Under the pieces are notes generated by a model. The model ran no database searches. It was not told where the DNA came from and saw only the letters and a program-made list of their open reading frames with translations. Shown here in pieces: positions 1 to 64,000 of a DNA stretch of 64,000 nt; within the stretch, counting starts at the first letter, position 1, and the number at the start of each line of letters is the position of its first letter. The stretch lies in the IMG/VR virus record IMGVR_UViG_3300042328_001905. One strand, written 5' to 3'. This DNA comes from an uncultured virus (IMG/VR IMGVR_UViG_3300042328_001905). Lineage: Duplodnaviria; Heunggongvirae; Uroviricota; Caudoviricetes. The position numbers and the translations under genes are program-made.

Positions 1-42
1 CAGAGTCGAGAGGCACTTACCCACCATAGCATAAAGCGATAC
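1..42 (-). tRNA. possible 5' half of a tRNA (Gln, CTG?) cut off by the window edge
   Basis: Reverse complement ends ...CTCGA-CT-CTG, resembling an anticodon stem/loop, next to the tRNA cluster. D-arm pairing is weak and the 3' half is outside the window. Confidence 0.3.
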
Positions 43-51
43 TATGCATTT

Positions 52-126
52 TGGTATTCCCTACGGGATTCGAACCCGTGACGTCTCCGTGAAAGGGAGA
101 TGAGATAACCACTTCTCCAAGGGAAT
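52..126 (-). tRNA. tRNA-Glu(TTC)
   Basis: Acceptor ATTCCCT/AGGGAAT, anticodon arm TCTCC-CT-TTC-AC-GGAGA, GGTTCGAATCC T-arm, encoded CCA. Confidence 0.95.
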
Positions 127-131
127 AAAAT

Positions 132-209
132 TGGCTCCCAGTGTTGGTAACGATCCAACCTCATTCTCGATTAACAGTCGAGCGCATTCACCATGATTGC
201 TAACTGGGA
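132..209 (-). tRNA. tRNA-Asn(GTT)
   Basis: Acceptor TCCCAGT/ACTGGGA, anticodon arm CTCGA-CT-GTT-AA-TCGAG, encoded CCA; atypical T-loop ATCGTTA. Confidence 0.9.
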
Positions 210-220
210 TTTATTCATTT

Positions 221-249
221 ATTATACTATAGACTCTGTTGTAAGTCAA
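221..249 (-). promoter_or_regulatory. sigma70-type promoter for the tRNA genes
   Basis: TTGACT-17 nt-TATAAT on the minus strand. Confidence 0.8.
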
Positions 250-875
250 GCATTATTTACTACAATATCTAAAATTTTCAATTCAAGATCACGAAATGAT
301 CCATTATTCTCAACAACATGATCAATATGAGGATTACCTATCCACTCATACTCAGATTTATGTATCTTATGTTCTAGAGCATATTTTTCCCACTGTGCAG
401 GAATTGTTTTCATACAACTTTCATGCCATTTCCACCAATCAGGTTGAGTTTCTGTTCTATCAACCTGAACCAATAATGAGTTTAGAGATTTAAGAAATCT
501 TATTTCATTATTAAATCTAACATCAGTAATAACAACATTTTCGTATTGTAGAATTTTACGTTCTAAACTATCAACCCATATAGTATCTATAAGGTTATTT
601 CTACAAACTTCAGTTCCAAAAATTTGTAAAATATATCTTGGTGTAATATCTCTATTAAATTTCTTTGACCAAAACGGATCAAGTGTTTCACGAAATTCCC
701 TAGATTCTAGGGTATCACCTTCAAGTAAAGCTCTTTCCCAACCGAAAATAGCAGAAACGCTATCTTTTAAACTACCAGCAAAAGATAATGGAACAAATTT
801 ATGTTCTGTATGTGCTAAAATTTCACCTACAGTTCCTTTACCAGAACCGATAAAACCCAATAAACCAATAATCAT
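246..875 (-). CDS. gp1: deoxynucleoside monophosphate kinase (T4 gp1-like)
   Basis: IIGLLGFIGSGKGT P-loop; SFAGSLKD, TPRYILQIFGTE, ITDVRFNNE and HKSE motifs. Confidence 0.9.
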   Translation of the reverse strand: MIIGLLGFIGSGKGTVGEILAHTEHKFVPLSFAGSLKDSVSAIFGWERALLEGDTLESREFRETLDPFWSKKFNRDITPRYILQIFGTEVCRNNLIDTIWVDSLERKILQYENVVITDVRFNNEIRFLKSLNSLLVQVDRTETQPDWWKWHESCMKTIPAQWEKYALEHKIHKSEYEWIGNPHIDHVVENNGSFRDLELKILDIVVNNA

Positions 876-1057
876 AATATCACCAATTTAACCAAAATAT
901 TTCGTTTTTTCAAACGAACACTTTTAGAAAATTCTCTATCAGAGATCATTTGCTTAAATGAACCTTTATCATACATTTTTAAAAAGTTAATTTTAGCATC
1001 TAATTCTTTTATTTCAGTATCAACAAATCGAATTTCATCAATTAAAGTTCTATTCAT
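872..1057 (-). CDS. hypothetical protein (61 aa, MNRTLIDE...)
   Basis: The ORF-track start (1102) lies inside tRNA-Met. The ATG at 1057 has an upstream AGGT, and the stop overlaps the kinase start. Confidence 0.55.
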   Translation of the reverse strand: MNRTLIDEIRFVDTEIKELDAKINFLKMYDKGSFKQMISDREFSKSVRLKKRNILVKLVIL

Positions 1058-1074
1058 AATAAAATACCTAAAAT

Positions 1075-1150
1075 TGGAAGCGGAGAGTTGGAATTGCACC
1101 AACGACCTCTAGGTTATGAGCCTAGCATTCTACTACTGAACTATCCCGCA
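1075..1150 (-). tRNA. tRNA with CAT anticodon (Met or Ile2)
   Basis: Anticodon arm CTAGG-CT-CAT-AA-CCTAG, encoded CCA, imperfect acceptor stem, T-loop TGCAATT. Confidence 0.85.
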
Positions 1151-1242
1151 ATAATTAATCAGAACTCTTGTATATATCTACACTTTGGTAGAAACCTAAC
1201 AGGTGGTGTACAACTTTCACTGTTTATATTGTACTATTAAAT

Positions 1243-1320
1243 TGGTCGGAATTGCAGGATTCGAACCTGCGACTTCACCGCCCCAAACGGTGCACTCTGG
1301 CCAAACTGAGTTAAATTCCG
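1243..1320 (-). tRNA. tRNA-Pro(TGG)
   Basis: Acceptor CGGAATT/AATTCCG, anticodon arm CACCG-TT-TGG-GG-CGGTG, TTCGAAT T-loop, CCA. Confidence 0.95.
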
Positions 1321-1328
1321 AATAATTT

Positions 1329-1404
1329 TGGTGCCGCCAGAGGGACTCGAACCCCCAACCCCCTGATTACAAATCAGGTGCACTACCAATTGTGCTATAA
1401 CGGC
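1329..1404 (-). tRNA. tRNA-Thr(TGT)
   Basis: Anticodon arm CCTGA-TT-TGT-AA-TCAGG, TTCGAGT T-loop, CCA. Confidence 0.95.
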
Positions 1405-1411
1405 AAAATCT

Positions 1412-1840
1412 TTATGCTAATAAGTCTTTAACTAATTTACTAGCAATTGTACCATCATATCTACCTAAATATTCCGATTTTAATTTACCCATAATTACTC
1501 CCATTGATTTAGGGGATTTTTCAGGTAATTCAGAAATTAAAGCAGTAATAATTTCTGTTAATTGGATATCAGTTAACAGTTCAGGCAAGTATTTATTATA
1601 AAGTGAAATTTCGAAATCTAAAAATTCGTTAGAACCTTTAATTTTAATAATTTCTTCAACACCAACTTTAAATTTTCTGGTTACAGCAAGAACTTCTTCG
1701 TTGGTGGATTCACCATTACGTTTAGTTTTACCCACCATAGCTGCTTCAGAATAAAGAGTTGTCAATAAAGTCAACAACCTAGCATCTTTATTACGTCTAG
1801 CCGCATCTAAATCAGTTCTAATTATACTCAATAAACTCAT
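1412..1840 (-). CDS. GatB/YqeY-domain protein
   Basis: 142 aa with YqeY-like pattern: DLDAARRNKD..RLLTL, EISLYNKYLPELL, MGVIMGKLK..YLGRYDG. Confidence 0.8.
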   Translation of the reverse strand: MSLLSIIRTDLDAARRNKDARLLTLLTTLYSEAAMVGKTKRNGESTNEEVLAVTRKFKVGVEEIIKIKGSNEFLDFEISLYNKYLPELLTDIQLTEIITALISELPEKSPKSMGVIMGKLKSEYLGRYDGTIASKLVKDLLA

Positions 1841-1854
1841 AATATTCTCTAATT

Positions 1855-1931
1855 TGGTACGGGTGGACAGACTCGAACTGTCACTTGATAGATTTTAAGT
1901 CTATTGCCTCTGCCTATTGGGCCACACCCGC
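1855..1931 (-). tRNA. tRNA-Leu(TAA), short variable arm
   Basis: Anticodon arm ATAGA-CT-TAA-AA-TCTAT, TTCGAGT T-loop, CCA, 77 nt. Confidence 0.92.
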
Positions 1932-1946
1932 ATTACTAATAAAATT

Positions 1947-2032
1947 TGGTGGGTAAGGTAGGATTTGAACCTACTCAGCCAGTGGCGCGGGATTTACAGT
2001 CCCGTGTGACTCTCCAACTTCACCGCTTACCC
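1947..2032 (-). tRNA. tRNA-Tyr(GTA)
   Basis: Acceptor GGGTAAG/CTTACCC, anticodon arm CGGGA-CT-GTA-AA-TCCCG, long variable arm, CCA. Confidence 0.95.
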
Positions 2033-2052
2033 TTAATTCAAACTATATATCT

Positions 2053-2170
2053 ATTGTACTATAGAATTACTATTTAGTCAAGCACTTTTTTCTATTTAGT
2101 AAATTTTTACTATTTTTTAAAAAAGATCAAAGTATAGACGTATTCTATACTAAGATCTCTGTTTAGTCAA
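2053..2170 (-). promoter_or_regulatory. two tandem sigma70-type promoters upstream of the tRNA cluster
   Basis: TTGACT-17-TACAAT (2053-2081) and TTGACT-17-TAGAAT (2142-2170), both preceded by GTGC. Confidence 0.75.
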
Positions 2171-2178
2171 GCACTTTT

Positions 2179-2973
2179 TTACAATTCACCAAGATAATTT
2201 GCTACAGCAGGAAGATTTCCTTGGAAATGATAGGTCCCAACGTGTACACAATTGATCCACGGAGCCATCCAAACTTCAACTCCAATTTTTCTACACTGTT
2301 GACAAAAATGGTAATCTTCGCTAAGAACGCGATTAGATGCTTCATCAATTTCAACGTTGAAATATGAATGAATTTTTCTATCGCCACCAAAATGCGCAGT
2401 ACCAACGTGATCAGGTGTATACTCATATTGCGGGTAGGCTTCTTTGAATTTAGCAAATACTGATCTATTTGTCATCATCATACCAGTACCAATTTCAAGA
2501 ACTTGAAGAGGTTCTGTTACATTAAAATGGGTTGTTCCTGCAACTGGGTTAAAAACAATGTCACCACCCAATCTTTCTAGTTCACCAGCAGATATTTCCG
2601 GATTTTTAACTATCGCTTTCTTTATATTTTCCCATTTAATAGTTTTCTTAGGGTATGGAGCTCCTATAATATCTTTATCTAAAGCTAACATAGCAATAAT
2701 ATCCATTGGATTAAAACCAATATCAGCATCAATAAACATTAAATGTGAACAATCGGAACGCAAAAATTCATCTACAATATAATTTCTAGCTCGTTGGATT
2801 AGACTTTCATTAAATAAAAATGAAAATCTAACTTCAATACCATATTGCATACATGCAGATTGAAGGTCTAAACAAGATTTCATATATGTACCCAAACAGC
2901 TCCCGCCATACATTGGAGTACCAATAAAAAGTTTTTTACCAATAAATCTGTCTTTTTCTAAATTAATTTCCAT
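2179..2973 (-). CDS. GT-A fold glycosyltransferase-like protein
   Basis: FIGTPMYGG start, ESLIQRARN, DxD motif (FIDADI), LSEDYHFC. Confidence 0.75.
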   Translation of the reverse strand: MEINLEKDRFIGKKLFIGTPMYGGSCLGTYMKSCLDLQSACMQYGIEVRFSFLFNESLIQRARNYIVDEFLRSDCSHLMFIDADIGFNPMDIIAMLALDKDIIGAPYPKKTIKWENIKKAIVKNPEISAGELERLGGDIVFNPVAGTTHFNVTEPLQVLEIGTGMMMTNRSVFAKFKEAYPQYEYTPDHVGTAHFGGDRKIHSYFNVEIDEASNRVLSEDYHFCQQCRKIGVEVWMAPWINCVHVGTYHFQGNLPAVANYLGEL

Positions 2974-3010
2974 AATCTACCTTAATAATAAATGTTATAA
3001 TTCTATATAG

Positions 3011-3553
3011 TTAAAAATATTCTGCATGTTTTAACAATTTTCCTACTAAATCTTTTTGAGATACAATTACATTATCATGAATACATAAATTTATATCCGG
3101 ATCCATATATGTTATAGATCTATCGCACACAGGGTCATAATAATCCGTTACCTTATACACAAATTCAGCATAATCAGAAATTGTTAAAAATCCGTGAGCA
3201 AAACCCTGCGGTATCCATAATTGTCGAGCATTTTCTGCTGATAACACAACGGAAATATATTGACCGAATGTCTCAGAAGTTTTTCTAATATCAACAGCAA
3301 AATCAATAACTTCCCCAGAAATTACTCTAACTAATTTTCCTTGCGCTTTAGGAGGTAATTGATAGTGTAATCCCCTAAACACATTTTTTATAGATTTTGA
3401 GTGGTTATCTTGAACAAAATTTACAGGATAACCTACAGCTTGTTCAAAAACAGTTTGATTAAAACTCTCGAAAAATAATCCACGATCATCATTATATATT
3501 GTTGGTTCTATTAATAATAATAATCCATCAAGAGATAATTTAGTAAAATTCAT
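3011..3553 (-). CDS. rmlC: dTDP-4-dehydrorhamnose 3,5-epimerase
   Basis: DDRGLFFESFN, VQDNHSKS, RGLHYQ, QLWIPQGFAHGF; start moved to MNFTKL at 3553. Confidence 0.95.
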   Translation of the reverse strand: MNFTKLSLDGLLLLIEPTIYNDDRGLFFESFNQTVFEQAVGYPVNFVQDNHSKSIKNVFRGLHYQLPPKAQGKLVRVISGEVIDFAVDIRKTSETFGQYISVVLSAENARQLWIPQGFAHGFLTISDYAEFVYKVTDYYDPVCDRSITYMDPDINLCIHDNVIVSQKDLVGKLLKHAEYF

Positions 3554-3554
3554 A

Positions 3555-4340
3555 TTAGATCCAATTATAATGTGCAGCAATTTCAGTTAAATTTGAAATT
3601 TTTAAACCTTGTCTATTTTGTATTGTTGATATAAACTGACTAGCTTCTAATAATGAATCGAAAGTTCCAGTATCTAACCAAGCAACTCCTCTTCCCAATA
3701 TTTCAACATTCAAATCTTGTTTATTTAAATATAATTTATTTAAATCTGTTATTTCTAATTCACCTCTACTGGACGGAGATAAAGTTTTAACATCACGAAC
3801 AACATTATTTGAATAAAAATATAATCCAGGAATAGCATAATTCGTTTTAGGTTTTTTAGGTTTTTCTTCGATAGAAACTGCTTTACCTTTTTTTATTTCA
3901 ACAACACCAAATCTTTCGGGATCATTAACATGATACGCAAAAATAGTATTTTCCACGCTTATATTAATTTTTCGCAACAATTCAGGTAAACCATGCCCAA
4001 AAAAGATATTATCACCTAGAATTAAAGCAACAGGAGAATTATCAATAAATTCTTTAGCGATAATAAATGCCTCAGCAATACCAGTAGGTTTTTCTTGAAC
4101 CAAATATGTAAACGAAACTCCAAATTGACTACCATCACCTAATAAATTTTCCATAACAGGAAGGTCTTTTGGAGTAGAGATAATCGCAATTTCTTTTATA
4201 CCAGCAAGCATTAATACACTTATTGGATAATAAATCATTGGTTTATCATATATAGGCAATAATTGTTTACACACTATATCAGTTAAAGGTTTTAACCTTG
4301 TGCCAGCTCCACCAGCTAATACGATACCTTTTCTATTCAT
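3555..4340 (-). CDS. rmlA: glucose-1-phosphate thymidylyltransferase
   Basis: KGIVLAGGAGTRL, KQLLPIYDKPMIYYP, LILGDNIF, RGELEITD, GRGVAWLDTGT. Confidence 0.95.
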   Translation of the reverse strand: MNRKGIVLAGGAGTRLKPLTDIVCKQLLPIYDKPMIYYPISVLMLAGIKEIAIISTPKDLPVMENLLGDGSQFGVSFTYLVQEKPTGIAEAFIIAKEFIDNSPVALILGDNIFFGHGLPELLRKINISVENTIFAYHVNDPERFGVVEIKKGKAVSIEEKPKKPKTNYAIPGLYFYSNNVVRDVKTLSPSSRGELEITDLNKLYLNKQDLNVEILGRGVAWLDTGTFDSLLEASQFISTIQNRQGLKISNLTEIAAHYNWI

Positions 4341-5292
4341 TTTGTAAATACCAATCTATTGTTTGTTTTAATCCATCTTCAAATTTAACAGTTTGTTTCC
4401 AACCTAATTTTTGTAGTTTACCTGAATTAATATCATATCTAATATCATGACCAGGTCTATCAGCAACAAATGAAATTAATTTAGAATAAAATTTATTTTT
4501 AGGAGCAACTTTATCTAGGTAACTACAAATCATATTTACAACTTCTAAATTTGTAATTTGATTATCACCGCCAATATTATAAGTTTCTCCGACAACACCA
4601 TGTTCTAAAATTAATCTTAATGCTGAACAATGATCGGAAACAAATAACCAATCCCTAATTTGTCTACCGTTACCATATATAGGTATATTTTTTCCCTGTA
4701 AACACGATCTAATTACAGTGGGAATAAATTTTTCTTGGTGTTGAAATTTACCATAATTATTGGAACAATTTGTTGTAATAGTTTGTAAACCGTATGTTTT
4801 ATGATATGCTCTAACAATATGATCACTAGCAGCTTTACTAGCAGAATATGGACTATTTGGTCTATATGGTGATTCTTCAGTTGAAGGGTTATCATATTCA
4901 CCTAAAGAACCAAAAACCTCATCAGTTGATACATGAACAAATTTAATAGATTTATCAAATTTTTTTACACATTCTAATAAATTTGCTGTACCGAGAATAT
5001 TTGTTTTAAAAAATATTTGAGGATCTTTAATAGAATTATCTACATGCGATTCAGCAGCAAAATGAATTATTGCTCTTGGTTTATATGCAGCTAACAGATA
5101 TAAAATAGAATCATAATCATTAATATTAACAACATGATTTTTTAACTGAGTAGACTTAATGGTGTCAATATAATCTGAACTTGAATAAGTTAAACTATCT
5201 ATATTAACAATATCTTCATCCATAAGTTCACACCATTCAGTTATGAAATTAGAACCAATAAACCCATTACCACCAGTAACAAATATTGTCAT
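4333..5292 (-). CDS. rmlB: dTDP-glucose 4,6-dehydratase
   Basis: TGGNGFIGSNF, HFAAESHVDNSI, HVSTDEVFGSL, SPYSASKA, DRPGHDIRY. Confidence 0.95.
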   Translation of the reverse strand: MTIFVTGGNGFIGSNFITEWCELMDEDIVNIDSLTYSSSDYIDTIKSTQLKNHVVNINDYDSILYLLAAYKPRAIIHFAAESHVDNSIKDPQIFFKTNILGTANLLECVKKFDKSIKFVHVSTDEVFGSLGEYDNPSTEESPYRPNSPYSASKAASDHIVRAYHKTYGLQTITTNCSNNYGKFQHQEKFIPTVIRSCLQGKNIPIYGNGRQIRDWLFVSDHCSALRLILEHGVVGETYNIGGDNQITNLEVVNMICSYLDKVAPKNKFYSKLISFVADRPGHDIRYDINSGKLQKLGWKQTVKFEDGLKQTIDWYLQNE

Positions 5293-5894
5293 TATTCAGT
5301 TTCCCTAATCATTGTATTAGTTCTAACAAATTTTTTAATTTTTTTATTCAACGCTTTTCTAGCTCTTTCTAAATTTAATTGCGAGACTTTACTCTTAAAA
5401 TCAATACCATTTAATCTATCAATATTTTGTTGGATAATTCTGGCAGTTAATCCTTCAAATTGAAGTAATTTAGTTTCTCCATTATAATCTTGATATTGCA
5501 ATACAATTGATTTTGGTCGTTTTACATGAAGTAATAATCCCATATTACTAAGATCGCTTTCTTGCATTAGTACCTCACCATCAGAACTGATTATAACAGG
5601 ATTATAAAATGCCACAAAATTATCATCAGAACCAGCAACAAAAACTCTATATTGTAACCCACATTGATTCGCAGCAATACCATAAACTCTATGATATTTT
5701 GCAGTCTCAACTAATCTTGATGCAATATCAATAGAATCTAAAGTCGGGTCACCGAAATCAAAATCTTTTAATTTGGCCGATAAAATTGAAGAATTTTGAT
5801 CAACTAAAGAATAAGGTTTAAATTGAGGTTCAGGTGGTGAAGCACCTACAGTTGATAGAGAACTGGTTGTATCATATATAAATTTATTATTCAT
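5292..5894 (-). CDS. def: peptide deformylase homolog, metal ligands lost
   Basis: GIAANQCG and FYNPVI retained; EGCLS replaced by ESDLS and QHExDHLxG by QQNIDRLNG. Confidence 0.75.
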   Translation of the reverse strand: MNNKFIYDTTSSLSTVGASPPEPQFKPYSLVDQNSSILSAKLKDFDFGDPTLDSIDIASRLVETAKYHRVYGIAANQCGLQYRVFVAGSDDNFVAFYNPVIISSDGEVLMQESDLSNMGLLLHVKRPKSIVLQYQDYNGETKLLQFEGLTARIIQQNIDRLNGIDFKSKVSQLNLERARKALNKKIKKFVRTNTMIRETE

Positions 5895-7864
5895 TGTATT
5901 ACCTTCATTTTAGAGAAATTTTTAACTTTTTCAAATTTTAATATTGAATCAAATTTATCTGATACTTGATCAGATTTATGGCTAATAACAAAAATATTAG
6001 TGTGTTTATCTACTGTTGATAAAAGATTCATAAAAACATCAGTACCACCTGTATCAAGAGATCCATCCATAATCTCATCAAGAATTAACAAATTTGTATT
6101 TACTGAATTTTTTAATCTAGCTAATTGCCTAAATGAAAATAAAATAGCTAAATCTAATCTAGTTTTTTCACCTTCAGAAAAATTGGCATAAGTAAATTCA
6201 TCCCGATGTCTTGATTTAATTACCTCTTCAAAATTTTCATTAATATTAAAATTAACAAAAAAATCTAATTGAGTTAAATATTGATTTATGTACTTATTTA
6301 AGATCGGAAGATATTGTTTAATGATACGAGTTTTAATACCACCATCTTTTAACATTATAGAAATAAAATCGTAATAACTCTTTTCATTTATATATTCTTC
6401 ATATTGTTCAACGTAAACATCTAAGCTTTCAATTAATTCTTGGAGGGTATCATGTCCAGTTTCTTTAGCATCAGTCGAATCTTTTATGGTATCAATTTCA
6501 GCAGAAACTAATTTTATATATTTTTGAGCAGATTTAATATTTGAATTTTTATCCAGAATAATAGAATTATTATTCAATATTTTCTCATTAACTTCTTTAA
6601 TTTCAGTTAATCTTTTTTGCACAGTTCTATAGTCTTCAATTAATTTTTGTTCACCACATTTTAATTCTTTCATTTTTTCTGTGTTACTAGAAACAATTTG
6701 AGTTTTAAAAATATGGTTTATTGTTTGTTTACAAGTCGGGCAATTATCATTATCATGATAAAATTCATTTTCTTTTTCGATTTTAGAAATATTACTTTTT
6801 AACTTAACACCAATATCCGCTAACTTTTTTTGTTTTTTTTCTAATGAACTTAAATCAGTGATTTGTTCCGATAAAGATTCATTTTCTTCTAATAGTTTTT
6901 GTATGGATTGTTGTAAATCCTCAACTTCAATAGCTGTATTGGAAATAATTTCCCTTTTACGCAAAACCAACTCATCAGAAGCTTTTTTATTTTGTTTTAT
7001 ATTTTGTTTCTGTAGTTCAATTTTATCTTTAAACAGCTCAATTTTATATTTACAATCTTGAACTGAATCTTTTATTCCAGATAGTTTATCTTTTACGATA
7101 GAATTCATATTAGAAAAAATTTGAATATCTAACAAATCTTCAATAACAGAACGTCTATCACTGGCAGATAATTGCATAAAAGGGGTGTATCTAGCAGAAC
7201 CTAAAATCACAACTTGAGTAAACGATTTATAGTTCATTTTTAATATATATCTTTCTAATTGCTCTTGATAATCTTTTACTTTTGCATCTTGTTTTACAAG
7301 AACATTATTACAATAAACTTCAAAAATATTAGGTTTAATTCCTCTAATAATTTTATATTTGTTTGGTCCAATAGAAAATTCTATCTCGGTAACAAGTTCA
7401 GATTTATTAATAGAATTGATCAGCTGACCTTTATTTATTTTTCTAAAAGGTTTTCCATAGAGAGCAAAAGTTATAGCATCAATAAATGTTGAATTGTGAG
7501 ATACTAACCCATTAGCAAAAAATTCTTTTACTTCAGCAACTTGCAAATCGAAAAGATCTTCTTTCGATTTAAGCATTTTTATAGAAGTAATTTTAACAGG
7601 ACCATTTTCAGTAAAAAGAAAATCTCCCACAGTTAAAGTTTTACTCGGTTTCCATTCACAATTATTACTTAACATTAAATGATCGGGGGAAACTTTTATT
7701 TGATTTCCAGAATCAACTTTAAATTTTAAGACTTGAGAGTGTTTTGCAGTTAAAGCTGCTCCTTCAATAATTTTATATCCAAATCGAGTTTTTACAGAAA
7801 GTTTACCGCGCATTGCAGGATATTTTTCGTAAAATTTTACAACATCACCAACTGTAGTTTCCAT
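5891..7864 (-). CDS. gp46: gp46 (Rad50/SbcC-like ATPase) C-terminal part fused behind a C-intein
   Basis: Residues 1-124 are Hint domain ending FFANGLVSHN, then S-TFIDAITFALYGKPFR, coiled coil with CPTC hook, FSEGEK signature, LLILDE Walker B, ISHK. Confidence 0.95.
   Translation of the reverse strand: METTVGDVVKFYEKYPAMRGKLSVKTRFGYKIIEGAALTAKHSQVLKFKVDSGNQIKVSPDHLMLSNNCEWKPSKTLTVGDFLFTENGPVKITSIKMLKSKEDLFDLQVAEVKEFFANGLVSHNSTFIDAITFALYGKPFRKINKGQLINSINKSELVTEIEFSIGPNKYKIIRGIKPNIFEVYCNNVLVKQDAKVKDYQEQLERYILKMNYKSFTQVVILGSARYTPFMQLSASDRRSVIEDLLDIQIFSNMNSIVKDKLSGIKDSVQDCKYKIELFKDKIELQKQNIKQNKKASDELVLRKREIISNTAIEVEDLQQSIQKLLEENESLSEQITDLSSLEKKQKKLADIGVKLKSNISKIEKENEFYHDNDNCPTCKQTINHIFKTQIVSSNTEKMKELKCGEQKLIEDYRTVQKRLTEIKEVNEKILNNNSIILDKNSNIKSAQKYIKLVSAEIDTIKDSTDAKETGHDTLQELIESLDVYVEQYEEYINEKSYYDFISIMLKDGGIKTRIIKQYLPILNKYINQYLTQLDFFVNFNINENFEEVIKSRHRDEFTYANFSEGEKTRLDLAILFSFRQLARLKNSVNTNLLILDEIMDGSLDTGGTDVFMNLLSTVDKHTNIFVISHKSDQVSDKFDSILKFEKVKNFSKMKVIQ
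7493..7864 (-). mobile_element. split intein C-fragment (IntC, 124 aa)
   Basis: Block B SPDH, block F LFDLQV, block G FFANGLVSHN followed by +1 Ser. Confidence 0.92.
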
Positions 7865-7866
7865 AA

Positions 7867-8910
7867 TTATTTTTGTATATTTTCAATAAAAAGTTTATAT
7901 TGGGTTTTATCATACAATATAATAGAACCAAAAGTAGATTCTTTATATTTCATTTTTTGTAAGTATTCTTCATCAAAATATCCAGCTAATTCTATCCATG
8001 TATCAGTTTCTATAATATAAAAATCGCACCTCATTTTAGAATTTGGGTAATACTTTTCTATAATAAAATCTGTATCTAACTGTAAACCATGTTCTATTAA
8101 AAGGTTATAGAATAAAATTTCATTAGAAGATCGTAAAAGTTTTTTACCAACAACCATTGAATATAAAAAATTTCCATGTTTTCCAGTTAATTTTATTGGA
8201 TTTGTTGTAGATTTAAATTTAAAAATAGATGTTAACCAAAAATTAATATTGGTAGGCATATCAAATAATTCAAAGTAATATAGTTTTAAATATTTCTTTT
8301 TAAAATAATTTAATGGTAAATATAAATCAAATTCTTGTACGGTATCATATAGATAATTTTCTAACTCGTTTAAAGAATAAAAAACTTTACAATTTTTTGC
8401 AATTAAACACTCTATAAATTTTTCTCTACCTATATTATGTCCATATTTATTGGTAAATATATCCAATTTTAACGTAGTTTTTTTAGAATTCATAGATTTC
8501 TTATCATCTACAGATTTCGAATTTAAAGTGTTTTGCCAAGAAATTTGTCTTGTTTGCCACACTTCAACTCCTAAAATTGGACCATATTTATCAATACATT
8601 TCTGTAAAGAAAAAGTAGATTGAATTTCAGATACTTTTTCTTTTGCTTCTAACGCCGAAAATCCTTGATTAACCCAATACTCAACGCATCTAGGTGATGT
8701 TAGTTTAAATTGCTCTTTTGGTTTTTGGGATACAACTTTAGCACCTTTTTGTTGATTTGCTCTTCGCATTTCTTCAGCTTCAGCAACATCAACCCCAAAT
8801 TTATGCATATAATATTCTATATTACACGGTCTCCTAATTTTTATTTGATATTTTGCTTCTTCCTCAGTATAACCTTTCTTTAACCATGTATCTATCTTGA
8901 ACGCGGACAT
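7867..8910 (-). CDS. free-standing putative homing endonuclease, PD-(D/E)XK-like
   Basis: Lies between the intein halves; C-terminal RSSNE...RCDFYI...WIELAG nuclease-like motif; N-terminal repeats (CIEYYMHKFG, CVEYWVNQG, CIDKYG). Confidence 0.75.
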   Translation of the reverse strand: MSAFKIDTWLKKGYTEEEAKYQIKIRRPCNIEYYMHKFGVDVAEAEEMRRANQQKGAKVVSQKPKEQFKLTSPRCVEYWVNQGFSALEAKEKVSEIQSTFSLQKCIDKYGPILGVEVWQTRQISWQNTLNSKSVDDKKSMNSKKTTLKLDIFTNKYGHNIGREKFIECLIAKNCKVFYSLNELENYLYDTVQEFDLYLPLNYFKKKYLKLYYFELFDMPTNINFWLTSIFKFKSTTNPIKLTGKHGNFLYSMVVGKKLLRSSNEILFYNLLIEHGLQLDTDFIIEKYYPNSKMRCDFYIIETDTWIELAGYFDEEYLQKMKYKESTFGSIILYDKTQYKLFIENIQK

Positions 8911-8942
8911 ATAATTACCATAAAATTTATAACTTATAATTA

Positions 8943-8950
8943 TATTTATA
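8943..8950 (-). promoter_or_regulatory. T4-type late promoter for the endonuclease
   Basis: TATAAATA about 33 nt upstream of the ATG. Confidence 0.7.
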
Positions 8951-8963
8951 AAAATTAAATGGT

Positions 8964-9164
8964 CTAGGAAAGAAATTCTTTAAATAATTTTTCCGTTGCA
9001 GGATCATCGAATATAATATCAATTTTTGTTGATGGATGAACACATTTACCCTGCCCATTTACACCAGTTGACAGGGTAGTTCTTTCAACATTCAACGGGA
9101 TTTCGGTAAAAGTGTTACCATATGATAAAAAATTTTTAAACCGTATTTTTTCAAAAATAACCAT
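8964..9164 (-). CDS. gp46: gp46 N-terminal part (40 aa) fused to an N-intein (26 aa)
   Basis: IRFKNFLSYGN and Walker A GVNGQGK directly followed by intein block A CVHPSTKIDI. Confidence 0.93.
   Translation of the reverse strand: MVIFEKIRFKNFLSYGNTFTEIPLNVERTTLSTGVNGQGKCVHPSTKIDIIFDDPATEKLFKEFLS
8967..9044 (-). mobile_element. split intein N-fragment (IntN, 26 aa)
   Basis: Cys1 codon TGT at 9044-9042; CVHPSTKIDIIFDDPATEKLFKEFLS then stop. Confidence 0.88.
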
Positions 9165-10229
9165 TACTCAACCTGCATCGCTTCATTATACAAATTAGAC
9201 ATCATACCTTTTAATTTATTTTTATCTAATTCTTGTTGATTTATACTATCAATATATTTGTAGGTGATAGTTAAAGTATCATCTGTTTCGTCCACATCTT
9301 CTTCAATTTCAATATCAACTATTTCTTCGGTTAATGAAACATCAATAGGGGAATGTTGATAGACTTGATCTATGAATAAATCAAATAGATAAGGATTTGT
9401 TTTGTTTTTTACCTGAATCTTAACATATTTCCCAATAACATTTTTTAAATATTCTTTATCTAAATATGTTGATTTAACAATATCAGTTTCACCTGAATCA
9501 TCATAAAGTATTTTACAAAATATTGAATATGGATTTTCAATAATTTCTAAAGACCTAGTTTCTAAATCGTAAACTCTAAAACCTTTTTGATCACCAAAAT
9601 CTTGCCAAGTCATTTCATAGGGAGTACCAATATATTCAATATTACCACGTTTAGATGCGTGATGATAATGACCAGACAATACTCGTTCATAATTAGAAAA
9701 CATTTTTACAGATAAACCATGTTCAGATAAAATGCTACTCTGATACATTTTAAACCCTTCAATCTCAAAGTGGCCAACGCACATATGGGAAGTGTCGTTT
9801 TTAATAAATTTTAAACAGTCATCATAATTTTCTTTGCATATCCATGGGATAACAGAAATATCAAATTTCTTTAACTGAGTTGGGTTTTTTATTACATTGA
9901 CATTTTTAAACTGTTTTAAAAACAATTCACTGGAACTAACTGATAAAGATTCTTTATAAAATAAATCGTGATTACCGAGTAATGTTTCTAATTCAATACC
10001 AAGTTCACCAAACCTAGAAAAGAAATATCGTTTAGATTCAGATAAAGTATAATGATTACTATATTTTCTGCGATCAAAAATATCACCTAATTGGATTACA
10101 ATTTTTATATTATTTTCTATAAGATAGGGAAAAAATACATTTGTATAGAATAGATCAAAAAATTCATGGAAATGTTGACTATCACCTCTAGCACCGAAAA
10201 TGGGTGTCACCTAAGAAACAAATTTTCAT
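9164..10229 (-). CDS. gp47: gp47 (Mre11/SbcD-like nuclease) with a 1-nt frameshift after codon 11
   Basis: AAGGAGG RBS then MKICFLGDTHF from 10229 in one frame; GARGDS, LGDIFDRRK, LLGNHD and SGHYH continue in the +1 frame. Confidence 0.9.
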
Positions 10230-10303
10230 AGCGACATACCTCCTTATTAAGTTAAAATATTAAAAATAAATAGTTACTGTAATTAAATATTTTTGGATAT
10301 ATT

Positions 10304-10340
10304 ATGAAAAATTATTGCGTCTATATCATACATTATTCCT
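10304..10340 (+). pseudogene. possible relic 5' end of a GIY-YIG-like endonuclease gene
   Basis: AATAAATA (10265-10272), GGA, then MKNYCVYIIHYS running into the antisense of the gp55 end. Confidence 0.35.
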
Positions 10341-10989
10341 CCATGAATTTTTCTACACCAATAATTTTTTGCTTTTTGGGTGTAACAGCTTTATTAATTT
10401 TTTTAAATTCAGTTTCTTCAAATTTTTGAATAAAATCATACATATTATCATATACTTCTATCTGTTTTATTTGACCATCACCTAGTTCCAGTAATTCAGC
10501 TTCATCTAATATACCGAAGTTTTCTGTTGCTTTATATTTAATATATTGTTGTTTTTTTTCTTTCTGAATCCTACGAACAAAACACCACCAAAGAATTTGA
10601 GTAAAATAAGCAAATGGATTTTTAGTTTTTTCAGGGTTAAAATTTTGAAAGTATGTTAAACAATTCTCAATCCCATCAGCAATCATTTCATCTTTATAAG
10701 AATATCCGAAAAAATTTGGACGACGCGCTAAACCCTCGGCTAATTTCATAAAACATTCGCCAATATAATTCGGTATCCTTGGTTTGGATTTTCCTTCAGT
10801 TTCAGCAACAATACAATCTTCTTTATACTTTATAAGAGCATCACAAAAATCAGAATTATTAATATAATTTCTAGGAACTTTTTTTCTTTTGGAGGGTTGT
10901 ATTTTTTCTTCAGGCTCTTCAAAAATTTCTTCAACTAGTTCCGGAATATCTTCCTCAACGATATCAAAATCAAATTTCAACTCTTCCAT
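10333..10989 (-). CDS. gp55: late-transcription sigma factor gp55
   Basis: NYINNSDF, IPNYIGECFMKLAEGLARRPNF, NPFAYFTQI, RRIQKEKKQ. Confidence 0.95.
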   Translation of the reverse strand: MEELKFDFDIVEEDIPELVEEIFEEPEEKIQPSKRKKVPRNYINNSDFCDALIKYKEDCIVAETEGKSKPRIPNYIGECFMKLAEGLARRPNFFGYSYKDEMIADGIENCLTYFQNFNPEKTKNPFAYFTQILWWCFVRRIQKEKKQQYIKYKATENFGILDEAELLELGDGQIKQIEVYDNMYDFIQKFEETEFKKINKAVTPKKQKIIGVEKFMEE

Positions 10990-11131
10990 AATAACTCCAA
11001 TTACACTTTAATAAATTTTATTATACTATGATTCAGTAAAAAAAGAAAGCTTTTTATTTTATTCTATAAAACATATTAATATAATTTTAATATATCAACG
11101 CTTGACTAGAGAATATACAAGTATCTAGAAA

Positions 11132-11144
11132 AATCAATAACTTA
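11132..11144 (+). promoter_or_regulatory. IHF-consensus site
   Basis: AATCAATAACTTA matches WATCAANNNNTTR exactly. Confidence 0.45.
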
Positions 11145-11155
11145 CAAAAAATAGC

Positions 11156-11184
11156 TTGCTTTATTAAAAGTTTTAGGTTACTAT
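11156..11184 (+). promoter_or_regulatory. sigma70-like promoter facing the hairpin cluster, antisense to the flanking genes
   Basis: TTGCTT-17-TACTAT; the spacer end TTTAGGT recurs in other promoters here (56296-56324, 60977-61005). Confidence 0.5.
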
Positions 11185-11248
11185 ACAACTATGGGTTTTC
11201 TTCGGAACTCCTTCGTCGTTCCTTCGAAACATAATTAATGTAACAAAT

Positions 11249-11290
11249 TAGATTTCTGCGCAGCAGATTCCCGTAGGGAATTAAATTAAT
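11249..11290. repeat. 42-bp double-hairpin element, copy 1
   Basis: CTGC-GCA-GCAG and ATTCCC-GTA-GGGAAT; reverse complement matches 59759-59800 at 35/42 positions. Confidence 0.85.
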
Positions 11291-11304
11291 CGTACTTGAT
11301 TACG

Positions 11305-11694
11305 TTAATGCATTGTTGTATCATCTGGAATATCTAAATCGCTACCTGATTTAATCCCATCAATACTTTCTTGGATTTTTGCTGCTAGTTCCGAAGTTGG
11401 ATCCATATTTTGTAGTAATGCATCTAGGTATTCATACCCAAACATAATACTTGAATAAGTTGTAAATAGAATTTCATCCATTGAAAAATAAACTTCTTGA
11501 TAAGCAAAAGCTTTTCTTGTCATCCAATCTACTAAAACCAAATCTTCTTCTTCGGTATCAGTGTCATAATTAAAATAAAAAGTTTTAGGGAATTTTAAGT
11601 GTATTTTTTTATTTTTATAATCTTCAAAAACAAAAGCAATAATATCTTCACCGCTTTTCATTCTAACAATTTTTATATTAAAATTTTCTATCAT
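11305..11694 (-). CDS. hypothetical protein downstream of uvsW
   Basis: 129-aa ORF with GAGGA RBS; IKIVRMKSGEDIIA start typical of small T4-like phage proteins. Confidence 0.7.
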   Translation of the reverse strand: MIENFNIKIVRMKSGEDIIAFVFEDYKNKKIHLKFPKTFYFNYDTDTEEEDLVLVDWMTRKAFAYQEVYFSMDEILFTTYSSIMFGYEYLDALLQNMDPTSELAAKIQESIDGIKSGSDLDIPDDTTMH

Positions 11695-11723
11695 AATATC
11701 CTCAATTAACTAACATCATATAA

Positions 11724-13235
11724 TTATATAGGGGGAATATTTAATTCAACATTAACAATTTTAAAATCAAATTTTTCTTCATTATAAATTTTGATACGTT
11801 CTTGGAAATGAGTCATAGTATAATTTTGATGCTTTTTATACCTTAAATCATCAGCTAAATCATATAAGATAGCTTTATCTTTATTTTCATTTAATCTTAA
11901 TACTCGACCAATTGCTTGAAGATTTCTAACTCTTGATTTACTTGGACTAGCAAAAATAATATTATGTAAATTTTTAATATTAGTTCCAGTAGAAACTGTA
12001 CCAACACTACCAATTAAAATAACATTATCTTGAGTTTCCATTGCTTTCCTAATAGATTCCCTTTCCTCAGCTTTTATATTTCCATGTATATAATAAATTT
12101 GTTTATCGGCTGCATATTTTGATTTAGAAATTAAATCGTATAATACATCTCCATGTTTCTCAACATATTGGTAGAGTAATAATGTATTACCTTTTAAACT
12201 AAGAACTAAATTTTTTATAAATTTATTTCGTTGTTCATTAGAAATTAAATATTCTAATTCTTGTTGATATTTTAATTTCTGTGTTAATTTAGTTAAGTGT
12301 TCTGGATATTTTAAAACAAGACATTTAATGGCTAATTCGGTAACCTGTTTTTTCTCCATTAATTCTTTAGTTGTTATAACCCGTTTAACTGGGCCAAATA
12401 AACTTTCTAATTGAAGAGAATGTATTTTTTGACCATTTAATGTACCTGTAACACCAACTCTATAGTCAGCATTAACGCATTTAGATATAATATCAGTTAA
12501 CGATTTGGCTGCAGCTAAATGACATTCATCAGTTAATACAAAATCGAATTGTTCGAAATACGATTTATCTTTTATATTTTGTAATGATTGCCATGTACTA
12601 ATATATAGCGAATTGCGGGCTACTTTATCTTTACCTGCAAAGATAGTGTGAATTTCATTATGAGCGTCCCAACCATTATGTGAAGAATAATCTGCAAAAT
12701 CTGATGTTAACTGATGACATAAACTTGTATTTGGAACTAATAATAAACCTTTTTTCTTTCCATATTGAAGTAAATATCTAACTATAATATACAGAATGCA
12801 ACTTTTCCCGCTGGAAGTTGGACTCAATAAAACTAATCTTTTATTGTTGAGAAAATTTAACACTCCATTAAATTGATAATCTCTAACTTCAATTTTATTG
12901 TTATTAGAATGTATATTTAATTCGGAAATAAATTTATGTAATTCTAAAGATTGGACCGGATTATAATTTTCAACATAATTATATTCAATAGAATATTCCC
13001 TGTCTTTACAAAATGCTTCAAGTTGGTTTAATAAACCCATATAAAATTCAACATCACCATTTGGTAATATTTTGGCTAGACGAATTTTTCCATCCCATAA
13101 CCTGCTTTTATAAGCAGCCATGAACTTATACCCAGTTGCATAGAATGAAAAATAATCATTCAATTCTTGTGCAATTGATCTATCGCAGTGTAAAAATGCG
13201 TATGTTTCATTTATTTTATTGACTTCAATAATCAT
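11724..13235 (-). CDS. uvsW: UvsW SF2 DNA helicase
   Basis: WDGKIRL, RDYQ, SPTSSGKS, STWQSL, DECH, LQAIGRVLR. Confidence 0.95.
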   Translation of the reverse strand: MIIEVNKINETYAFLHCDRSIAQELNDYFSFYATGYKFMAAYKSRLWDGKIRLAKILPNGDVEFYMGLLNQLEAFCKDREYSIEYNYVENYNPVQSLELHKFISELNIHSNNNKIEVRDYQFNGVLNFLNNKRLVLLSPTSSGKSCILYIIVRYLLQYGKKKGLLLVPNTSLCHQLTSDFADYSSHNGWDAHNEIHTIFAGKDKVARNSLYISTWQSLQNIKDKSYFEQFDFVLTDECHLAAAKSLTDIISKCVNADYRVGVTGTLNGQKIHSLQLESLFGPVKRVITTKELMEKKQVTELAIKCLVLKYPEHLTKLTQKLKYQQELEYLISNEQRNKFIKNLVLSLKGNTLLLYQYVEKHGDVLYDLISKSKYAADKQIYYIHGNIKAEERESIRKAMETQDNVILIGSVGTVSTGTNIKNLHNIIFASPSKSRVRNLQAIGRVLRLNENKDKAILYDLADDLRYKKHQNYTMTHFQERIKIYNEEKFDFKIVNVELNIPPI

Positions 13236-13675
13236 CAGTTTCCTGCCAAGAATCTATGGTAAGTAAGATACTCTCTGAGTTGCCAAGTTCTGTTGTTTAA
13301 TTCTTTTAAAATAGATTCACAAATAAAAATGCACTCTTCATAGTATGCTTTTTTTTCTAATAATCTAATTAAGTAATCATCAGATTCTAGATATAAATCT
13401 ATATTCCCTTTTGTCCCAATTTTTAAATCAAATTGTTCCCAATTATATTCGTCTAATGTTTCTTTATCTAAATTTCCTAGATAATATTCTCTACGAATTT
13501 TTTTCATCTTAGAATAATCGAATTTTGCTTTTTGCGCAGCAAGTCTATGTTGAGATAAAATTTCAACATATTTCGCATGTAGGATTGGTGTGTTGATTAA
13601 TTCTTGGTGAGGTTTCGATTCATCAATCTGTCCATCTTTTTTCCAATATTCAATTATTTGCTCAAGCTTTACCAT
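13235..13675 (-). CDS. uvsY: UvsY recombination mediator
   Basis: WKKDGQID, PILHAKY, EYYLG, LKELNNRTWQL; adjacent to uvsW. Confidence 0.88.
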   Translation of the reverse strand: MVKLEQIIEYWKKDGQIDESKPHQELINTPILHAKYVEILSQHRLAAQKAKFDYSKMKKIRREYYLGNLDKETLDEYNWEQFDLKIGTKGNIDLYLESDDYLIRLLEKKAYYEECIFICESILKELNNRTWQLREYLTYHRFLAGN

Positions 13676-13708
13676 AAAAATCTCACATATTAAAATAATA
13701 TATAGGTT

Positions 13709-14239
13709 TTAAATTCTGGTAATATCGTATCTTTTAAATTTAAAATTAGCAGTTGCAGTTATTGTGTGTTCAGAACCCAATCTAATATCCAAAGGTACTT
13801 GTGATAACGATATTGGAAACATATCAATAAAGTGTACTTTCATTTTAGGGGTATTATTTGCAGCTAAGATAGTTAGCTCAGCATCTGCGTATTGTGGGTA
13901 TGGTACGTTCTCGCTGTATTTTGATGCATGGTTTAAATTTGTGTATTCACTAAATTCTGTTGGAAAAGTAATCCCTCTCATCCAATCATGTACTGCCATC
14001 CAAGATTGAATTTCCTCATCAACCAAAAATTCAATATTAAATGGTTCATAAACAAGTTTATCGCCAGGAATACTTAAATCCGAAAATGGAGTATTTTGTA
14101 ATGTATTTTGAGTTGATAGTCCAGGAATATTTACTGATTGACAAAAAAATTGAGTTGATGTTAATCTTGGGAATGATAGTATAAATTTTGCTGATTGTAA
14201 TAGATCGTTGTTACAAACAGATGTATCTTTAATTGTCAT
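13709..14239 (-). CDS. gp3: tail completion / tube terminator protein
   Basis: FFCQSVNIPG, PGDKLVYEPFNIEFLVDE, FIDMFPISLS; late promoter TATAAATA at 14271-14278. Confidence 0.88.
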   Translation of the reverse strand: MTIKDTSVCNNDLLQSAKFILSFPRLTSTQFFCQSVNIPGLSTQNTLQNTPFSDLSIPGDKLVYEPFNIEFLVDEEIQSWMAVHDWMRGITFPTEFSEYTNLNHASKYSENVPYPQYADAELTILAANNTPKMKVHFIDMFPISLSQVPLDIRLGSEHTITATANFKFKRYDITRI

Positions 14240-14302
14240 TGAGAAATCCTTTCCAAATGGAGTTTACAGGTATTTATAAATTCTAAATAGATTAAAAATC
14301 CC

Positions 14303-14331
14303 TTTACTTTTTTCAACATGTAATGTATAAT
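14303..14331 (+). promoter_or_regulatory. sigma70-type promoter for the dioxygenase-kinase cassette
   Basis: TTTACT-17-TATAAT followed by GGAG RBS. Confidence 0.7.
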
Positions 14332-14370
14332 AAACTTGTTGAATGTTTTTTTAAAATGATGGAGTTATAG

Positions 14371-15753
14371 ATGGTACAAGTAGTAGTTTTAAGGCCAGAA
14401 GAAGTCAAACCAAGACCGGATTTAGTCGGGAAATGGTTAGACCATACACATTATCACACTTTAGTGGAAGAAGATTTTGATTTATATCTTCCTCCTGAAT
14501 GTTCAGATTTTACCGCAGAAGAAAATTGTGATAGAAATATGGTATGTAATTCATGTACTAAAGGATTAACAGAAAAAAATATTGTTTTTAAGTTTAGAAA
14601 AAATTTCTTTAATAAAGAAGAAGCAGCAGCTGCATATGCCGGTTTAAGGGATGCTGCGGTAGAAACTCAAAATAGAGGTATGGCAGGTGGTCCAAGAGAT
14701 GGAACCTGTGCTGGTAGAGAATGGGTTAAAGATGAACAATTCGATATTCTTGAATTTTTCATTAAAAATAACTCAAAAGATATTTTCGGTAATTATGACC
14801 CAAAAAAAGAAATTGATTCAATTAGAGCGAAATATAAAACTTTAAAGTCAGATGAAAGTCGCGGAGTTGTTTGGTTAGCTGAAAAAGTCAAACAGAATAA
14901 TTTTGTATTTAATGAATTTGCTGATGCTCTTTGTTCAGAATCTCCAGAAATAGCTAAAGAAAGAGCTCAAGATATTTTGGATAACTATATCAGCAAAACA
15001 ACTTATGCTAATGTTGTTAATTCTGGAATTGCTGGTTGGTATGATAGATACCCTAGGATTCCATGGGGAAGAGCAACTTCTTATACAAGAGATAATCCAG
15101 AAAAGTTTGCTAAAGCATATCCTTTTCTACAATCCTTAGCTAAAGGATTTAATGATATGTTGCCTTGGCGATATGGAAACCAAAAACGTGCTGCTGAATC
15201 TATTGATCCGAAATTTGTTGTTCCTGAAACTCCATTTACAACAATTACAGTAAATAAAAATTTTAGAACAGCTGGTCATTATGACCCTGCTAATATGGAA
15301 GACGGTTTTGCTAATCTTTGTGTGATGTCTAATAATGATGCATTTGAGGGTTGTTATTTGGTTTTTCCTGAGGTTGGGTATGCGGTAAATATTCGACCAA
15401 CAGATTTATTATTGGTAAATAATCAAGCTGGTTTACATGGTAATACAGAATTAATATTAAATGATCCGGATGCTGAGAGAATTTCTATTATTGCTTTTTT
15501 CCATGAAGGTATGTTAGAACTTGGGTCATTTGATTATGAAAATACTCGTAGAGAATTTGTTGACTCTAGAAGATTAAATCCTGATCATCCGGAACAAAGA
15601 TTTAGATGGAATGGAATTAGTCCAGGGTTGTGGGATTCGGATGAATGGATTGATTATTTGTTGACCCAACCAAACGGTAAAGATTGGTTACAACAATATC
15701 ATAAAAATTTATATGATCGTAGATTTGGTAATAGTATTGATGCATTCTTTTAA
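14371..15753 (+). CDS. 2OG-Fe(II) dioxygenase, TET/JBP-like
   Basis: FTTITVNKNFRTAGHYD (HxD), GCYLVFPE, DLLL, LHGNT (distal His), RISII (2OG-binding Arg). Confidence 0.8.
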   Translation: MVQVVVLRPEEVKPRPDLVGKWLDHTHYHTLVEEDFDLYLPPECSDFTAEENCDRNMVCNSCTKGLTEKNIVFKFRKNFFNKEEAAAAYAGLRDAAVETQNRGMAGGPRDGTCAGREWVKDEQFDILEFFIKNNSKDIFGNYDPKKEIDSIRAKYKTLKSDESRGVVWLAEKVKQNNFVFNEFADALCSESPEIAKERAQDILDNYISKTTYANVVNSGIAGWYDRYPRIPWGRATSYTRDNPEKFAKAYPFLQSLAKGFNDMLPWRYGNQKRAAESIDPKFVVPETPFTTITVNKNFRTAGHYDPANMEDGFANLCVMSNNDAFEGCYLVFPEVGYAVNIRPTDLLLVNNQAGLHGNTELILNDPDAERISIIAFFHEGMLELGSFDYENTRREFVDSRRLNPDHPEQRFRWNGISPGLWDSDEWIDYLLTQPNGKDWLQQYHKNLYDRRFGNSIDAFF

Positions 15754-15761
15754 GGTAAAAT

Positions 15762-16301
15762 ATGAGAAAAATTTTAGCAGTGATTGGTCGTCCAGGGGTT
15801 GGTAAAACAACCCTTTTTAGAAAATTTATTGAACACAAAGAATGGGAAAAACAAGAACTTGTTAAATTAGTTCCTAGTCTGTATAATAAAGAATTAGATT
15901 TACATATTCTAGGTAAATATGAAGATGGTGAAGTATTTGCTGGTACAGATAGAATGAGTATGGCAGTAATGCCTGCAGCTGTTGAATTTGTAAAATCAGT
16001 AAACTCAAATATTATTTTTGAGGGAGATAGGTTAACAAGTTCAACGTTCTTTGATTTATTATCTTCTTTACCCGATACAGATTTTCAAATTTTTGTTATT
16101 ACAGCAAATGAAGATTTATTATCAGAAAGATACGAAGAGCGTGGATCTAATCAATCAGAAACTTTCTTAAAAGGTAGAAATACTAAAATTTCAAATATAC
16201 AAACAAATATGGAATTTATGTTTATTTCTGAAACTTTTTTTAATAATAATTTTGATGATCAAACAGTTATTCTTGGTAGGATAGAACAATTCTTTAAGTA
16301 A
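15762..16301 (+). CDS. P-loop nucleotide kinase of the type linked to phage base modification
   Basis: IGRPGVGKTT, LGKY, FAGTDRMSMAV, FEGDRL, RYEERGSNQSETFLKGR. Confidence 0.75.
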   Translation: MRKILAVIGRPGVGKTTLFRKFIEHKEWEKQELVKLVPSLYNKELDLHILGKYEDGEVFAGTDRMSMAVMPAAVEFVKSVNSNIIFEGDRLTSSTFFDLLSSLPDTDFQIFVITANEDLLSERYEERGSNQSETFLKGRNTKISNIQTNMEFMFISETFFNNNFDDQTVILGRIEQFFK

Positions 16302-16304
16302 AAG

Positions 16305-16328
16305 AAAAGGGAGCCGAAGCTCCCTTTT
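16305..16328. terminator. bidirectional intrinsic terminator between the kinase and gp23
   Basis: AAAAGGGAGC-CGAA-GCTCCCTTTT between convergent genes. Confidence 0.9.
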
Positions 16329-16352
16329 TGTTTCATCCTTGAAACTTAACTA

Positions 16353-17651
16353 TTACATCAAATTTTTCACTGCAAAAATTCTGTAATAGTTGTTGCTACG
16401 AGGAGTAATAGCACCCAAGCCTTGAGTTAAACCTTCAGCGAATGGGTTTGCTACGATACCGTAACGAGTTTTGAAACCAATTTTTGGTTGGAAAGTACCT
16501 GGATCAACCGCACGAACCATTTGTAAAGGAACGTATGGGCAGTAGAAAATACCTGAGTCATAAGGGCTTGTACCTTTATAACCAACAGTTACTAATTCTA
16601 CGTTTTGAGCAGAACCACCAAAATATGGATCGATGTAAACTTTGATGCGACCATGTAACAAACCAGCGAAGGTGTTACCAGTATCATCAACAGTTAAATC
16701 AGCACTTAAAGCAGGAGTATATTGTAATACACCAGCCATAGCTAACGCTGAAGCAACGTCTGAAGAAACGATCAAAATGTTACCTTTACCACGACGAGTT
16801 GCTTTTGCGATTTGATTCGCTTCGCGTTCGATATGATAAATTAAACCTTTAAATCTTTCAACTGACCAACGGCCATTAGAGTCTGTATCTAAATCGAAAA
16901 CACCTGAAGTAACAGTACCGAATTGAGCACCTGGTTTTGCAACTGTGTAGATAGTACGAATAACTTCACGGTTCATTTCAGCTAAGATTTCTGTAGACAG
17001 AATATTTGATAATTCTGTTTCAGCATCTAAACCATGAACCGCTTTCAAGTCTTGTGCCATTTCTAAACTGTATTCAGCTTTTAATGCGCGAGTTTTTGCA
17101 GAAACAGTAACTTTCTCGATTGAGATAGCCATTTGAGCAAACGCAGCATCCAATGCTTCACCAGTAGCAGTAGCCATACCAACACCAGTATCAAATGATG
17201 TGTTAGCTAAAGGACCAGTTGAGCCAACAGCTGAGTTAGCAATACCGCTTGGAACTGTACCATTAGTACCAACAATACCTGAGAAGATAGTGTTAGCTTC
17301 GTTGTAGAATGCTTCATCACCTGATTGTGTGCCATAACGTGAACGTAAAGCAAAGATCAAACCAGTAGGACCAGTCATTGGCTGAACGCCAGCAACGTCA
17401 TACGCGATCAAGTTAGGTAATGCACGACGAACCAAGCTGATTAAGATAGGATCAAAGTTAGAAATACCACCAGCAACGTTAGTTGGAGCAGTTTCGTTCA
17501 AAGTTTGACGATCTTGTTCCATTGCGATTTGTTGATTTTCCAATACAATAGCAGTAACTGCTTTTTTGTATGGATCAGCGATTTTAGCCATTTCAGGATG
17601 TTCCAAAATTGGACTCCATTTAGCTTCTAATTCTTCATTTAATAAAGCCAT
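16353..17651 (-). CDS. gp23: major capsid protein
   Basis: LISLVRRALPNLIAYD, GVQPMTGPTGLIFA, RALKAEYSLE, FQPKIGFKTRYG. Confidence 0.98.
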   Translation of the reverse strand: MALLNEELEAKWSPILEHPEMAKIADPYKKAVTAIVLENQQIAMEQDRQTLNETAPTNVAGGISNFDPILISLVRRALPNLIAYDVAGVQPMTGPTGLIFALRSRYGTQSGDEAFYNEANTIFSGIVGTNGTVPSGIANSAVGSTGPLANTSFDTGVGMATATGEALDAAFAQMAISIEKVTVSAKTRALKAEYSLEMAQDLKAVHGLDAETELSNILSTEILAEMNREVIRTIYTVAKPGAQFGTVTSGVFDLDTDSNGRWSVERFKGLIYHIEREANQIAKATRRGKGNILIVSSDVASALAMAGVLQYTPALSADLTVDDTGNTFAGLLHGRIKVYIDPYFGGSAQNVELVTVGYKGTSPYDSGIFYCPYVPLQMVRAVDPGTFQPKIGFKTRYGIVANPFAEGLTQGLGAITPRSNNYYRIFAVKNLM

Positions 17652-17689
17652 TTAAATTAACTCCTTTTATTTTTATTTTAAAATATTAT

Positions 17690-18850
17690 TTATTTTAATA
17701 ATGTTTTTGAGATTCTAGAAGCATAAGCAGCAATCAATGGATCAACAGCTTTAGTTTCTTTTTCTTCGTTTAAATTTACTACATCGTTTAAAGATTCGAT
17801 TGAAGCAGGTTTAACTGTTGCAACTGAGAAATAAGATTCTTTAATTGCTTCAATTTGATCAACAAAATCACTTTCGCTTACAAATTCTACGCTCTCTGCA
17901 ATAGTTTTAATTTTTTCAGCTTGAGATAATGTTAACCCTTCACATACAGAGTGAAGAGCTTCAACTTTCTTTTGTTCTGACAATTTTTGTTTCAAATCAA
18001 TGTTTTTTGTCATTTCTTCATTGACTTGTCTTTCTAATGCCTCTACTTTAGAAGCTAATTCTTCTACTACATCAAATTTTTCTTCAGGAATGTCGATATA
18101 GTGTTCTTCGAATACAGTTTTTAATGAATCAATAAAACCTTCAGCAATTTCAGTTCTTAAACCTGATTCTACTGCTAATTTATTTTCTTCCATCCAAGAT
18201 TCAGCAACGTAATCTAAATACTCATCAACTTTAGTTGCGAAATCTTCTTTCATTTCTTCATAAGCTTCTTCGAATTGAGCAACATATTGTGCTTCTAATT
18301 CTTCAGCCAATTCAGCAACTTTAGTTTTTACAGCTGCTTCAAAAATTGCTGTTGCTTTACGTTTAAATTCTTCAGAAAGATTTTCGCCAGCCATTAATGC
18401 TGCAATATCTTCGTTAGTTTCTTCTTCTTCTTCGTTAACAAATCCACCAGTTTTAGCGCCAGTTGGATTAACAGTTTTAGCAGGAGCTGATTTTAATTTT
18501 TTAGCAGCTTCTGGGTTGTTAGCTGAATCACCAGCAGGTTCTGTTGAAGTTTTACTTGGTATTTGGTCTACATCAGTATTTGAAATAGTTTTATTGGCTG
18601 GTTGTGCTGATAAATGCTGTCCTGCTTCAGACCCAACTGGTGGAGTTTGACCTGGGGGTGTAGCTGTTGGACCATTTACTGCAGGTTTTTCTAAACCTGG
18701 ATTACCTACATTTTGTGCAGAACCATGAATGGTATCATTCAATTTTTGACCTAAACCAAATGAATCTTGGCCAGAATCTTTAGATTTTCTGTTTGCATTC
18801 AAGATTTCCATTGCTGCTTCAGAAAGGTTTAAATTTTTATCTTGTGACAT
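17690..18850 (-). CDS. gp22: prohead core scaffold protein
   Basis: LSEEFKRKATAIFEAAV, YLDYVAESWMEEN; upstream of gp23. Confidence 0.92.
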   Translation of the reverse strand: MSQDKNLNLSEAAMEILNANRKSKDSGQDSFGLGQKLNDTIHGSAQNVGNPGLEKPAVNGPTATPPGQTPPVGSEAGQHLSAQPANKTISNTDVDQIPSKTSTEPAGDSANNPEAAKKLKSAPAKTVNPTGAKTGGFVNEEEEETNEDIAALMAGENLSEEFKRKATAIFEAAVKTKVAELAEELEAQYVAQFEEAYEEMKEDFATKVDEYLDYVAESWMEENKLAVESGLRTEIAEGFIDSLKTVFEEHYIDIPEEKFDVVEELASKVEALERQVNEEMTKNIDLKQKLSEQKKVEALHSVCEGLTLSQAEKIKTIAESVEFVSESDFVDQIEAIKESYFSVATVKPASIESLNDVVNLNEEKETKAVDPLIAAYASRISKTLLK

Positions 18851-18891
18851 TAAATATCTCCTTAATATTATTTAATAATTATTTATTAAAA

Positions 18892-19533
18892 TTATAATTT
18901 TCGTAAAAAGTTTTCAAATATTTGTAAAGCAACTGGTTCAACATCAGCAGCTTTAAGTTTTTTTAGCGTTTCTCTAGATTCTTCTAGATATTGCTCAACC
19001 CAACCTTTCCCTTCAATATACATCCATTCTTTACCTTCCATCAATCCTTCAACATAACAATCTTTACCAGATGGATCTAAAACAATATCAACTGTGACTA
19101 AACGAAAATCTGGTTGGACATATTTAATACCATTAGATTCTTTAATTGACCCCATACCACGAGTAGAAACGCCAAAATTTACACCAGCATCAATAAATGA
19201 TTTTACGATATTGCCATTTGGTGTATCTAAAATTGTAGCTTCACCGAAACAACGGTGATCATCAAAATCTAATTTTGTAATAAGATGAGATACTTTATCT
19301 GGATTAATTTGTGGACCTTCTGGGTGTGATAATTCACCTAAAGCTCTACGAGTATCAATATAATCTCTTTTATATCTAGCAACTTCAGGAAGCATATTTT
19401 CTTTTACATAAATTCTTCCGTTTCTATTTTGTTCATTGCAATGAATAAAATAACCTTTAATTGAATGTTGTTTTTTACCGCCAACTTCTTCCACAAGAAC
19501 ATCTGTCTCGGTAAATTCGTTTAACACTTTCAT
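18892..19533 (-). CDS. gp21: prohead protease
   Basis: NRNGRIY, ALGELSHP, VSHLI, GVSTRGMGS, DIVLDPS. Confidence 0.95.
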   Translation of the reverse strand: MKVLNEFTETDVLVEEVGGKKQHSIKGYFIHCNEQNRNGRIYVKENMLPEVARYKRDYIDTRRALGELSHPEGPQINPDKVSHLITKLDFDDHRCFGEATILDTPNGNIVKSFIDAGVNFGVSTRGMGSIKESNGIKYVQPDFRLVTVDIVLDPSGKDCYVEGLMEGKEWMYIEGKGWVEQYLEESRETLKKLKAADVEPVALQIFENFLRKL

Positions 19534-19946
19534 TGTTCTGTTAACTCCTGTTGTTGATCAGATTCCATTATATCTGATGTTATTTGTGCAGCTTGTTCTA
19601 ATACTTCTAGAAAACTTTTATCTGAGACAGTTAAATGTTCAATTACTTCTTCATTAGATTCAATAAAATTTAAAATTACATCAGCACATTCTTTATTTAT
19701 ATTCAACTCGGATAAGTCATCAAACAATATAGTTTGGGTATCATTATTCTCAGATATTTGATTTAATTTTTCAATCACAGCTTCTGTTGTATTTGAAAAT
19801 TGAGAACCATCTAATGGAATTGTTATATATTGATCTAAATGATCTGAATGATATAATGCAACTTGTTGTCCATTAGGGAATCTTTGGATAAATGTTCTCT
19901 TTAATACTAATACTTGTGGTAACTCTTTATGTTTTGATTTAGGCAT
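19530..19946 (-). CDS. probable prohead core protein (gp67/68 position)
   Basis: Start MPKSKH overlaps the gp20 end; PQVLVLKRTFIQRFPNGQQVALY; between gp20 and gp21. Confidence 0.65.
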   Translation of the reverse strand: MPKSKHKELPQVLVLKRTFIQRFPNGQQVALYHSDHLDQYITIPLDGSQFSNTTEAVIEKLNQISENNDTQTILFDDLSELNINKECADVILNFIESNEEVIEHLTVSDKSFLEVLEQAAQITSDIMESDQQQELTEQ

Positions 19947-21615
19947 TGTAGTAAGGATTATCTTGTTGATCAGAATCTGCATCAGCAGGTTTACTTTTTT
20001 TCTTAGCTGCAGGAGCTGCATCTTTATCTTGTTGGCCACCGTCATCTGGTTGTTGCGGTTGATCTCCACCTGGAATTGCATTAGGATCATCGCCTAACCC
20101 ACCCATCATTGTTGGATCATTCATTAATTTTGGATCAGGATATAATCCTTGTTCAATTTCGTCTGCAATTTCTTTTTGCATTTCTTCAATATCATCATCA
20201 TCAAATTGAAGAACATTTTTTTGTATCCATTTTTGTGAATAATATTTACCAACATATGGATCTAACATTGTTAAAACATTAACTCTGTTTTGTAATAATT
20301 GAGATTCTTTTAATTCCGCGTAATTATTATCTTTTTTGAAATCATAAAAAATATTTTGCTTGTATTCTTCAAATTCTTCTTCAGTACAAATACCTTTAAG
20401 GTAGCATTGAACTTTTAATGCTTGGTCAAATAAATCAGAAAATTTCAAACGAAGTCTGTTGATAAATTTATCAAATTTAATTTCATCTCGTGAAATTTGA
20501 TCTGAATTACCTACATCAAATGGCGTTTCTGGTTGTTCTAATCTAGAAAAAGGTACGCCAAGAGCCTTATATAATTTTTTCTCAAAATATTGAACCATTG
20601 ACATGTCATCAAATGCTGATGATGATGGTAATGTTGTAATTTCTGTTGATTTATTATCTGAGCGGCGAGGTAGCCAAAAATCTTCCATCATAGAAAGGTA
20701 TTTTCTATCATCTCTGACTTCGCCAGTATTAGCATCATAAACCACTTTATTTTTATATTTTGTCATAATATCTTTTAGATATTGTTCTGCTTTCATTTTA
20801 GGCAGATTACCAACATCAATATAAAAAATCCTGCGCTCTGGTGCTCTAGAAACTTTGTAAATGACCGTAGCGTCTTCGATCATTCTAAGTTGATTTAAAG
20901 GTTTAATTGCTTTATGTAGATAACTTAAGATAATAGATCTTTTTGAATCTAATAAACCAGATGTTACGGCAATGATTGAATCTGGAGCAATCCTTAAACC
21001 TGAATTCGATAAATTTGATTTTGTTGATATAACTTCAGAGTAGATATAATATTCTTGATAACCCTGTACTATATCATAACCAGTAATTTGATCTTTAACT
21101 TTTTTTAATTCACGGATTTTGGTTAATTTTCTTGGGTCAGTATATCTTAATTCTTGAATTCCTGCAGCCGTATTATCCTTATCTAAAATAATATTATAAT
21201 ACAATCTACCATCAACATAAAAACGTCTAAAAATATCCTGACCTAAATTTTTAAAATTTAATAGTGTCAGGATATTTTCAAATTCTTCTTCAATAGCATT
21301 TTTTACTTTTGGAGATACTTTTACTTTGTCTAAATCAATTTCAACTGCGCTTTCTTCTTCTTGGATAATTGCTTCGTTGATAATATCATCAACTGCGCTT
21401 TCAATTTCAGGTTGCATAGCCATTTCACGATATCGAGTAATCAACTCAACATCATTTTTGTAATTAGAATCTAAATCAATACTTGTACCATAATGTGCTG
21501 CAGCAGTGATAGTTACTGCACCATCATCAAGTACTGGTGGTGAAAAAGAAGGTAGCACTTCCTGTGCTGGTGTATCTTTCCCTAATTTAAATCCGAATAA
21601 TGAAAATTTAGCCAA
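19939..21615 (-). CDS. gp20: portal protein (TTG start)
   Basis: SYLHKAIKPLNQLRMIEDA, RAPERRIFYIDVGNLPK, EDFWLPRR. Confidence 0.97.
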   Translation of the reverse strand: MAKFSLFGFKLGKDTPAQEVLPSFSPPVLDDGAVTITAAAHYGTSIDLDSNYKNDVELITRYREMAMQPEIESAVDDIINEAIIQEEESAVEIDLDKVKVSPKVKNAIEEEFENILTLLNFKNLGQDIFRRFYVDGRLYYNIILDKDNTAAGIQELRYTDPRKLTKIRELKKVKDQITGYDIVQGYQEYYIYSEVISTKSNLSNSGLRIAPDSIIAVTSGLLDSKRSIILSYLHKAIKPLNQLRMIEDATVIYKVSRAPERRIFYIDVGNLPKMKAEQYLKDIMTKYKNKVVYDANTGEVRDDRKYLSMMEDFWLPRRSDNKSTEITTLPSSSAFDDMSMVQYFEKKLYKALGVPFSRLEQPETPFDVGNSDQISRDEIKFDKFINRLRLKFSDLFDQALKVQCYLKGICTEEEFEEYKQNIFYDFKKDNNYAELKESQLLQNRVNVLTMLDPYVGKYYSQKWIQKNVLQFDDDDIEEMQKEIADEIEQGLYPDPKLMNDPTMMGGLGDDPNAIPGGDQPQQPDDGGQQDKDAAPAAKKKSKPADADSDQQDNPYYNA

Positions 21616-21656
21616 AATAATTTACCTTTAATTTGATAGTATAATAATTATATATA

Positions 21657-22196
21657 TTAAGATACTGAATCGGATTCCCAATATTGATATGAGAATGTTA
21701 CACCGAATTCCTCAATTCTGTCATTTGAACCCCATTCAACTTGAATTGGATCAACAGTATTAGGGAATAAACCAACAAATTTATATGTTTTAATTGGTAA
21801 CCCAGTTTTAGAATATTGTGTTACGGTAGCATCAGCAGTATATAACTGTGAATTGATTGCACCAGCAGCACGAACATTTTGTGAATGACTATTTAATTTA
21901 TCAGACCATTTTTCAAATGCATTTCTAATACTAAAATCTTCGTCATTGATTACTGAAATATTCCAATCTGGGAATTGTCTATCTCCAGCAAATTTTACTT
22001 GACGACCAAAATAAAACTGACTTGCAACACCAACAATTGATGGTGGTAATGTCGCTGCATGTGCCATAAATGTTAACTTTTGTGAAGCAATTGGTGAACT
22101 AGCAACTGTTGGAAATGTTAAAGACACTGAAAATAAATTAGGTCTTGCACCATCACCAAGCATTGCTGCTCTAAATTCTGCAATATTGAACGCCAT
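21657..22196 (-). CDS. gp19: tail tube protein
   Basis: GARPNLF, GRQVKFAGDRQF, IEEFGVTFSYQYW; late promoter at 22239-22246. Confidence 0.95.
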   Translation of the reverse strand: MAFNIAEFRAAMLGDGARPNLFSVSLTFPTVASSPIASQKLTFMAHAATLPPSIVGVASQFYFGRQVKFAGDRQFPDWNISVINDEDFSIRNAFEKWSDKLNSHSQNVRAAGAINSQLYTADATVTQYSKTGLPIKTYKFVGLFPNTVDPIQVEWGSNDRIEEFGVTFSYQYWESDSVS

Positions 22197-22249
22197 GTTC
22201 GGATACTCCTTGTTGAAAAACGTAAAAATTCTTTATAATATTTATATAA

Positions 22250-22276
22250 TCTTGGTGGAGATTTACTCCACCAAGA
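22250..22276. terminator. stem-loop between gp18 and gp19
   Basis: TCTTGGTGGAG-ATTTA-CTCCACCAAGA perfect inverted repeat. Confidence 0.6.
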
Positions 22277-22288
22277 ATTTGAGTTTAA

Positions 22289-24175
22289 TTAAAATTTACC
22301 AGCAATTTCACTGAATTCAACGCCAGTACGAACTGCTACGAAATTCAATTGGATAAAGTTAATAGATCTAGCAGGTTTAATGTAAATATCACCAACAAAT
22401 CTATTAGTATCAATAACTTCAGGTGTGTTATTTGTTTCGTCGCAAACAACTTTGAAGTCATAAATACCTCTACGACCTTTAACATCTCTTAAGAATGGTT
22501 CAACCATAGCAACAAATTGAGCTCTTGTGAATTGATCATTAAATTCAAACAATGAGTATTTTGCTGCAGTAGCAATTGCTTTTTCAAGAACAATAAACAA
22601 TCTACGAACATTAATACGATCAAATGCACTAGCTTTAGCTTGTAAAGTTTTATCTCCATAAAGAATAATACCTTCTCCTGGAAATGCACAAACTGGATTA
22701 ATTCCATTTTTGTACAATTCATCACGCTGAGTCTTTGATGGATTCCAAGACAATTTAATTGCATTCATTACTTGGCCACGATTGAACCCAGCAGGTGACC
22801 ACCATGGATCTCTTAAATTATCAGTTCTAGCACATAAACCAGCTGTATCCGCATTTAATGGTACATAGCGGTATTTATTGTTATATTTATCAAATTGATA
22901 TTTCCATCCGCTATCCATTACACCATAAGATGTTGATGGAGATAATGAATTTCTATATGAAATAATATTGTCAACATCTACTGCAGAAACTGCATCTGTT
23001 CTTAGAGGCGATAAGAAAGCGACACAATCTTTACGTGTAAATGATAAATTCAATAATTTATCTGCAACAGTTAAATCAGCATCGCCAGCAATTAATAATG
23101 AAATATCAACTTCATCTGGGTTGCTGAATAAATCATATGCATTTACAATTGCGTCGTCGCCAACATTTCCGTCTTGACCGCCTGATAATTTTACTGAAAG
23201 GTTATTAGTGACATCAAAAGTAGTGCCTGATGCATCAACACCCCAATCAGTTGCTGTTGTTGGGTGGTCAGCAATGTAAATATATTTTGATTCGTTGAAA
23301 ATTCTTGTTACATAGTAATTTGGTGAACCATCATCAGTTTTTGCATCTCCAGCTTTAGAAACATGTGCAAATTTTTCTAATACAGTTCCGCGATCCCCTG
23401 TAAATTTACCATCTGTATCAACAACAATAACGTGTAATTCATCATTAACAGCACCTTTAGAAGATCCATATATAGATGTTCCTGGAGCGCTATCGAATTG
23501 ATCAGCATATTGCCATTTTACTGATGCTGACCCAAGAGTAACGTTTGCGGTTGCATCAGATGACAGATATAAAGTGGTAGTACCAGTTGCGTATGTACCA
23601 ACAGTTGAAATTGTATAATCTGTTCCACCAACGGTGACAATATCGTTTGCGAAAATATTTCCTGTAACATTTGCTGTTACATACGCAACATTTGAATTTG
23701 TTACAGTGTTAGCTGTTAATCCAGTTCTCTTAAATGCAAGAGGGTTTGAACACATCGCAATAGATAATGTATTACCTAATGCACCAGCATAACGGGCATA
23801 ATATTGTCCATATTTAGTTTGTGTTTCTACAGAATATGATAATTCATATTCGGATTCATTATCAATGTTTACCCCAATACCCAATGTATTAGCAGTGGCA
23901 TTTAATGTAGATGAATTATTCGCTGCACGAACGACTCTTAAATTGTTTGTGTATGCTAAAAAATTAGCAGCAGAGAAAAATGATGTAAAGTTTGAATCGG
24001 TTGGTTTACCGAAAGTTGATACTAATTTATTCTCAGAATCAATTAAAGTTCTGACATTAGCTGGTCCCCAGCCAAATATACCTGCAAATCCACCAATTGA
24101 GGTGCTAACGGCAGGAACAACATTAGTTAAATCAATTTCGGAAACATTAACACCTGGTGATAATTGAAACGCCAT
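22289..24175 (-). CDS. gp18: tail sheath protein
   Basis: SPGVNVSEID, WWSPAGFNRG, FDRINVRRLF, KPARSINFIQLNF; late promoter at 24224-24231. Confidence 0.97.
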   Translation of the reverse strand: MAFQLSPGVNVSEIDLTNVVPAVSTSIGGFAGIFGWGPANVRTLIDSENKLVSTFGKPTDSNFTSFFSAANFLAYTNNLRVVRAANNSSTLNATANTLGIGVNIDNESEYELSYSVETQTKYGQYYARYAGALGNTLSIAMCSNPLAFKRTGLTANTVTNSNVAYVTANVTGNIFANDIVTVGGTDYTISTVGTYATGTTTLYLSSDATANVTLGSASVKWQYADQFDSAPGTSIYGSSKGAVNDELHVIVVDTDGKFTGDRGTVLEKFAHVSKAGDAKTDDGSPNYYVTRIFNESKYIYIADHPTTATDWGVDASGTTFDVTNNLSVKLSGGQDGNVGDDAIVNAYDLFSNPDEVDISLLIAGDADLTVADKLLNLSFTRKDCVAFLSPLRTDAVSAVDVDNIISYRNSLSPSTSYGVMDSGWKYQFDKYNNKYRYVPLNADTAGLCARTDNLRDPWWSPAGFNRGQVMNAIKLSWNPSKTQRDELYKNGINPVCAFPGEGIILYGDKTLQAKASAFDRINVRRLFIVLEKAIATAAKYSLFEFNDQFTRAQFVAMVEPFLRDVKGRRGIYDFKVVCDETNNTPEVIDTNRFVGDIYIKPARSINFIQLNFVAVRTGVEFSEIAGKF

Positions 24176-24248
24176 AAATAATACTCCTTGTTATAAAAAT
24201 AGAAATTCAGTTTTCATAGAGATTATTTATAATATTTAACCTTTTTGT

Positions 24249-25961
24249 TTAGAAGTAATATTCGACACTTTCTACGGTTTCCCATAAATCACCATCTTCA
24301 AGAGTATATTTTTCTGGAACAGAACTTTGGAATTCCATCATAGGAGGAACATCATATTCTTCTTCTTTAACGTAATTATTTTCTATCTGTAATCTTTTAC
24401 GAATATCAGTTGAAGATAATTCAATAAATAATTTTTGAGTTGTCAACCAAGCAAAAATAACTAAGGTCATTGCTAAGTCATCATTTGCTCCTTCTTCAGC
24501 AGCAAATGAATTATTAGTAGCAATAAATCTGGTTAACTCATATATTGTATCACCAGAATTTAATTGAAGTTTATCAGTTTCAATTAATGTTTTTAATGTA
24601 GTACAACCAACACGTTTTACTAATGGGCTCATATTAAGACCATTTTGTGTTGCTTTTCCGCTTTCGCTTATTTGTTGAGCTTTTTTATTACCTGCATAAA
24701 CCTTTAATACGTTCTCATATTCTAAATCTTGGTACAACGTATCAGCAACTGTTGGATTATTATTAATCTCAATTAGAACATGAGCGTTATTATAATACTC
24801 AGCGCAATGTTTAATAATATCAGGGAATAGCATTGGATGCAATTGATTATTTCTATATGTTGCTACCTGTTTGTACGGGATAGTAGAAATATCAAAAATT
24901 GAGAATGCAGCATAGTCTAAATTTTTACCCTCTGAAACATCCACTGTCATAGCATAGATATGATCTTTATCTATTTGTTTTTTGGTTTCGTCGTCAAATG
25001 ATTCTTTAACGGGTGGGATAAAAATATCCATCTCAGCAGGAAGAGCAATGCCGTTAAACATTGTATCATCTGGATCAATTGGGTCTATTGCAACAAGTGC
25101 TTGTAATTTTGAACCATCAATTAATGTATTTGTAGAACCTAAGAATTCGCAACCAAATTCTTGGTTAAATTGACGTTGTGATGTATTACGAATGGTTTTC
25201 TCTTTCCATTCTTCATCACGACCTGGAACTCTTGACCAATGAATATCAACCGCAAAATAATCGCTTTTCTTGTTAACGGCATCCATCCACATTTTGTAAT
25301 ATAAGTTCATGCCACGAGGAGTAGATACAATAATAATTTTAGTAGTTTTACCTGAAGAGATTACCGGATAGGTTGAAGTAAAGAATTCTTCTGCAAGATT
25401 GTTGTGAACGTGAGCAAACTCGTCCATAAACACAAGGTTGAATGATCCACCACGAACAGAACTGGCGGCAGTAGAAGCAGCTAATAATTTTGAGCCATTT
25501 TCTAATTCAACTGAACCTTTGTTCCATATTACAACACCTTGTTGTAACCACATAGGTAAATTTTCATACGCTAATTGGTATCGCGATAAAATATCAACTG
25601 CTAGAGATTTTTTGTTAGCAGTAATAGCAATGCTATATCGTTCAGTGAATAGAGATAACCAGAGAAGATAACCAACAGATGTTGTGGTTTTACCTGACTG
25701 ACGACCAATACGGACAATAGAAAACCGATTATTATGGAATGCATTGACCATTTCTTCTTGATAATCATGCATATCAAAAAGAACTAGACCCTCATCAAGA
25801 TTGATAATTTTTACATAATTGCGAATAAAGTAAATTGGGTCAAGAATACATTTGCGCATTTCATCTTTTTGCCAATCTTCATACTCCCAATTAGTAATCC
25901 CATTACGCCTTAAATTGGGATTATCTCTATAATATAATTTACCTTCTTCGAAATCTAACAT
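24249..25961 (-). CDS. gp17: terminase large subunit
   Basis: RQSGKTT Walker A, FMDEFA Walker B, VSTPRG, QEFGCEF, NDDLAM. Confidence 0.97.
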   Translation of the reverse strand: MLDFEEGKLYYRDNPNLRRNGITNWEYEDWQKDEMRKCILDPIYFIRNYVKIINLDEGLVLFDMHDYQEEMVNAFHNNRFSIVRIGRQSGKTTTSVGYLLWLSLFTERYSIAITANKKSLAVDILSRYQLAYENLPMWLQQGVVIWNKGSVELENGSKLLAASTAASSVRGGSFNLVFMDEFAHVHNNLAEEFFTSTYPVISSGKTTKIIIVSTPRGMNLYYKMWMDAVNKKSDYFAVDIHWSRVPGRDEEWKEKTIRNTSQRQFNQEFGCEFLGSTNTLIDGSKLQALVAIDPIDPDDTMFNGIALPAEMDIFIPPVKESFDDETKKQIDKDHIYAMTVDVSEGKNLDYAAFSIFDISTIPYKQVATYRNNQLHPMLFPDIIKHCAEYYNNAHVLIEINNNPTVADTLYQDLEYENVLKVYAGNKKAQQISESGKATQNGLNMSPLVKRVGCTTLKTLIETDKLQLNSGDTIYELTRFIATNNSFAAEEGANDDLAMTLVIFAWLTTQKLFIELSSTDIRKRLQIENNYVKEEEYDVPPMMEFQSSVPEKYTLEDGDLWETVESVEYYF

Positions 25962-26392
25962 TATTCGCTCATTTCATCTTTTATAGATTTAATAAAGTCT
26001 TTTCCTGAACCAACAAAAACGGCATTTTTTATATTTTGGGTAAGGTTTTCTTTCTTACCTGTAATATCACGCATTTTCTTTTGTATTTCAAGCAATTCTT
26101 TTGATGCATCAACAACGGTTTTAATCATGTTACCTGCGACTTCGAAATCTCGAGCCTTCTCGGACTGCCTAGCAATCGCAAGCATATCATCAATAGCTTC
26201 TGTACCTTTAGAGATTAACGAGTCTATATTATCCCGAGTCTTCTCGTAATCGGTCTTTAAATCGTGGTCTAACACTACTGAGAGCTCTAGATTAGATTCC
26301 CTAGGAATATATTCCTGGAGTTCATTATCAAACACATCTTCCAATGGAGTAACATTAAAAATATCTTCCATTGTTTTATTAAATTTGCTCAT
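25961..26392 (-). CDS. gp16: terminase small subunit
   Basis: DYEKTRDN, ARDFEVAGNMIK, NAVFVGS. Confidence 0.9.
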   Translation of the reverse strand: MSKFNKTMEDIFNVTPLEDVFDNELQEYIPRESNLELSVVLDHDLKTDYEKTRDNIDSLISKGTEAIDDMLAIARQSEKARDFEVAGNMIKTVVDASKELLEIQKKMRDITGKKENLTQNIKNAVFVGSGKDFIKSIKDEMSE

Positions 26393-26395
26393 AAT

Positions 26396-27379
26396 TTAGG
26401 TTGAATAATCGTTTATAACAATATTATAATCATATGGTCCATCAACAGGATATGTGTCTGGGTCAGGAGTAATTATAGAACTAAATGCTAACCCAGAATC
26501 TGGAGTAGATAAAATATTATATGTTGCGGTTGATCTTAAATTTGAAATTGCAGAATTTGCAACAAATTTCCCTCTTTGTATAGAAATATTCAATTTATTT
26601 GTATTAGGGTTCCAAGATTTCACCACTCCAGCTCCACTGGCTCTATCATACGATAAACCTTGGAAAACACTTTCACCAATAATAAATGAACCATTACCGG
26701 AATTTAATGTGTATTCATTTTGAGAAGAAGGGACCATAATATTTGTTTCAGCTTGAAGAATTGGTTTTGCGTATCTTGGTGGTTGATATATATAACTTCT
26801 TGCTATAAAATTTAATGTTCTAAACACTGATCTAACAGGTTCATCAAACGAACCTGTTGAATTTTGTTCTTCAGATTCACCCATAAAAGTAATAGGAACA
26901 TTTTTTGTGATCCCAGCTTCGGGAACAAAATTTAATTTCATATTATAATCAGGATAGAAAAATGGTAAGATATATTCCATTATTTGGTTAGCATCTTCAA
27001 CATTTCTTGTGTATAACACTATTTCGAAATTAAAATTATAGGGTAATGGAGAATTAACATAAACTGTACCATTAGAAGAACATCCAACAATTTTATTTGA
27101 ATGGTTTGTTCTTCTTGATGGGTCATATGTCATATTAACTAAACCATATTCAATCCTTGGTAATGTTACTTGAACTTTCTCGTGAGAAATATCTTGTCGC
27201 TTAACATATTTCTCTTTATCTCCATATATAATTGGAACTTTTATTTTATCAATTTCATTTCCGTTCTCATCATATTTTATGAACGGAATATCTTTAAACA
27301 AACTCGCGAATGCAACTGTTGTTTTTCTGATTGCTTGTAATCTACTATTTAAAGCTGGTGCATTTGTTGGTGGGTACAT
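26396..27379 (-). CDS. gp15: tail sheath stabilizer / terminator
   Basis: IKVPIIYGDKEK, LPRI, PLPYNFNFE, QIMEYILPFFYP. Confidence 0.9.
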   Translation of the reverse strand: MYPPTNAPALNSRLQAIRKTTVAFASLFKDIPFIKYDENGNEIDKIKVPIIYGDKEKYVKRQDISHEKVQVTLPRIEYGLVNMTYDPSRRTNHSNKIVGCSSNGTVYVNSPLPYNFNFEIVLYTRNVEDANQIMEYILPFFYPDYNMKLNFVPEAGITKNVPITFMGESEEQNSTGSFDEPVRSVFRTLNFIARSYIYQPPRYAKPILQAETNIMVPSSQNEYTLNSGNGSFIIGESVFQGLSYDRASGAGVVKSWNPNTNKLNISIQRGKFVANSAISNLRSTATYNILSTPDSGLAFSSIITPDPDTYPVDGPYDYNIVINDYST

Positions 27380-27388
27380 TTTTATTCT

Positions 27389-28264
27389 TTAATAGTAAGT
27401 TAAACTTCCGAATGGGTTATCTTTTGTCTTATCAACAAAATCAACAACTTCTTTTAATATTGGTACATTATCAAATTGGGAACCAAGAGTCAATGAATCA
27501 ACTGTTGTTAGAGAATATGTAGCATTACTTGATGCTCCTCTAATCAATAAATTAGAAGTGTTTGAGAATTCCCCTGATACATCATATATTGTTAAAATTG
27601 TATTTGCAGAATCCCACGCAGCAACTTCTGCTGATGCAATATGTGAATTAGAATTCCCCTGATAAATAATTTCACCAACAGTAAAATTACCAATTCCACT
27701 ATGGACATCAAGGGTAGTTTTATATGCTTCTAATGTTTCAATAACATCAATTTCTTCAATACCTGTATCAATATTTTCATCATTGTATTTAAATGGTTCA
27801 AGAGATAATTCATAATAAAAAGGTCTAACCCGACCTAATGTATATAAATCTTTTGATGTATTAACAAATTTAATTTCAAACAATTCTCCATTATTTTTCA
27901 TAAAAGGGATAAAAATTAAATCTCCTTCTAATGGCCTTTCAAAAATTTGTTGGGTTTGTTTATTAAATTCTTTAAATGTAAATTGGATTTTAGTTTGGTT
28001 TCTGACTTCTAGGCCAAATTTAGAGAAAAAATCTTGTTCGTCACCGTAATCCATTGTATTCACTAGATACATATCAAGTTTATATGCAACTGTAAATGCT
28101 TTTAAAGGATCGTCTCCATATATTAAATCTCGCGCTTCAGTATTCGTATTTGGGATATAATAACCGGAGAATCCTTGCATATAGATTGCTTCATTGTATA
28201 AATCTTCAACTAGATTTATCTCTATTGCAGGTTGACCGTAATTTTGAAAATATTTACTTGGCAT
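27389..28264 (-). CDS. gp14: neck protein
   Basis: FFSKFGLEVR, RPLEGDLIFIP, LFEIKFV, IDTGIEEID. Confidence 0.92.
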   Translation of the reverse strand: MPSKYFQNYGQPAIEINLVEDLYNEAIYMQGFSGYYIPNTNTEARDLIYGDDPLKAFTVAYKLDMYLVNTMDYGDEQDFFSKFGLEVRNQTKIQFTFKEFNKQTQQIFERPLEGDLIFIPFMKNNGELFEIKFVNTSKDLYTLGRVRPFYYELSLEPFKYNDENIDTGIEEIDVIETLEAYKTTLDVHSGIGNFTVGEIIYQGNSNSHIASAEVAAWDSANTILTIYDVSGEFSNTSNLLIRGASSNATYSLTTVDSLTLGSQFDNVPILKEVVDFVDKTKDNPFGSLTYY

Positions 28265-28267
28265 ATA

Positions 28268-29014
28268 TTATCCGATCATAAATTGAACAGGTAATTCATA
28301 TCTATCTTGCATCTCGCTTTCTAATTTTTCAATTTCTTGAGAAGCTTCATCAAATGTTTCTTTACCGTTTAATGTTAGTCCACCTGGTAATTGTATTCCG
28401 CCAAATTTTTTCATATTTTCTCCCCATTGACGTTTAAACAATGCTGTGACATATTGTTTTAGCCAACGATCATTATATACGCTTTCATAAGTTTCTGGAT
28501 CAATTACTTTGTAACCTTCTGCAACAACCATCATTCCTATAGGTGATTGTGGTGTTCCCCATGCCCAATCAGGGTATAATCTATGGGTATGGCGTTGGAA
28601 TCTAATCGGAATTTCGCCAGTAAACATTAATTCCAAATTTCTAAGATGTTGCATTGTAATATTGAAATTTGTATATGATGTTGATGTGAAATCATATAAT
28701 TCATGTAATCGCAATTGATATCTCAAATCAAACATATTTGATTTTGTGATAGTATCATTTAAAGGAAAAATTCTAGTAATACCTAAAATACCTGGATCAA
28801 CATCGAAATATCTTTGATCAATATCTTTTTGTGTGATAACGTGTTGCCAATAAAATAACTCAGTAGCGTCATAGTGATAATCTTGGTAGAATTGAAGAGC
28901 GTCATCAATTCTATCTTCTAGTTGATCATCATCAACGTTTATTTTGATTACTGGTGCACCTAAACGTCTAAGACAATAATCTTTCAATTCGCTTCTAGAT
29001 GTTATTTCAGCCAC
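28268..29014 (-). CDS. gp13: neck protein (GTG start)
   Basis: LKDYCLRRLGAPVIKINV, QWGENMKKFGGIQLPGG. Confidence 0.95.
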   Translation of the reverse strand: MAEITSRSELKDYCLRRLGAPVIKINVDDDQLEDRIDDALQFYQDYHYDATELFYWQHVITQKDIDQRYFDVDPGILGITRIFPLNDTITKSNMFDLRYQLRLHELYDFTSTSYTNFNITMQHLRNLELMFTGEIPIRFQRHTHRLYPDWAWGTPQSPIGMMVVAEGYKVIDPETYESVYNDRWLKQYVTALFKRQWGENMKKFGGIQLPGGLTLNGKETFDEASQEIEKLESEMQDRYELPVQFMIG

Positions 29015-29044
29015 ATTTAACCCTCGTTTTAATAAAATTTACAA

Positions 29045-29287
29045 TTATTTATTACTAACAAATTGTATTAATAATTGTTTTATATCTGATAGATCACATT
29101 TTAATTCTTGAATATCATTTTTTAAATTATTTACATCATTTTGCATTGTATCAAATTGTAATTTTTTTTGTTTATTTATTTTATGTTGTTTTAATGCTTC
29201 CAGGTTAGAATTTAAAATGGCTTTATTTTCCATATTTTTAATCCAACCTGGAGAATCTTCAATTTTTCTAAAATCTAACATAATCAT
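29045..29287 (-). CDS. small coiled-coil hypothetical protein
   Basis: 80-aa ORF coupled to the upstream gene; heptad-like C-terminus. Confidence 0.7.
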   Translation of the reverse strand: MIMLDFRKIEDSPGWIKNMENKAILNSNLEALKQHKINKQKKLQFDTMQNDVNNLKNDIQELKCDLSDIKQLLIQFVSNK

Positions 29288-30738
29288 TAAACTGTAGCTA
29301 TTGCTCTTAAATTTTTAATTAACGGAACAGTACAAGGATTATTTGTATACATAACAAGTTTTATTGCGAAATATTTAAAATTATTATGATAATTGCCTAA
29401 ACTATCGTAATATGATAAATTTACATTTTGATAAGTTTCTTCAACAAAATCTTGCAAATTTGTTGATGTAATAGATTGACTAGTTTTTGACATTTTTGTC
29501 CAACCCAAATCTTTAAATTCGTTTGAATAATCATATTTATTTTGTATTTTATAAAATACTTCAACTTCTGTTCCAGCAGGTTTATTTACATCGATAAAAA
29601 CTGTTATTCCATCTGCATCGAAATTGTCATTTAATTCTATTTGTTTTGTTATATATTTGCATTGAGCTAAACCGCTTAATGTTAATTCTGAATTTGAAAT
29701 TTCTGTTGAGTAACTATCAATTAAATTTGTTACTAAATTAATACCCGTTTTGTGCAAATCAATTAAAGGGGATATATTTTTTGATGTATTTGTTAAATCT
29801 ATAGAAAATATAACCCCATTGGTGTTTGCGCTTGATCTTGTAGCAATGTTAATATTTTTGTTTAATTTTATTGGTAACGTGCTATCCAGCAAAGTGCTTG
29901 AGTCTTGTACAGTTACTGATGAGTCAGAAATATATGCTGATTCGCCAAATTCTTGAGTTTTTGTTTGTAAATTTACTGTAGTAAAATCGAAAATAGAAGG
30001 GTTCGATATTATTTCTAAAGTTTTTGTCCCAATGTCAAATTGAGCTTTATTTAATGTAAAACATAAGTCTTTTGTTTGCTCAACGTTCCAAGAAACCCCT
30101 TGTTGCGATACAACAAATGATCCATTATATGGATTAACAGTAGTTTTTTTAGTGTATAGATCAGCTGCTCCTCTTTCTGCAATATAAACATTATAATTGG
30201 ATGAATTTGTTGATAATACAAATGCATAATATCCTGGTTCTAAGAATACAGGAAAATCAAAAGTAAATTTTGTTGCAGATGAGGAAGTTAATGGTAATGT
30301 AGCTTCAATAACGTTTGTTGCGTACAGAGTTACTTTTGATAGTGGAACAACTTCTGTAGATGATGGGTATCCATTGACTAATGGCCTTAATTCAAGAGAA
30401 ATGGGGGTTCTTGAATCCTTTGATGAAAAAAATACCCCTATTGACGATAAAAATAACCCGTCTGGGTTTGTATTTGAATCGATAAAAATAGTTTGTCCAA
30501 TATAATCATTATATTTTAATGACGAAAGGTTTGACTGTTGTGTTGACAAATACACAGAGTCAAAGTCTGAATTTAATTCAGACTCCGACATATTTGTGTT
30601 TATAATTTTAGTTGCCCAATAATGTATTTCTTCTGGGAAATATTTTCTTTCTTCGGAAATATTTCTTGATTGTATATATTGAGAAGTTAGAAATTTATTT
30701 TCAACTATATTTTTTGCTTGAGAATAATTTGTTATCAT
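29287..30738 (-). CDS. virion structural protein resembling the C-terminal part of DUF4815/VrlC-like proteins
   Basis: GQTIFI..GLFLSSIGVFFSSKD..PISLELRPLVNGYP, KYITKQIEL, FAIKLVM, PLIKNLRAIA. Confidence 0.7.
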   Translation of the reverse strand: MITNYSQAKNIVENKFLTSQYIQSRNISEERKYFPEEIHYWATKIINTNMSESELNSDFDSVYLSTQQSNLSSLKYNDYIGQTIFIDSNTNPDGLFLSSIGVFFSSKDSRTPISLELRPLVNGYPSSTEVVPLSKVTLYATNVIEATLPLTSSSATKFTFDFPVFLEPGYYAFVLSTNSSNYNVYIAERGAADLYTKKTTVNPYNGSFVVSQQGVSWNVEQTKDLCFTLNKAQFDIGTKTLEIISNPSIFDFTTVNLQTKTQEFGESAYISDSSVTVQDSSTLLDSTLPIKLNKNINIATRSSANTNGVIFSIDLTNTSKNISPLIDLHKTGINLVTNLIDSYSTEISNSELTLSGLAQCKYITKQIELNDNFDADGITVFIDVNKPAGTEVEVFYKIQNKYDYSNEFKDLGWTKMSKTSQSITSTNLQDFVEETYQNVNLSYYDSLGNYHNNFKYFAIKLVMYTNNPCTVPLIKNLRAIATV

Positions 30739-30764
30739 GTAAAAGTTCTCTATTTTAAAAATTA

Positions 30765-33700
30765 TTAAAACGCTTTAAGTGTGTTAAGATATTCAATTAA
30801 CGCATCATACTCAGTTGATCCAAAATACGCATTGTGAGTCGTGCTAGGAAATTTTGCAAGCCAAGTTTTCAACGCATCGTAAGCGCCTTGGGAATATAAT
30901 TTATTTGCCTTATTTGTAATATTAAATTCCCAAACAGTATTCGTTAATGTTTCTGAATGCGATATTGTTGAACTGATTAATTGATTTGAAATACTATCAA
31001 AAACTTCAGTTTTTATTGAAATTGTTTTTGTTTCGACAACTTTCGTATTATAGTAACTCCATTCTGGAGTTAGGCCAGCAAACCATATAGGGGTTACAGT
31101 CCAACCATGGAACGGAGCTCGCGTAAAATAATTTATGTCATTTATTTTAGCATCTTGTTCGTATGCTAAAATATTTATTGTGGCTTGACCTTTTGTTTTT
31201 TTATCTACTACAGAGTATCCACCGCCAGAAGGTTTATTTTGTGCATAATTATCGTATTTTACAAATTTTTCACTAAGAGAAGTTAGGTTGTCAAATACAT
31301 GTGTCGGGAACCCTGACGTCCACTGAGTTCCTGGAGCTAAAATTATTTTTAATTGTGCTTGAACCCATCCTCCTGCTACATCATCTTCGTCACCTTGAAC
31401 CACTACACTTAATCCAGCCATGCCGACACCGGATTTGTCGGTAATTTTCTCTGTTATTGTGCGCCAAGTTGGATCTTCGTTTGTTGCGTTCCACTTCACA
31501 CTCTTCAACCCTCCGCCAAATCCAAGAAGGGTTGCTTCAACGGATGCAATTTCAGGGACCCAAGTATCTGGATCCAAGTCAGATACAACAGTATAGGTTG
31601 AGTTCGTTATCGGAGTTAATACAGTTCTTGTTTTTGATTGTACTTTATTGATAAGGTTTATAATTTCAGAAGGGAAATTAGTTGCATCAGAACTCCCAAA
31701 AAGTGCAGCATACGGATAATTAACAAGATCTTGGTTTTCTGATCCTCCAGTAAATACAACTGGTTGACCTACATTCCAATTTAATGGCGTAAATGTTAAT
31801 GATGCCCCTGCGGTAACAGTAGCAATCGTGCTAGGGTTTACTGATGTCGATATGGTGACATTAGATGCTGGTTGTTTTGATAACGAAACTGTTGCAGTAA
31901 CTGTCCCACCCAAAGTAGTTGTATAAAACTTTCCGCCGCTTGGGGGTTCAGAACTTGATAGTGTTATGATTAATTTTCCAGGAATTGAGATAGTCTTATC
32001 TAAATTCACTACATTAACTGAATTTGTTAATCCGTTCCATGAACTATTTACTGAAGATGTCGATAAATTGACTGAATATGTTATATTCCCGTCAATAACA
32101 GAATCGGCAACCCCTGTTACTTGAACACCTTTATCGGTTGACCAATCAGAAGAAGTAAACACAACCATAGTATTTCCTGGAACAAGAGTAGTTCCATTTT
32201 GGCGTTTTCCTGTGATAGTACCTTCTGTTGTATCGCTTGATGTTGCAAATACATAAACATCTTGGGATGGTTGTTTGCTTAGGTGAAAATATACGTCAGT
32301 TGTTCCTCCGTCTTCAGTCGTTTGTCTTAATGAAGAAGAAGAAATAACTATTGCTGGATTTATTGTTGGGACAGTAGAAATATGGTTGAATGGTGTTGTT
32401 CCAACAACACCATTCCAATAACTTGCTCCACTTGTTGAAGTAACTGTAATAGTAGAAGATGATTGCCCTGTTTCTCCAAATTTCAACCTTACTCGAAAAT
32501 CTTTAAAATCTTGAATGTTTGATACTGTAATGGTATTTGTGTTTTGGATAATAGAACTATTTGGTGGTATTATCCCATTAATTGTACAAACGCTGGTATT
32601 TGATGAAGAAACAGTAAATGTTATTGGTAAATACTCTGTCAATAGAGAACCGGATGGAGTAACTATAAAATCAGTTAGCCCATCTTGTCTCATATCAAGG
32701 ATAGAACTACATGAAATTTTTGCTGCTATTTGCGAATTTAAACGTTTTGATTCAGCAATCAATTTTGAATAGGTTACTCCTGTTAAATTTGTATTTAACC
32801 AAGATTTAGCTGGTTTTGGTCCAGTGTAGTTGTATCCACTATCAGTTGATGAACCGTAAAATTCCAGATAAGAAAACAGATGATTATCTAAATCAACGGA
32901 TTGTTTTGCCCCTAAATTGTATGGAATTGAAATTAATTGTGGAGTATTCCAATTCATAGTTGTGAATGTCAATGTACTCGGAGAAATACTATATGTTGTA
33001 TTCGCCGATTGATCAGTTAATGCGTTAACCCAAGAAACAGTAACAGAACTATTTGGTTTTTTATTTAAATAAATTGGAATAGAAATTGTTCCAGTTTGTA
33101 AACTTGTGTATGGTATATTATCAATATCGTTTCTGACAATATAAGTTACATCTTGAGCAATAATTTTTGCTCCTTGAGTTGGGCTAGGAGTATTATCTTG
33201 ATTGACAACAGTTATATAAGGTTCTCTAATTGAAGTTATTGTTTGTTGACGAACAACTGATTTTCCAGAAGAAAAAAATGTTGCTTCTGCTTTACTCGCA
33301 CAAGAATTAAAATCATAATTGGGGTTATCACAAATAACTAAATGCAATTCTCCGGAAGGGAATTTTAAAATATCATCATTCGGTATTATTAATGACCCAG
33401 AACAATTTCCAAATTCATTTGAGTACAAATCGCTGCCTAAAACTGGGGTTGTTGATAATAAAAAGGAAGCATTAGAACCTGTTCCTGAAATGGTGTATGT
33501 GATATTTGTAATTGCAGTATTAGGGGTTTGGGGGGAATATCCACTACCCTTAGAAGTAAATTCAGCTGAGGATATTGTTCCAGAAAATACTTCGACTGAA
33601 ATTGTTGCAGTCGAAGTATTTGCTCCTTGAATAGAAACAATTGTATTGCTGGAAGAATATCCAGAACCTCTATTTGTTATGGTTGCAGTTTCAATTTTTC

Positions 33701-36700
33701 CTATCGGGTTTTCTGAAGGGGTTACATACCCATTCACCAATCTTCCATTAATATAAACATACATTTTTGTTAACGGGGCTAGATTTGATGCTGAGAACCG
33801 AATAATGGAACTTCTTGCAAACGGGATAATATTTGAAGCTAATTCTTTAACGGTATCGGATTGTTTAACTAATGCAGTACCTACTCCATATGTCACTCTA
33901 TTTGTGTCATTTTGGACAGTAACATTTGTTAATTTATCTGATTCTACCGTATATGGTCTGGTTGAATAAAATGTGTTCCAGTCATTATATACTTGTCCTG
34001 GAACCGATAAAGCTGTTGAAAGCGCTTCTGTATCTGCATTGACAATATTAATAATAGGTTTATTTTCTGTATCAACCCAGTTATCTGATTGCGGAGACAA
34101 AATAAAATCACCAGAATACGAAATAACGTCGAATGGATTACAATTTTCAGTAGATGTTGCAGAAAATTGATTAATGAATTCAATTTCACTATACCCAAAT
34201 GAAATTATTCCATTTTTTTCATTTAATCCATTTAAAGATTCAATGCGAGGATTAAATTCTTGGCATTTAAATGATGGTCTTAAAATTTGATTTTCTAAAT
34301 CAAGAGAACAGTTAAAATAATTGTCTGCAATAGACATTGTGCCGTAACCAATAAATGGGTCAACAACAAACCCATTTGTCATTCTTTCTCCTGTTGTTGT
34401 GTCATAGATATTTCTTGACATGACATCTTTTTCGACCATATTTAAAGATGTATAATATTCAACGTTTGATAATCTTGTATCAAGATTACCAATGTCATCC
34501 ATCGTATATCTTTTATGTTTTTTATATGTGATGGAAATTTCGGAAGGTGATGCTGTGTACGGGTTAATTTGAACAGTTGCAATTGTCATTGCATTTGACA
34601 TATCAGCTGGTTGAACATAATTTGTGTAAGATGGGACACCAATTAACCATTGAAATTTTTTTGCGTCAGTTAAAATTAATTTATCAATCCTACCAAGGTA
34701 ATATTGCATATCAAAAAAGATACCATCAAATAAAGTTGATGGGATTTGATAGGTATCAAATGAATATGATGGGGCATTATTTGTTCTTCTTGGTCTAAAA
34801 TCAAAATAATTCCTAATATCATAGGTTTTAGCGTTGATATTATGTTTTGGTATTTGGGAATATTGAGTTGGATATGAAGCGTAACTAATATAATCACCAG
34901 TAGAAGAATGAGTATAATAATTAAATAATACAAATACTTGTTTTTCGTTTTCGAAACTTTTTGCAGAAATATAACCGTGATCATATATTGCTTCAGTTTG
35001 ACCATTATTTAAATTATATTTTGGTGTAACATTTTCTAACTTACTCCATTGAGGATTAACATTATCTGGTTTTATATTTAAATTATTATCTTCATTGGAA
35101 ACAAATAATTCTTCGCCAACTAAAACAACGTTATATTTTGAATATGTAGTTGAAGAAGACCAAGAACCATTATATGTTACAGAAATAGTTTGGTTATCTG
35201 AATATGGCGTGTAAAATACCCCTAGAAATTTAGAAATATCTGCTATACCTAAACTTGTTGGAGAAATTTTTGCATCAACTGCTGACACAGCACCGGATTG
35301 TTCTGTTTTTGTTTTTGGTGTTGCGCTTAAAATGTCTATTGCATATTTAATGCCGATTTGTCCGTTATATCCATTAGTAAATGTTATGGTTGCAGTGTAT
35401 TCTGAAATACCTTGTTGTACAACAATTGAAACATTGGACAAGTCAATGTATTCTCCAGCAGAATATGCTCCGTTTGTTGTTTGAGCAACAATAACAAAAG
35501 TTGACTTTTTCAACTCAGTTGATAGTGTTCCTGTACCAGCTGAAAATATTTTATTCAATGAATTTGTATGTAGGGTGGCTGAATTCGCTGATACAGTTAC
35601 TGTGTCGAAAATATCAGTTGAAAATTGTACATTTGATAATGAGGAAACGTAATTATATGGTAATTGATATAACAAAGAATTATAAGTTGAATCTACAACT
35701 GGTAAAACTCCATTCGTTAATACTGTATTTGCCGAAAATAATTTTGTATTATAATCCAACCCTGTTGGTTTCACAACGGATTTTACTGCGCTAATGTCTA
35801 AAGCAGAAACATTATATAAATTTAAATAATATTCTGAATCTGAAACTTGTTTTAAGTTTCTTACAAATGCATATCCAACTAATGTTGAAGAATTTGCTGA
35901 AACAGTATCAGTAGAATGTAGCTCAACTTTAGCAGAAGAAGCTGCGTTTAAAAATTCCCCGAATGGATTAGTAATTGAAATGCGATTACCATAATACATC
36001 GACATTTCATTATTTAATGATGTTGCAACATCTCTGCCCTTTTTTACTTGAAAAAATTGCGGAGAATTATTTGTGAATTCATAACCAAAAACGTATGCTT
36101 TTCCAGGAGATATTTCTGCTTGCATGGTTGATGCTGATTCAGAAAAATCTGAATCGTGGAATGAAAGGTTAAAGTCCTTTACAACAAAATTTCCTGCGTG
36201 ATCATACATTTGTCTGGCAAGAATATCTTCTATTGCACCCAGTTTAGCTCCAGTTGTATCGCTTACAATTTTACCGTCTTTAATTCTCAATAATTCTATA
36301 AATTTATTATCTGTCAAATTTTGTATTTCACCGCTAACGAATGGTTTTGATACTAATTTAAGATAAATTTTATATCTATCTGCTCCAGGGGCAGTATAAT
36401 TGTTTGATCCTTGCGCTGGATCTAATAATGAAGTATCATCGACGAAATCAACTATAGTCTCAACAACTTCATAACCAATAACACAAGAAGGGTATTGTGT
36501 TTTTAAATTTGGTATGGTAGTTTGCGGCAATGCTTTCACAAAATTATTATTTGTAAAATACACACCAGAATCAAACCCAATTTCCATAATATATCTTGAT
36601 GCAAATTTTGTTACAGTAATGGTGACATTACTGTAACTCTCATCAAGAGGTTTATTTACAAAAACACCATTACTGGTAATTTCAGTAACAACATATTTAT

Positions 36701-37307
36701 CATATGGGTTATTTGAAGATTGTATTGACAACACATCCCCAACTTCAACGGAAATGGTTGTCATATAGAATTCTGTTGAATTCAGTGTACCATTGCATCC
36801 ACTTACTGTTGTTGTTGTATCTGTTTCTAAAGTTGCCGTATAGTTGGTTTGCAAAGAAGAGTTTGACAAACTTTGTATTGCTAAATCTTTTGATGAAAAA
36901 ATATTTAATGTTTCTCCAGAAGAAAAATTTTTACTAATATTAATAATTGGTTTTACTGTTAAATAGTAATTAACTACATCGATATCTGTAATTATACCAA
37001 GGCATCCAGAAGTTGTCCCAACAATATATAAATCTGAAAAATATTGGATATTTGTTGCTAGATCGTTTGAATTTACTAACTTTAAACTTAAAGCGTTTGT
37101 ATCGACGAAATATCGCCCACCATTTACTTTTGATCCATCAGATAAAACAAATTTACCTAACTTACCAATTTGGTCTTGTAAAATCGTTTGGGATTGAGTT
37201 AATTCTCTAGCCTGGACTGCTACGCCAGGTTTAAATAAAATTTTATGAAAATTTTTATCTTCTTCAAAATCGTCATGGTATGGTTGTGTATTAAAATTTA
37301 AACTCAT
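30765..37307 (-). CDS. large baseplate/tail protein (DUF4815/VrlC-like) with C-terminal Ig-like repeats
   Basis: PYHDDF..KILFKPGVAVQARELTQSQTILQ, APGADRYKI, RYTMDDIG..RLSNVEYYTSL; repeated LTFT..NWN..Q motifs. Confidence 0.85.
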   Translation of the reverse strand: MSLNFNTQPYHDDFEEDKNFHKILFKPGVAVQARELTQSQTILQDQIGKLGKFVLSDGSKVNGGRYFVDTNALSLKLVNSNDLATNIQYFSDLYIVGTTSGCLGIITDIDVVNYYLTVKPIINISKNFSSGETLNIFSSKDLAIQSLSNSSLQTNYTATLETDTTTTVSGCNGTLNSTEFYMTTISVEVGDVLSIQSSNNPYDKYVVTEITSNGVFVNKPLDESYSNVTITVTKFASRYIMEIGFDSGVYFTNNNFVKALPQTTIPNLKTQYPSCVIGYEVVETIVDFVDDTSLLDPAQGSNNYTAPGADRYKIYLKLVSKPFVSGEIQNLTDNKFIELLRIKDGKIVSDTTGAKLGAIEDILARQMYDHAGNFVVKDFNLSFHDSDFSESASTMQAEISPGKAYVFGYEFTNNSPQFFQVKKGRDVATSLNNEMSMYYGNRISITNPFGEFLNAASSAKVELHSTDTVSANSSTLVGYAFVRNLKQVSDSEYYLNLYNVSALDISAVKSVVKPTGLDYNTKLFSANTVLTNGVLPVVDSTYNSLLYQLPYNYVSSLSNVQFSTDIFDTVTVSANSATLHTNSLNKIFSAGTGTLSTELKKSTFVIVAQTTNGAYSAGEYIDLSNVSIVVQQGISEYTATITFTNGYNGQIGIKYAIDILSATPKTKTEQSGAVSAVDAKISPTSLGIADISKFLGVFYTPYSDNQTISVTYNGSWSSSTTYSKYNVVLVGEELFVSNEDNNLNIKPDNVNPQWSKLENVTPKYNLNNGQTEAIYDHGYISAKSFENEKQVFVLFNYYTHSSTGDYISYASYPTQYSQIPKHNINAKTYDIRNYFDFRPRRTNNAPSYSFDTYQIPSTLFDGIFFDMQYYLGRIDKLILTDAKKFQWLIGVPSYTNYVQPADMSNAMTIATVQINPYTASPSEISITYKKHKRYTMDDIGNLDTRLSNVEYYTSLNMVEKDVMSRNIYDTTTGERMTNGFVVDPFIGYGTMSIADNYFNCSLDLENQILRPSFKCQEFNPRIESLNGLNEKNGIISFGYSEIEFINQFSATSTENCNPFDVISYSGDFILSPQSDNWVDTENKPIINIVNADTEALSTALSVPGQVYNDWNTFYSTRPYTVESDKLTNVTVQNDTNRVTYGVGTALVKQSDTVKELASNIIPFARSSIIRFSASNLAPLTKMYVYINGRLVNGYVTPSENPIGKIETATITNRGSGYSSSNTIVSIQGANTSTATISVEVFSGTISSAEFTSKGSGYSPQTPNTAITNITYTISGTGSNASFLLSTTPVLGSDLYSNEFGNCSGSLIIPNDDILKFPSGELHLVICDNPNYDFNSCASKAEATFFSSGKSVVRQQTITSIREPYITVVNQDNTPSPTQGAKIIAQDVTYIVRNDIDNIPYTSLQTGTISIPIYLNKKPNSSVTVSWVNALTDQSANTTYSISPSTLTFTTMNWNTPQLISIPYNLGAKQSVDLDNHLFSYLEFYGSSTDSGYNYTGPKPAKSWLNTNLTGVTYSKLIAESKRLNSQIAAKISCSSILDMRQDGLTDFIVTPSGSLLTEYLPITFTVSSSNTSVCTINGIIPPNSSIIQNTNTITVSNIQDFKDFRVRLKFGETGQSSSTITVTSTSGASYWNGVVGTTPFNHISTVPTINPAIVISSSSLRQTTEDGGTTDVYFHLSKQPSQDVYVFATSSDTTEGTITGKRQNGTTLVPGNTMVVFTSSDWSTDKGVQVTGVADSVIDGNITYSVNLSTSSVNSSWNGLTNSVNVVNLDKTISIPGKLIITLSSSEPPSGGKFYTTTLGGTVTATVSLSKQPASNVTISTSVNPSTIATVTAGASLTFTPLNWNVGQPVVFTGGSENQDLVNYPYAALFGSSDATNFPSEIINLINKVQSKTRTVLTPITNSTYTVVSDLDPDTWVPEIASVEATLLGFGGGLKSVKWNATNEDPTWRTITEKITDKSGVGMAGLSVVVQGDEDDVAGGWVQAQLKIILAPGTQWTSGFPTHVFDNLTSLSEKFVKYDNYAQNKPSGGGYSVVDKKTKGQATINILAYEQDAKINDINYFTRAPFHGWTVTPIWFAGLTPEWSYYNTKVVETKTISIKTEVFDSISNQLISSTISHSETLTNTVWEFNITNKANKLYSQGAYDALKTWLAKFPSTTHNAYFGSTEYDALIEYLNTLKAF

Positions 37308-37320
37308 TTTTCCTTAAACC

Positions 37321-38721
37321 TTAGTAAGTAAGCGTTAATCTAAACTGTTCTAAGCCAGTTGAAGTTCTTTGAACTTTTGTTCTATTCTCAATATAAATTA
37401 TGTTTCCTGAAAATGGCACAATTTGCTCTACTGTTTCTTGTAATACGATTCTTAGCGCATTTGAATCCGACCCATTTAAAACATCATTTAATTTTATATT
37501 TCCTTGAGTATTTATAAGGTATAAAATATTATTTATTGAATCAAAGTTTAAAACTCTTCCGGAAAACGAAGATTCTTCTAATGATTTGCCTTGATATACA
37601 ATTTCATCTTGGACAAAAATTCCAACACCAGCGGAAACTGTTATGTCTTGAGTTGATCTGTATATTGATGAATTTGCAAATTGTGCTGTTGTCCCAACAA
37701 TAATTTCTGGATTTGCTAATAACCCAATTTGCCTATAATCAATATTGTCTGGCAATGTTCCGGATTCGGTTCCATTAAATTCAGCAGTAATCATTACTGT
37801 TCTGCAGCCAAGTTCTTGTAGCAAATCAAATCCGTGTCCTCCAATTGGAGAAGGTTCTGCAATTAAAATTGATCCATTTCCGGAATTTCCTGCTGTTGGT
37901 GAAATTATCGCAGTTGCATATGTATAATTTGAACCTGTATTCGCCATTAAAATTTCAGAAACAACATTTCCACTTATAATCGCTTTTGCTGATGCACCAG
38001 TCCCATCACCAACAATAGTTACAGTTGTTGTTGTGTTTGTTGCATTATCGTCCACATAATTTGAGCCTGAATTATAAACATTTATAGTTGAAATTTCACC
38101 AGCGCCATATATATTATCTCCTATAGTTTTTCTATTTGTTAATATTGGTAAAGGGATCCAATTTTCATCAAAAAATTTTAATTTTGCTCCGGAATCAATT
38201 GTATATACAAATTTCCACTTATACCCATCTCCTGGTTCAATCAATGTATTTCCAATATTTGTTGAGAAATCAATAACAGGTTCAATAGTTGATGGTGTTC
38301 CATTTGGATTTGTTGTAGTTGCATTATTACTTAAACATTTAAAAACTTGATCATAAGAATTTTTTACATAAAATTTATTCAGCAAATGCCCGCTATCATC
38401 AAGTTGGAATAGGTTTTTATTGGATGAATATTGTGAATATGTTATTCCACCTTTCCAATCTATTCTTTCTATCACTGCCCCAATATCATTACTATTAATT
38501 TTTTTAATTGCGACTAAATTTTTATATGTTGTTTTCATATAAAAATTATTATCAAGCGTAAGAGGGGGCACATTCTCGTCATCCCAAGGTTCTATTTTTG
38601 AGATAAAACAATATAAATTTAAATATTCTTCTCCACTATTTTTAAAAATTAAATTTGGGGTATAGTATGTTTTTAGAACTTCTTGAGAAAATCCAGAAAC
38701 TGGTATTAAACCTTTAATCAT
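37321..38721 (-). CDS. gp8: baseplate wedge subunit
   Basis: RIDW, FYVKNS..VFKCLSN, DGYKWKFVYTI, PIGGHG, YRQIGLL. Confidence 0.88.
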   Translation of the reverse strand: MIKGLIPVSGFSQEVLKTYYTPNLIFKNSGEEYLNLYCFISKIEPWDDENVPPLTLDNNFYMKTTYKNLVAIKKINSNDIGAVIERIDWKGGITYSQYSSNKNLFQLDDSGHLLNKFYVKNSYDQVFKCLSNNATTTNPNGTPSTIEPVIDFSTNIGNTLIEPGDGYKWKFVYTIDSGAKLKFFDENWIPLPILTNRKTIGDNIYGAGEISTINVYNSGSNYVDDNATNTTTTVTIVGDGTGASAKAIISGNVVSEILMANTGSNYTYATAIISPTAGNSGNGSILIAEPSPIGGHGFDLLQELGCRTVMITAEFNGTESGTLPDNIDYRQIGLLANPEIIVGTTAQFANSSIYRSTQDITVSAGVGIFVQDEIVYQGKSLEESSFSGRVLNFDSINNILYLINTQGNIKLNDVLNGSDSNALRIVLQETVEQIVPFSGNIIYIENRTKVQRTSTGLEQFRLTLTY

Positions 38722-38734
38722 TAGTTTACCATTG

Positions 38735-41452
38735 TTATAAAACGTTATAGAGTATAATATTATTTGATATCAATTGCTTTTCAATTGAAATGTTAAATAA
38801 ATTGTCAAAATTTCCAAATTGATATTGTTGAGTATTTGATAAATATAGAATATTATTTGATATGTTAATAATTTTATCTGTAGTATTTCCTATTGAAATA
38901 GTATCATTTATTGATATAAATGTATTTATCGAATATTTATCTTCTGGGTAATTTTCTTGTACAACAATAACTGTATTCGAGTTAGAATATCCTCTAAAAA
39001 CATTAGGGAAAATATATTGGATATTATTTTCAATAGTAATAATATCGTTTAATAAGTCTACTGCTGTTATAGTTGAATACACATTCATATTATTTGTTGT
39101 GATAATAGCAATTTTTGTGTTAGTTGCAACATTACTTGATGCAGCAGTTCCCCAAGATTCGTCTCCCCAAGATTCGTCTCCCCAGCCAGATTCAACAGAT
39201 AAATAAAATGTATTTGAATAAATTGTATTTGAATTTCGTAGAGTTAACTCAATCCCAGAAGAATTATTTGATTGATAAATTAACGAACTCGTATTTATTG
39301 AGAGTTGTGAATTTGATTTTAATAAATTTTTTGGAACAAGTCTTGTTCCAGTTGGGTGTACTAAGTTGGTTATTACGTCTTTATATGAATCATAATTTTT
39401 TTCTGCAGAAATAATGTATGTTGTCGAATTATAAATATCATTTTGTAAAACTGAGTGCCCAGATAATTGTCCGTCAGAATTGATATATCTTCCTTCGTCA
39501 AATATTAACCCATCATAAAATTTTGCTGTCGCTTTTGCGGAACCATCTCCATAAATCTTAATGCCATTTTTAAATGTTGAATTCGTGTAAGATGATTCGA
39601 AAGTTAACGCAGTGATATTTTTTTGTTTATCGTATAATTTCAGTTCTGATAAATATGATACAGCGCCAATATAATCATAAACCCTAACTGCAAAAATATC
39701 ATCTGTTGGTGTATCTAGGCTTTTTTTATCAATATTTGTTATTGAATCAATATAAGCAAAAAACGTAGGAGTTTCAAATTCACCTTGAAAAATAATCCCA
39801 TCAGTAAAATTTAACTCGCTAATATCGCTGACAACAATATCTTGAATTCTCAAAGAAACATTGGGGGTTGAAATATAATCTTCACCATTACCTATAAGAG
39901 AAATTTTTGTTATTGCTCCGATTCTATCTGTTTCTAATGTATATTCCGCTCCAGTTCCCATAATACTCGGAATGATCAATGAGGCATTTGATCCTGTTGC
40001 TGAAGTAATATTTACAATAGGTAAATTAGAATTCTTATATCCCATTCCACCAAGAGCATATGGAGTATTTGTATTTTGATAATATTCAACTCCTGTTATT
40101 GCGCCACCTGAGCCGATTGAAGAAATTCTTGCAAAAGCAAAATCTCCGTCTCCTCCGTTAATTGTTAACATATCATTGGCAGAATAATTTTCCCCTGCAT
40201 TAATTATTTGAATAGGTGCTAAAATACCAAATTCAGTTAAATTTTGTTGGGCATTATTGACTGTTAGAAGAGATTGGATATCTAAAGTTGGGGGCGTATC
40301 ATATCCTCCGCCTCCATTATTTACTAAAATGCTAACAATTGGATATGTTACTAACGTTGTATATGTTAATGCGTTTAATAATGTTGTGTTGGCATTGGCA
40401 GAATTGGTGAAATTTAAATTATTATTCCCGATAATTGTTGATATATTATTTCCGATATAATCAGAAGCAATAAATGAAATAATACTTGAGTTTAATTCGT
40501 CAAGCAAACTTACTGTACAATTTGCAACAGTATCTACGTTTCCGCCGTAAATAACATCAACTTTGGAATTTGCTCCTTTTTGATACCCATACCCACCATC
40601 AACGATTATGACATTTCTTATTTGGCCTGATGTTACTTCTGAAATTTCAGCAATAGCTCCAATAGGATTGTCGATAATTTCATTGAACCCACCAGTAATA
40701 ATAACTGGGTCTCCAACTTTATATTTTTGCCCTCTTTTTTTACTATCTATAGTAATATTTGAAAGAGAACCTATTATTTTTGATGTTAGTAAAACTGCTC
40801 CTTCAGGAGGACCAACATTCGTATCGTAGTCGACATAATTTCCGTTTAAAAAATATACATCTTTGTTTTTATTATCGATAATTCTTATTTGTTCTCCGGA
40901 AAAATATACTCTTTCTATATCGCTTAAATAAATTTGAATATAATTTCCATTGATTTTACTTTTTTCAACAATACCAATAGTTTTTGATAGTTCCCCTAAA
41001 ACTCTAAAATTATTAATTTTTAAAAAATTTAAATCAAAAGATTTGATTTTTATAGATTTTGGAACTATCCATTTACCATCGCTTGCCCGTAAAACATATT
41101 CTCGTGTGGTAAAGATATCAATATTAATATCATATAAAGCTCTAAAAAGAAATTTAAATGAATCAGGAATACCTTTTGCTTTATATAATTCTTTGGCAAG
41201 TTTTATTAATTTTACTTTATCTGTTGCAATTTCATCAGGGAAATATGGTAAAAAATCTTGTTTAAAATAATCAATAAAATCCGCAAATCCATAATCAATA
41301 TCAAGTTTATCCCCAAAGCCCATAATATCATATGTATCATCAAACCACTCATAATATGCTGTAAAAAATTCTAAGAATCTTGAGTATGATGGGTCATCTT
41401 TTATATAAGATGGTATTTTTGATTCAAGTATTGTAGAGTAACGATTTGACAT
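38735..41452 (-). CDS. gp7: baseplate wedge initiator (gp7-like)
   Basis: FLEFFTAYYEW, LYKAKGIPDSFKFLFRALY, LRASDGKW, LVHPTGT; between gp6 and gp8. Confidence 0.75.
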   Translation of the reverse strand: MSNRYSTILESKIPSYIKDDPSYSRFLEFFTAYYEWFDDTYDIMGFGDKLDIDYGFADFIDYFKQDFLPYFPDEIATDKVKLIKLAKELYKAKGIPDSFKFLFRALYDINIDIFTTREYVLRASDGKWIVPKSIKIKSFDLNFLKINNFRVLGELSKTIGIVEKSKINGNYIQIYLSDIERVYFSGEQIRIIDNKNKDVYFLNGNYVDYDTNVGPPEGAVLLTSKIIGSLSNITIDSKKRGQKYKVGDPVIITGGFNEIIDNPIGAIAEISEVTSGQIRNVIIVDGGYGYQKGANSKVDVIYGGNVDTVANCTVSLLDELNSSIISFIASDYIGNNISTIIGNNNLNFTNSANANTTLLNALTYTTLVTYPIVSILVNNGGGGYDTPPTLDIQSLLTVNNAQQNLTEFGILAPIQIINAGENYSANDMLTINGGDGDFAFARISSIGSGGAITGVEYYQNTNTPYALGGMGYKNSNLPIVNITSATGSNASLIIPSIMGTGAEYTLETDRIGAITKISLIGNGEDYISTPNVSLRIQDIVVSDISELNFTDGIIFQGEFETPTFFAYIDSITNIDKKSLDTPTDDIFAVRVYDYIGAVSYLSELKLYDKQKNITALTFESSYTNSTFKNGIKIYGDGSAKATAKFYDGLIFDEGRYINSDGQLSGHSVLQNDIYNSTTYIISAEKNYDSYKDVITNLVHPTGTRLVPKNLLKSNSQLSINTSSLIYQSNNSSGIELTLRNSNTIYSNTFYLSVESGWGDESWGDESWGTAASSNVATNTKIAIITTNNMNVYSTITAVDLLNDIITIENNIQYIFPNVFRGYSNSNTVIVVQENYPEDKYSINTFISINDTISIGNTTDKIINISNNILYLSNTQQYQFGNFDNLFNISIEKQLISNNIILYNVL
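39150..39184. repeat. 15-bp tandem repeat encoding WGDES repeats in gp7
   Basis: CCCCAAGATTCGTCT x2 plus CCCCA. Confidence 0.85.
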
Positions 41453-43495
41453 TTAGGTTTTCGCTTGTACATTTAATACGATTGCTGAATCATCCATCAT
41501 ATCCAGCGTTATGATTTTATCCTTGGTTGAATAAAATATAGTTGATTCGGGAATAATTGTAATTGACATATACCCTAATAAATTATTTATTTGGTATGGG
41601 GTAAAGTTATTTATTTTAACTATACCTGTTGCGTAATTTATTTCGCCAATATTTTCTTGTGAAATAATTTTAATACCATTATTATAATAAAAACTTCTTA
41701 GCGTGACAACATTCCCACTAAATTGCGGAACAAGCAATGCCCCTGAACCTCCGCCCCCAGAAACAGCAACAACTGCTTGGGTGTAATTTTTGCCTGGGTT
41801 AATTACTTTGATATTTGTTAATTTTCCGTTTGTTACCTCAGCAATAGCTGTTGCTCCAGTTCCATCCCCATAAATTGTTATTGTTGGAACTGAGGTGAAA
41901 CCAGAACCCTCTGTCACAATTTCAATCGATTCAATTACATTATAAGTTGTTGGTGATTCTTCAATTAATACATTTTTAATAATATTATTAGATACTAGAT
42001 CAACAATATCAAAAAATCCGCTAGTCAATGAACCTTTTTTAATTGCAGTACTAAAATCTAATGTAAATGAATTTGTTGTATTAAATATTGGTAAAAATCT
42101 TTTTTGTAATGAGATAGTTGATTCTGATGTTATAATTGATTTATCTGTATTCTTAATTGTGGTAATCAAATCAGGTAAGATAAACGAAGAATCAAATGTA
42201 TTTAAAGTTTTTTCGCAAAAACTTAAAATAGAAAGTTTTAATAAATTTTTTAATGCTACTGAATCAAATATTGATTGATTTTTATTGAACAAAATATTTG
42301 ACGCGATTTTAATAAATGTATAATCAATATCTACTATTTCTGGTGTGACAGTAATAACCCCGAAAGGTTTAATATATTCGTTAATTAACCTATATTTTTG
42401 GGAAGCTGTTATACTATAACCACCAACAGGTTTTATGCATATAAACATTTTCCCATATTGGGGGTGATCCATTTCTTCCCCTCCCCAAACATTTACTGCT
42501 TGAATAGGTACAATTTGGTTATCTCTTTTTAATAATTCTAAATAGTCGCTTTTTGTTACAGCCCTATTCTGAGAAGCGTATGCTTTAGGTGCAGCATATT
42601 TGATGGAGGATATAGATTCTTTTTCTAATCCACCTGTAGCAACTTGAGTAGCTTCAATAATCGTGCCGGAATATGTTCCGATTTTATCCATCAAAGTAAA
42701 TTTATAAGCACCATTAGGTGCGCTACCTTTTGTAGTTAGATATTCAACTGTGATAACATTACCTGTAGTTAATGTTTTTCCAAGAATACCATCACCGAAA
42801 TAAATTTGATATTTTCCATCTAATGATTCTTGTAAAAAGTAAACTTGTGTGGTGTTATCTAACAATAAATGAGATGTAGATAATTCAAATTTATTAAATG
42901 TTGTTGATTGACTACTATCATACACTAAAACAGATAAAGTTGTTGTATCAACGTCAGAATCAGGTAATGTAAATGTTAATGAAGGGTTTTGTATGGTATT
43001 TACCTGATAGGTGTATCTTACAGGTTGGCCTTGATATATTTTTACGCCATTAAATTGAGCAGAATTATTAACAGTTGTAACAGTTACTTCTTCTAATGTA
43101 ACAAATGGATAATTAACGTTGTCAATAGCATGAGAGTAAAATTTAGTATATTTTGGGATTGTAAAATTCGGAGAAGTGGTCCCATTAAATTTTACATTGA
43201 TAACAGCAGTAGCTGCTCTGGGAGAAGAAGGGGTATAATTTAATAATTTTGCATGAGAAATTACAGAACCTCGTTTTACAGAAGTATCTAAAAACATTTC
43301 ATTGGCAACCATATTTAAATAATAAGCATTATAATGTGTATTATACGCTAAAATATCTAATACTTGAGAAATAACAGACCCTTCAAAATCATAATCGTTG
43401 AATTTGTCTTGACCTTTTAAATATTGTTTAAAATTATATTTGATTTGATCAAAATCTAATTCTGCTATATTTAGTGATGAGTTGGCTGTGGCCAT
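41453..43495 (-). CDS. gp6: baseplate wedge subunit
   Basis: LDFDQIK, DYDFEGS, LAYNTHYNA, FGDGILG, QNRAVT..DY, VWGGE. Confidence 0.95.
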   Translation of the reverse strand: MATANSSLNIAELDFDQIKYNFKQYLKGQDKFNDYDFEGSVISQVLDILAYNTHYNAYYLNMVANEMFLDTSVKRGSVISHAKLLNYTPSSPRAATAVINVKFNGTTSPNFTIPKYTKFYSHAIDNVNYPFVTLEEVTVTTVNNSAQFNGVKIYQGQPVRYTYQVNTIQNPSLTFTLPDSDVDTTTLSVLVYDSSQSTTFNKFELSTSHLLLDNTTQVYFLQESLDGKYQIYFGDGILGKTLTTGNVITVEYLTTKGSAPNGAYKFTLMDKIGTYSGTIIEATQVATGGLEKESISSIKYAAPKAYASQNRAVTKSDYLELLKRDNQIVPIQAVNVWGGEEMDHPQYGKMFICIKPVGGYSITASQKYRLINEYIKPFGVITVTPEIVDIDYTFIKIASNILFNKNQSIFDSVALKNLLKLSILSFCEKTLNTFDSSFILPDLITTIKNTDKSIITSESTISLQKRFLPIFNTTNSFTLDFSTAIKKGSLTSGFFDIVDLVSNNIIKNVLIEESPTTYNVIESIEIVTEGSGFTSVPTITIYGDGTGATAIAEVTNGKLTNIKVINPGKNYTQAVVAVSGGGGSGALLVPQFSGNVVTLRSFYYNNGIKIISQENIGEINYATGIVKINNFTPYQINNLLGYMSITIIPESTIFYSTKDKIITLDMMDDSAIVLNVQAKT

Positions 43496-43530
43496 GTTTT
43501 CCCCTAATTCTTTTTCTTATTAGTTATTAT

Positions 43531-43929
43531 TTATCTTAATCTAGATAAAATAAAATCTGCTGTAAATGGTTGTACTAAATTTTCTATATAAAATGTAATA
43601 GTAACTTGATATGAATTGTAATCTGGTAATCCTATTACATTAACTTTTTCCAAAGAAACACGCGGTTCATAATTTTTTATGACAAATTCTACTTCTTTGG
43701 TTAAAGCAGATGCTGTCATAGGAGACAACGGTTCAAACAATAATCTTCTAATATTTGATCCATAATCAGGATTAAATGGTTTTTCATTATGATTTGTTAA
43801 TAAAAGATTTTTTAGAGCTCTGACAACAGCAAATTCTCCTGTTGTTATCATTAAATCTTGTTTTGCTGGATGCGGATTAAATGTTAAATCTAAATCCGAA
43901 TAACCGCTGTAATTTTTTATTGTGCTCAT
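43531..43929 (-). CDS. gp25: baseplate wedge subunit
   Basis: YSDLDLTF, EKPFNPDYGSNIRRLLFE, NYEPRV. Confidence 0.93.
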   Translation of the reverse strand: MSTIKNYSGYSDLDLTFNPHPAKQDLMITTGEFAVVRALKNLLLTNHNEKPFNPDYGSNIRRLLFEPLSPMTASALTKEVEFVIKNYEPRVSLEKVNVIGLPDYNSYQVTITFYIENLVQPFTADFILSRLR

Positions 43930-43930
43930 A

Positions 43931-44953
43931 TTAGTTTAAATTTATAGTTGAACCTTTAATTGTAGTAGCACCAGAACTTATCTGATTGAGAGTATTTGTT
44001 ACTGTTGTTGACATACTTTTACCTACAGTAAGTTTATAATCCCCTTTAATATTAGCAATATAATCTCCATCAACAGTTAATGTACAATTTTGTTTAACAT
44101 AAACTTTTGCGTCTCCTTGAACTGTTATATTACATTTACCCATAATATAAACATTATCATCTTTCATTACAATAGTATATTTATCTTTAACAACTTTATC
44201 TACTTGAGTACCTGTTGGGTGTATTTCAGAAAATGTTCCAGATCTATGGTACAAATGAGTTCTTTCTGATCCAGGAGTATCATCCAATTCAAAATAATGA
44301 CCAGATTCAGTACTAATTACCTGATTATATGGATATTTTGAATTATATGGTGTTTTTGGTTCAACCCAATTATTATTTGTACCGTCAGGAACAGTAACAA
44401 CAGAATCCAATTTAGTTTTAACTATTGTTTCAGATATACCTTCATTTCTTGATAGACGGCTTGTTGTTGGTTCGTTTAATCTAAACGGGAAATTATTAGC
44501 TTGCGGTGTTTCTTCAATTACAACTCCAGTTCCATCAGATTTATATGTTATAGATTTAACTTTTCTTGGTGCTGATTGTAATTCTGCATCTGTTCGTGGA
44601 TCATTAAACCCAGTTTCTCTGTCTGGTGTATCTTCCGGTATACCATGAAAAGCCCCCATTATAATAGGAAATTGTGCGCCATCTCCATCCATAAAAAATC
44701 CCATAACCATATCACCTTCTCTTAATGTTGATGGAGTTGAATATGAATTATTAGTTGGATATAACGGTTGAGCCCATGGTAAGGATTCAGTTGAAACTTT
44801 TGTTTTAGTGTTATCGTGTAAACCTTTTATTCTGACTTGACATCGACCAACATTCAATGGATCCATTCTACTTTCAATAGTACCTAGCCACCAAACAAAT
44901 CCATCATGACCCAAAAAATTAGATCTTCTTGAATTATTAAATTCAGTTGTCAT
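43931..44953 (-). CDS. gp5: baseplate central spike (no lysozyme domain)
   Basis: WWLGTIESRMDPLNVGRCQVRI OB-fold, YPYNQV..ESGHYFELDDTPGSER, beta-helix end; start MTTEF at 44953. Confidence 0.9.
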   Translation of the reverse strand: MTTEFNNSRRSNFLGHDGFVWWLGTIESRMDPLNVGRCQVRIKGLHDNTKTKVSTESLPWAQPLYPTNNSYSTPSTLREGDMVMGFFMDGDGAQFPIIMGAFHGIPEDTPDRETGFNDPRTDAELQSAPRKVKSITYKSDGTGVVIEETPQANNFPFRLNEPTTSRLSRNEGISETIVKTKLDSVVTVPDGTNNNWVEPKTPYNSKYPYNQVISTESGHYFELDDTPGSERTHLYHRSGTFSEIHPTGTQVDKVVKDKYTIVMKDDNVYIMGKCNITVQGDAKVYVKQNCTLTVDGDYIANIKGDYKLTVGKSMSTTVTNTLNQISSGATTIKGSTINLN

Positions 44954-46302
44954 CTTACACCTTTCCACGCAGGATTATTATTATCATATGAGCCAAAATC
45001 ATTAGGAAACGATTCTTTACAAATTTCTAAACATGTAAAAAAATGATTTTCTTGATTTATTAAATGTCTTACTGCTGTAACAAGATATTTACCAGAATAA
45101 AATTTATCAGTTTGTTTTTGACCTGTTGTAGAATTTGAAACAATCTCAGGCAAATCAAACTGTATTACTTTTCCGACACTTAATTCAACATCACCAGGAA
45201 CTAAAATTTTTAATCTATTTGTAAATAATAATGCTAATTGCGCTGTTCTGTGTGAAACGGTTTCTTCTACTCTATTCTCATTAACAGTTATTTCTTTATT
45301 TTTAAAATATAAATTTTCACTTTGACCAGTAGAAGTCACGCAAAATTTAATTACTCCTGGAGTTTCATCTATTTTATCTCCGAATCTATTCGTTGCTGAA
45401 TATGGAACCCCAGATGCATCTAATGATGCAGAATTTTTTTTATATTCTTTGTAATCAAAATTAGATTCACCAAATTTTAATCTAAGTGGGTCTACAGTAT
45501 GAGTTTTATTTGACAACGCACCAGTTCTAACTGCCGATATAGAATCAAACGAATTAACCAATTCAAACGAAATCACATTAACAAATTCTTTATTAATATC
45601 AGACACCATTTCATTTTGCTTAGATTTTAAATTTTTCTCGTCGTATTGATATTTTTTAAATATTGGTTGTTTAAATAAATTTAAAATTGATTTAAAATTA
45701 AACCCATCTCTATTTTCATAAAACAAATAAGGTGATCCAACATTTTTATTATCATTAGCTAGTGCAAAAGTACACAACCAATTAATAGCTTGTATTGGTT
45801 TAAAATTAGGAACAACAAGAGATCTTAATCCAGAAGTTTCGTCGATATTTGTAAAATCTTTTTGTTCAATTTTTAGCGAATTAAACGCAATATCTTTTAC
45901 TATATCAGAAATTTTAATATTTGTATAAGATTTTGATAATTTATATTGTTCATTTAACATAAATTCTTCAGAACAAAAATGAATAATATAATTTTCGTTT
46001 GTATTTTTTGTTTGAGTTCTATTGCTGATTTTATAAATCCTAAAGTTTTTTTCAATAGGATTATCAAGACCAGGTTTATCTAATGATAATATTAAAATTT
46101 CTTGACCTTGTAATTGCAATATTTGAATATAATTCATAGAATCATTAACAATTAATGCACCGCTAATTCCATTATTAAATATATCTTCAAAATAATTAAA
46201 TTCAACAATAATATTTTTAAATTCAATCGGTTGCCCACCTGCTCCAACTATTTTACAAGAGCGTAACCCGACATCTTGAGCATGTAAAACGCCATCAGAC
46301 AT
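44950..46302 (-). CDS. baseplate hub protein (gp27-like)
   Basis: FEDIFNNGISG, LFYENRDGFNFKS, VPGDVELSVGKVI, SGKYLVTAVRH; between gp53 and gp5. Confidence 0.75.
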   Translation of the reverse strand: MSDGVLHAQDVGLRSCKIVGAGGQPIEFKNIIVEFNYFEDIFNNGISGALIVNDSMNYIQILQLQGQEILILSLDKPGLDNPIEKNFRIYKISNRTQTKNTNENYIIHFCSEEFMLNEQYKLSKSYTNIKISDIVKDIAFNSLKIEQKDFTNIDETSGLRSLVVPNFKPIQAINWLCTFALANDNKNVGSPYLFYENRDGFNFKSILNLFKQPIFKKYQYDEKNLKSKQNEMVSDINKEFVNVISFELVNSFDSISAVRTGALSNKTHTVDPLRLKFGESNFDYKEYKKNSASLDASGVPYSATNRFGDKIDETPGVIKFCVTSTGQSENLYFKNKEITVNENRVEETVSHRTAQLALLFTNRLKILVPGDVELSVGKVIQFDLPEIVSNSTTGQKQTDKFYSGKYLVTAVRHLINQENHFFTCLEICKESFPNDFGSYDNNNPAWKGVR

Positions 46303-46954
46303 ATTGTTCCCTCATCAAAACTTTTAATTCTGTTTCAAGTTGATTGGCATATTCTTTTCTAATCAATTTAATTTCTCGTTTAGCTTCATTTAATTCCGAT
46401 TCATAATCGTAAATTGATATTTGTTCTTTAGTTATCGTTACAGTAATATTATCTGCTTGTGCTGTTGAGTCTGCAAAATTAAATGTATCATCATCGTAAC
46501 CATTAACACCGCCATTATATGCTTTTTGATCGATATAAATTGTTTCTGTTGTTGAAACGCCACTTATATTATCTGTTGTTGTTATATGAGATCTATAACC
46601 AAGAGGATTTATATTGATTGTCGCACTAGCATATTCAGAACCAGTAATATTTAATGCTGCTCCTTGTTCTGCATATTTTTGATCAAGCATTTTATTGAAT
46701 TCAATATAAGATAAAGGAAAATCAAAAAATGGGTTGATAATATCATTTGCTAATAACACTATCCAATGTTTTTCTGCGTCACCATAATATTTAAATGCAA
46801 TTAATTCGGGAGTATCTCCTTCTTGTAATTGGTATGGGTAAAATATAGATAATCTATCTGAATATTTATCTCTAATGGCTGTTCTAGCTATTAGATCAGT
46901 AACTAAACGATTGTTTATTAATAATTTTGGGTATTTTGAGAAAAAATTTGCCAT
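46295..46954 (-). CDS. gp53: baseplate wedge subunit
   Basis: FFSKYP, GDTPELIAFKYYG..HWIVLLAN, YDYESELNEAKREIKL. Confidence 0.92.
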   Translation of the reverse strand: MANFFSKYPKLLINNRLVTDLIARTAIRDKYSDRLSIFYPYQLQEGDTPELIAFKYYGDAEKHWIVLLANDIINPFFDFPLSYIEFNKMLDQKYAEQGAALNITGSEYASATININPLGYRSHITTTDNISGVSTTETIYIDQKAYNGGVNGYDDDTFNFADSTAQADNITVTITKEQISIYDYESELNEAKREIKLIRKEYANQLETELKVLMREQYV

Positions 46955-46956
46955 AA

Positions 46957-48348
46957 TTAATAACCTTCTGAAATTCGTTCTTTTGTTAAAATTTCCATTT
47001 CTTTGAATTGCAACGTCACACGTGTTTTAACTGGCATGCCATCATTATGCGCAACCCAACCAACTTCCGGTGCATAATCAACCATTACAGAAGTTAATGC
47101 ACAGGGTGCGAATTTATGTAAATTTTCATTTCTTTGCTCTAAATATCTGTATTCAATATTGAATACAGATGGGACAATAAAATATCTCCCTGTACCGGAA
47201 TTGTCAATTTCAGGAGCAGAATGATATCTAAACATTTTAATAATCTCTCTCACAGTAGCTGCTTCTTCTGGGCTTTTTGGTGTAAATGTAAAATCAAATT
47301 GAAATGTTCTAAAATTCATAGAAGTAAATAATACTTCCATCTGTGGGTTTATTGCTGTATTTTTTTGCCCCAACATATATTGAGTAAAACCTCCGCCTGT
47401 CACACCAAGCCCTGATGAAACATTACCCAAAATTTCTGTTGCAACAGGTGGAGCCGCTGCACCAACATTTCTGATAGTTTGGCTTAAACCTGAACTTTCC
47501 TTACTTGCTTTTTCGGCTGCATCTAATAAAGAACTGTAATTTTTACCTTGAGATATAACTTCTTGACCCATACCAAGTTGACCTGTCGCCTCAGTTACGT
47601 CTATATCAGCATAATTAGCTTGTTGATTTATATTAACTGTGTCTGGCATGTAAAGATTTATAAATCCTTGTATTTTTGATGTAGCGGGAGAATACAAAGT
47701 TTCTGCGCTATTGTCCATAAACCCTTCAATAGCAGCCTCGGCTGATGATAGTGCATTATCTACACCATTTAGATAATTTTTTACAGAATCATAAACACCA
47801 GAAATTGCTTTTGTTGGGTCTGAAATAAATTGGCCAACGCTATCTAATGTATCACCTATACCAGAAGCAATATTTGTTGCAGCAGAGATCCCAACAGTAG
47901 CTGCTGTGACACCACCAATAACTGATCCACCAGCTGTTGCTGCGACACCCGCAATTCCAGCAACTGATCCTACAACACTAGACGCAGTACCAACAACTGA
48001 ATTTACTGCGCTTACTGCTTGATTAGCAACACTTGCAACTGACCCAATTGTATCGGTTACAGCACTTGCAACACTAGAGATTGAACTAGCCGCTGAAGCA
48101 GCTTGAGTTGCTGCATTTCCTATTGAATTCATTGTAGAAGCAATTGAATCGGAAATACTAGAAGGTGGTGTAATTGAAACTGGGGAAGATGGATTTGCGA
48201 TATAATTTGATTTTTGCGGAACCATAACGGTAAATGAAATGTAATGACCCTTTCTAGAAGAACCTAGATCATCAGGATATGTCAATATAGGTAAATCGTT
48301 TACCGATTTATATAAATCTTGTAATGGGCTTGGCATAAATTTTATCAA
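46957..48348 (-). CDS. gp48: baseplate tail-tube cap with low-complexity insertion
   Basis: LTYPDDL, LYMP, NPQMEVLF..FRTFQFDFTFTPKS..EA, LQFKEMEILT; true start may be 48336; late promoter at 48374-48381. Confidence 0.85.
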   Translation of the reverse strand: MIKFMPSPLQDLYKSVNDLPILTYPDDLGSSRKGHYISFTVMVPQKSNYIANPSSPVSITPPSSISDSIASTMNSIGNAATQAASAASSISSVASAVTDTIGSVASVANQAVSAVNSVVGTASSVVGSVAGIAGVAATAGGSVIGGVTAATVGISAATNIASGIGDTLDSVGQFISDPTKAISGVYDSVKNYLNGVDNALSSAEAAIEGFMDNSAETLYSPATSKIQGFINLYMPDTVNINQQANYADIDVTEATGQLGMGQEVISQGKNYSSLLDAAEKASKESSGLSQTIRNVGAAAPPVATEILGNVSSGLGVTGGGFTQYMLGQKNTAINPQMEVLFTSMNFRTFQFDFTFTPKSPEEAATVREIIKMFRYHSAPEIDNSGTGRYFIVPSVFNIEYRYLEQRNENLHKFAPCALTSVMVDYAPEVGWVAHNDGMPVKTRVTLQFKEMEILTKERISEGY

Positions 48349-48406
48349 CTATTTTTTAATTTTAACTAAATACTATTTATATCAATAATTTGTAAAAAAT
48401 TAAATT

Positions 48407-48850
48407 ATGGCAAAAAATTATAAACAAGGAATTTATAATATAAAAAACCCGAGTAAATATAGGGGTAATGCTGCAAATATTGTTTATCGCAGTTCCTGGG
48501 AATTGAGAGTATTTAAATGGATGGATGATAACCCTAATATATTAGAATGGGCATCAGAAGAGTGTGTTATTCCATATAAATCTCCTGTCGATAATAAATT
48601 TCATAGATATTTTCCAGATATTTGGGCAAGGATATTAGGGGTTGATGGTAGAACTAAAACTTATTTAATTGAAATTAAACCTTATAACCAATCAATTGAA
48701 CCAGCAGTAAAAAAGAAAATAACAAAACAGTATATAACTGAAGTTTGTACATATGCAATAAATCAAGCAAAATGGAAAGCTGCTAGAGAATATTGTTTAG
48801 ACCGTAAATGGGAATTTAAAGTTTTAACAGAAAAAGACTTAGGATTATAA
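48407..48850 (+). CDS. gp4: head completion nuclease
   Basis: NPSKYRG, IVYRSSWE, WASEE, HRYFPD, IEIKP, NQAKWKAA. Confidence 0.93.
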   Translation: MAKNYKQGIYNIKNPSKYRGNAANIVYRSSWELRVFKWMDDNPNILEWASEECVIPYKSPVDNKFHRYFPDIWARILGVDGRTKTYLIEIKPYNQSIEPAVKKKITKQYITEVCTYAINQAKWKAAREYCLDRKWEFKVLTEKDLGL

Positions 48851-49456
48851 ATGGGATTAAATCTTAATTTTGATTACAAATTTAGTTTAAAAAATGTTAC
48901 TGAAGCCATAAAATGGTTTAAAGAACAAGTAAAGCATTTAAAGAAACCCACTGCTGATGAGATAAAAAATAATAAAATAAAACAGCAAGAATTATTAAAA
49001 AAAGGTACAAATACAACAAATAAATTTGAAGTTGGTAAAATGTACCTTTTCCATTATAATCCAAAAGGTAGAGAAAATTTAGAATATTATGATACATTTC
49101 CATTAATTTTATTAACCAGTATTAAACGTGATCGATTCACAGGATTAAATTTACATTATCTTCCTGTTGAACCAAGAATGATTTTATTAAGTAATTTATT
49201 AACAAAAGGTGTGTATAAAGATGGAGAACTAGAACGATTAAATATTAAATACGAAAATTTACAGGGTGTGCAACAATTTTCGTTTTTTGAACCCTGTTTT
49301 AAACAATATTTAACCAGTAACGTTCGTTCCGAAATAAAATTGATTCCACCTGAAGATTGGGGGTTTGCTGCTTCATTGCCTATTGAAGCATTTAAGAAAA
49401 AAACGAAACAATATGTTTGGAAAGAATCTATGGCAACACAAGATATGACACTTTAA
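48851..49456 (+). CDS. gp2: DNA end protector protein
   Basis: GKMYLFHYNPK, YYDTFPL, GLNLHYLP, CFKQYL. Confidence 0.9.
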   Translation: MGLNLNFDYKFSLKNVTEAIKWFKEQVKHLKKPTADEIKNNKIKQQELLKKGTNTTNKFEVGKMYLFHYNPKGRENLEYYDTFPLILLTSIKRDRFTGLNLHYLPVEPRMILLSNLLTKGVYKDGELERLNIKYENLQGVQQFSFFEPCFKQYLTSNVRSEIKLIPPEDWGFAASLPIEAFKKKTKQYVWKESMATQDMTL

Positions 49457-49468
49457 AAGGATACTATA

Positions 49469-50269
49469 ATGTCATTTTTAGATACAGTAAAAGAGTTAAT
49501 GAGTGGAAATGGTCCGAAAACTGATGACTCAAAATATCGCGAAGCAAAGAGCGAGTTATTAGCATACGATATAGGTAGAACAGCATACTTTGATGTTGAG
49601 TTCTACTTTAATAAATTTGCTGATAATGATACCTTAAGATATGTTTGTCATTCAGCAGAACTTCCAGGTGAATCAACAGCTACAGTACACCAAAAAATAT
49701 ATGGGGTAACTGAACAACATTCAGTTATGACTGGATATAAGGATATAGATTTATCATTTTATACCAGAGGTTCACAATATGAAAAAACCAGAAAATTTTT
49801 TCAAAATTGGATAGCATATATCACAGGAAGAGAAGAAACTATAAAAAATTCTGGCATAGAAACAACTTATAATGTTAGATATAAAAGTGAATACGCATCA
49901 AGAATAAAAATAACACATTATGCGATAACAGGAATGCCGTTAGTTGAAGTAACATTAATTGATGCATTTCCAATTTCAATAAATCAAATTCCCCTTTCAT
50001 GGGCAGCTCAAAACGAAGCCCAATCATTAAATGTTGCATTCGCTTATACAGAATACACATATGATTTTAAACATGTGGAAAGTAATGGCGCCTATACAAG
50101 AGGTCCATTAGGTGAATTATTAGGGACAGCTATTAAGACTGCCTCCACTATAAATACCATAAATGGTGCCATAGAAAGTGGAAACCCTTTAGCAATAGGA
50201 TCAACCCTACCAGGTTTGGGGTTGTCTAATTTTACATTATCATCAGGATTAACAAGAATAGGATTATAA
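49469..50269 (+). CDS. gp54: baseplate tail-tube initiator (gp54-like)
   Basis: CHSAELPG, FFQNW, LIDAFPISINQIPLSW tube-protein motifs; upstream of gp26. Confidence 0.75.
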   Translation: MSFLDTVKELMSGNGPKTDDSKYREAKSELLAYDIGRTAYFDVEFYFNKFADNDTLRYVCHSAELPGESTATVHQKIYGVTEQHSVMTGYKDIDLSFYTRGSQYEKTRKFFQNWIAYITGREETIKNSGIETTYNVRYKSEYASRIKITHYAITGMPLVEVTLIDAFPISINQIPLSWAAQNEAQSLNVAFAYTEYTYDFKHVESNGAYTRGPLGELLGTAIKTASTINTINGAIESGNPLAIGSTLPGLGLSNFTLSSGLTRIGL

Positions 50270-50271
50270 GT

Positions 50272-50991
50272 ATGCTACCGACAATTGATGTGCCAACATT
50301 TTCTGTTGAATTACCAATTTCTAAAAAAAATATACAATTTAGACCATATTTAGTTAAAGAACAGAAAATTTTAACAATGGCTAAAGAATCTGGAGAAAAA
50401 AATTCAGTAATTAATGCAATATTACAAATTATTAATAATTGTATTATAACAGATATTAATATACAAGAAGAATTACCAATTACTGATGTTGAATATTTAT
50501 TTTATCAACTTAGAGCCAGATCTGAATCTGAACTTGTAAATTTAAAATATAGATGCGAAAATAAAATTGAAGATACTATATGTGGCAACACTATGGATCA
50601 CACATTAAATTTATTAACCGATTTAGAAATTTTAGATAATGGTGTTTCTCCAATAATTGAAATTACTGAAAATGTTGGCATTAAATTAAAACACCAAAGA
50701 TTTGAACTTGACGGTTTAGAGGATACATTACCAACACCAAAAGAATTGTTTGAGATTATTGCAAATAATGTAGATTTTATCTATGATGAAAATTCTTCAT
50801 ATAATGCTAAAGATATTCCTCAACAAAAGATTGTTGAGTGGATTGGTAATTTACCAACAGAAAAGTACGAAAAAATAGAACAATTCTTCTTAAACGAACC
50901 AAAAATTATAAAAAAATTAAATATAACTTGTAATAAATGTGGTATGAATCACAACATTTTAGTTGAGGATATTTTCGATTTTTTTACTTAA
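50272..50991 (+). CDS. gp26: baseplate hub assembly chaperone
   Basis: LPTIDVPTF, FRPYLVKEQKIL, DVEYLFYQLRARS, C-terminal CNKC and DFF. Confidence 0.92.
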   Translation: MLPTIDVPTFSVELPISKKNIQFRPYLVKEQKILTMAKESGEKNSVINAILQIINNCIITDINIQEELPITDVEYLFYQLRARSESELVNLKYRCENKIEDTICGNTMDHTLNLLTDLEILDNGVSPIIEITENVGIKLKHQRFELDGLEDTLPTPKELFEIIANNVDFIYDENSSYNAKDIPQQKIVEWIGNLPTEKYEKIEQFFLNEPKIIKKLNITCNKCGMNHNILVEDIFDFFT

Positions 50992-51038
50992 TTCTTGGTA
51001 ATGATAAACTTTCAGTTTATTATAAAACTAATTTTGCT

Positions 51039-51185
51039 ATGATGCAACATCATGGTTATAGTTTAACTGAACTGGAAGCGATGATCCCTTGGGAAAGGGA
51101 AATTTATATAGGTTTATTGGTTCAACATATTAGAGAAAAAGAAGAAAAACGTAAACAGCAAGAAGCTATTAGGAATCAACATTAA
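51039..51185 (+). CDS. gp51: baseplate hub assembly catalyst (missed by the ORF track; probably the -1 frame extension of gp26)
   Basis: MMQHHGYSLTELEAMIPWEREIYIGLL; the frame is open upstream (YLILGNDKLSVYYKTNFA) back to the gp26 TTTTTTT run. Confidence 0.88.
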   Translation: MMQHHGYSLTELEAMIPWEREIYIGLLVQHIREKEEKRKQQEAIRNQH

Positions 51186-51187
51186 AA

Positions 51188-53749
51188 ATGGCAAATAATT
51201 CAGATAAAGAAAATAACTGGGTGCAAACTGCTGGAGATACCGCTCGAGGTGCTTGGCAAGGTGCAACTATGGGGTTCGGGGAAAATATCTCTGCTGGTGT
51301 CAAAAGCGTAGTCAAAGGAACGAAATATGCTGATGAATTAAAATCTGAAGAAAACGCAAACGAAGAGGCTCTACAACGAAATCCTGTTGCATACAGCACA
51401 GGATTCGCTGGAGGAACAGCAGGTTCGTTAATGATAGGAACAGGAGAAATTGCCGCTGGTGCTAGAGTTGCCACTGCTGCAGGAAAAACTGCAATATCAA
51501 CTGCATCAAAAATTTTACCAAAAGCAGAAACCATAGGTAAAGTTGCAGGTAAAGTAGCAGATAAAGCTGGTGGTATCGCTACAGGAATGTTTGATACCTT
51601 AAAAGCTGCTAAAGGTGGTATTCAAGAAAAAATATTATCAAAAACTGAAGGATTAGCAGATAAAGCAACTAACACTTTTAAATCTGGTATGGAAACCATT
51701 AAAGCAAAAGGCAGCGAATTAGCTGAAAATGTTGCAGGTAAAGTTTCTGATGCCAAAGAAATATTTAAACCCAAAATTGAAAAGGGTATTGAAGCAATTA
51801 AAGAAAAAGCTTCTAGTGCATTGGAATCATCAAAAGAATTTGCTGGTAATGTTACAAGTAAATTAAAAGAAGGTGGTAAAAAGGCAGTAGAAGTTGGTTC
51901 TAATTTAGTTAAAAAAGGTGGAGAATTTCTGGGTAATGCTACAGGAGCTATAGGAAGATTAGGTTCCAATTTAGTTGGATCGTTATTCGGCAAAAAAGAT
52001 AAAGAACATCAAGATACAACCCAACATCAAACAGGAGAACATCAGGGAGAATTAGTACCAGATGAACCTGCTGTTCCTGAAGAAATAATCGAACATTCTT
52101 CAGGTGGAGATTCAGGGGAACTTGCTGGAAATACTGCAGGGGATGGTGGTCTAGCCAGTTCAAATGCTATTGAAATTTTAAATAAAATTTATGAAGCATT
52201 AACGAAATTAAACTCAACTGCTGATAGAATGTCTGTTGGTATATCTTCGATGTCTCGCGAAGCTGCAAGAAAAGACATTGATGCTGATATTACAGCAGAA
52301 AATAAAAATGCAAGAGCTGGACACAAAGGTAGTCATGGTGGTTCTGGTGGTGGTTCTGGTGGTGGTTCTGGTGGGTTTATTCCGTCTATAGCAAGTAAAA
52401 CTTTTAATGCAGCAGGAGGTTTTGGGGGATTAGCTGCTGCAGCTATTTTAGGTACTGGTGAAGGCGAATCTCTCGCAGATCAAGGTCTGACTTGGGCAAA
52501 GGGGACTGATACTTATAAAGCAGCAGAAGAAAAAGTTAACTGGATACAAGGGACTGATGCGTACAAAAAAACTGCGTCAGCAGTAGGATCAGTTTGGGAT
52601 AAAGGTACAGAATTATTGGGATTCGGTGGAGGAAAATCATTAGGTTCATTAGATGAGGGAGAAAAAGCACATAAAGCATTATTCCCAGGAACGTCTAAAG
52701 GCGAAGAGCAAGATATGATGATGGGTGGATATAAAAAAGGAAAATATACACCATCTATTATAGACAAAGCAGTAGGAGCAGTATCCCAAAAATATGAATC
52801 TGGTAAAAGTGGAGCAGGAACTGTTTCAACTGGAAAAGGAGATTTCGGTGGCGCGTCATACGGAACATATCAATTAGCTTCTTCTGGCGGAGAAAAAAGT
52901 ACATTAAATAAATTTTTAAATTCATCTGGATACGCAAAAGAATTCCAAGGATTAACTGCTGGTTCAAAAGAATTTAATGAAAAATGGAAAGAAGTTGCGT
53001 CAAAAGACGAAAAATTTGGTGACGCTCAACACGAATTTATAAAACAGTCCCATTTTGATCCGCAAATGGAAAAATTACAAAAATCTGGTATAGATTTATC
53101 TAAATCAGGCAGAGCTGTACAAGAAGCAGTTTGGAGTACTTCAGTTCAATTTGGAGGAAGTACTGGATTAATAGAAAAAGCTCTTGAAGGAAAAGATGCA
53201 TCAAAAATGTCAGATGCGGATATTGTATCAGCAATACAAGACTATAAAATTGCAAATAATGATAAATTATTTAAAAGTTCTAGCGGTGATGTAAAGGCAG
53301 GAACGTTAAGCAGAGCAAGTAAAGAAAAAGCTGATTTATTGCAAGTAGCAGCATCTAAAACCGAAAATGCTACAGCAACTTCTCTAATGTACAAAAATGG
53401 ACCGCAGCAAGAATTAAAACTCGCAGCATCTAAAACCGAAAATGCTACAGCAACTCCTCTAATGGACAAAAATGGACCGCAGCAAGAATTAAAACTCGCA
53501 GCTATGGAAGCATCAACAGTAATTCCAGAAAAACCGCAATCAGAAAATGTTGTTATGATGCAAGGTATGATGAGCGGTATGTCTAAATTATCTCAAAGTG
53601 TTATGGGATCACAAGTGCCACAAAAGGCACCTCAACAAGTAGCGTCTGCCCCTAGACCTCAAGCAGGAACTGGTGGTAGTATGATGGCAGTTAGAAATGA
53701 TGATCCAGTGTTGTTAACACTTACATATGGAAATGTAAAAACGGCATAA
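51188..53749 (+). CDS. tape-measure-like protein with a C-terminal muramidase-like domain
   Basis: Follows gp26/gp51; Ala/Gly/Lys-rich helical repeats; VSQKYESG..GTVSTGKGDFGGASYGTYQL and AVWSTSVQFG resemble the VgrG3 C-terminal peptidoglycan hydrolase. Confidence 0.7.
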   Translation: MANNSDKENNWVQTAGDTARGAWQGATMGFGENISAGVKSVVKGTKYADELKSEENANEEALQRNPVAYSTGFAGGTAGSLMIGTGEIAAGARVATAAGKTAISTASKILPKAETIGKVAGKVADKAGGIATGMFDTLKAAKGGIQEKILSKTEGLADKATNTFKSGMETIKAKGSELAENVAGKVSDAKEIFKPKIEKGIEAIKEKASSALESSKEFAGNVTSKLKEGGKKAVEVGSNLVKKGGEFLGNATGAIGRLGSNLVGSLFGKKDKEHQDTTQHQTGEHQGELVPDEPAVPEEIIEHSSGGDSGELAGNTAGDGGLASSNAIEILNKIYEALTKLNSTADRMSVGISSMSREAARKDIDADITAENKNARAGHKGSHGGSGGGSGGGSGGFIPSIASKTFNAAGGFGGLAAAAILGTGEGESLADQGLTWAKGTDTYKAAEEKVNWIQGTDAYKKTASAVGSVWDKGTELLGFGGGKSLGSLDEGEKAHKALFPGTSKGEEQDMMMGGYKKGKYTPSIIDKAVGAVSQKYESGKSGAGTVSTGKGDFGGASYGTYQLASSGGEKSTLNKFLNSSGYAKEFQGLTAGSKEFNEKWKEVASKDEKFGDAQHEFIKQSHFDPQMEKLQKSGIDLSKSGRAVQEAVWSTSVQFGGSTGLIEKALEGKDASKMSDADIVSAIQDYKIANNDKLFKSSSGDVKAGTLSRASKEKADLLQVAASKTENATATSLMYKNGPQQELKLAASKTENATATPLMDKNGPQQELKLAAMEASTVIPEKPQSENVVMMQGMMSGMSKLSQSVMGSQVPQKAPQQVASAPRPQAGTGGSMMAVRNDDPVLLTLTYGNVKTA
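52337..52374 (+). repeat. 12-bp tandem repeat encoding a GGSG linker
   Basis: GGTGGTTCTGGT x3. Confidence 0.85.
53348..53497 (+). repeat. 75-bp in-frame tandem duplication (25 aa x2)
   Basis: AASKTENATATSLMYKNGPQQELKL / AASKTENATATPLMDKNGPQQELKL; 2 nt differences. Confidence 0.95.
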
Positions 53750-53751
53750 AA

Positions 53752-53773
53752 AAAGGGGCGTTTCAGCCCCTTT
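53752..53773. terminator. bidirectional intrinsic terminator
   Basis: AAAGGGGC-GTTTCA-GCCCCTTT between convergent genes. Confidence 0.85.
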
Positions 53774-53783
53774 CTACTATTGA

Positions 53784-54725
53784 TTAATCATCACCAACCA
53801 ATTTACTGAAGTAAGACATATCATCATCTTCTTCATCGTCAATTACTGCAGTAGAAGCAGCAAAAGAAGCAGTTGTTTTCTTTTCAGCAACTGTGCTTTG
53901 GATAAATTGTTCATCTTCAACTTCATCAAGAGATTTTGCTGTATAATCTTCAGCAGTTTTATACTTAGCGTTTTGATTTGATTGCCCTAGAACTCTTTTT
54001 AGACGAGCTTCTAATGTTGCATAGTCTTTAAAGTTTTTAGGTTCAAGAATTTCTTTTAAAGAAAATTCACTCTTCCAAACTTTTTCTAGTTTATCATCGT
54101 CATCAAATAACGCTGATGGGCTATCAAATTCAGCTAAATCATAATTTTGGTAACCATCTACTTTACGAATTTTTAATTTAAAATTCGCACCTTCCCATAA
54201 ATCAAATGGATCAATAGGTTTATCATCTTCAAATTGTGGGTTCATCGCTTGAGTAATTTTCTCAAAGATTTTTTTACCAAACACATATTTAAATGTTTTA
54301 CCTTCATTTTCTGGGTGTTTAGTATCTTTGATTACATAAATGTTAGAAACATAATGTAATCTACGTTTTTGTTTTCTGGCTTGTTCTTTATTAGATTCAA
54401 TACCAGTTTCCCATAATTCTGAATTGTATTTACCTAGAGGGTCATCTAGACCAATTGAAGTTAATGATTTTTCGATATACCAACCACCTGGACCTTGGAA
54501 ACCATGATCGTAATATTTAACCCATGGTAAACCATCCGATTCAACATCTTGTGGAGGAGTAGGAAGAAAACGAATTACAGCGTAACCGTTACCTGATTTA
54601 TCAAGTTCACATTTCCAATATTCATTAGAATCATCATTTTGATTATTAGAAGACATTGATTCAACAGCTTTCGCTAATTTATCTAAATTTGAACCTGATT
54701 GTTTTTTTAATTTACTAAAATCCAT
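53784..54725 (-). CDS. gp32: single-stranded DNA-binding protein
   Basis: DKSGNGYAVIRFLP, HGFQGPGGWYIE, GANFKLKIRKV, acidic tail; start MDFSK at 54725 after AAGG. Confidence 0.96.
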   Translation of the reverse strand: MDFSKLKKQSGSNLDKLAKAVESMSSNNQNDDSNEYWKCELDKSGNGYAVIRFLPTPPQDVESDGLPWVKYYDHGFQGPGGWYIEKSLTSIGLDDPLGKYNSELWETGIESNKEQARKQKRRLHYVSNIYVIKDTKHPENEGKTFKYVFGKKIFEKITQAMNPQFEDDKPIDPFDLWEGANFKLKIRKVDGYQNYDLAEFDSPSALFDDDDKLEKVWKSEFSLKEILEPKNFKDYATLEARLKRVLGQSNQNAKYKTAEDYTAKSLDEVEDEQFIQSTVAEKKTTASFAASTAVIDDEEDDDMSYFSKLVGDD

Positions 54726-54786
54726 ATAAACACCTTTATTAACATTTGATTTAAACAACGTATAGACAACATATATACAACGTATT

Positions 54787-55380
54787 TTACGCAAATTCCT
54801 TTACAGTTTCAATTAAAGTTTTTTTGAATTTGCTTTTGTCATACTCTAAGAATGGCTTGTATTTCAACATTTTTGTTTTAACACGAGGCCAAATATAATC
54901 ATCCTTGATATTTTTGTCCCATTTAGGAACAAATTCCATAAACTCATTCATAATAATAACAGTTTCCGGAGAAACTTCATCTCTTAACATTTTAGTTAAG
55001 AGCAAAGGAAAATCATTTGAATCACTTTTAAATAATTTTTTGTGATTTTCTTCACCAAATATATTTATTAAATCATTTTCAAAAATATAGGATAAAGATT
55101 GTTGTTTTTTATTAAAATTTACGAAATTTTCGTGTGCTTCATGAGACAACAAATCTTGAACCCATACGGTTTCATTTTGTAAAAAATTAGCAATAAAGAA
55201 TCTTTTTAAATCTTCATCAGAAAATTTTTTACTCAATTTCTCATAAACATATTTATGTTTATTTTTATGGAATTGATCAACAGAATATTTTACTCTACCA
55301 TGATACTTATTAAAGTCATAATCTGTTGTAAAGTGTAATTTTAATGCTCTGTAAAGACAGCAACATAGATACGCAGACAT
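54787..55380 (-). CDS. gp59: helicase loader
   Basis: LKLHFTTDYDFNKYHG, FFIANF, KYKPFL; promoter TTGACT-17-TACAAT at 55406-55434. Confidence 0.88.
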   Translation of the reverse strand: MSAYLCCCLYRALKLHFTTDYDFNKYHGRVKYSVDQFHKNKHKYVYEKLSKKFSDEDLKRFFIANFLQNETVWVQDLLSHEAHENFVNFNKKQQSLSYIFENDLINIFGEENHKKLFKSDSNDFPLLLTKMLRDEVSPETVIIMNEFMEFVPKWDKNIKDDYIWPRVKTKMLKYKPFLEYDKSKFKKTLIETVKEFA

Positions 55381-55422
55381 TTTTATCACCAAACCTAAAA
55401 ATCATATTGTAACTTAAAACTG

Positions 55423-55647
55423 TTAAAAAGTCAAGCGAACAGATGAACTTTTTATTAAACGTAATGCGATAGCTTCTTCTTCCATCTTACTTTTTAAGGC
55501 AGGGGAAATTAAAGATATAATTGAATCAACTTCCAGTTCTTTTTCTTCACAATAACTAACTATAGCATCAACATATTCAAGTTTATGTACATTCACTTTA
55601 GTAAAAATTATATTAGAGAATTCATGCATTTTATCAAAATTTTCCAT
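55423..55647 (-). CDS. gp33: late transcription co-activator
   Basis: YVDAIVSYCEE, LISPALKSKMEEEA. Confidence 0.85.
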   Translation of the reverse strand: MENFDKMHEFSNIIFTKVNVHKLEYVDAIVSYCEEKELEVDSIISLISPALKSKMEEEAIALRLIKSSSVRLTF

Positions 55648-56141
55648 TAAGCACTCTTTTTTGAATAAAAATTAGATTGACCTAGCTTTGCAGCTAATTT
55701 ATATTCTCTACTCCATTTATATCTAGAATGAATACTTTTAAAAAATAATACATCTGGACCAAAATTAGGTAAAGAAACACGTTTATTTAAAATATCATCA
55801 GATAAATCTAAACTCTTTTCCCAGGAATCGCTGCCATATTTTATTTTAGTTTTGCGCGAGCAAACCCAAGAAAATTGACACAATTTTTTACCGTCATCAT
55901 AATTTATTTGATTGACGACACCACAAATTGTTTTTGGAAATTTTTTATGATTAGTTCGATTTAAGACTACTTTGGCCACACCCTTTTTACCAGCAATTGG
56001 TTCACCTTTTGCTTCATGATAAATGACTTTAGCCAAGCATATTTTTTCTGATTCTGTATTTACTTGTTTTGCGAAACTCGCTGTAGGTATTATTAAAATT
56101 ATAATAGCAAGAATGATCGCCTTTTTCGTAATTGAATACAT
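55647..56141 (-). CDS. SleB-like cell wall hydrolase with N-terminal signal/anchor
   Basis: CLAKVIYHEAKGEP, VVLNR, FPKTICGVV, CQFSWVC; hydrophobic N-terminus; AAGGAG RBS before 56141. Confidence 0.88.
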   Translation of the reverse strand: MYSITKKAIILAIIILIIPTASFAKQVNTESEKICLAKVIYHEAKGEPIAGKKGVAKVVLNRTNHKKFPKTICGVVNQINYDDGKKLCQFSWVCSRKTKIKYGSDSWEKSLDLSDDILNKRVSLPNFGPDVLFFKSIHSRYKWSREYKLAAKLGQSNFYSKKSA

Positions 56142-56260
56142 CTTTGTTTCTCCTTGAGAAATATTCAAATAAACTGTTGCAGAATATTTCTAATTATGAT
56201 TAGGACTTTTTCTTTTCCTGAAAAGCTACTAATAGTTGGTTTAAATTAACTCACAAAAAT

Positions 56261-56324
56261 CATGGTATAAAAAGTATTTATACCATGCAGTATATAGTCT
56301 AACCTAAAACTCTTAAAAAGTCAA
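56261..56324 (-). promoter_or_regulatory. sigma70-type promoter plus late promoter embedded in a hairpin
   Basis: TTGACT-17-TAGACT (56296-56324); TATAAATA (56275-56282) overlapping one arm of CATGGTATAAA/TTTATACCATG. Confidence 0.6.
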
Positions 56325-56332
56325 GCATTTTT

Positions 56333-56971
56333 TTAAAACTGTTTTCTACGATCTACCAAGTCTTTGATATATGGTCTAATTTGTTTAACAAAAACTTGCG
56401 ATTTGTCGTTTTCGACCGCTATAATTGTTACAATTTGTTTAATCACAGTTCCTGTCATTTCCATATAAGCTAGTGCATAAAATGTTTCTTGGAGAAAATA
56501 ATCATGTATATTTTCTTCAGTTTTTAATCTTCTAGCATTTTTAAAATCTATTACAGATAAAATACCATCAAATTCAGCAATACAATCAACACTACCAGCA
56601 ATTTTTAATTTATCGCTGTATAGACAAGCTTCTTGAGCATGGATATTATTAATTCTATGTAAAATAGGTTTTAGAGAATAAAACATCTCGAGGGCATCTG
56701 GCATTCGGCATGATAACTGTTTATTGTTGAGATAGTCTTCGCACATTTGATGTAAGTTAGTTCCGCGTTTAGCAGAATTGTTAGTGATCTTATCTGCAGC
56801 ATCATAACCTATTCTGTCACGCCATTCTTTTAGATAAGATTTATCTGATGTAGAACCAAGTACAGTGGTAATAGATGGATAACACCGATGACCTATTTGA
56901 TAATGGCGTCGTCCATCTATGTTTACACGTGGATAAGATGTTATTTCAACTGGTACATGACAAAAATTCAT
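56333..56971 (-). CDS. PD-(D/E)XK exonuclease
   Basis: YPSITTVL, RGTNLH, IAGSVDCIAE, VIDFK, YFLQ..YA; start MNFCH at 56971. Confidence 0.88.
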   Translation of the reverse strand: MNFCHVPVEITSYPRVNIDGRRHYQIGHRCYPSITTVLGSTSDKSYLKEWRDRIGYDAADKITNNSAKRGTNLHQMCEDYLNNKQLSCRMPDALEMFYSLKPILHRINNIHAQEACLYSDKLKIAGSVDCIAEFDGILSVIDFKNARRLKTEENIHDYFLQETFYALAYMEMTGTVIKQIVTIIAVENDKSQVFVKQIRPYIKDLVDRRKQF

Positions 56972-57065
56972 TTTTATAATCCTAAACAATATTATAAATA
57001 AAATAGATCGCGGTATCCCCATACCCATCTACTCTAAACATTTTTCACACAATCAGGAGACTGTA

Positions 57066-57881
57066 ATGTCCAGCACAGATATTTATATCGAAACCCTCAA
57101 ACAAATTTCAATACATAATAAATATTTTTTGTGGTATATTAATATAATCAATAATGCCATTGCGAGAAAAGAAAAAATAGTTTTTAATTACAAAGAAAAA
57201 CATCATATATTACCTAAATCATTTAAACTGGGAGGAGAAACTGATAAATCGAATATTGTTATCTTAACAGCAAGAGAACATTATATATGCCATTTATTAT
57301 TAATTAAATTTTCTAAATCTTCGTATAAAACAAAAATGTATAGTGCATTATGGTGCATGGTTAATGGATCAAATATAAAAAGAAATCCACAAAGAAATTT
57401 TAAAATAAATTCTTATGTATATACCGATTTAAAATTAAATTTATCAAAAATTCGATCAGATAACATTAAAGGAGATAAAAACCCAAATAAATCGAAAGAA
57501 AGAAGGAAAATTTTATCGACTCTAATGAAAGGAGATAAAAACCCCATGAAAGGAAAACATCACACTGAATGCAGTAAACGAAAAATATCTATTGCAACAT
57601 CTGGAGAAAATAATCCATTTTTTGGAAAAAATCATACACAAGAATCTTTAGAAAAAATGAGAAACGCAAAAAAACCTCCGCAAACCCAAGAACACAAAAA
57701 TAAATGTAGATCAACTAGGTTAAAAACATTTTATTTTTTATCTCCATTTAACGAAATCGTAGAAATAAAAGATTTAAAATTATATTGCAAAGAAAATAAT
57801 TTACAATATAATTCTATGCTAAAAGTTAACAGAGGAGAACAAAATAATTATAAAGGGTGGATTAAAGCATCTCACCCGTAA
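57066..57881 (+). CDS. HNH homing endonuclease with NUMOD3-like repeats
   Basis: EKHHILPKS..GG..NIVILTAREHYICHLLL; repeated GDKNP/GENNPFFGKNHT; late promoter TATAAATA at 56993-57000; antisense to its neighbours. Confidence 0.9.
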   Translation: MSSTDIYIETLKQISIHNKYFLWYINIINNAIARKEKIVFNYKEKHHILPKSFKLGGETDKSNIVILTAREHYICHLLLIKFSKSSYKTKMYSALWCMVNGSNIKRNPQRNFKINSYVYTDLKLNLSKIRSDNIKGDKNPNKSKERRKILSTLMKGDKNPMKGKHHTECSKRKISIATSGENNPFFGKNHTQESLEKMRNAKKPPQTQEHKNKCRSTRLKTFYFLSPFNEIVEIKDLKLYCKENNLQYNSMLKVNRGEQNNYKGWIKASHP

Positions 57882-57892
57882 TATTAAAACTA

Positions 57893-58594
57893 TTATAACC
57901 CCAATTGTTCTTTTATTTGAAGATAATGTTTTACCATAGAAGACCTAACACAGTCATCCATAGTAAACTCTACTAAACCAAATTCGTCAAGCTTTTTCAT
58001 GATGTTCAAGAAATCTTTCATACCACTTGTTTCTTTACGTTCATTTAAATCGCACTGTTTGATATCTCCTGCAAAGATTATTTTAGTACCTTCACCAATC
58101 CGAGTAAAAATTGTATTTAATTCATGAAAAGCCATATTTTCCATTTCATCAACAAAGATTAAACAATTAGAATATGTTAAACCACGTAGGAATGATGTTG
58201 ATTCAAATTCAATAATATCTTTTTGTTTTAAGATTTCATAAGCATCATCTCTACCAAATAAATCATTTATTATAGATCTATAGGGAGCTTCATATACAGA
58301 AATTTTTTCTTTTTCTGATCCAGGTAAAAACCCTAAATCTCTAGAAGCAACTGCTGAGCGTAGGATAATAATTTTGTTAAAAGTACCTTCATCTAACATT
58401 TCTTTTAGACCAAGATATAAACTTAAAAAACTTTTACCTGAACCTGCACTACCATATAAAACTAAATTTTTACCTTCATTATAGCAATCAAATACTTTCT
58501 CTTGATTATCTGTTTTTGGAGTTATTGTTCTTAACTCAAAATTTAAACAGGTAACTTTATTTGTTGATTTTTTTGATTTTTTAGGTCTTAACAT
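57893..58594 (-). CDS. phoH: PhoH-like ATPase
   Basis: PKTDNQ, GSAGSGKS, LGFLPG, FLRGLT, VDEMEN, TRIGEG, GDIKQCD. Confidence 0.93.
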   Translation of the reverse strand: MLRPKKSKKSTNKVTCLNFELRTITPKTDNQEKVFDCYNEGKNLVLYGSAGSGKSFLSLYLGLKEMLDEGTFNKIIILRSAVASRDLGFLPGSEKEKISVYEAPYRSIINDLFGRDDAYEILKQKDIIEFESTSFLRGLTYSNCLIFVDEMENMAFHELNTIFTRIGEGTKIIFAGDIKQCDLNERKETSGMKDFLNIMKKLDEFGLVEFTMDDCVRSSMVKHYLQIKEQLGL

Positions 58595-58627
58595 AAATTC
58601 CCTTTATAGCTCTATTAAAAATGAAAA

Positions 58628-58658
58628 ACCCGCATTACCAATTTTTTGGTTAGCGGGT
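58628..58658 (-). terminator. stem-loop with T-tract upstream of phoH
   Basis: ACCCGC...GCGGGT with inner ACCAA/TTGGT; T-run follows on the minus strand. Confidence 0.55.
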
Positions 58659-58686
58659 CTAGTGATTTTATTCTAAAGTGTACAAC

Positions 58687-58950
58687 TCAAAATTCTCTTG
58701 GTATTTGAAATTTTCTGTCACCAAGAGTATTTCCTGGAACAGAATCTTTAATCCTTCCTATAATATGTTTTTGAAAATCAGCAGGAGGTTTCATTACCCC
58801 TAACCTTACTGGATCCCCGAAAATTGGAACCGAATCAAAATATCGTTCAATATTAGAGTTTTCTTTTAAATATTCTTGATATTCAGCAATTTTCATTATT
58901 TTTTCGAAAATCTCACCAGTTTCTTTATTTCTTAGTGAATAAATTGGCAT
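58687..58950 (-). CDS. small conserved phage protein (FmdB-like start, no Cys)
   Basis: MPIYSLRNKETGEIFEK..YLKENSNIE. Confidence 0.7.
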   Translation of the reverse strand: MPIYSLRNKETGEIFEKIMKIAEYQEYLKENSNIERYFDSVPIFGDPVRLGVMKPPADFQKHIIGRIKDSVPGNTLGDRKFQIPREF

Positions 58951-58989
58951 AAATGTATTTTTAAATTGTAATAGAATTATTTATCAATT

Positions 58990-59304
58990 TTATAAATTCG
59001 CAACATACTCTTTATAAGCTGTTGTTCGTTTATCAATATTCCCATTCGGTAATCTAGGTAGATCTTCTGGATAATCGCTTGTATCTGGTTTAGAAGTTGC
59101 TGCAATATAGTGAGAAACTGTTGGCTGTACTTGCGGTTCAAATTTTTGTTTAAAACTTTCAAATGATTCAGCTAAAACTAAAAACGATTCTTTACTTAGA
59201 TGAACAATTGTTTCATTATTATAGGAAGCAACAGCATATAAGATATTGTTTTCATTAATTAAAACTTCTGCTCCGTTGTGATTTTTCGATTTTACTGTTA
59301 TCAT
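58990..59304 (-). CDS. hypothetical protein
   Basis: 104-aa ORF, GAGG RBS, promoter TTGACT-17-TAAAAT at 59323-59351. Confidence 0.7.
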   Translation of the reverse strand: MITVKSKNHNGAEVLINENNILYAVASYNNETIVHLSKESFLVLAESFESFKQKFEPQVQPTVSHYIAATSKPDTSDYPEDLPRLPNGNIDKRTTAYKEYVANL

Positions 59305-59365
59305 AATACCTCGTAATATTTTATTTTACTATATAGAATATAAATAGTCAAGTACAATTTAGTGC

Positions 59366-59394
59366 TTGACTAAAAATTGTTTTTAGTATATAGT
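59366..59394 (+). promoter_or_regulatory. sigma70-type promoter upstream of the candidate ncRNA
   Basis: GTGC-TTGACT-17-TATAGT, back-to-back with a leftward promoter. Confidence 0.75.
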
Positions 59395-59399
59395 AAAGA

Positions 59400-59702
59400 A
59401 AATGTGTCTGTATAAAGGTTGATACGCCGACTGATATCGTATTGATAACCTATTCACCATAAAAGTGTGTAGAATAGCTCTGTCTAAGAAAAAAAGAGGT
59501 AAAGACACCACCTCGTTACTTCTAGGAAACTAGATGAAATTATCAATCACTCCAAACAAGAGATGATCCAATTAGGCGCAGGATCTTTAAAATCGCTACA
59601 GGTGTGGAAAGCAGCAGAACCAATCTTGGGTTGATAATGATAAAATACCTGTCTTATTCTAAAAAAATGAATTTGGGCTCCGGATAGCCTTATTCAACCT
59701 TA
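59400..59702 (+). ncRNA. candidate structured non-coding RNA, family unknown
   Basis: No ORF in the track; closing helix AAGGTTGA/TCAACCTT, several nested helices and a GAAA tetraloop. Confidence 0.6.
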
Positions 59703-59721
59703 AAAAAGATAAATATAAAAA

Positions 59722-59800
59722 TGCGCTTCCGAAGGAAGCGATGCGAGCGAAGCGAAGCATTAAATTAGTTCCCTTCGGGAACCCGCTTCGCGGAAATCTA
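59722..59800. repeat. GNA-triloop hairpin cluster including copy 2 of the 42-bp element (59759-59800)
   Basis: CGCTTCC-GAA-GGAAGCG, overlapping GCGAAGC x2, GTTCCC-TTC-GGGAAC, CCGC-TTC-GCGG. Confidence 0.85.
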
Positions 59801-59854
59801 TTGACGTAAATTGAATTTCATAATACAATAAATAAAATTAAAAGGATGTTAATT

Positions 59855-60013
59855 ATGGATAGACAAAAAATTATTGTTGCCTTAGAAACTTTAAGGGATT
59901 ATAATAGATGGAGAAGAGGGCAGCTAAAAGTGATGCCCAACGCAACATTAATAGGAGAATCAATTGAATTAGTGATTGATTTAATATCAACAGAAATCTT
60001 AAATAAAAAATAA
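59855..60013 (+). CDS. hypothetical protein (52 aa, not in the ORF track)
   Basis: AAGGA RBS; MDRQKIIVALETLRDYNRWRRG... Confidence 0.6.
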   Translation: MDRQKIIVALETLRDYNRWRRGQLKVMPNATLIGESIELVIDLISTEILNKK

Positions 60014-60014
60014 T

Positions 60015-60437
60015 ATGATCAAGAACGTTTATGAAATTTTAAAAGAATTTGAAGGTGCTAAAACCGATCAACAACGAAAACAAATTCTTGAACAAAATAA
60101 TATCTATTACTTTAAACAAGTATTACAATATACATTTAATCCAAATTATCAATTCTACATTAAAGAATTTCCAACAGAATATATCAAACCCGATACTTTT
60201 CCTGGAATTCGATTAGCTGGTCTTGAGTCAGAACTTCGTAGAGTTTATCTTTTCTTAAAAGGTGATCCAACAGCGGATACATTAACAGAACAAAAACGTA
60301 ATGTTCTTCTATTACAACTTTTAGAATCATTTGAACCTGAAGAAGCAGTTGTTTTCGTCAACATGATGAAAAAAGACCTTCAAATCCCAGGATTAACAGA
60401 ATCTTTAGTCAAAGAAGTTTTTCCAGAATTATTTTAA
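60015..60437 (+). CDS. conserved T4-like phage hypothetical protein
   Basis: VYEILKEF, LLESFEPEEA, GLTESLVKEVFP. Confidence 0.75.
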   Translation: MIKNVYEILKEFEGAKTDQQRKQILEQNNIYYFKQVLQYTFNPNYQFYIKEFPTEYIKPDTFPGIRLAGLESELRRVYLFLKGDPTADTLTEQKRNVLLLQLLESFEPEEAVVFVNMMKKDLQIPGLTESLVKEVFPELF

Positions 60438-60453
60438 CACTTTTAAATTTTAT

Positions 60454-60621
60454 ATGAAACAAAATATTAATATTTTTGATGATTTCGGTGAGTTTCAAAC
60501 AAAAAAACGAAAATCAACTAAAAATTTGAAAACCAAACGAGTCTCATTTTCTGAATTGGATTATGACGATAATTTTTCTTCAAACAAAAAATACAAAAAT
60601 GTCGATTATAAAAAATACTAG
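60454..60621 (+). CDS. hypothetical basic protein (55 aa)
   Basis: MKQNINIFDDFGEFQTKKRK... ORF filling the gap; not in the track. Confidence 0.45.
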   Translation: MKQNINIFDDFGEFQTKKRKSTKNLKTKRVSFSELDYDDNFSSNKKYKNVDYKKY

Positions 60622-60751
60622 AGATATATACAACAATATTTCTAAACCTGAACCTGCAAAAAGCCCAGTAATTCCAGCTAATCAAGAATTGTTGGATAAA
60701 GTTGTTAGCGATTTAAATAAAAAACCTCAAATTGCTCCAAAAATAAAATAA
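60563..60751 (+). CDS. hypothetical protein (start probably a later ATG)
   Basis: ORF track; co-oriented with neighbours. Confidence 0.4.
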   Translation: MTIIFLQTKNTKMSIIKNTRDIYNNISKPEPAKSPVIPANQELLDKVVSDLNKKPQIAPKIK

Positions 60752-60760
60752 GAGATTAAT

Positions 60761-60973
60761 ATGATACCAGAAGATTCTACTTTACGCAGACATTACCTGA
60801 CTGAATTGAAATATAAACAGGAATCTCAATTTGAGGATTTTATTTCTGTTGCTACAGGTAAAGGATCACAAGTTAACCCAATACCACAATTTCCTGCAGC
60901 CCAGGAATCAATTCCTTATTCTTCTTATCTAGCAGCATTTGCTTTTGTTTTGTTGCTGTTGGTTTTATTTTAG
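60761..60973 (+). CDS. small protein with C-terminal membrane anchor
   Basis: MIPEDSTLRRHYLT; ends LAAFAFVLLLLVLF. Confidence 0.65.
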   Translation: MIPEDSTLRRHYLTELKYKQESQFEDFISVATGKGSQVNPIPQFPAAQESIPYSSYLAAFAFVLLLLVLF

Positions 60974-60976
60974 TGC

Positions 60977-61005
60977 TTGACTTTTTGATGACTTTAGGTT
61001 AAGAT
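60977..61005 (+). promoter_or_regulatory. sigma70-type promoter
   Basis: GTGC-TTGACT-17-TAAGAT. Confidence 0.7.
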
Positions 61006-61037
61006 AAAGTTTCCAATTAACCTGTAAGGATTTTATT

Positions 61038-61295
61038 ATGAGTATTTACACTAAAGAAGATATTAAACAATTATTGCAAAATAATGTTGGTACTGTAACT
61101 TTCACTAAAACTGATGGTACAGAACGAGTTATGAAATGCACTTTACAATCTCATGTGTTACCTATTACTGAAATTGTTGAGGGTAAAGTAATTAAAACCG
61201 AAAATCCTAATGTGTTATCTGTTTGGGATTTAGATAATAATGGTTGGCGTTCTTTCAAAATTGATTCTGTACTTTCATTAAATATTAATATTTAA
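61038..61295 (+). CDS. WYL_2/Sm-like SH3-fold protein
   Basis: VTFTKTDGTERVMKCTL and VWDLDNNGWRSFKID. Confidence 0.8.
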   Translation: MSIYTKEDIKQLLQNNVGTVTFTKTDGTERVMKCTLQSHVLPITEIVEGKVIKTENPNVLSVWDLDNNGWRSFKIDSVLSLNINI

Positions 61296-61296
61296 A

Positions 61297-63165
61297 ATGA
61301 CAAAACATATTCAACAAACTTATCAAGTTCTTGATGAGATTGAACATATTAGAAAAAGAACTGGCATGTATGCTGGTTCTACTTCAATCCAAACAAGCCA
61401 AGAATGGGTTTATAATACTCAATCTAAAAATATGGAAAAGCGAGATATTTCATATATCCCCGCTTTTATTAAAATCTTTTCTGAAATTCTTGATAATTCT
61501 ATTGACGAAGGAAAAAGAGCGCCTGATGTATTAAATCAAATTAAAGTGGATATTACATTTGATGAAATTTCTATTCAGGATAATGGTCGAGGTATTCCCG
61601 TAGAAATTCATGATCAAACTGGAACATATATTGCAGAAACAGTTTTTTCTAATTTGCGCGCAGGTTCCAATTTTAATGATGATGAAGATCAATCATTAAT
61701 CGGTACTAATGGTGTTGGTTCAACATTAACTAATGTTCTTTCTACAAATTTTAAAATTGAATCTTGCGACGGTAAGAAAAAATTAACTCAAGATTTCTGG
61801 AATGGGATGCGAGAGCGTTCAGAACCTAAAATTAAAGAATATTCTAAAAATGGAACTAAAATTACATTCACGCCAGATTATGAATTTTTTAAGTTAACAG
61901 GTTTAGATGCAGACCATATTTGTAAAATTCAAAAGAAAGTAATTGATGCTGCTGCAAATAATTTAAATATTAAATTTTATTTTAATGGTGAATTAATTAA
62001 ATTTAAATCTTTTGATGATTATATTTCGTTATATTCTACTGAGTATTACACAGATAATACTGATGATTGGAAAGTTGGTATCAGTTCTTCGGATGGATTT
62101 GAGCAAATTTCTTTTATCAATTCGGTAGAAACTTATCAAGGTGGAACTCATGTCAATTATGTTGTTGATCAAATCACAACTAAACTTCGTGAGCACTTTA
62201 AGAAAAAACATAAAGTGGATGTAAAACCTAGTGATATTAAAAATCATTTTAGAGTTTATATTGCTGGTACAGTAAATCGACCAAGATTTTCTAGTCAAAC
62301 AAAAGAAAATATGATTAGTTTGCCAACCGAATGGAAAACTTCCTGGAGCGTTAGCGATAAATTTATTAAAAACATTCTTAAATCCGAGATTATTCAATCT
62401 ATTTTGGATTGGGTTCAGGCTAAAGAACGTGCTGCTGAAGCTGCTGAATTGCGTAAAGCTAATAAAAATTTAGATAAAGCAGATCCACGTAGAGTTGAAA
62501 AGTTCCATGATGCATCTACCAAACAACGTAATGAAGCAATGTTATTTTTAGCAGAAGGAGATTCTGCACTTTCAGCATTGTTATCTGGTAGAGATCCAAA
62601 AACAATGGCAGCATTTCCGTTACGAGGTAAACCTGTTAATGTACGACCTATGGAATTAAAAGATATTCTTGATAATAAAGAATTTAAAAGCATCATGACA
62701 ATTACTGGGCTTCAATTTGGTGTTCCTGTTAATTCTATCGAAGATATTCGGTTTGGTAAAATTGTCCTGTCTACAGATTCGGATTTAGATGGATTTCACA
62801 TAAGAGCATTATTATTAAATGCGTTTTATAAATTTTGGCCAGAATTATTTTCTTTAGGTGTTATTTATATTTTAAATACACCAATTGTAAAAGTTAAGTA
62901 TAAAAAAGAAATATTAAGTTTTTACACTTTAGATCAATTTAATGATTGGAAAAAAGATCATATTGGAGAAAAATATGAATCCAAATATTATAAAGGTCTA
63001 GGAACCAGTTCTAGTAAAGAATGGAAAATTTATTTGTCCGAATTGGCTAATAATTTAGAACAATTAATTTCATTAAAAGACGAGACTGCACTTTTTGATT
63101 TACATTTTTCTAAAGAAACTGGTAGTACTGATAAGAGAAAAGTTTGGTTGGGTATTGAAGGGTAA
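61297..63165 (+). CDS. gp39: type II topoisomerase large subunit (gp39+gp60 in one ORF)
   Basis: EHIRKRTGMYAGS, EILDNSIDE, DNGRGIP, GTNGVG, LAEGDSA, PLRGK, DSDLDG, YYKGLG. Confidence 0.95.
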   Translation: MTKHIQQTYQVLDEIEHIRKRTGMYAGSTSIQTSQEWVYNTQSKNMEKRDISYIPAFIKIFSEILDNSIDEGKRAPDVLNQIKVDITFDEISIQDNGRGIPVEIHDQTGTYIAETVFSNLRAGSNFNDDEDQSLIGTNGVGSTLTNVLSTNFKIESCDGKKKLTQDFWNGMRERSEPKIKEYSKNGTKITFTPDYEFFKLTGLDADHICKIQKKVIDAAANNLNIKFYFNGELIKFKSFDDYISLYSTEYYTDNTDDWKVGISSSDGFEQISFINSVETYQGGTHVNYVVDQITTKLREHFKKKHKVDVKPSDIKNHFRVYIAGTVNRPRFSSQTKENMISLPTEWKTSWSVSDKFIKNILKSEIIQSILDWVQAKERAAEAAELRKANKNLDKADPRRVEKFHDASTKQRNEAMLFLAEGDSALSALLSGRDPKTMAAFPLRGKPVNVRPMELKDILDNKEFKSIMTITGLQFGVPVNSIEDIRFGKIVLSTDSDLDGFHIRALLLNAFYKFWPELFSLGVIYILNTPIVKVKYKKEILSFYTLDQFNDWKKDHIGEKYESKYYKGLGTSSSKEWKIYLSELANNLEQLISLKDETALFDLHFSKETGSTDKRKVWLGIEG

Positions 63166-63167
63166 AT

Positions 63168-63452
63168 ATGATAAAATATTGTTTTCCATTTTCTACCTTA
63201 GATGGATTAGAATTGATTCCGTTTTTGTGGATGTTTGATGAAACTTTTATTAGAAGTATGGGTAAACGATTTAAAAATCTTAATAAAGATTTATTATATC
63301 AAAAAAATTATATTTCTGATGTTTTATTAGAGAAATTAGATGGAGTTGTATTTTCTGGGTATGTAGGTAAAATCCAATACAATTATAATTTTTCTGAAAA
63401 TACTAGAACAATTAGATTTTCTATTGATACTGAAATTTTATTTGACTTATGA
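63168..63452 (+). CDS. hypothetical protein
   Basis: 94-aa ORF directly after the topoisomerase. Confidence 0.55.
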   Translation: MIKYCFPFSTLDGLELIPFLWMFDETFIRSMGKRFKNLNKDLLYQKNYISDVLLEKLDGVVFSGYVGKIQYNYNFSENTRTIRFSIDTEILFDL

Positions 63453-63736
63453 ATATAAAATTAACTGAAAATGATATAATTAATTTATTATTCAGATTTG
63501 AATATTTACAAGAATCAGTATTTGATCAAATAAATTCTTCAATCTTAAATTTAACAGAATTTAAATGTAAATTTAAACTTAAATTTTATTCTAAACCATT
63601 TATATCATATGGTGTATTATCATTTAATAAATGTTTAAATAATAGATCTATTATTTTAGAATTTTCTGATACCGAATTAACATATTTAAAAATTATGGAT
63701 ATACAAACAAATAAAATTTTATTGGAGATAAAATGA
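63449..63736 (+). CDS. hypothetical protein
   Basis: 95-aa ORF with ATGA overlaps on both sides. Confidence 0.55.
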   Translation: MNIKLTENDIINLLFRFEYLQESVFDQINSSILNLTEFKCKFKLKFYSKPFISYGVLSFNKCLNNRSIILEFSDTELTYLKIMDIQTNKILLEIK

Positions 63737-64000
63737 AATCTTTTAAATTATTTCATGAAATGTCTATAAATGTTGGTGATGTTAAAATGGATTTAGCCAC
63801 AAAACATGATCAACAAATTCATTTTAAAAAAAGTCGAAATTATCCTATTATGGATAATTTAAATAATAATGTTAAAAAACATGTTTTTAAAAATAAAAAT
63901 ATAACAAAATATTATACTAATGATCATGATTCAGGAAAAACTTTATATAAAAGCGAATTTCATGAACATAATCCCACAAAATTTATTCCATTCAAACATC
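63733..64000 (+). CDS. hypothetical protein, runs off the window
   Basis: GGAG RBS, MKSFKLFHEMSINVG..., no stop before the window end. Confidence 0.6.
   Translation, partial: MKSFKLFHEMSINVGDVKMDLATKHDQQIHFKKSRNYPIMDNLNNNVKKHVFKNKNITKYYTNDHDSGKTLYKSEFHEHNPTKFIPFKH

What the first reader, a model, noticed from the sequence alone, without database searches (positions are those of the whole stretch)
59366..59702. Unassigned multi-helix RNA of about 300 nt behind its own promoter
Seen: after a good TTGACT-17-TATAGT promoter comes an ORF-free stretch with many pairings: AAGGTTGA(59415)/TCAACCTT(59694) closing helix; ATTGATAA(59441)/TTATCAAT(59540); CTATTC/GAATAG; GAGGT/ACCTC; TCTAG-GAAA-CTAGA (GNRA loop); GATCC/GGATC; ACAGGTGT(59598)/ATACCTGT(59645); GGCT/AGCC. 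Two possible pseudoknots: loop AGACAC(59503) with 5' GTGTCT(59404), and loop GGCG with CGCC(59425). I do not see tmRNA, RNase P, group I/II intron or hammerhead signatures. Inference: a possibly new phage ncRNA class, either a ribozyme/scaffold or an R-loop primer RNA, since the DNA-hairpin cluster follows immediately.
Basis: partly seen in the sequence, partly recalled or inferred. Interest (0 to 1): 0.8.

Follow-up and report, generated by a model that had tools for sequence, protein, structure and literature searches.

The report
Swappable early structured RNA cassette
An uncultured T4-like phage carries, behind one of its own early promoters, about 330-400 bases that encode a folded RNA rather than a protein, and a sister phage holds a different folded RNA in the same slot; what either RNA does is unknown.

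Summary
The promoter, the ORF-free stretch and all eight named pairings are real. The pairings alone are no better than chance: MFE z = -0.97, and local windows of the body score like the flanking genes. No Rfam family matches.

A 16-mer scan found one diverged homolog (75% identity, same synteny, promoter kept). It changes the verdict. Of 7 window-MFE pairs changed on both sides, 6 still pair (null mean 1.0, P = 0.0004). A revised fold has 11 compensatory pairs in 69, against 0-2 in slid controls.

- Supported: reader helices CTATTC/GAATAG and GAGGT/ACCTC.
- Refuted: ATTGATAA/TTATCAAT.
- Weakened: the closing helix.
- Invariant, so untested: three helices.

An 80-nt core is 96% identical, and the small plus-strand ORFs are not conserved.

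A sister lineage keeps the promoter and the 3' hairpin module. Its body is an unrelated ~480-nt RNA with 15 compensatory pairs and z = -2.8.

Best reading: an exchangeable, early-transcribed structured ncRNA in a PeSL-like promoter/stem-loop cassette, function unknown. The main rivals are a long leader and a 26-aa minus-strand peptide ORF inside the core. Only two lineages carry this RNA, and no transcript data were available.

The parts
59323..59351 (-). Divergent early-type promoter (TTGACT-17-TAAAAT) for the 104-aa gene 58990-59304. Its -35 lies back to back with that of P1 and forms an inverted repeat with it.
   Evidence: The palindrome gives z -4.3 to -6.0.
59366..59394 (+). P1: sigma-70-type early promoter GCTTGACT-17-TATAGT. 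The transcript start is inferred near 59401.
   Evidence: Conserved in the diverged homolog and in the sister lineage. The start site is inferred; no transcript data.
59401..59720 (+). Body of the non-coding RNA: no conserved ORF, 34-43% GC, A-rich on the plus strand.
   Evidence: No substitution among six near-identical strains, only one A-run indel at 59489. 71% identity to L042 overall.
59421..59443 (+). Hairpin A (GAUACG/CGUAUU).
   Evidence: 2 compensatory pairs of 6.
59444..59484 (+). Helix B (59444-47 with 59481-84) enclosing hairpin C (59450-60 with 59465-77).
   Evidence: B has 1 compensatory pair and 1 one-sided change. C has 3 compensatory pairs of 11.
59496..59514 (+). Loop AGACAC is the proposed pseudoknot partner of GTGTCT 59404-09. 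Read on the minus strand, it is a terminator-like hairpin followed by a T-run.
   Evidence: 2 compensatory pairs of 5. Minus-strand terminator scan.
59521..59534 (+). Hairpin E (TCTAG-GAAA-CTAGA).
   Evidence: Stem invariant. The loop becomes GTGAAA in L042, so the GNRA loop is not conserved.
59553..59632 (+). Near-invariant core. It includes hairpin F (59562-69 with 59581-88) and the 5' half of hairpin G.
   Evidence: 77 of 80 positions identical to L042, against 70% and 55% in the flanks. Contains a 41-nt identical block.
59598..59652 (+).
   Evidence: All 12 pairs invariant, so untested. Patch seen.
59668..59696 (+). Hairpin H: UGAAU/AUUCA around GGGCU/AGCCU.
   Evidence: 1 compensatory pair, 1 one-sided change and 2 broken pairs of 10.
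59724..59740 (.). GC-rich hairpin T1. On the minus strand it is a canonical intrinsic terminator (hairpin followed by a T-run).
   Evidence: An analogous minus-strand terminator lies in L054 at 1927-1915.
59745..59793 (+). 3' hairpin module. It folds either as tandem hairpins 59768-82 and 59783-93 or as the long helix 59746-53/59784-91. It is homologous in all three lineages.
   Evidence: nhmmer E = 3.5e-6. 2 compensatory pairs. 76% similar copy at 11233-11290 on the minus strand, behind gene 11305-11694.
59801..59829 (+). P2: promoter TTGACG-17-TACAAT for the downstream genes (52-aa gene from 59855).
   Evidence: Present in the sister lineage. No equivalent found in L054.
59543..59623 (-). 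Rival feature: a 26-codon minus-strand ORF with a TTG start, encoding a hydrophobic peptide, inside the invariant core.
   Evidence: Open in both lineages. The 3 core substitutions fall on third codon positions of this frame and are synonymous (read). No ATG and no Shine-Dalgarno sequence (read). No promoter in the scans. No homolog.

Best explanation
The stretch is a stand-alone gene for a plus-strand structured non-coding RNA. It is carried as the cargo of a promoter/stem-loop cassette in the early region of an uncultured, AT-rich T4-like phage.

PROPOSED MECHANISM
1. Host sigma-70 RNA polymerase starts at P1 (59366-59394) soon after infection.
2. The transcript folds into a row of local hairpins (A to H, 59421-59696).
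3. It ends, or is attenuated and stabilised, at the GC-rich hairpin module 59724-59793, just before the next promoter P2.
4. The working part is probably the 80-nt near-invariant core (59553-59632: hairpins F and G plus conserved single strands), acting as a binding surface for a protein or RNA partner.
5. A sister lineage keeps the promoter and hairpin module but carries an unrelated structured RNA in the same slot. The RNA therefore behaves like exchangeable accessory cargo, as ORFans do in PeSL cassettes. This points to host takeover or counter-defence rather than a core replication function.

SHOWN: promoter family membership, absence of a conserved plus-strand ORF, compensatory base changes, the conserved core, synteny, and cargo replacement.

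INFERRED: transcription itself, RNA ends, independence from the downstream mRNA, trans action, and any target.
For: PROMOTER
- P1 belongs to a promoter family of 8 sites against 2.3 expected. The family also drives tRNA genes.
- P1 is kept in L054 (11 of 12 matches) and in the sister lineage.

NOT CODING ON THE PLUS STRAND
- There is no plus-strand ORF of 30 aa or more.
- The 23-aa and 10-aa ORFs each stop at codon 4 in L042.

COMPOSITION
- GC is 34-43%, against 20-23% at the promoters and 30.5% for the window.
- AT skew is positive, as in the plus-strand genes to the right.

CONSTRAINT
- No substitutions in 541 nt among near-identical strains, against 23 variable sites in 2809 flanking nt. 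My own arithmetic gives 4.4 expected and Poisson P(0) of about 0.012.

COVARIATION
- The fold was predicted from the window alone, then scored on L042. Of its 79 pairs, 23 changed. Seven changed on both sides, and 6 of those still pair (permutation mean 1.0, P = 0.0004).
- The revised fold has 69 pairs, 11 of them compensatory, against 0-2 in six slid controls.
- It has 17 G-U cells and no A-C cell. This favours the plus strand, though the fold was predicted on that strand.

CORE
- 77 of 80 positions are identical.

SLOT
- Synteny is PhoH, regulator, 104-aa gene, divergent promoters, RNA, hairpin module, 140-aa gene. It holds in the window, in L054 and in the L065 group.
- The bodies are unrelated: local alignment score 29 against 27 +/- 5 for shuffles.
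- The sister RNA has z = -2.84 and 15 compensatory pairs of 144, against 0-1 in slid controls.
- The window-type RNA is absent from 5 sister-lineage records, one of them 71% complete.
Against: - Only two distinct lineages carry this RNA, so all covariation rests on one pairwise comparison.
- The revised fold was chosen with that alignment in view.
- Thermodynamic support for the body is nil.
- There is no transcript evidence of any kind.
- The hairpin module has no U-tract on the plus strand, so termination is inferred from PeSL precedent only.
- L054 shows no P2-like promoter. In that lineage the RNA may simply be a long leader.
- The most conserved part (hairpins F and G) never varies, so it is untested as structure.
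- That conservation is also compatible with a minus-strand 26-codon ORF in which all 3 substitutions are synonymous.
- No target was found: duplex energies with 75 translation-start regions in the window equal those of shuffled cores.
Confidence: 0.55

Rival explanations
1. Long structured 5' leader (cis element). P1 transcripts run through the hairpin module into the downstream early genes, and the folded region tunes their stability, translation or read-through rather than acting as a separate RNA.
For: - The hairpin module has no U-tract on the plus strand.
- L054 has no sigma-70-type promoter between the module and its next gene, so that gene may depend on P1.
- Tandem early promoters are common in T4-type phages (general knowledge; review PMC2988021 seen only in the search listing).
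Against: - The window and the sister lineage both have a good P2 right after the module.
- The first downstream gene differs between lineages (an extra 132-aa gene in L054) while the RNA stays.
- PeSL stem-loops without U-tracts terminated strongly in reporter assays (PMC2839356, passages read).
- The body can be swapped for an unrelated RNA in front of the same downstream genes.
Confidence: 0.15
2. The conserved core encodes a small hydrophobic peptide on the minus strand: TTG at 59623 to the stop at 59543, 26 aa in the window and 30 aa in L042. The P1 transcript is its fully overlapping antisense partner, as in a type I toxin-antitoxin pair or a small membrane-protein gene with antisense control.
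For: - The frame is open in both lineages, with 24 identical residues.
- All 3 substitutions in the 80-nt core are synonymous third positions of this frame (read).
- The peptide is hydrophobic: mean Kyte-Doolittle 1.75.
- A terminator-like hairpin with a T-run lies 30-50 nt after its stop on the minus strand (59514-59496).
- Another minus-strand terminator lies upstream in both lineages.
Against: - There is no ATG and no Shine-Dalgarno sequence (read).
- No promoter was found upstream on the minus strand.
- The C-terminal tails differ through a frameshifting indel.
- Synonymous change is lower than in neighbouring genes: 3 of 24 against 138 of 464, P = 0.045. A nucleotide-level constraint is therefore needed anyway.
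- The T-run after hairpin D is degraded in L042.
- Hairpins A-C, with 6 compensatory pairs, lie beyond that terminator.
- No homolog was found among proteins of 30-154 aa. The Atlas gave scores of only about 0.8.
Confidence: 0.12
3. Replication-origin primer RNA. The P1 transcript forms a persistent R-loop, as at T4 oriF/oriG, or folds like the ColE1 RNA II pre-primer.
For: - A strong promoter sits at a switch of transcription direction, next to replication genes: the topoisomerase II large subunit at 61297-63165.
- RNA II is also a multi-hairpin RNA overlapped by antisense transcription (recalled, not tested).
Against: - The region downstream of P1 is GC-enriched, not an AT-rich unwinding element.
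- The body is replaced by an unrelated sequence in a sister lineage, and such exchange is not expected of a core replication function (inference).
- No iterons or tandem repeats were seen in the self-comparison.
- Cumulative skew follows gene direction and shows no separate origin signal.
Confidence: 0.05
4. No dedicated function: a spacer or the decayed remnant of an ORFan between two promoter/stem-loop cassettes, with the covariation arising by chance from a single comparison.
For: - Folding is no better than shuffles.
- Only two lineages are available.
- Stop codons in all three plus frames occur at about the random rate (expectation from my own arithmetic).
Against: - 6 of 7 doubly changed pairs are kept (P = 0.0004).
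- An 80-nt block is 96% identical while neighbouring proteins are 52-89% identical.
- No substitutions among the near-identical strains.
- GC is above the genome mean.
- The window is otherwise tightly packed with genes.
Confidence: 0.05

Closest known systems
PeSL (promoter-early stem-loop) cassettes of T4-type phages (Arbiol et al. 2010, PMC2839356, passages read; Comeau et al. 2014, PMC4122927, abstract read)
   Same: - A strong sigma-70-like early promoter with an AT-rich upstream region lies next to stable stem-loops.
- The motif is repeated at several intergenic sites of one genome.
- It flanks exchangeable cargo in a variable region.
- The cargo differs between related phages while the flanking regulatory motifs stay.
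   Different: - Described PeSL cargo is protein-coding ORFans. Here the cargo is a 320-480-nt structured RNA in two unrelated versions.
- The stem-loops here are two or three tandem hairpins with UUC/UAC loops, not the GGGG...CCCC type.
- Only one further copy of the hairpin-plus-promoter module was seen in this window.
- Recombination and mini-circles were not tested.
T4 stable RNAs rnaC and rnaD (species 1 and 2) in the tRNA region
   Same: Phage-encoded, promoter-driven stable RNAs of unknown function in a T4-type genome, with homing endonuclease genes nearby. This comparison is recalled from general knowledge and was not checked in a call.
   Different: - Those RNAs are about 120-140 nt, lie inside the tRNA cluster and are processed with the tRNAs.
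- This RNA is 57 kb from the tRNA cluster in the window, is longer, and has its own promoter and hairpin module.
Large phage- or prophage-associated ncRNAs without known function (GOLLD, ROOL) and the ~10,000 candidate structured RNAs predicted in IMG/VR (Fremin et al. 2023, PMC10690425, abstract and outline read)
   Same: Gene-sized, covariation-supported RNAs carried by phages, with no biochemical role assigned.
   Different: - No Rfam model, GOLLD and ROOL included, matches at E up to 10.
- Core strings of both RNAs were not found in the 6 supplement files that could be searched. Three files were not searched, so prior listing there cannot be excluded.
sRNAs of giant Pseudomonas phages 201phi2-1 and phiKZ found by cappable sequencing (Poppeliers et al. 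2024, PMC11512511, abstract read)
   Same: Phage-encoded non-coding transcripts that fill gaps between transcription units, one of them conserved across genera.
   Different: - A different phage group with different promoters.
- Those RNAs have direct transcript evidence, which is lacking here.
- No sequence relation was tested.
Type I toxin-antitoxin pairs with fully overlapping antisense RNA (Ibs/Sib type)
   Same: A short hydrophobic ORF is covered by a strongly promoted antisense RNA. This applies to the rival reading only, and the comparison is recalled.
   Different: - No promoter, Shine-Dalgarno sequence or ATG for the ORF.
- The antisense RNA would be more than 300 nt and structured far beyond the ORF.
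- No homolog in any search.

Membership tests
Any Rfam 15 family (tmRNA, RNase P, group I/II introns, self-cleaving ribozymes, 6S, SRP, GOLLD, ROOL, IMES and others) | Covariance-model score at or above the family's gathering threshold | tested here: not met
   Whole window: only 6 tRNAs pass. In 59250-59900 at E up to 10, the best hit is VrrA at 22.9 bits against a threshold of 50, on the minus strand over the promoters. Homolog and sister loci: 0 hits at E up to 0.1.
PeSL cassette | Strong sigma-70-like early promoter with an AT-rich upstream region | tested here: met
   P1 and P2 each match 10 of 12 consensus positions. The GCTTGACW family has A-rich upstream tracts.
PeSL cassette | Stable stem-loop adjacent to the promoter, acting as terminator or attenuator | tested here: inconclusive
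   Hairpins 59724-59793 abut the -35 of P2, with z = -2.5 and 2 compensatory pairs. Termination activity was not testable here.
PeSL cassette | Motif repeated at many intergenic sites of a variable region, similar enough to recombine | tested here: inconclusive
   There are 8 promoter copies in 64 kb, but only one further copy of the hairpin module (76% over 59 nt at 11233-11290). The rest of the genome is not held.
PeSL cassette | Cargo between motifs differs between related phages | tested here: met
   Window/L042-type and L065-type bodies are unrelated between a conserved promoter and hairpin module. A 195-aa ORF with repeated KAKLSIAMQGK motifs sits just upstream of the RNA promoter in L075. 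My guess that it is a homing endonuclease was not tested by a family search.
PeSL cassette | Cargo is a protein-coding ORFan | tested here: not met
   No conserved ORF on the transcribed strand.
T4-type R-loop origin (oriF/oriG) | Promoter followed by an AT-rich DNA unwinding element | tested here: not met
   GC is 34-43% downstream of P1, above the window mean of 30.5%.
Type I toxin-antitoxin | Small hydrophobic ORF with its own promoter and ribosome-binding site, overlapped by an antisense RNA | tested here: inconclusive
   The ORF is present and conserved and an antisense RNA is plausible from P1. The scans found no promoter. No Shine-Dalgarno sequence or ATG is seen on reading the sequence. 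No homologs were found.
Structured RNA in general | Compensatory base changes above controls | tested here: met
   6 of 7 doubly changed pairs kept, P = 0.0004. 11 compensatory pairs against 0-2 in slid controls. This rests on two lineages only.
Structured RNA in general | Folding energy below dinucleotide shuffles | tested here: not met
   z = -0.97. Local windows range from -1.67 to +1.16.

The most novel reading that the evidence does not exclude
Large T4-like phages keep a dedicated early-expression slot: a fixed promoter and a fixed hairpin terminator module. Into this slot they swap unrelated, gene-sized structured RNAs, much as they swap ORFans. These would be RNA 'morons' that act in trans as decoys or scaffolds against host factors or anti-phage defence, with the invariant 80-nt core as the binding surface. 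The two RNAs found here would then be the first two members of a diversifying class of RNA-based host-takeover or counter-defence effectors.
Probability: 0.2. Interest if true: 0.85.

Novelty: new variant of a known kind. Interest (0 to 1): 0.6.

Why it matters
Early regions of large phages are read almost entirely as lists of small unknown proteins. This locus shows that a promoter-to-hairpin unit in such a region can carry a conserved, folded RNA instead. It also shows that related phages can exchange one RNA for an unrelated one at the same address.

If that is general, part of the phage early-gene 'dark matter' is RNA, and protein-centred screens for host-takeover or anti-defence functions miss it. 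Unchecked notes from other windows of this scan point the same way.

The two alignments give concrete starting models for covariance searches in marine metagenomes and metatranscriptomes.

Tried and rejected
- RFAM: the whole window and the region at E up to 10 gave nothing beyond tRNAs and noise. The same held for homolog and sister loci.
- GENBANK PHAGES, blastn distant mode: no match for the region or for the sister RNA. The nearest cultured relatives are remote: the topoisomerase is 53% identical to a Ralstonia jumbo phage.
- OWN ASSEMBLY: not held. The nearest record, G001, has no match.
- SCANS WITH FLANKING PROTEINS:
  - The 140-aa protein gave 16 loci. The 12 diverged ones lack the region next to that gene, and the L010 gap is a tRNA cluster.
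  - The 104-aa and 52-aa proteins found only the same four contigs.
  - The metagenome scan with the 104-aa protein found 2 loci, both 99% identical.
- DNA PATTERNS: the 29-mer, 17-mer and 19-mer found only known carriers or chance hits. The 16-mer found L042. The 20-mer in prokaryote genomes gave one chance hit in a 61% GC Armatimonadota MAG.
- RNA RUNS: no RNA holder was listed.
- DECAYED GENE: stops occur at about the random rate in all plus frames.
- SMALL PLUS-STRAND ORFS: not conserved.
- MINUS-STRAND ORF: no homolog among proteins of 48-154 aa or 30-47 aa. Atlas scores were about 0.8 with low recognition.
- ANTISENSE TARGETS among 75 translation-start regions of the window: best duplex -30.7 kcal/mol against a shuffled-core minimum of -30.5 +/- 3.0.
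- STRAND BY ALIFOLD ENERGY: -60.2 on plus against -58.4 on minus, not decisive.
- ORIGIN SIGNAL IN SKEW: none separable from gene direction.
- FREMIN 2023 SUPPLEMENTS: core strings absent from the 6 files searched; 3 files were not searched.
- EARLIER SCAN NOTES: none by place or for the window sequence. One irrelevant hit for the sister RNA.
- NOT ATTEMPTED: a covariance model of the RNA.
Full report
SETTING

The window is 30.5% GC and densely coded. It carries 7 tRNA genes at 52-2032, PhoH, a homing endonuclease and a topoisomerase II large subunit. The closest GenBank phages are remote T4-like and jumbo phages.

The finding lies in the 541-nt gap 59305-59845, the longest of the six ORF-free gaps listed. 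The gap separates a leftward block (PhoH, an 87-aa regulator-like protein, a 104-aa protein) from a rightward block. The rightward block holds a 52-aa protein, a DUF6433 protein, a WYL_2 protein and the topoisomerase.

CHECK OF THE OBSERVATION

The promoter is real. TTGACT-17-TATAGT lies at 59366-59394. It belongs to a family, GCTTGACW, with 8 sites against 2.3 expected and 0 of 100 shuffles reaching 8. Two members sit directly upstream of tRNA genes.

No plus-strand ORF of 30 aa or more exists in the gap.

On the single sequence, however, this is not more than chance.
- The MFE z-score is -0.97, with 19 of 100 shuffles folding as well.
- 100-nt windows over the body score -1.67 to +1.16, like the neighbouring genes.
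- Complementary 8-mers number 3 against 0.78 expected, reached by 8.1% of shuffles.
- Only two pieces stand out: the back-to-back divergent promoters (z -4.3 to -6.0) and the 3' hairpin cluster (z about -2 to -2.5).

No Rfam family matches.

HOMOLOGS

Six near-identical copies turned up: four IMG/VR contigs and two metagenome contigs, 99-100% identical.
- They show no substitution in the 541-nt gap, only a one-base change in an A-run.
- The 2809 flanking coding bases hold 23 variable sites. By my arithmetic 4.4 are expected in the gap, giving P(0) of about 0.012.

Protein-anchored scans at first found only relatives that lack the region.

A 16-mer from the middle of the stretch then found contig L042.
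- It is 75% identical over 59300-59712.
- Gene order is the same.
- The promoter is intact.
- Neighbouring proteins are 52-89% identical.

WHAT THE HOMOLOG SHOWS

1. The element is not coding on the transcribed strand. The 23-aa and 10-aa ORFs each stop at codon 4 in L042.

2. Conservation is uneven. It is 70% in 59398-59552, 96% (77 of 80) in 59553-59632, and 55% in 59633-59720.

3. Substitutions respect base pairing.
   - I used the fold predicted from the window alone, so it was not tuned to L042. Of its 79 pairs, 23 change in L042.
   - Seven pairs change on both sides, and 6 of those remain standard pairs. Permuting substitutions among stem columns gives a mean of 1.0 (P = 0.0004).
   - ATTGATAA/TTATCAAT has 3 unpaired pairs and 1 gap of 8, so it is refuted.
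   - The closing helix loses its two outer pairs.
   - Three helices never vary.
- A revised fold has 69 pairs in 11 helices, 11 of them compensatory, against 0-2 in six slid controls. It adds hairpin A (59421-43), helix B (59444-47/59481-84), an extension of hairpin C, and an outer stem on the last hairpin (59668-72/59692-96).
   - Caveats: the revised fold was chosen with the alignment in view, and everything rests on two lineages.

4. On the pseudoknots, AGACAC/GTGTCT stays pairable through a C-to-U change while its loop neighbours change freely. This is suggestive only. GGCG/CGCC overlaps covarying hairpin A.

STRAND

Four things favour the plus strand:
- the promoter family;
- positive AT skew, as in the rightward genes;
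- 17 G-U cells with no A-C cell in the fold, though the fold was predicted on that strand;
- the match of the 3' module to a copy that sits after a minus-strand gene at 11.2 kb, read on that gene's sense strand.

Alifold energies do not decide the question.

THE 3' MODULE

The segment 59724-59793 folds into GC-rich hairpins, with 2 compensatory pairs in L042. There is no U-tract on the plus strand.

The first hairpin is a canonical terminator on the minus strand, and L054 has an analogous one.

Together with P2 (59801-59829), this matches the composite promoter/stem-loop motifs called PeSLs in T4-type phages. Their stem-loops terminated transcription in reporter assays, and they flank exchangeable cargo (PMC2839356, passages read; PMC4122927, abstract).

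THE SISTER LINEAGE

A scan with the regulator alignment returned 80 loci, the best of 287 relatives.
- 5 of 80 carry the window-type RNA.
- 10 of 80 form a sister group (regulator 69-70% identical) with the same synteny and an ORF-free gap of 475-843 nt.
- I found neither RNA in the other 65.

In the sister group the promoter and the 3' hairpin module are homologous to the window's. A profile of the sister alignment hits the window only at the hairpin module, 59724-59802, apart from weak matches (E 0.4 or more) on promoter stretches (E = 3.5e-6).

The body is unrelated: local score 29 against 27 +/- 5 for shuffles. It is a well-supported structured RNA of about 480 nt.
- z = -2.84.
- 15 compensatory pairs of 144, against 0-1 in slid controls.
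- A 180-nt invariant core.
- No Rfam hit and no GenBank phage match.

The window-type RNA is absent from five sister-lineage records, one of them 71% complete. One address therefore holds two different RNAs.

In three of the sister loci a 195-aa ORF is inserted just upstream of the RNA promoter. Its repeated KAKLSIAMQGK motif looks to me like a Seg-type homing endonuclease, but I ran no family search on it.

RIVALS

The strongest caveat is a minus-strand ORF inside the core: TTG 59623 to 59543, 26 aa, hydrophobic.
- For it: the ORF is open in both lineages, and all three core substitutions are synonymous third positions in its frame.
- Against it:
  - It has no ATG and no Shine-Dalgarno sequence (read).
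  - The scans find no promoter.
  - Its tails differ by a frameshift.
  - Its synonymous change is lower than in neighbouring genes (3 of 24 against 138 of 464, P = 0.045).
  - It has no homolog.
- It also cannot explain hairpins A-C.

A leader reading is kept alive by the missing U-tract and by the absence of a P2 in L054.

The R-loop primer idea fits poorly with the GC-enriched body and the cargo swap.

No antisense target was found in the window.

COMPARISON AND NOVELTY

The architecture works like a PeSL cassette, but the cargo is RNA, which the PeSL papers I read do not describe. The RNA belongs to no catalogued family.

It may be among the roughly 10,000 unnamed candidates of Fremin et al. 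2023. The searchable supplements did not contain it, and three files could not be searched.

Unchecked notes from this scan describe similar non-coding early cassettes in other large phages. They agree with this reading but are not independent evidence.

VERDICT

Function is unknown. My best guess is an exchangeable, trans-acting early RNA.

Noticed in passing
L065:1440-2075 (minus strand of the locus); also L066, L068-L075: A second, unrelated structured RNA of about 480 nt sits in the same slot in a sister phage lineage. It has 15 compensatory pairs, z = -2.84, a 180-nt invariant core, no Rfam hit and no GenBank phage match.
   Followed up: yes
window 57066-57881: The homing-endonuclease gene (PHROG 655) between the PD-(D/E)XK-like gene and PhoH is missing from otherwise 97-99% identical relatives (L001, L002, L021, L022, L033, L034). 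This looks like a recent mobile insertion.
   Followed up: partly
L075:1408-1995 (minus strand); also L068, L069: A 195-aa ORF with repeated KAKLSIAMQGK motifs is inserted just upstream of the sister RNA's promoter, and its 3' end runs into the -35. It may be a Seg-type homing endonuclease; no family search was run. Other members of the lineage lack it.
   Followed up: partly
window 10990-11304: A second ORF-free gap (315 nt) holds several UNCG-type hairpins behind gene 11305-11694 and a GCTTGACT promoter at 11100. Its tandem hairpin pair is 76% similar to 59759-59817 read on the opposite strand.
   Followed up: partly
window 2125-2185 (minus) and 56255-56330 (minus): Two GCTTGACT promoters are followed within about 50 nt by a hairpin and a T-run. 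These could be very short promoter-to-terminator units, attenuators or tiny RNAs.
   Followed up: no
window 61308-61377: Against relative L034, 18 differences cluster in 70 nt at the 5' end of the topoisomerase gene, in an otherwise ~99% identical region. This suggests a small recombination or gene-conversion patch.
   Followed up: no
window 59543-59623 (minus): A 26-codon hydrophobic ORF with a TTG start lies inside the invariant core. It is open in both lineages and shows only synonymous differences.
   Followed up: yes
L010:2170-2525 (also L018-L020): In relatives whose 140-aa protein is 65% identical to the window's, the space upstream of that gene block holds a cluster of about four tRNA-like genes instead of the RNA cassette. 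The count was read by eye; ARAGORN was not run there.
   Followed up: no
L054:2025-2423: The L042/L054 lineage has an extra 132-aa ORFan between the hairpin module and the 54-aa gene. No sigma-70-type promoter precedes it.
   Followed up: partly
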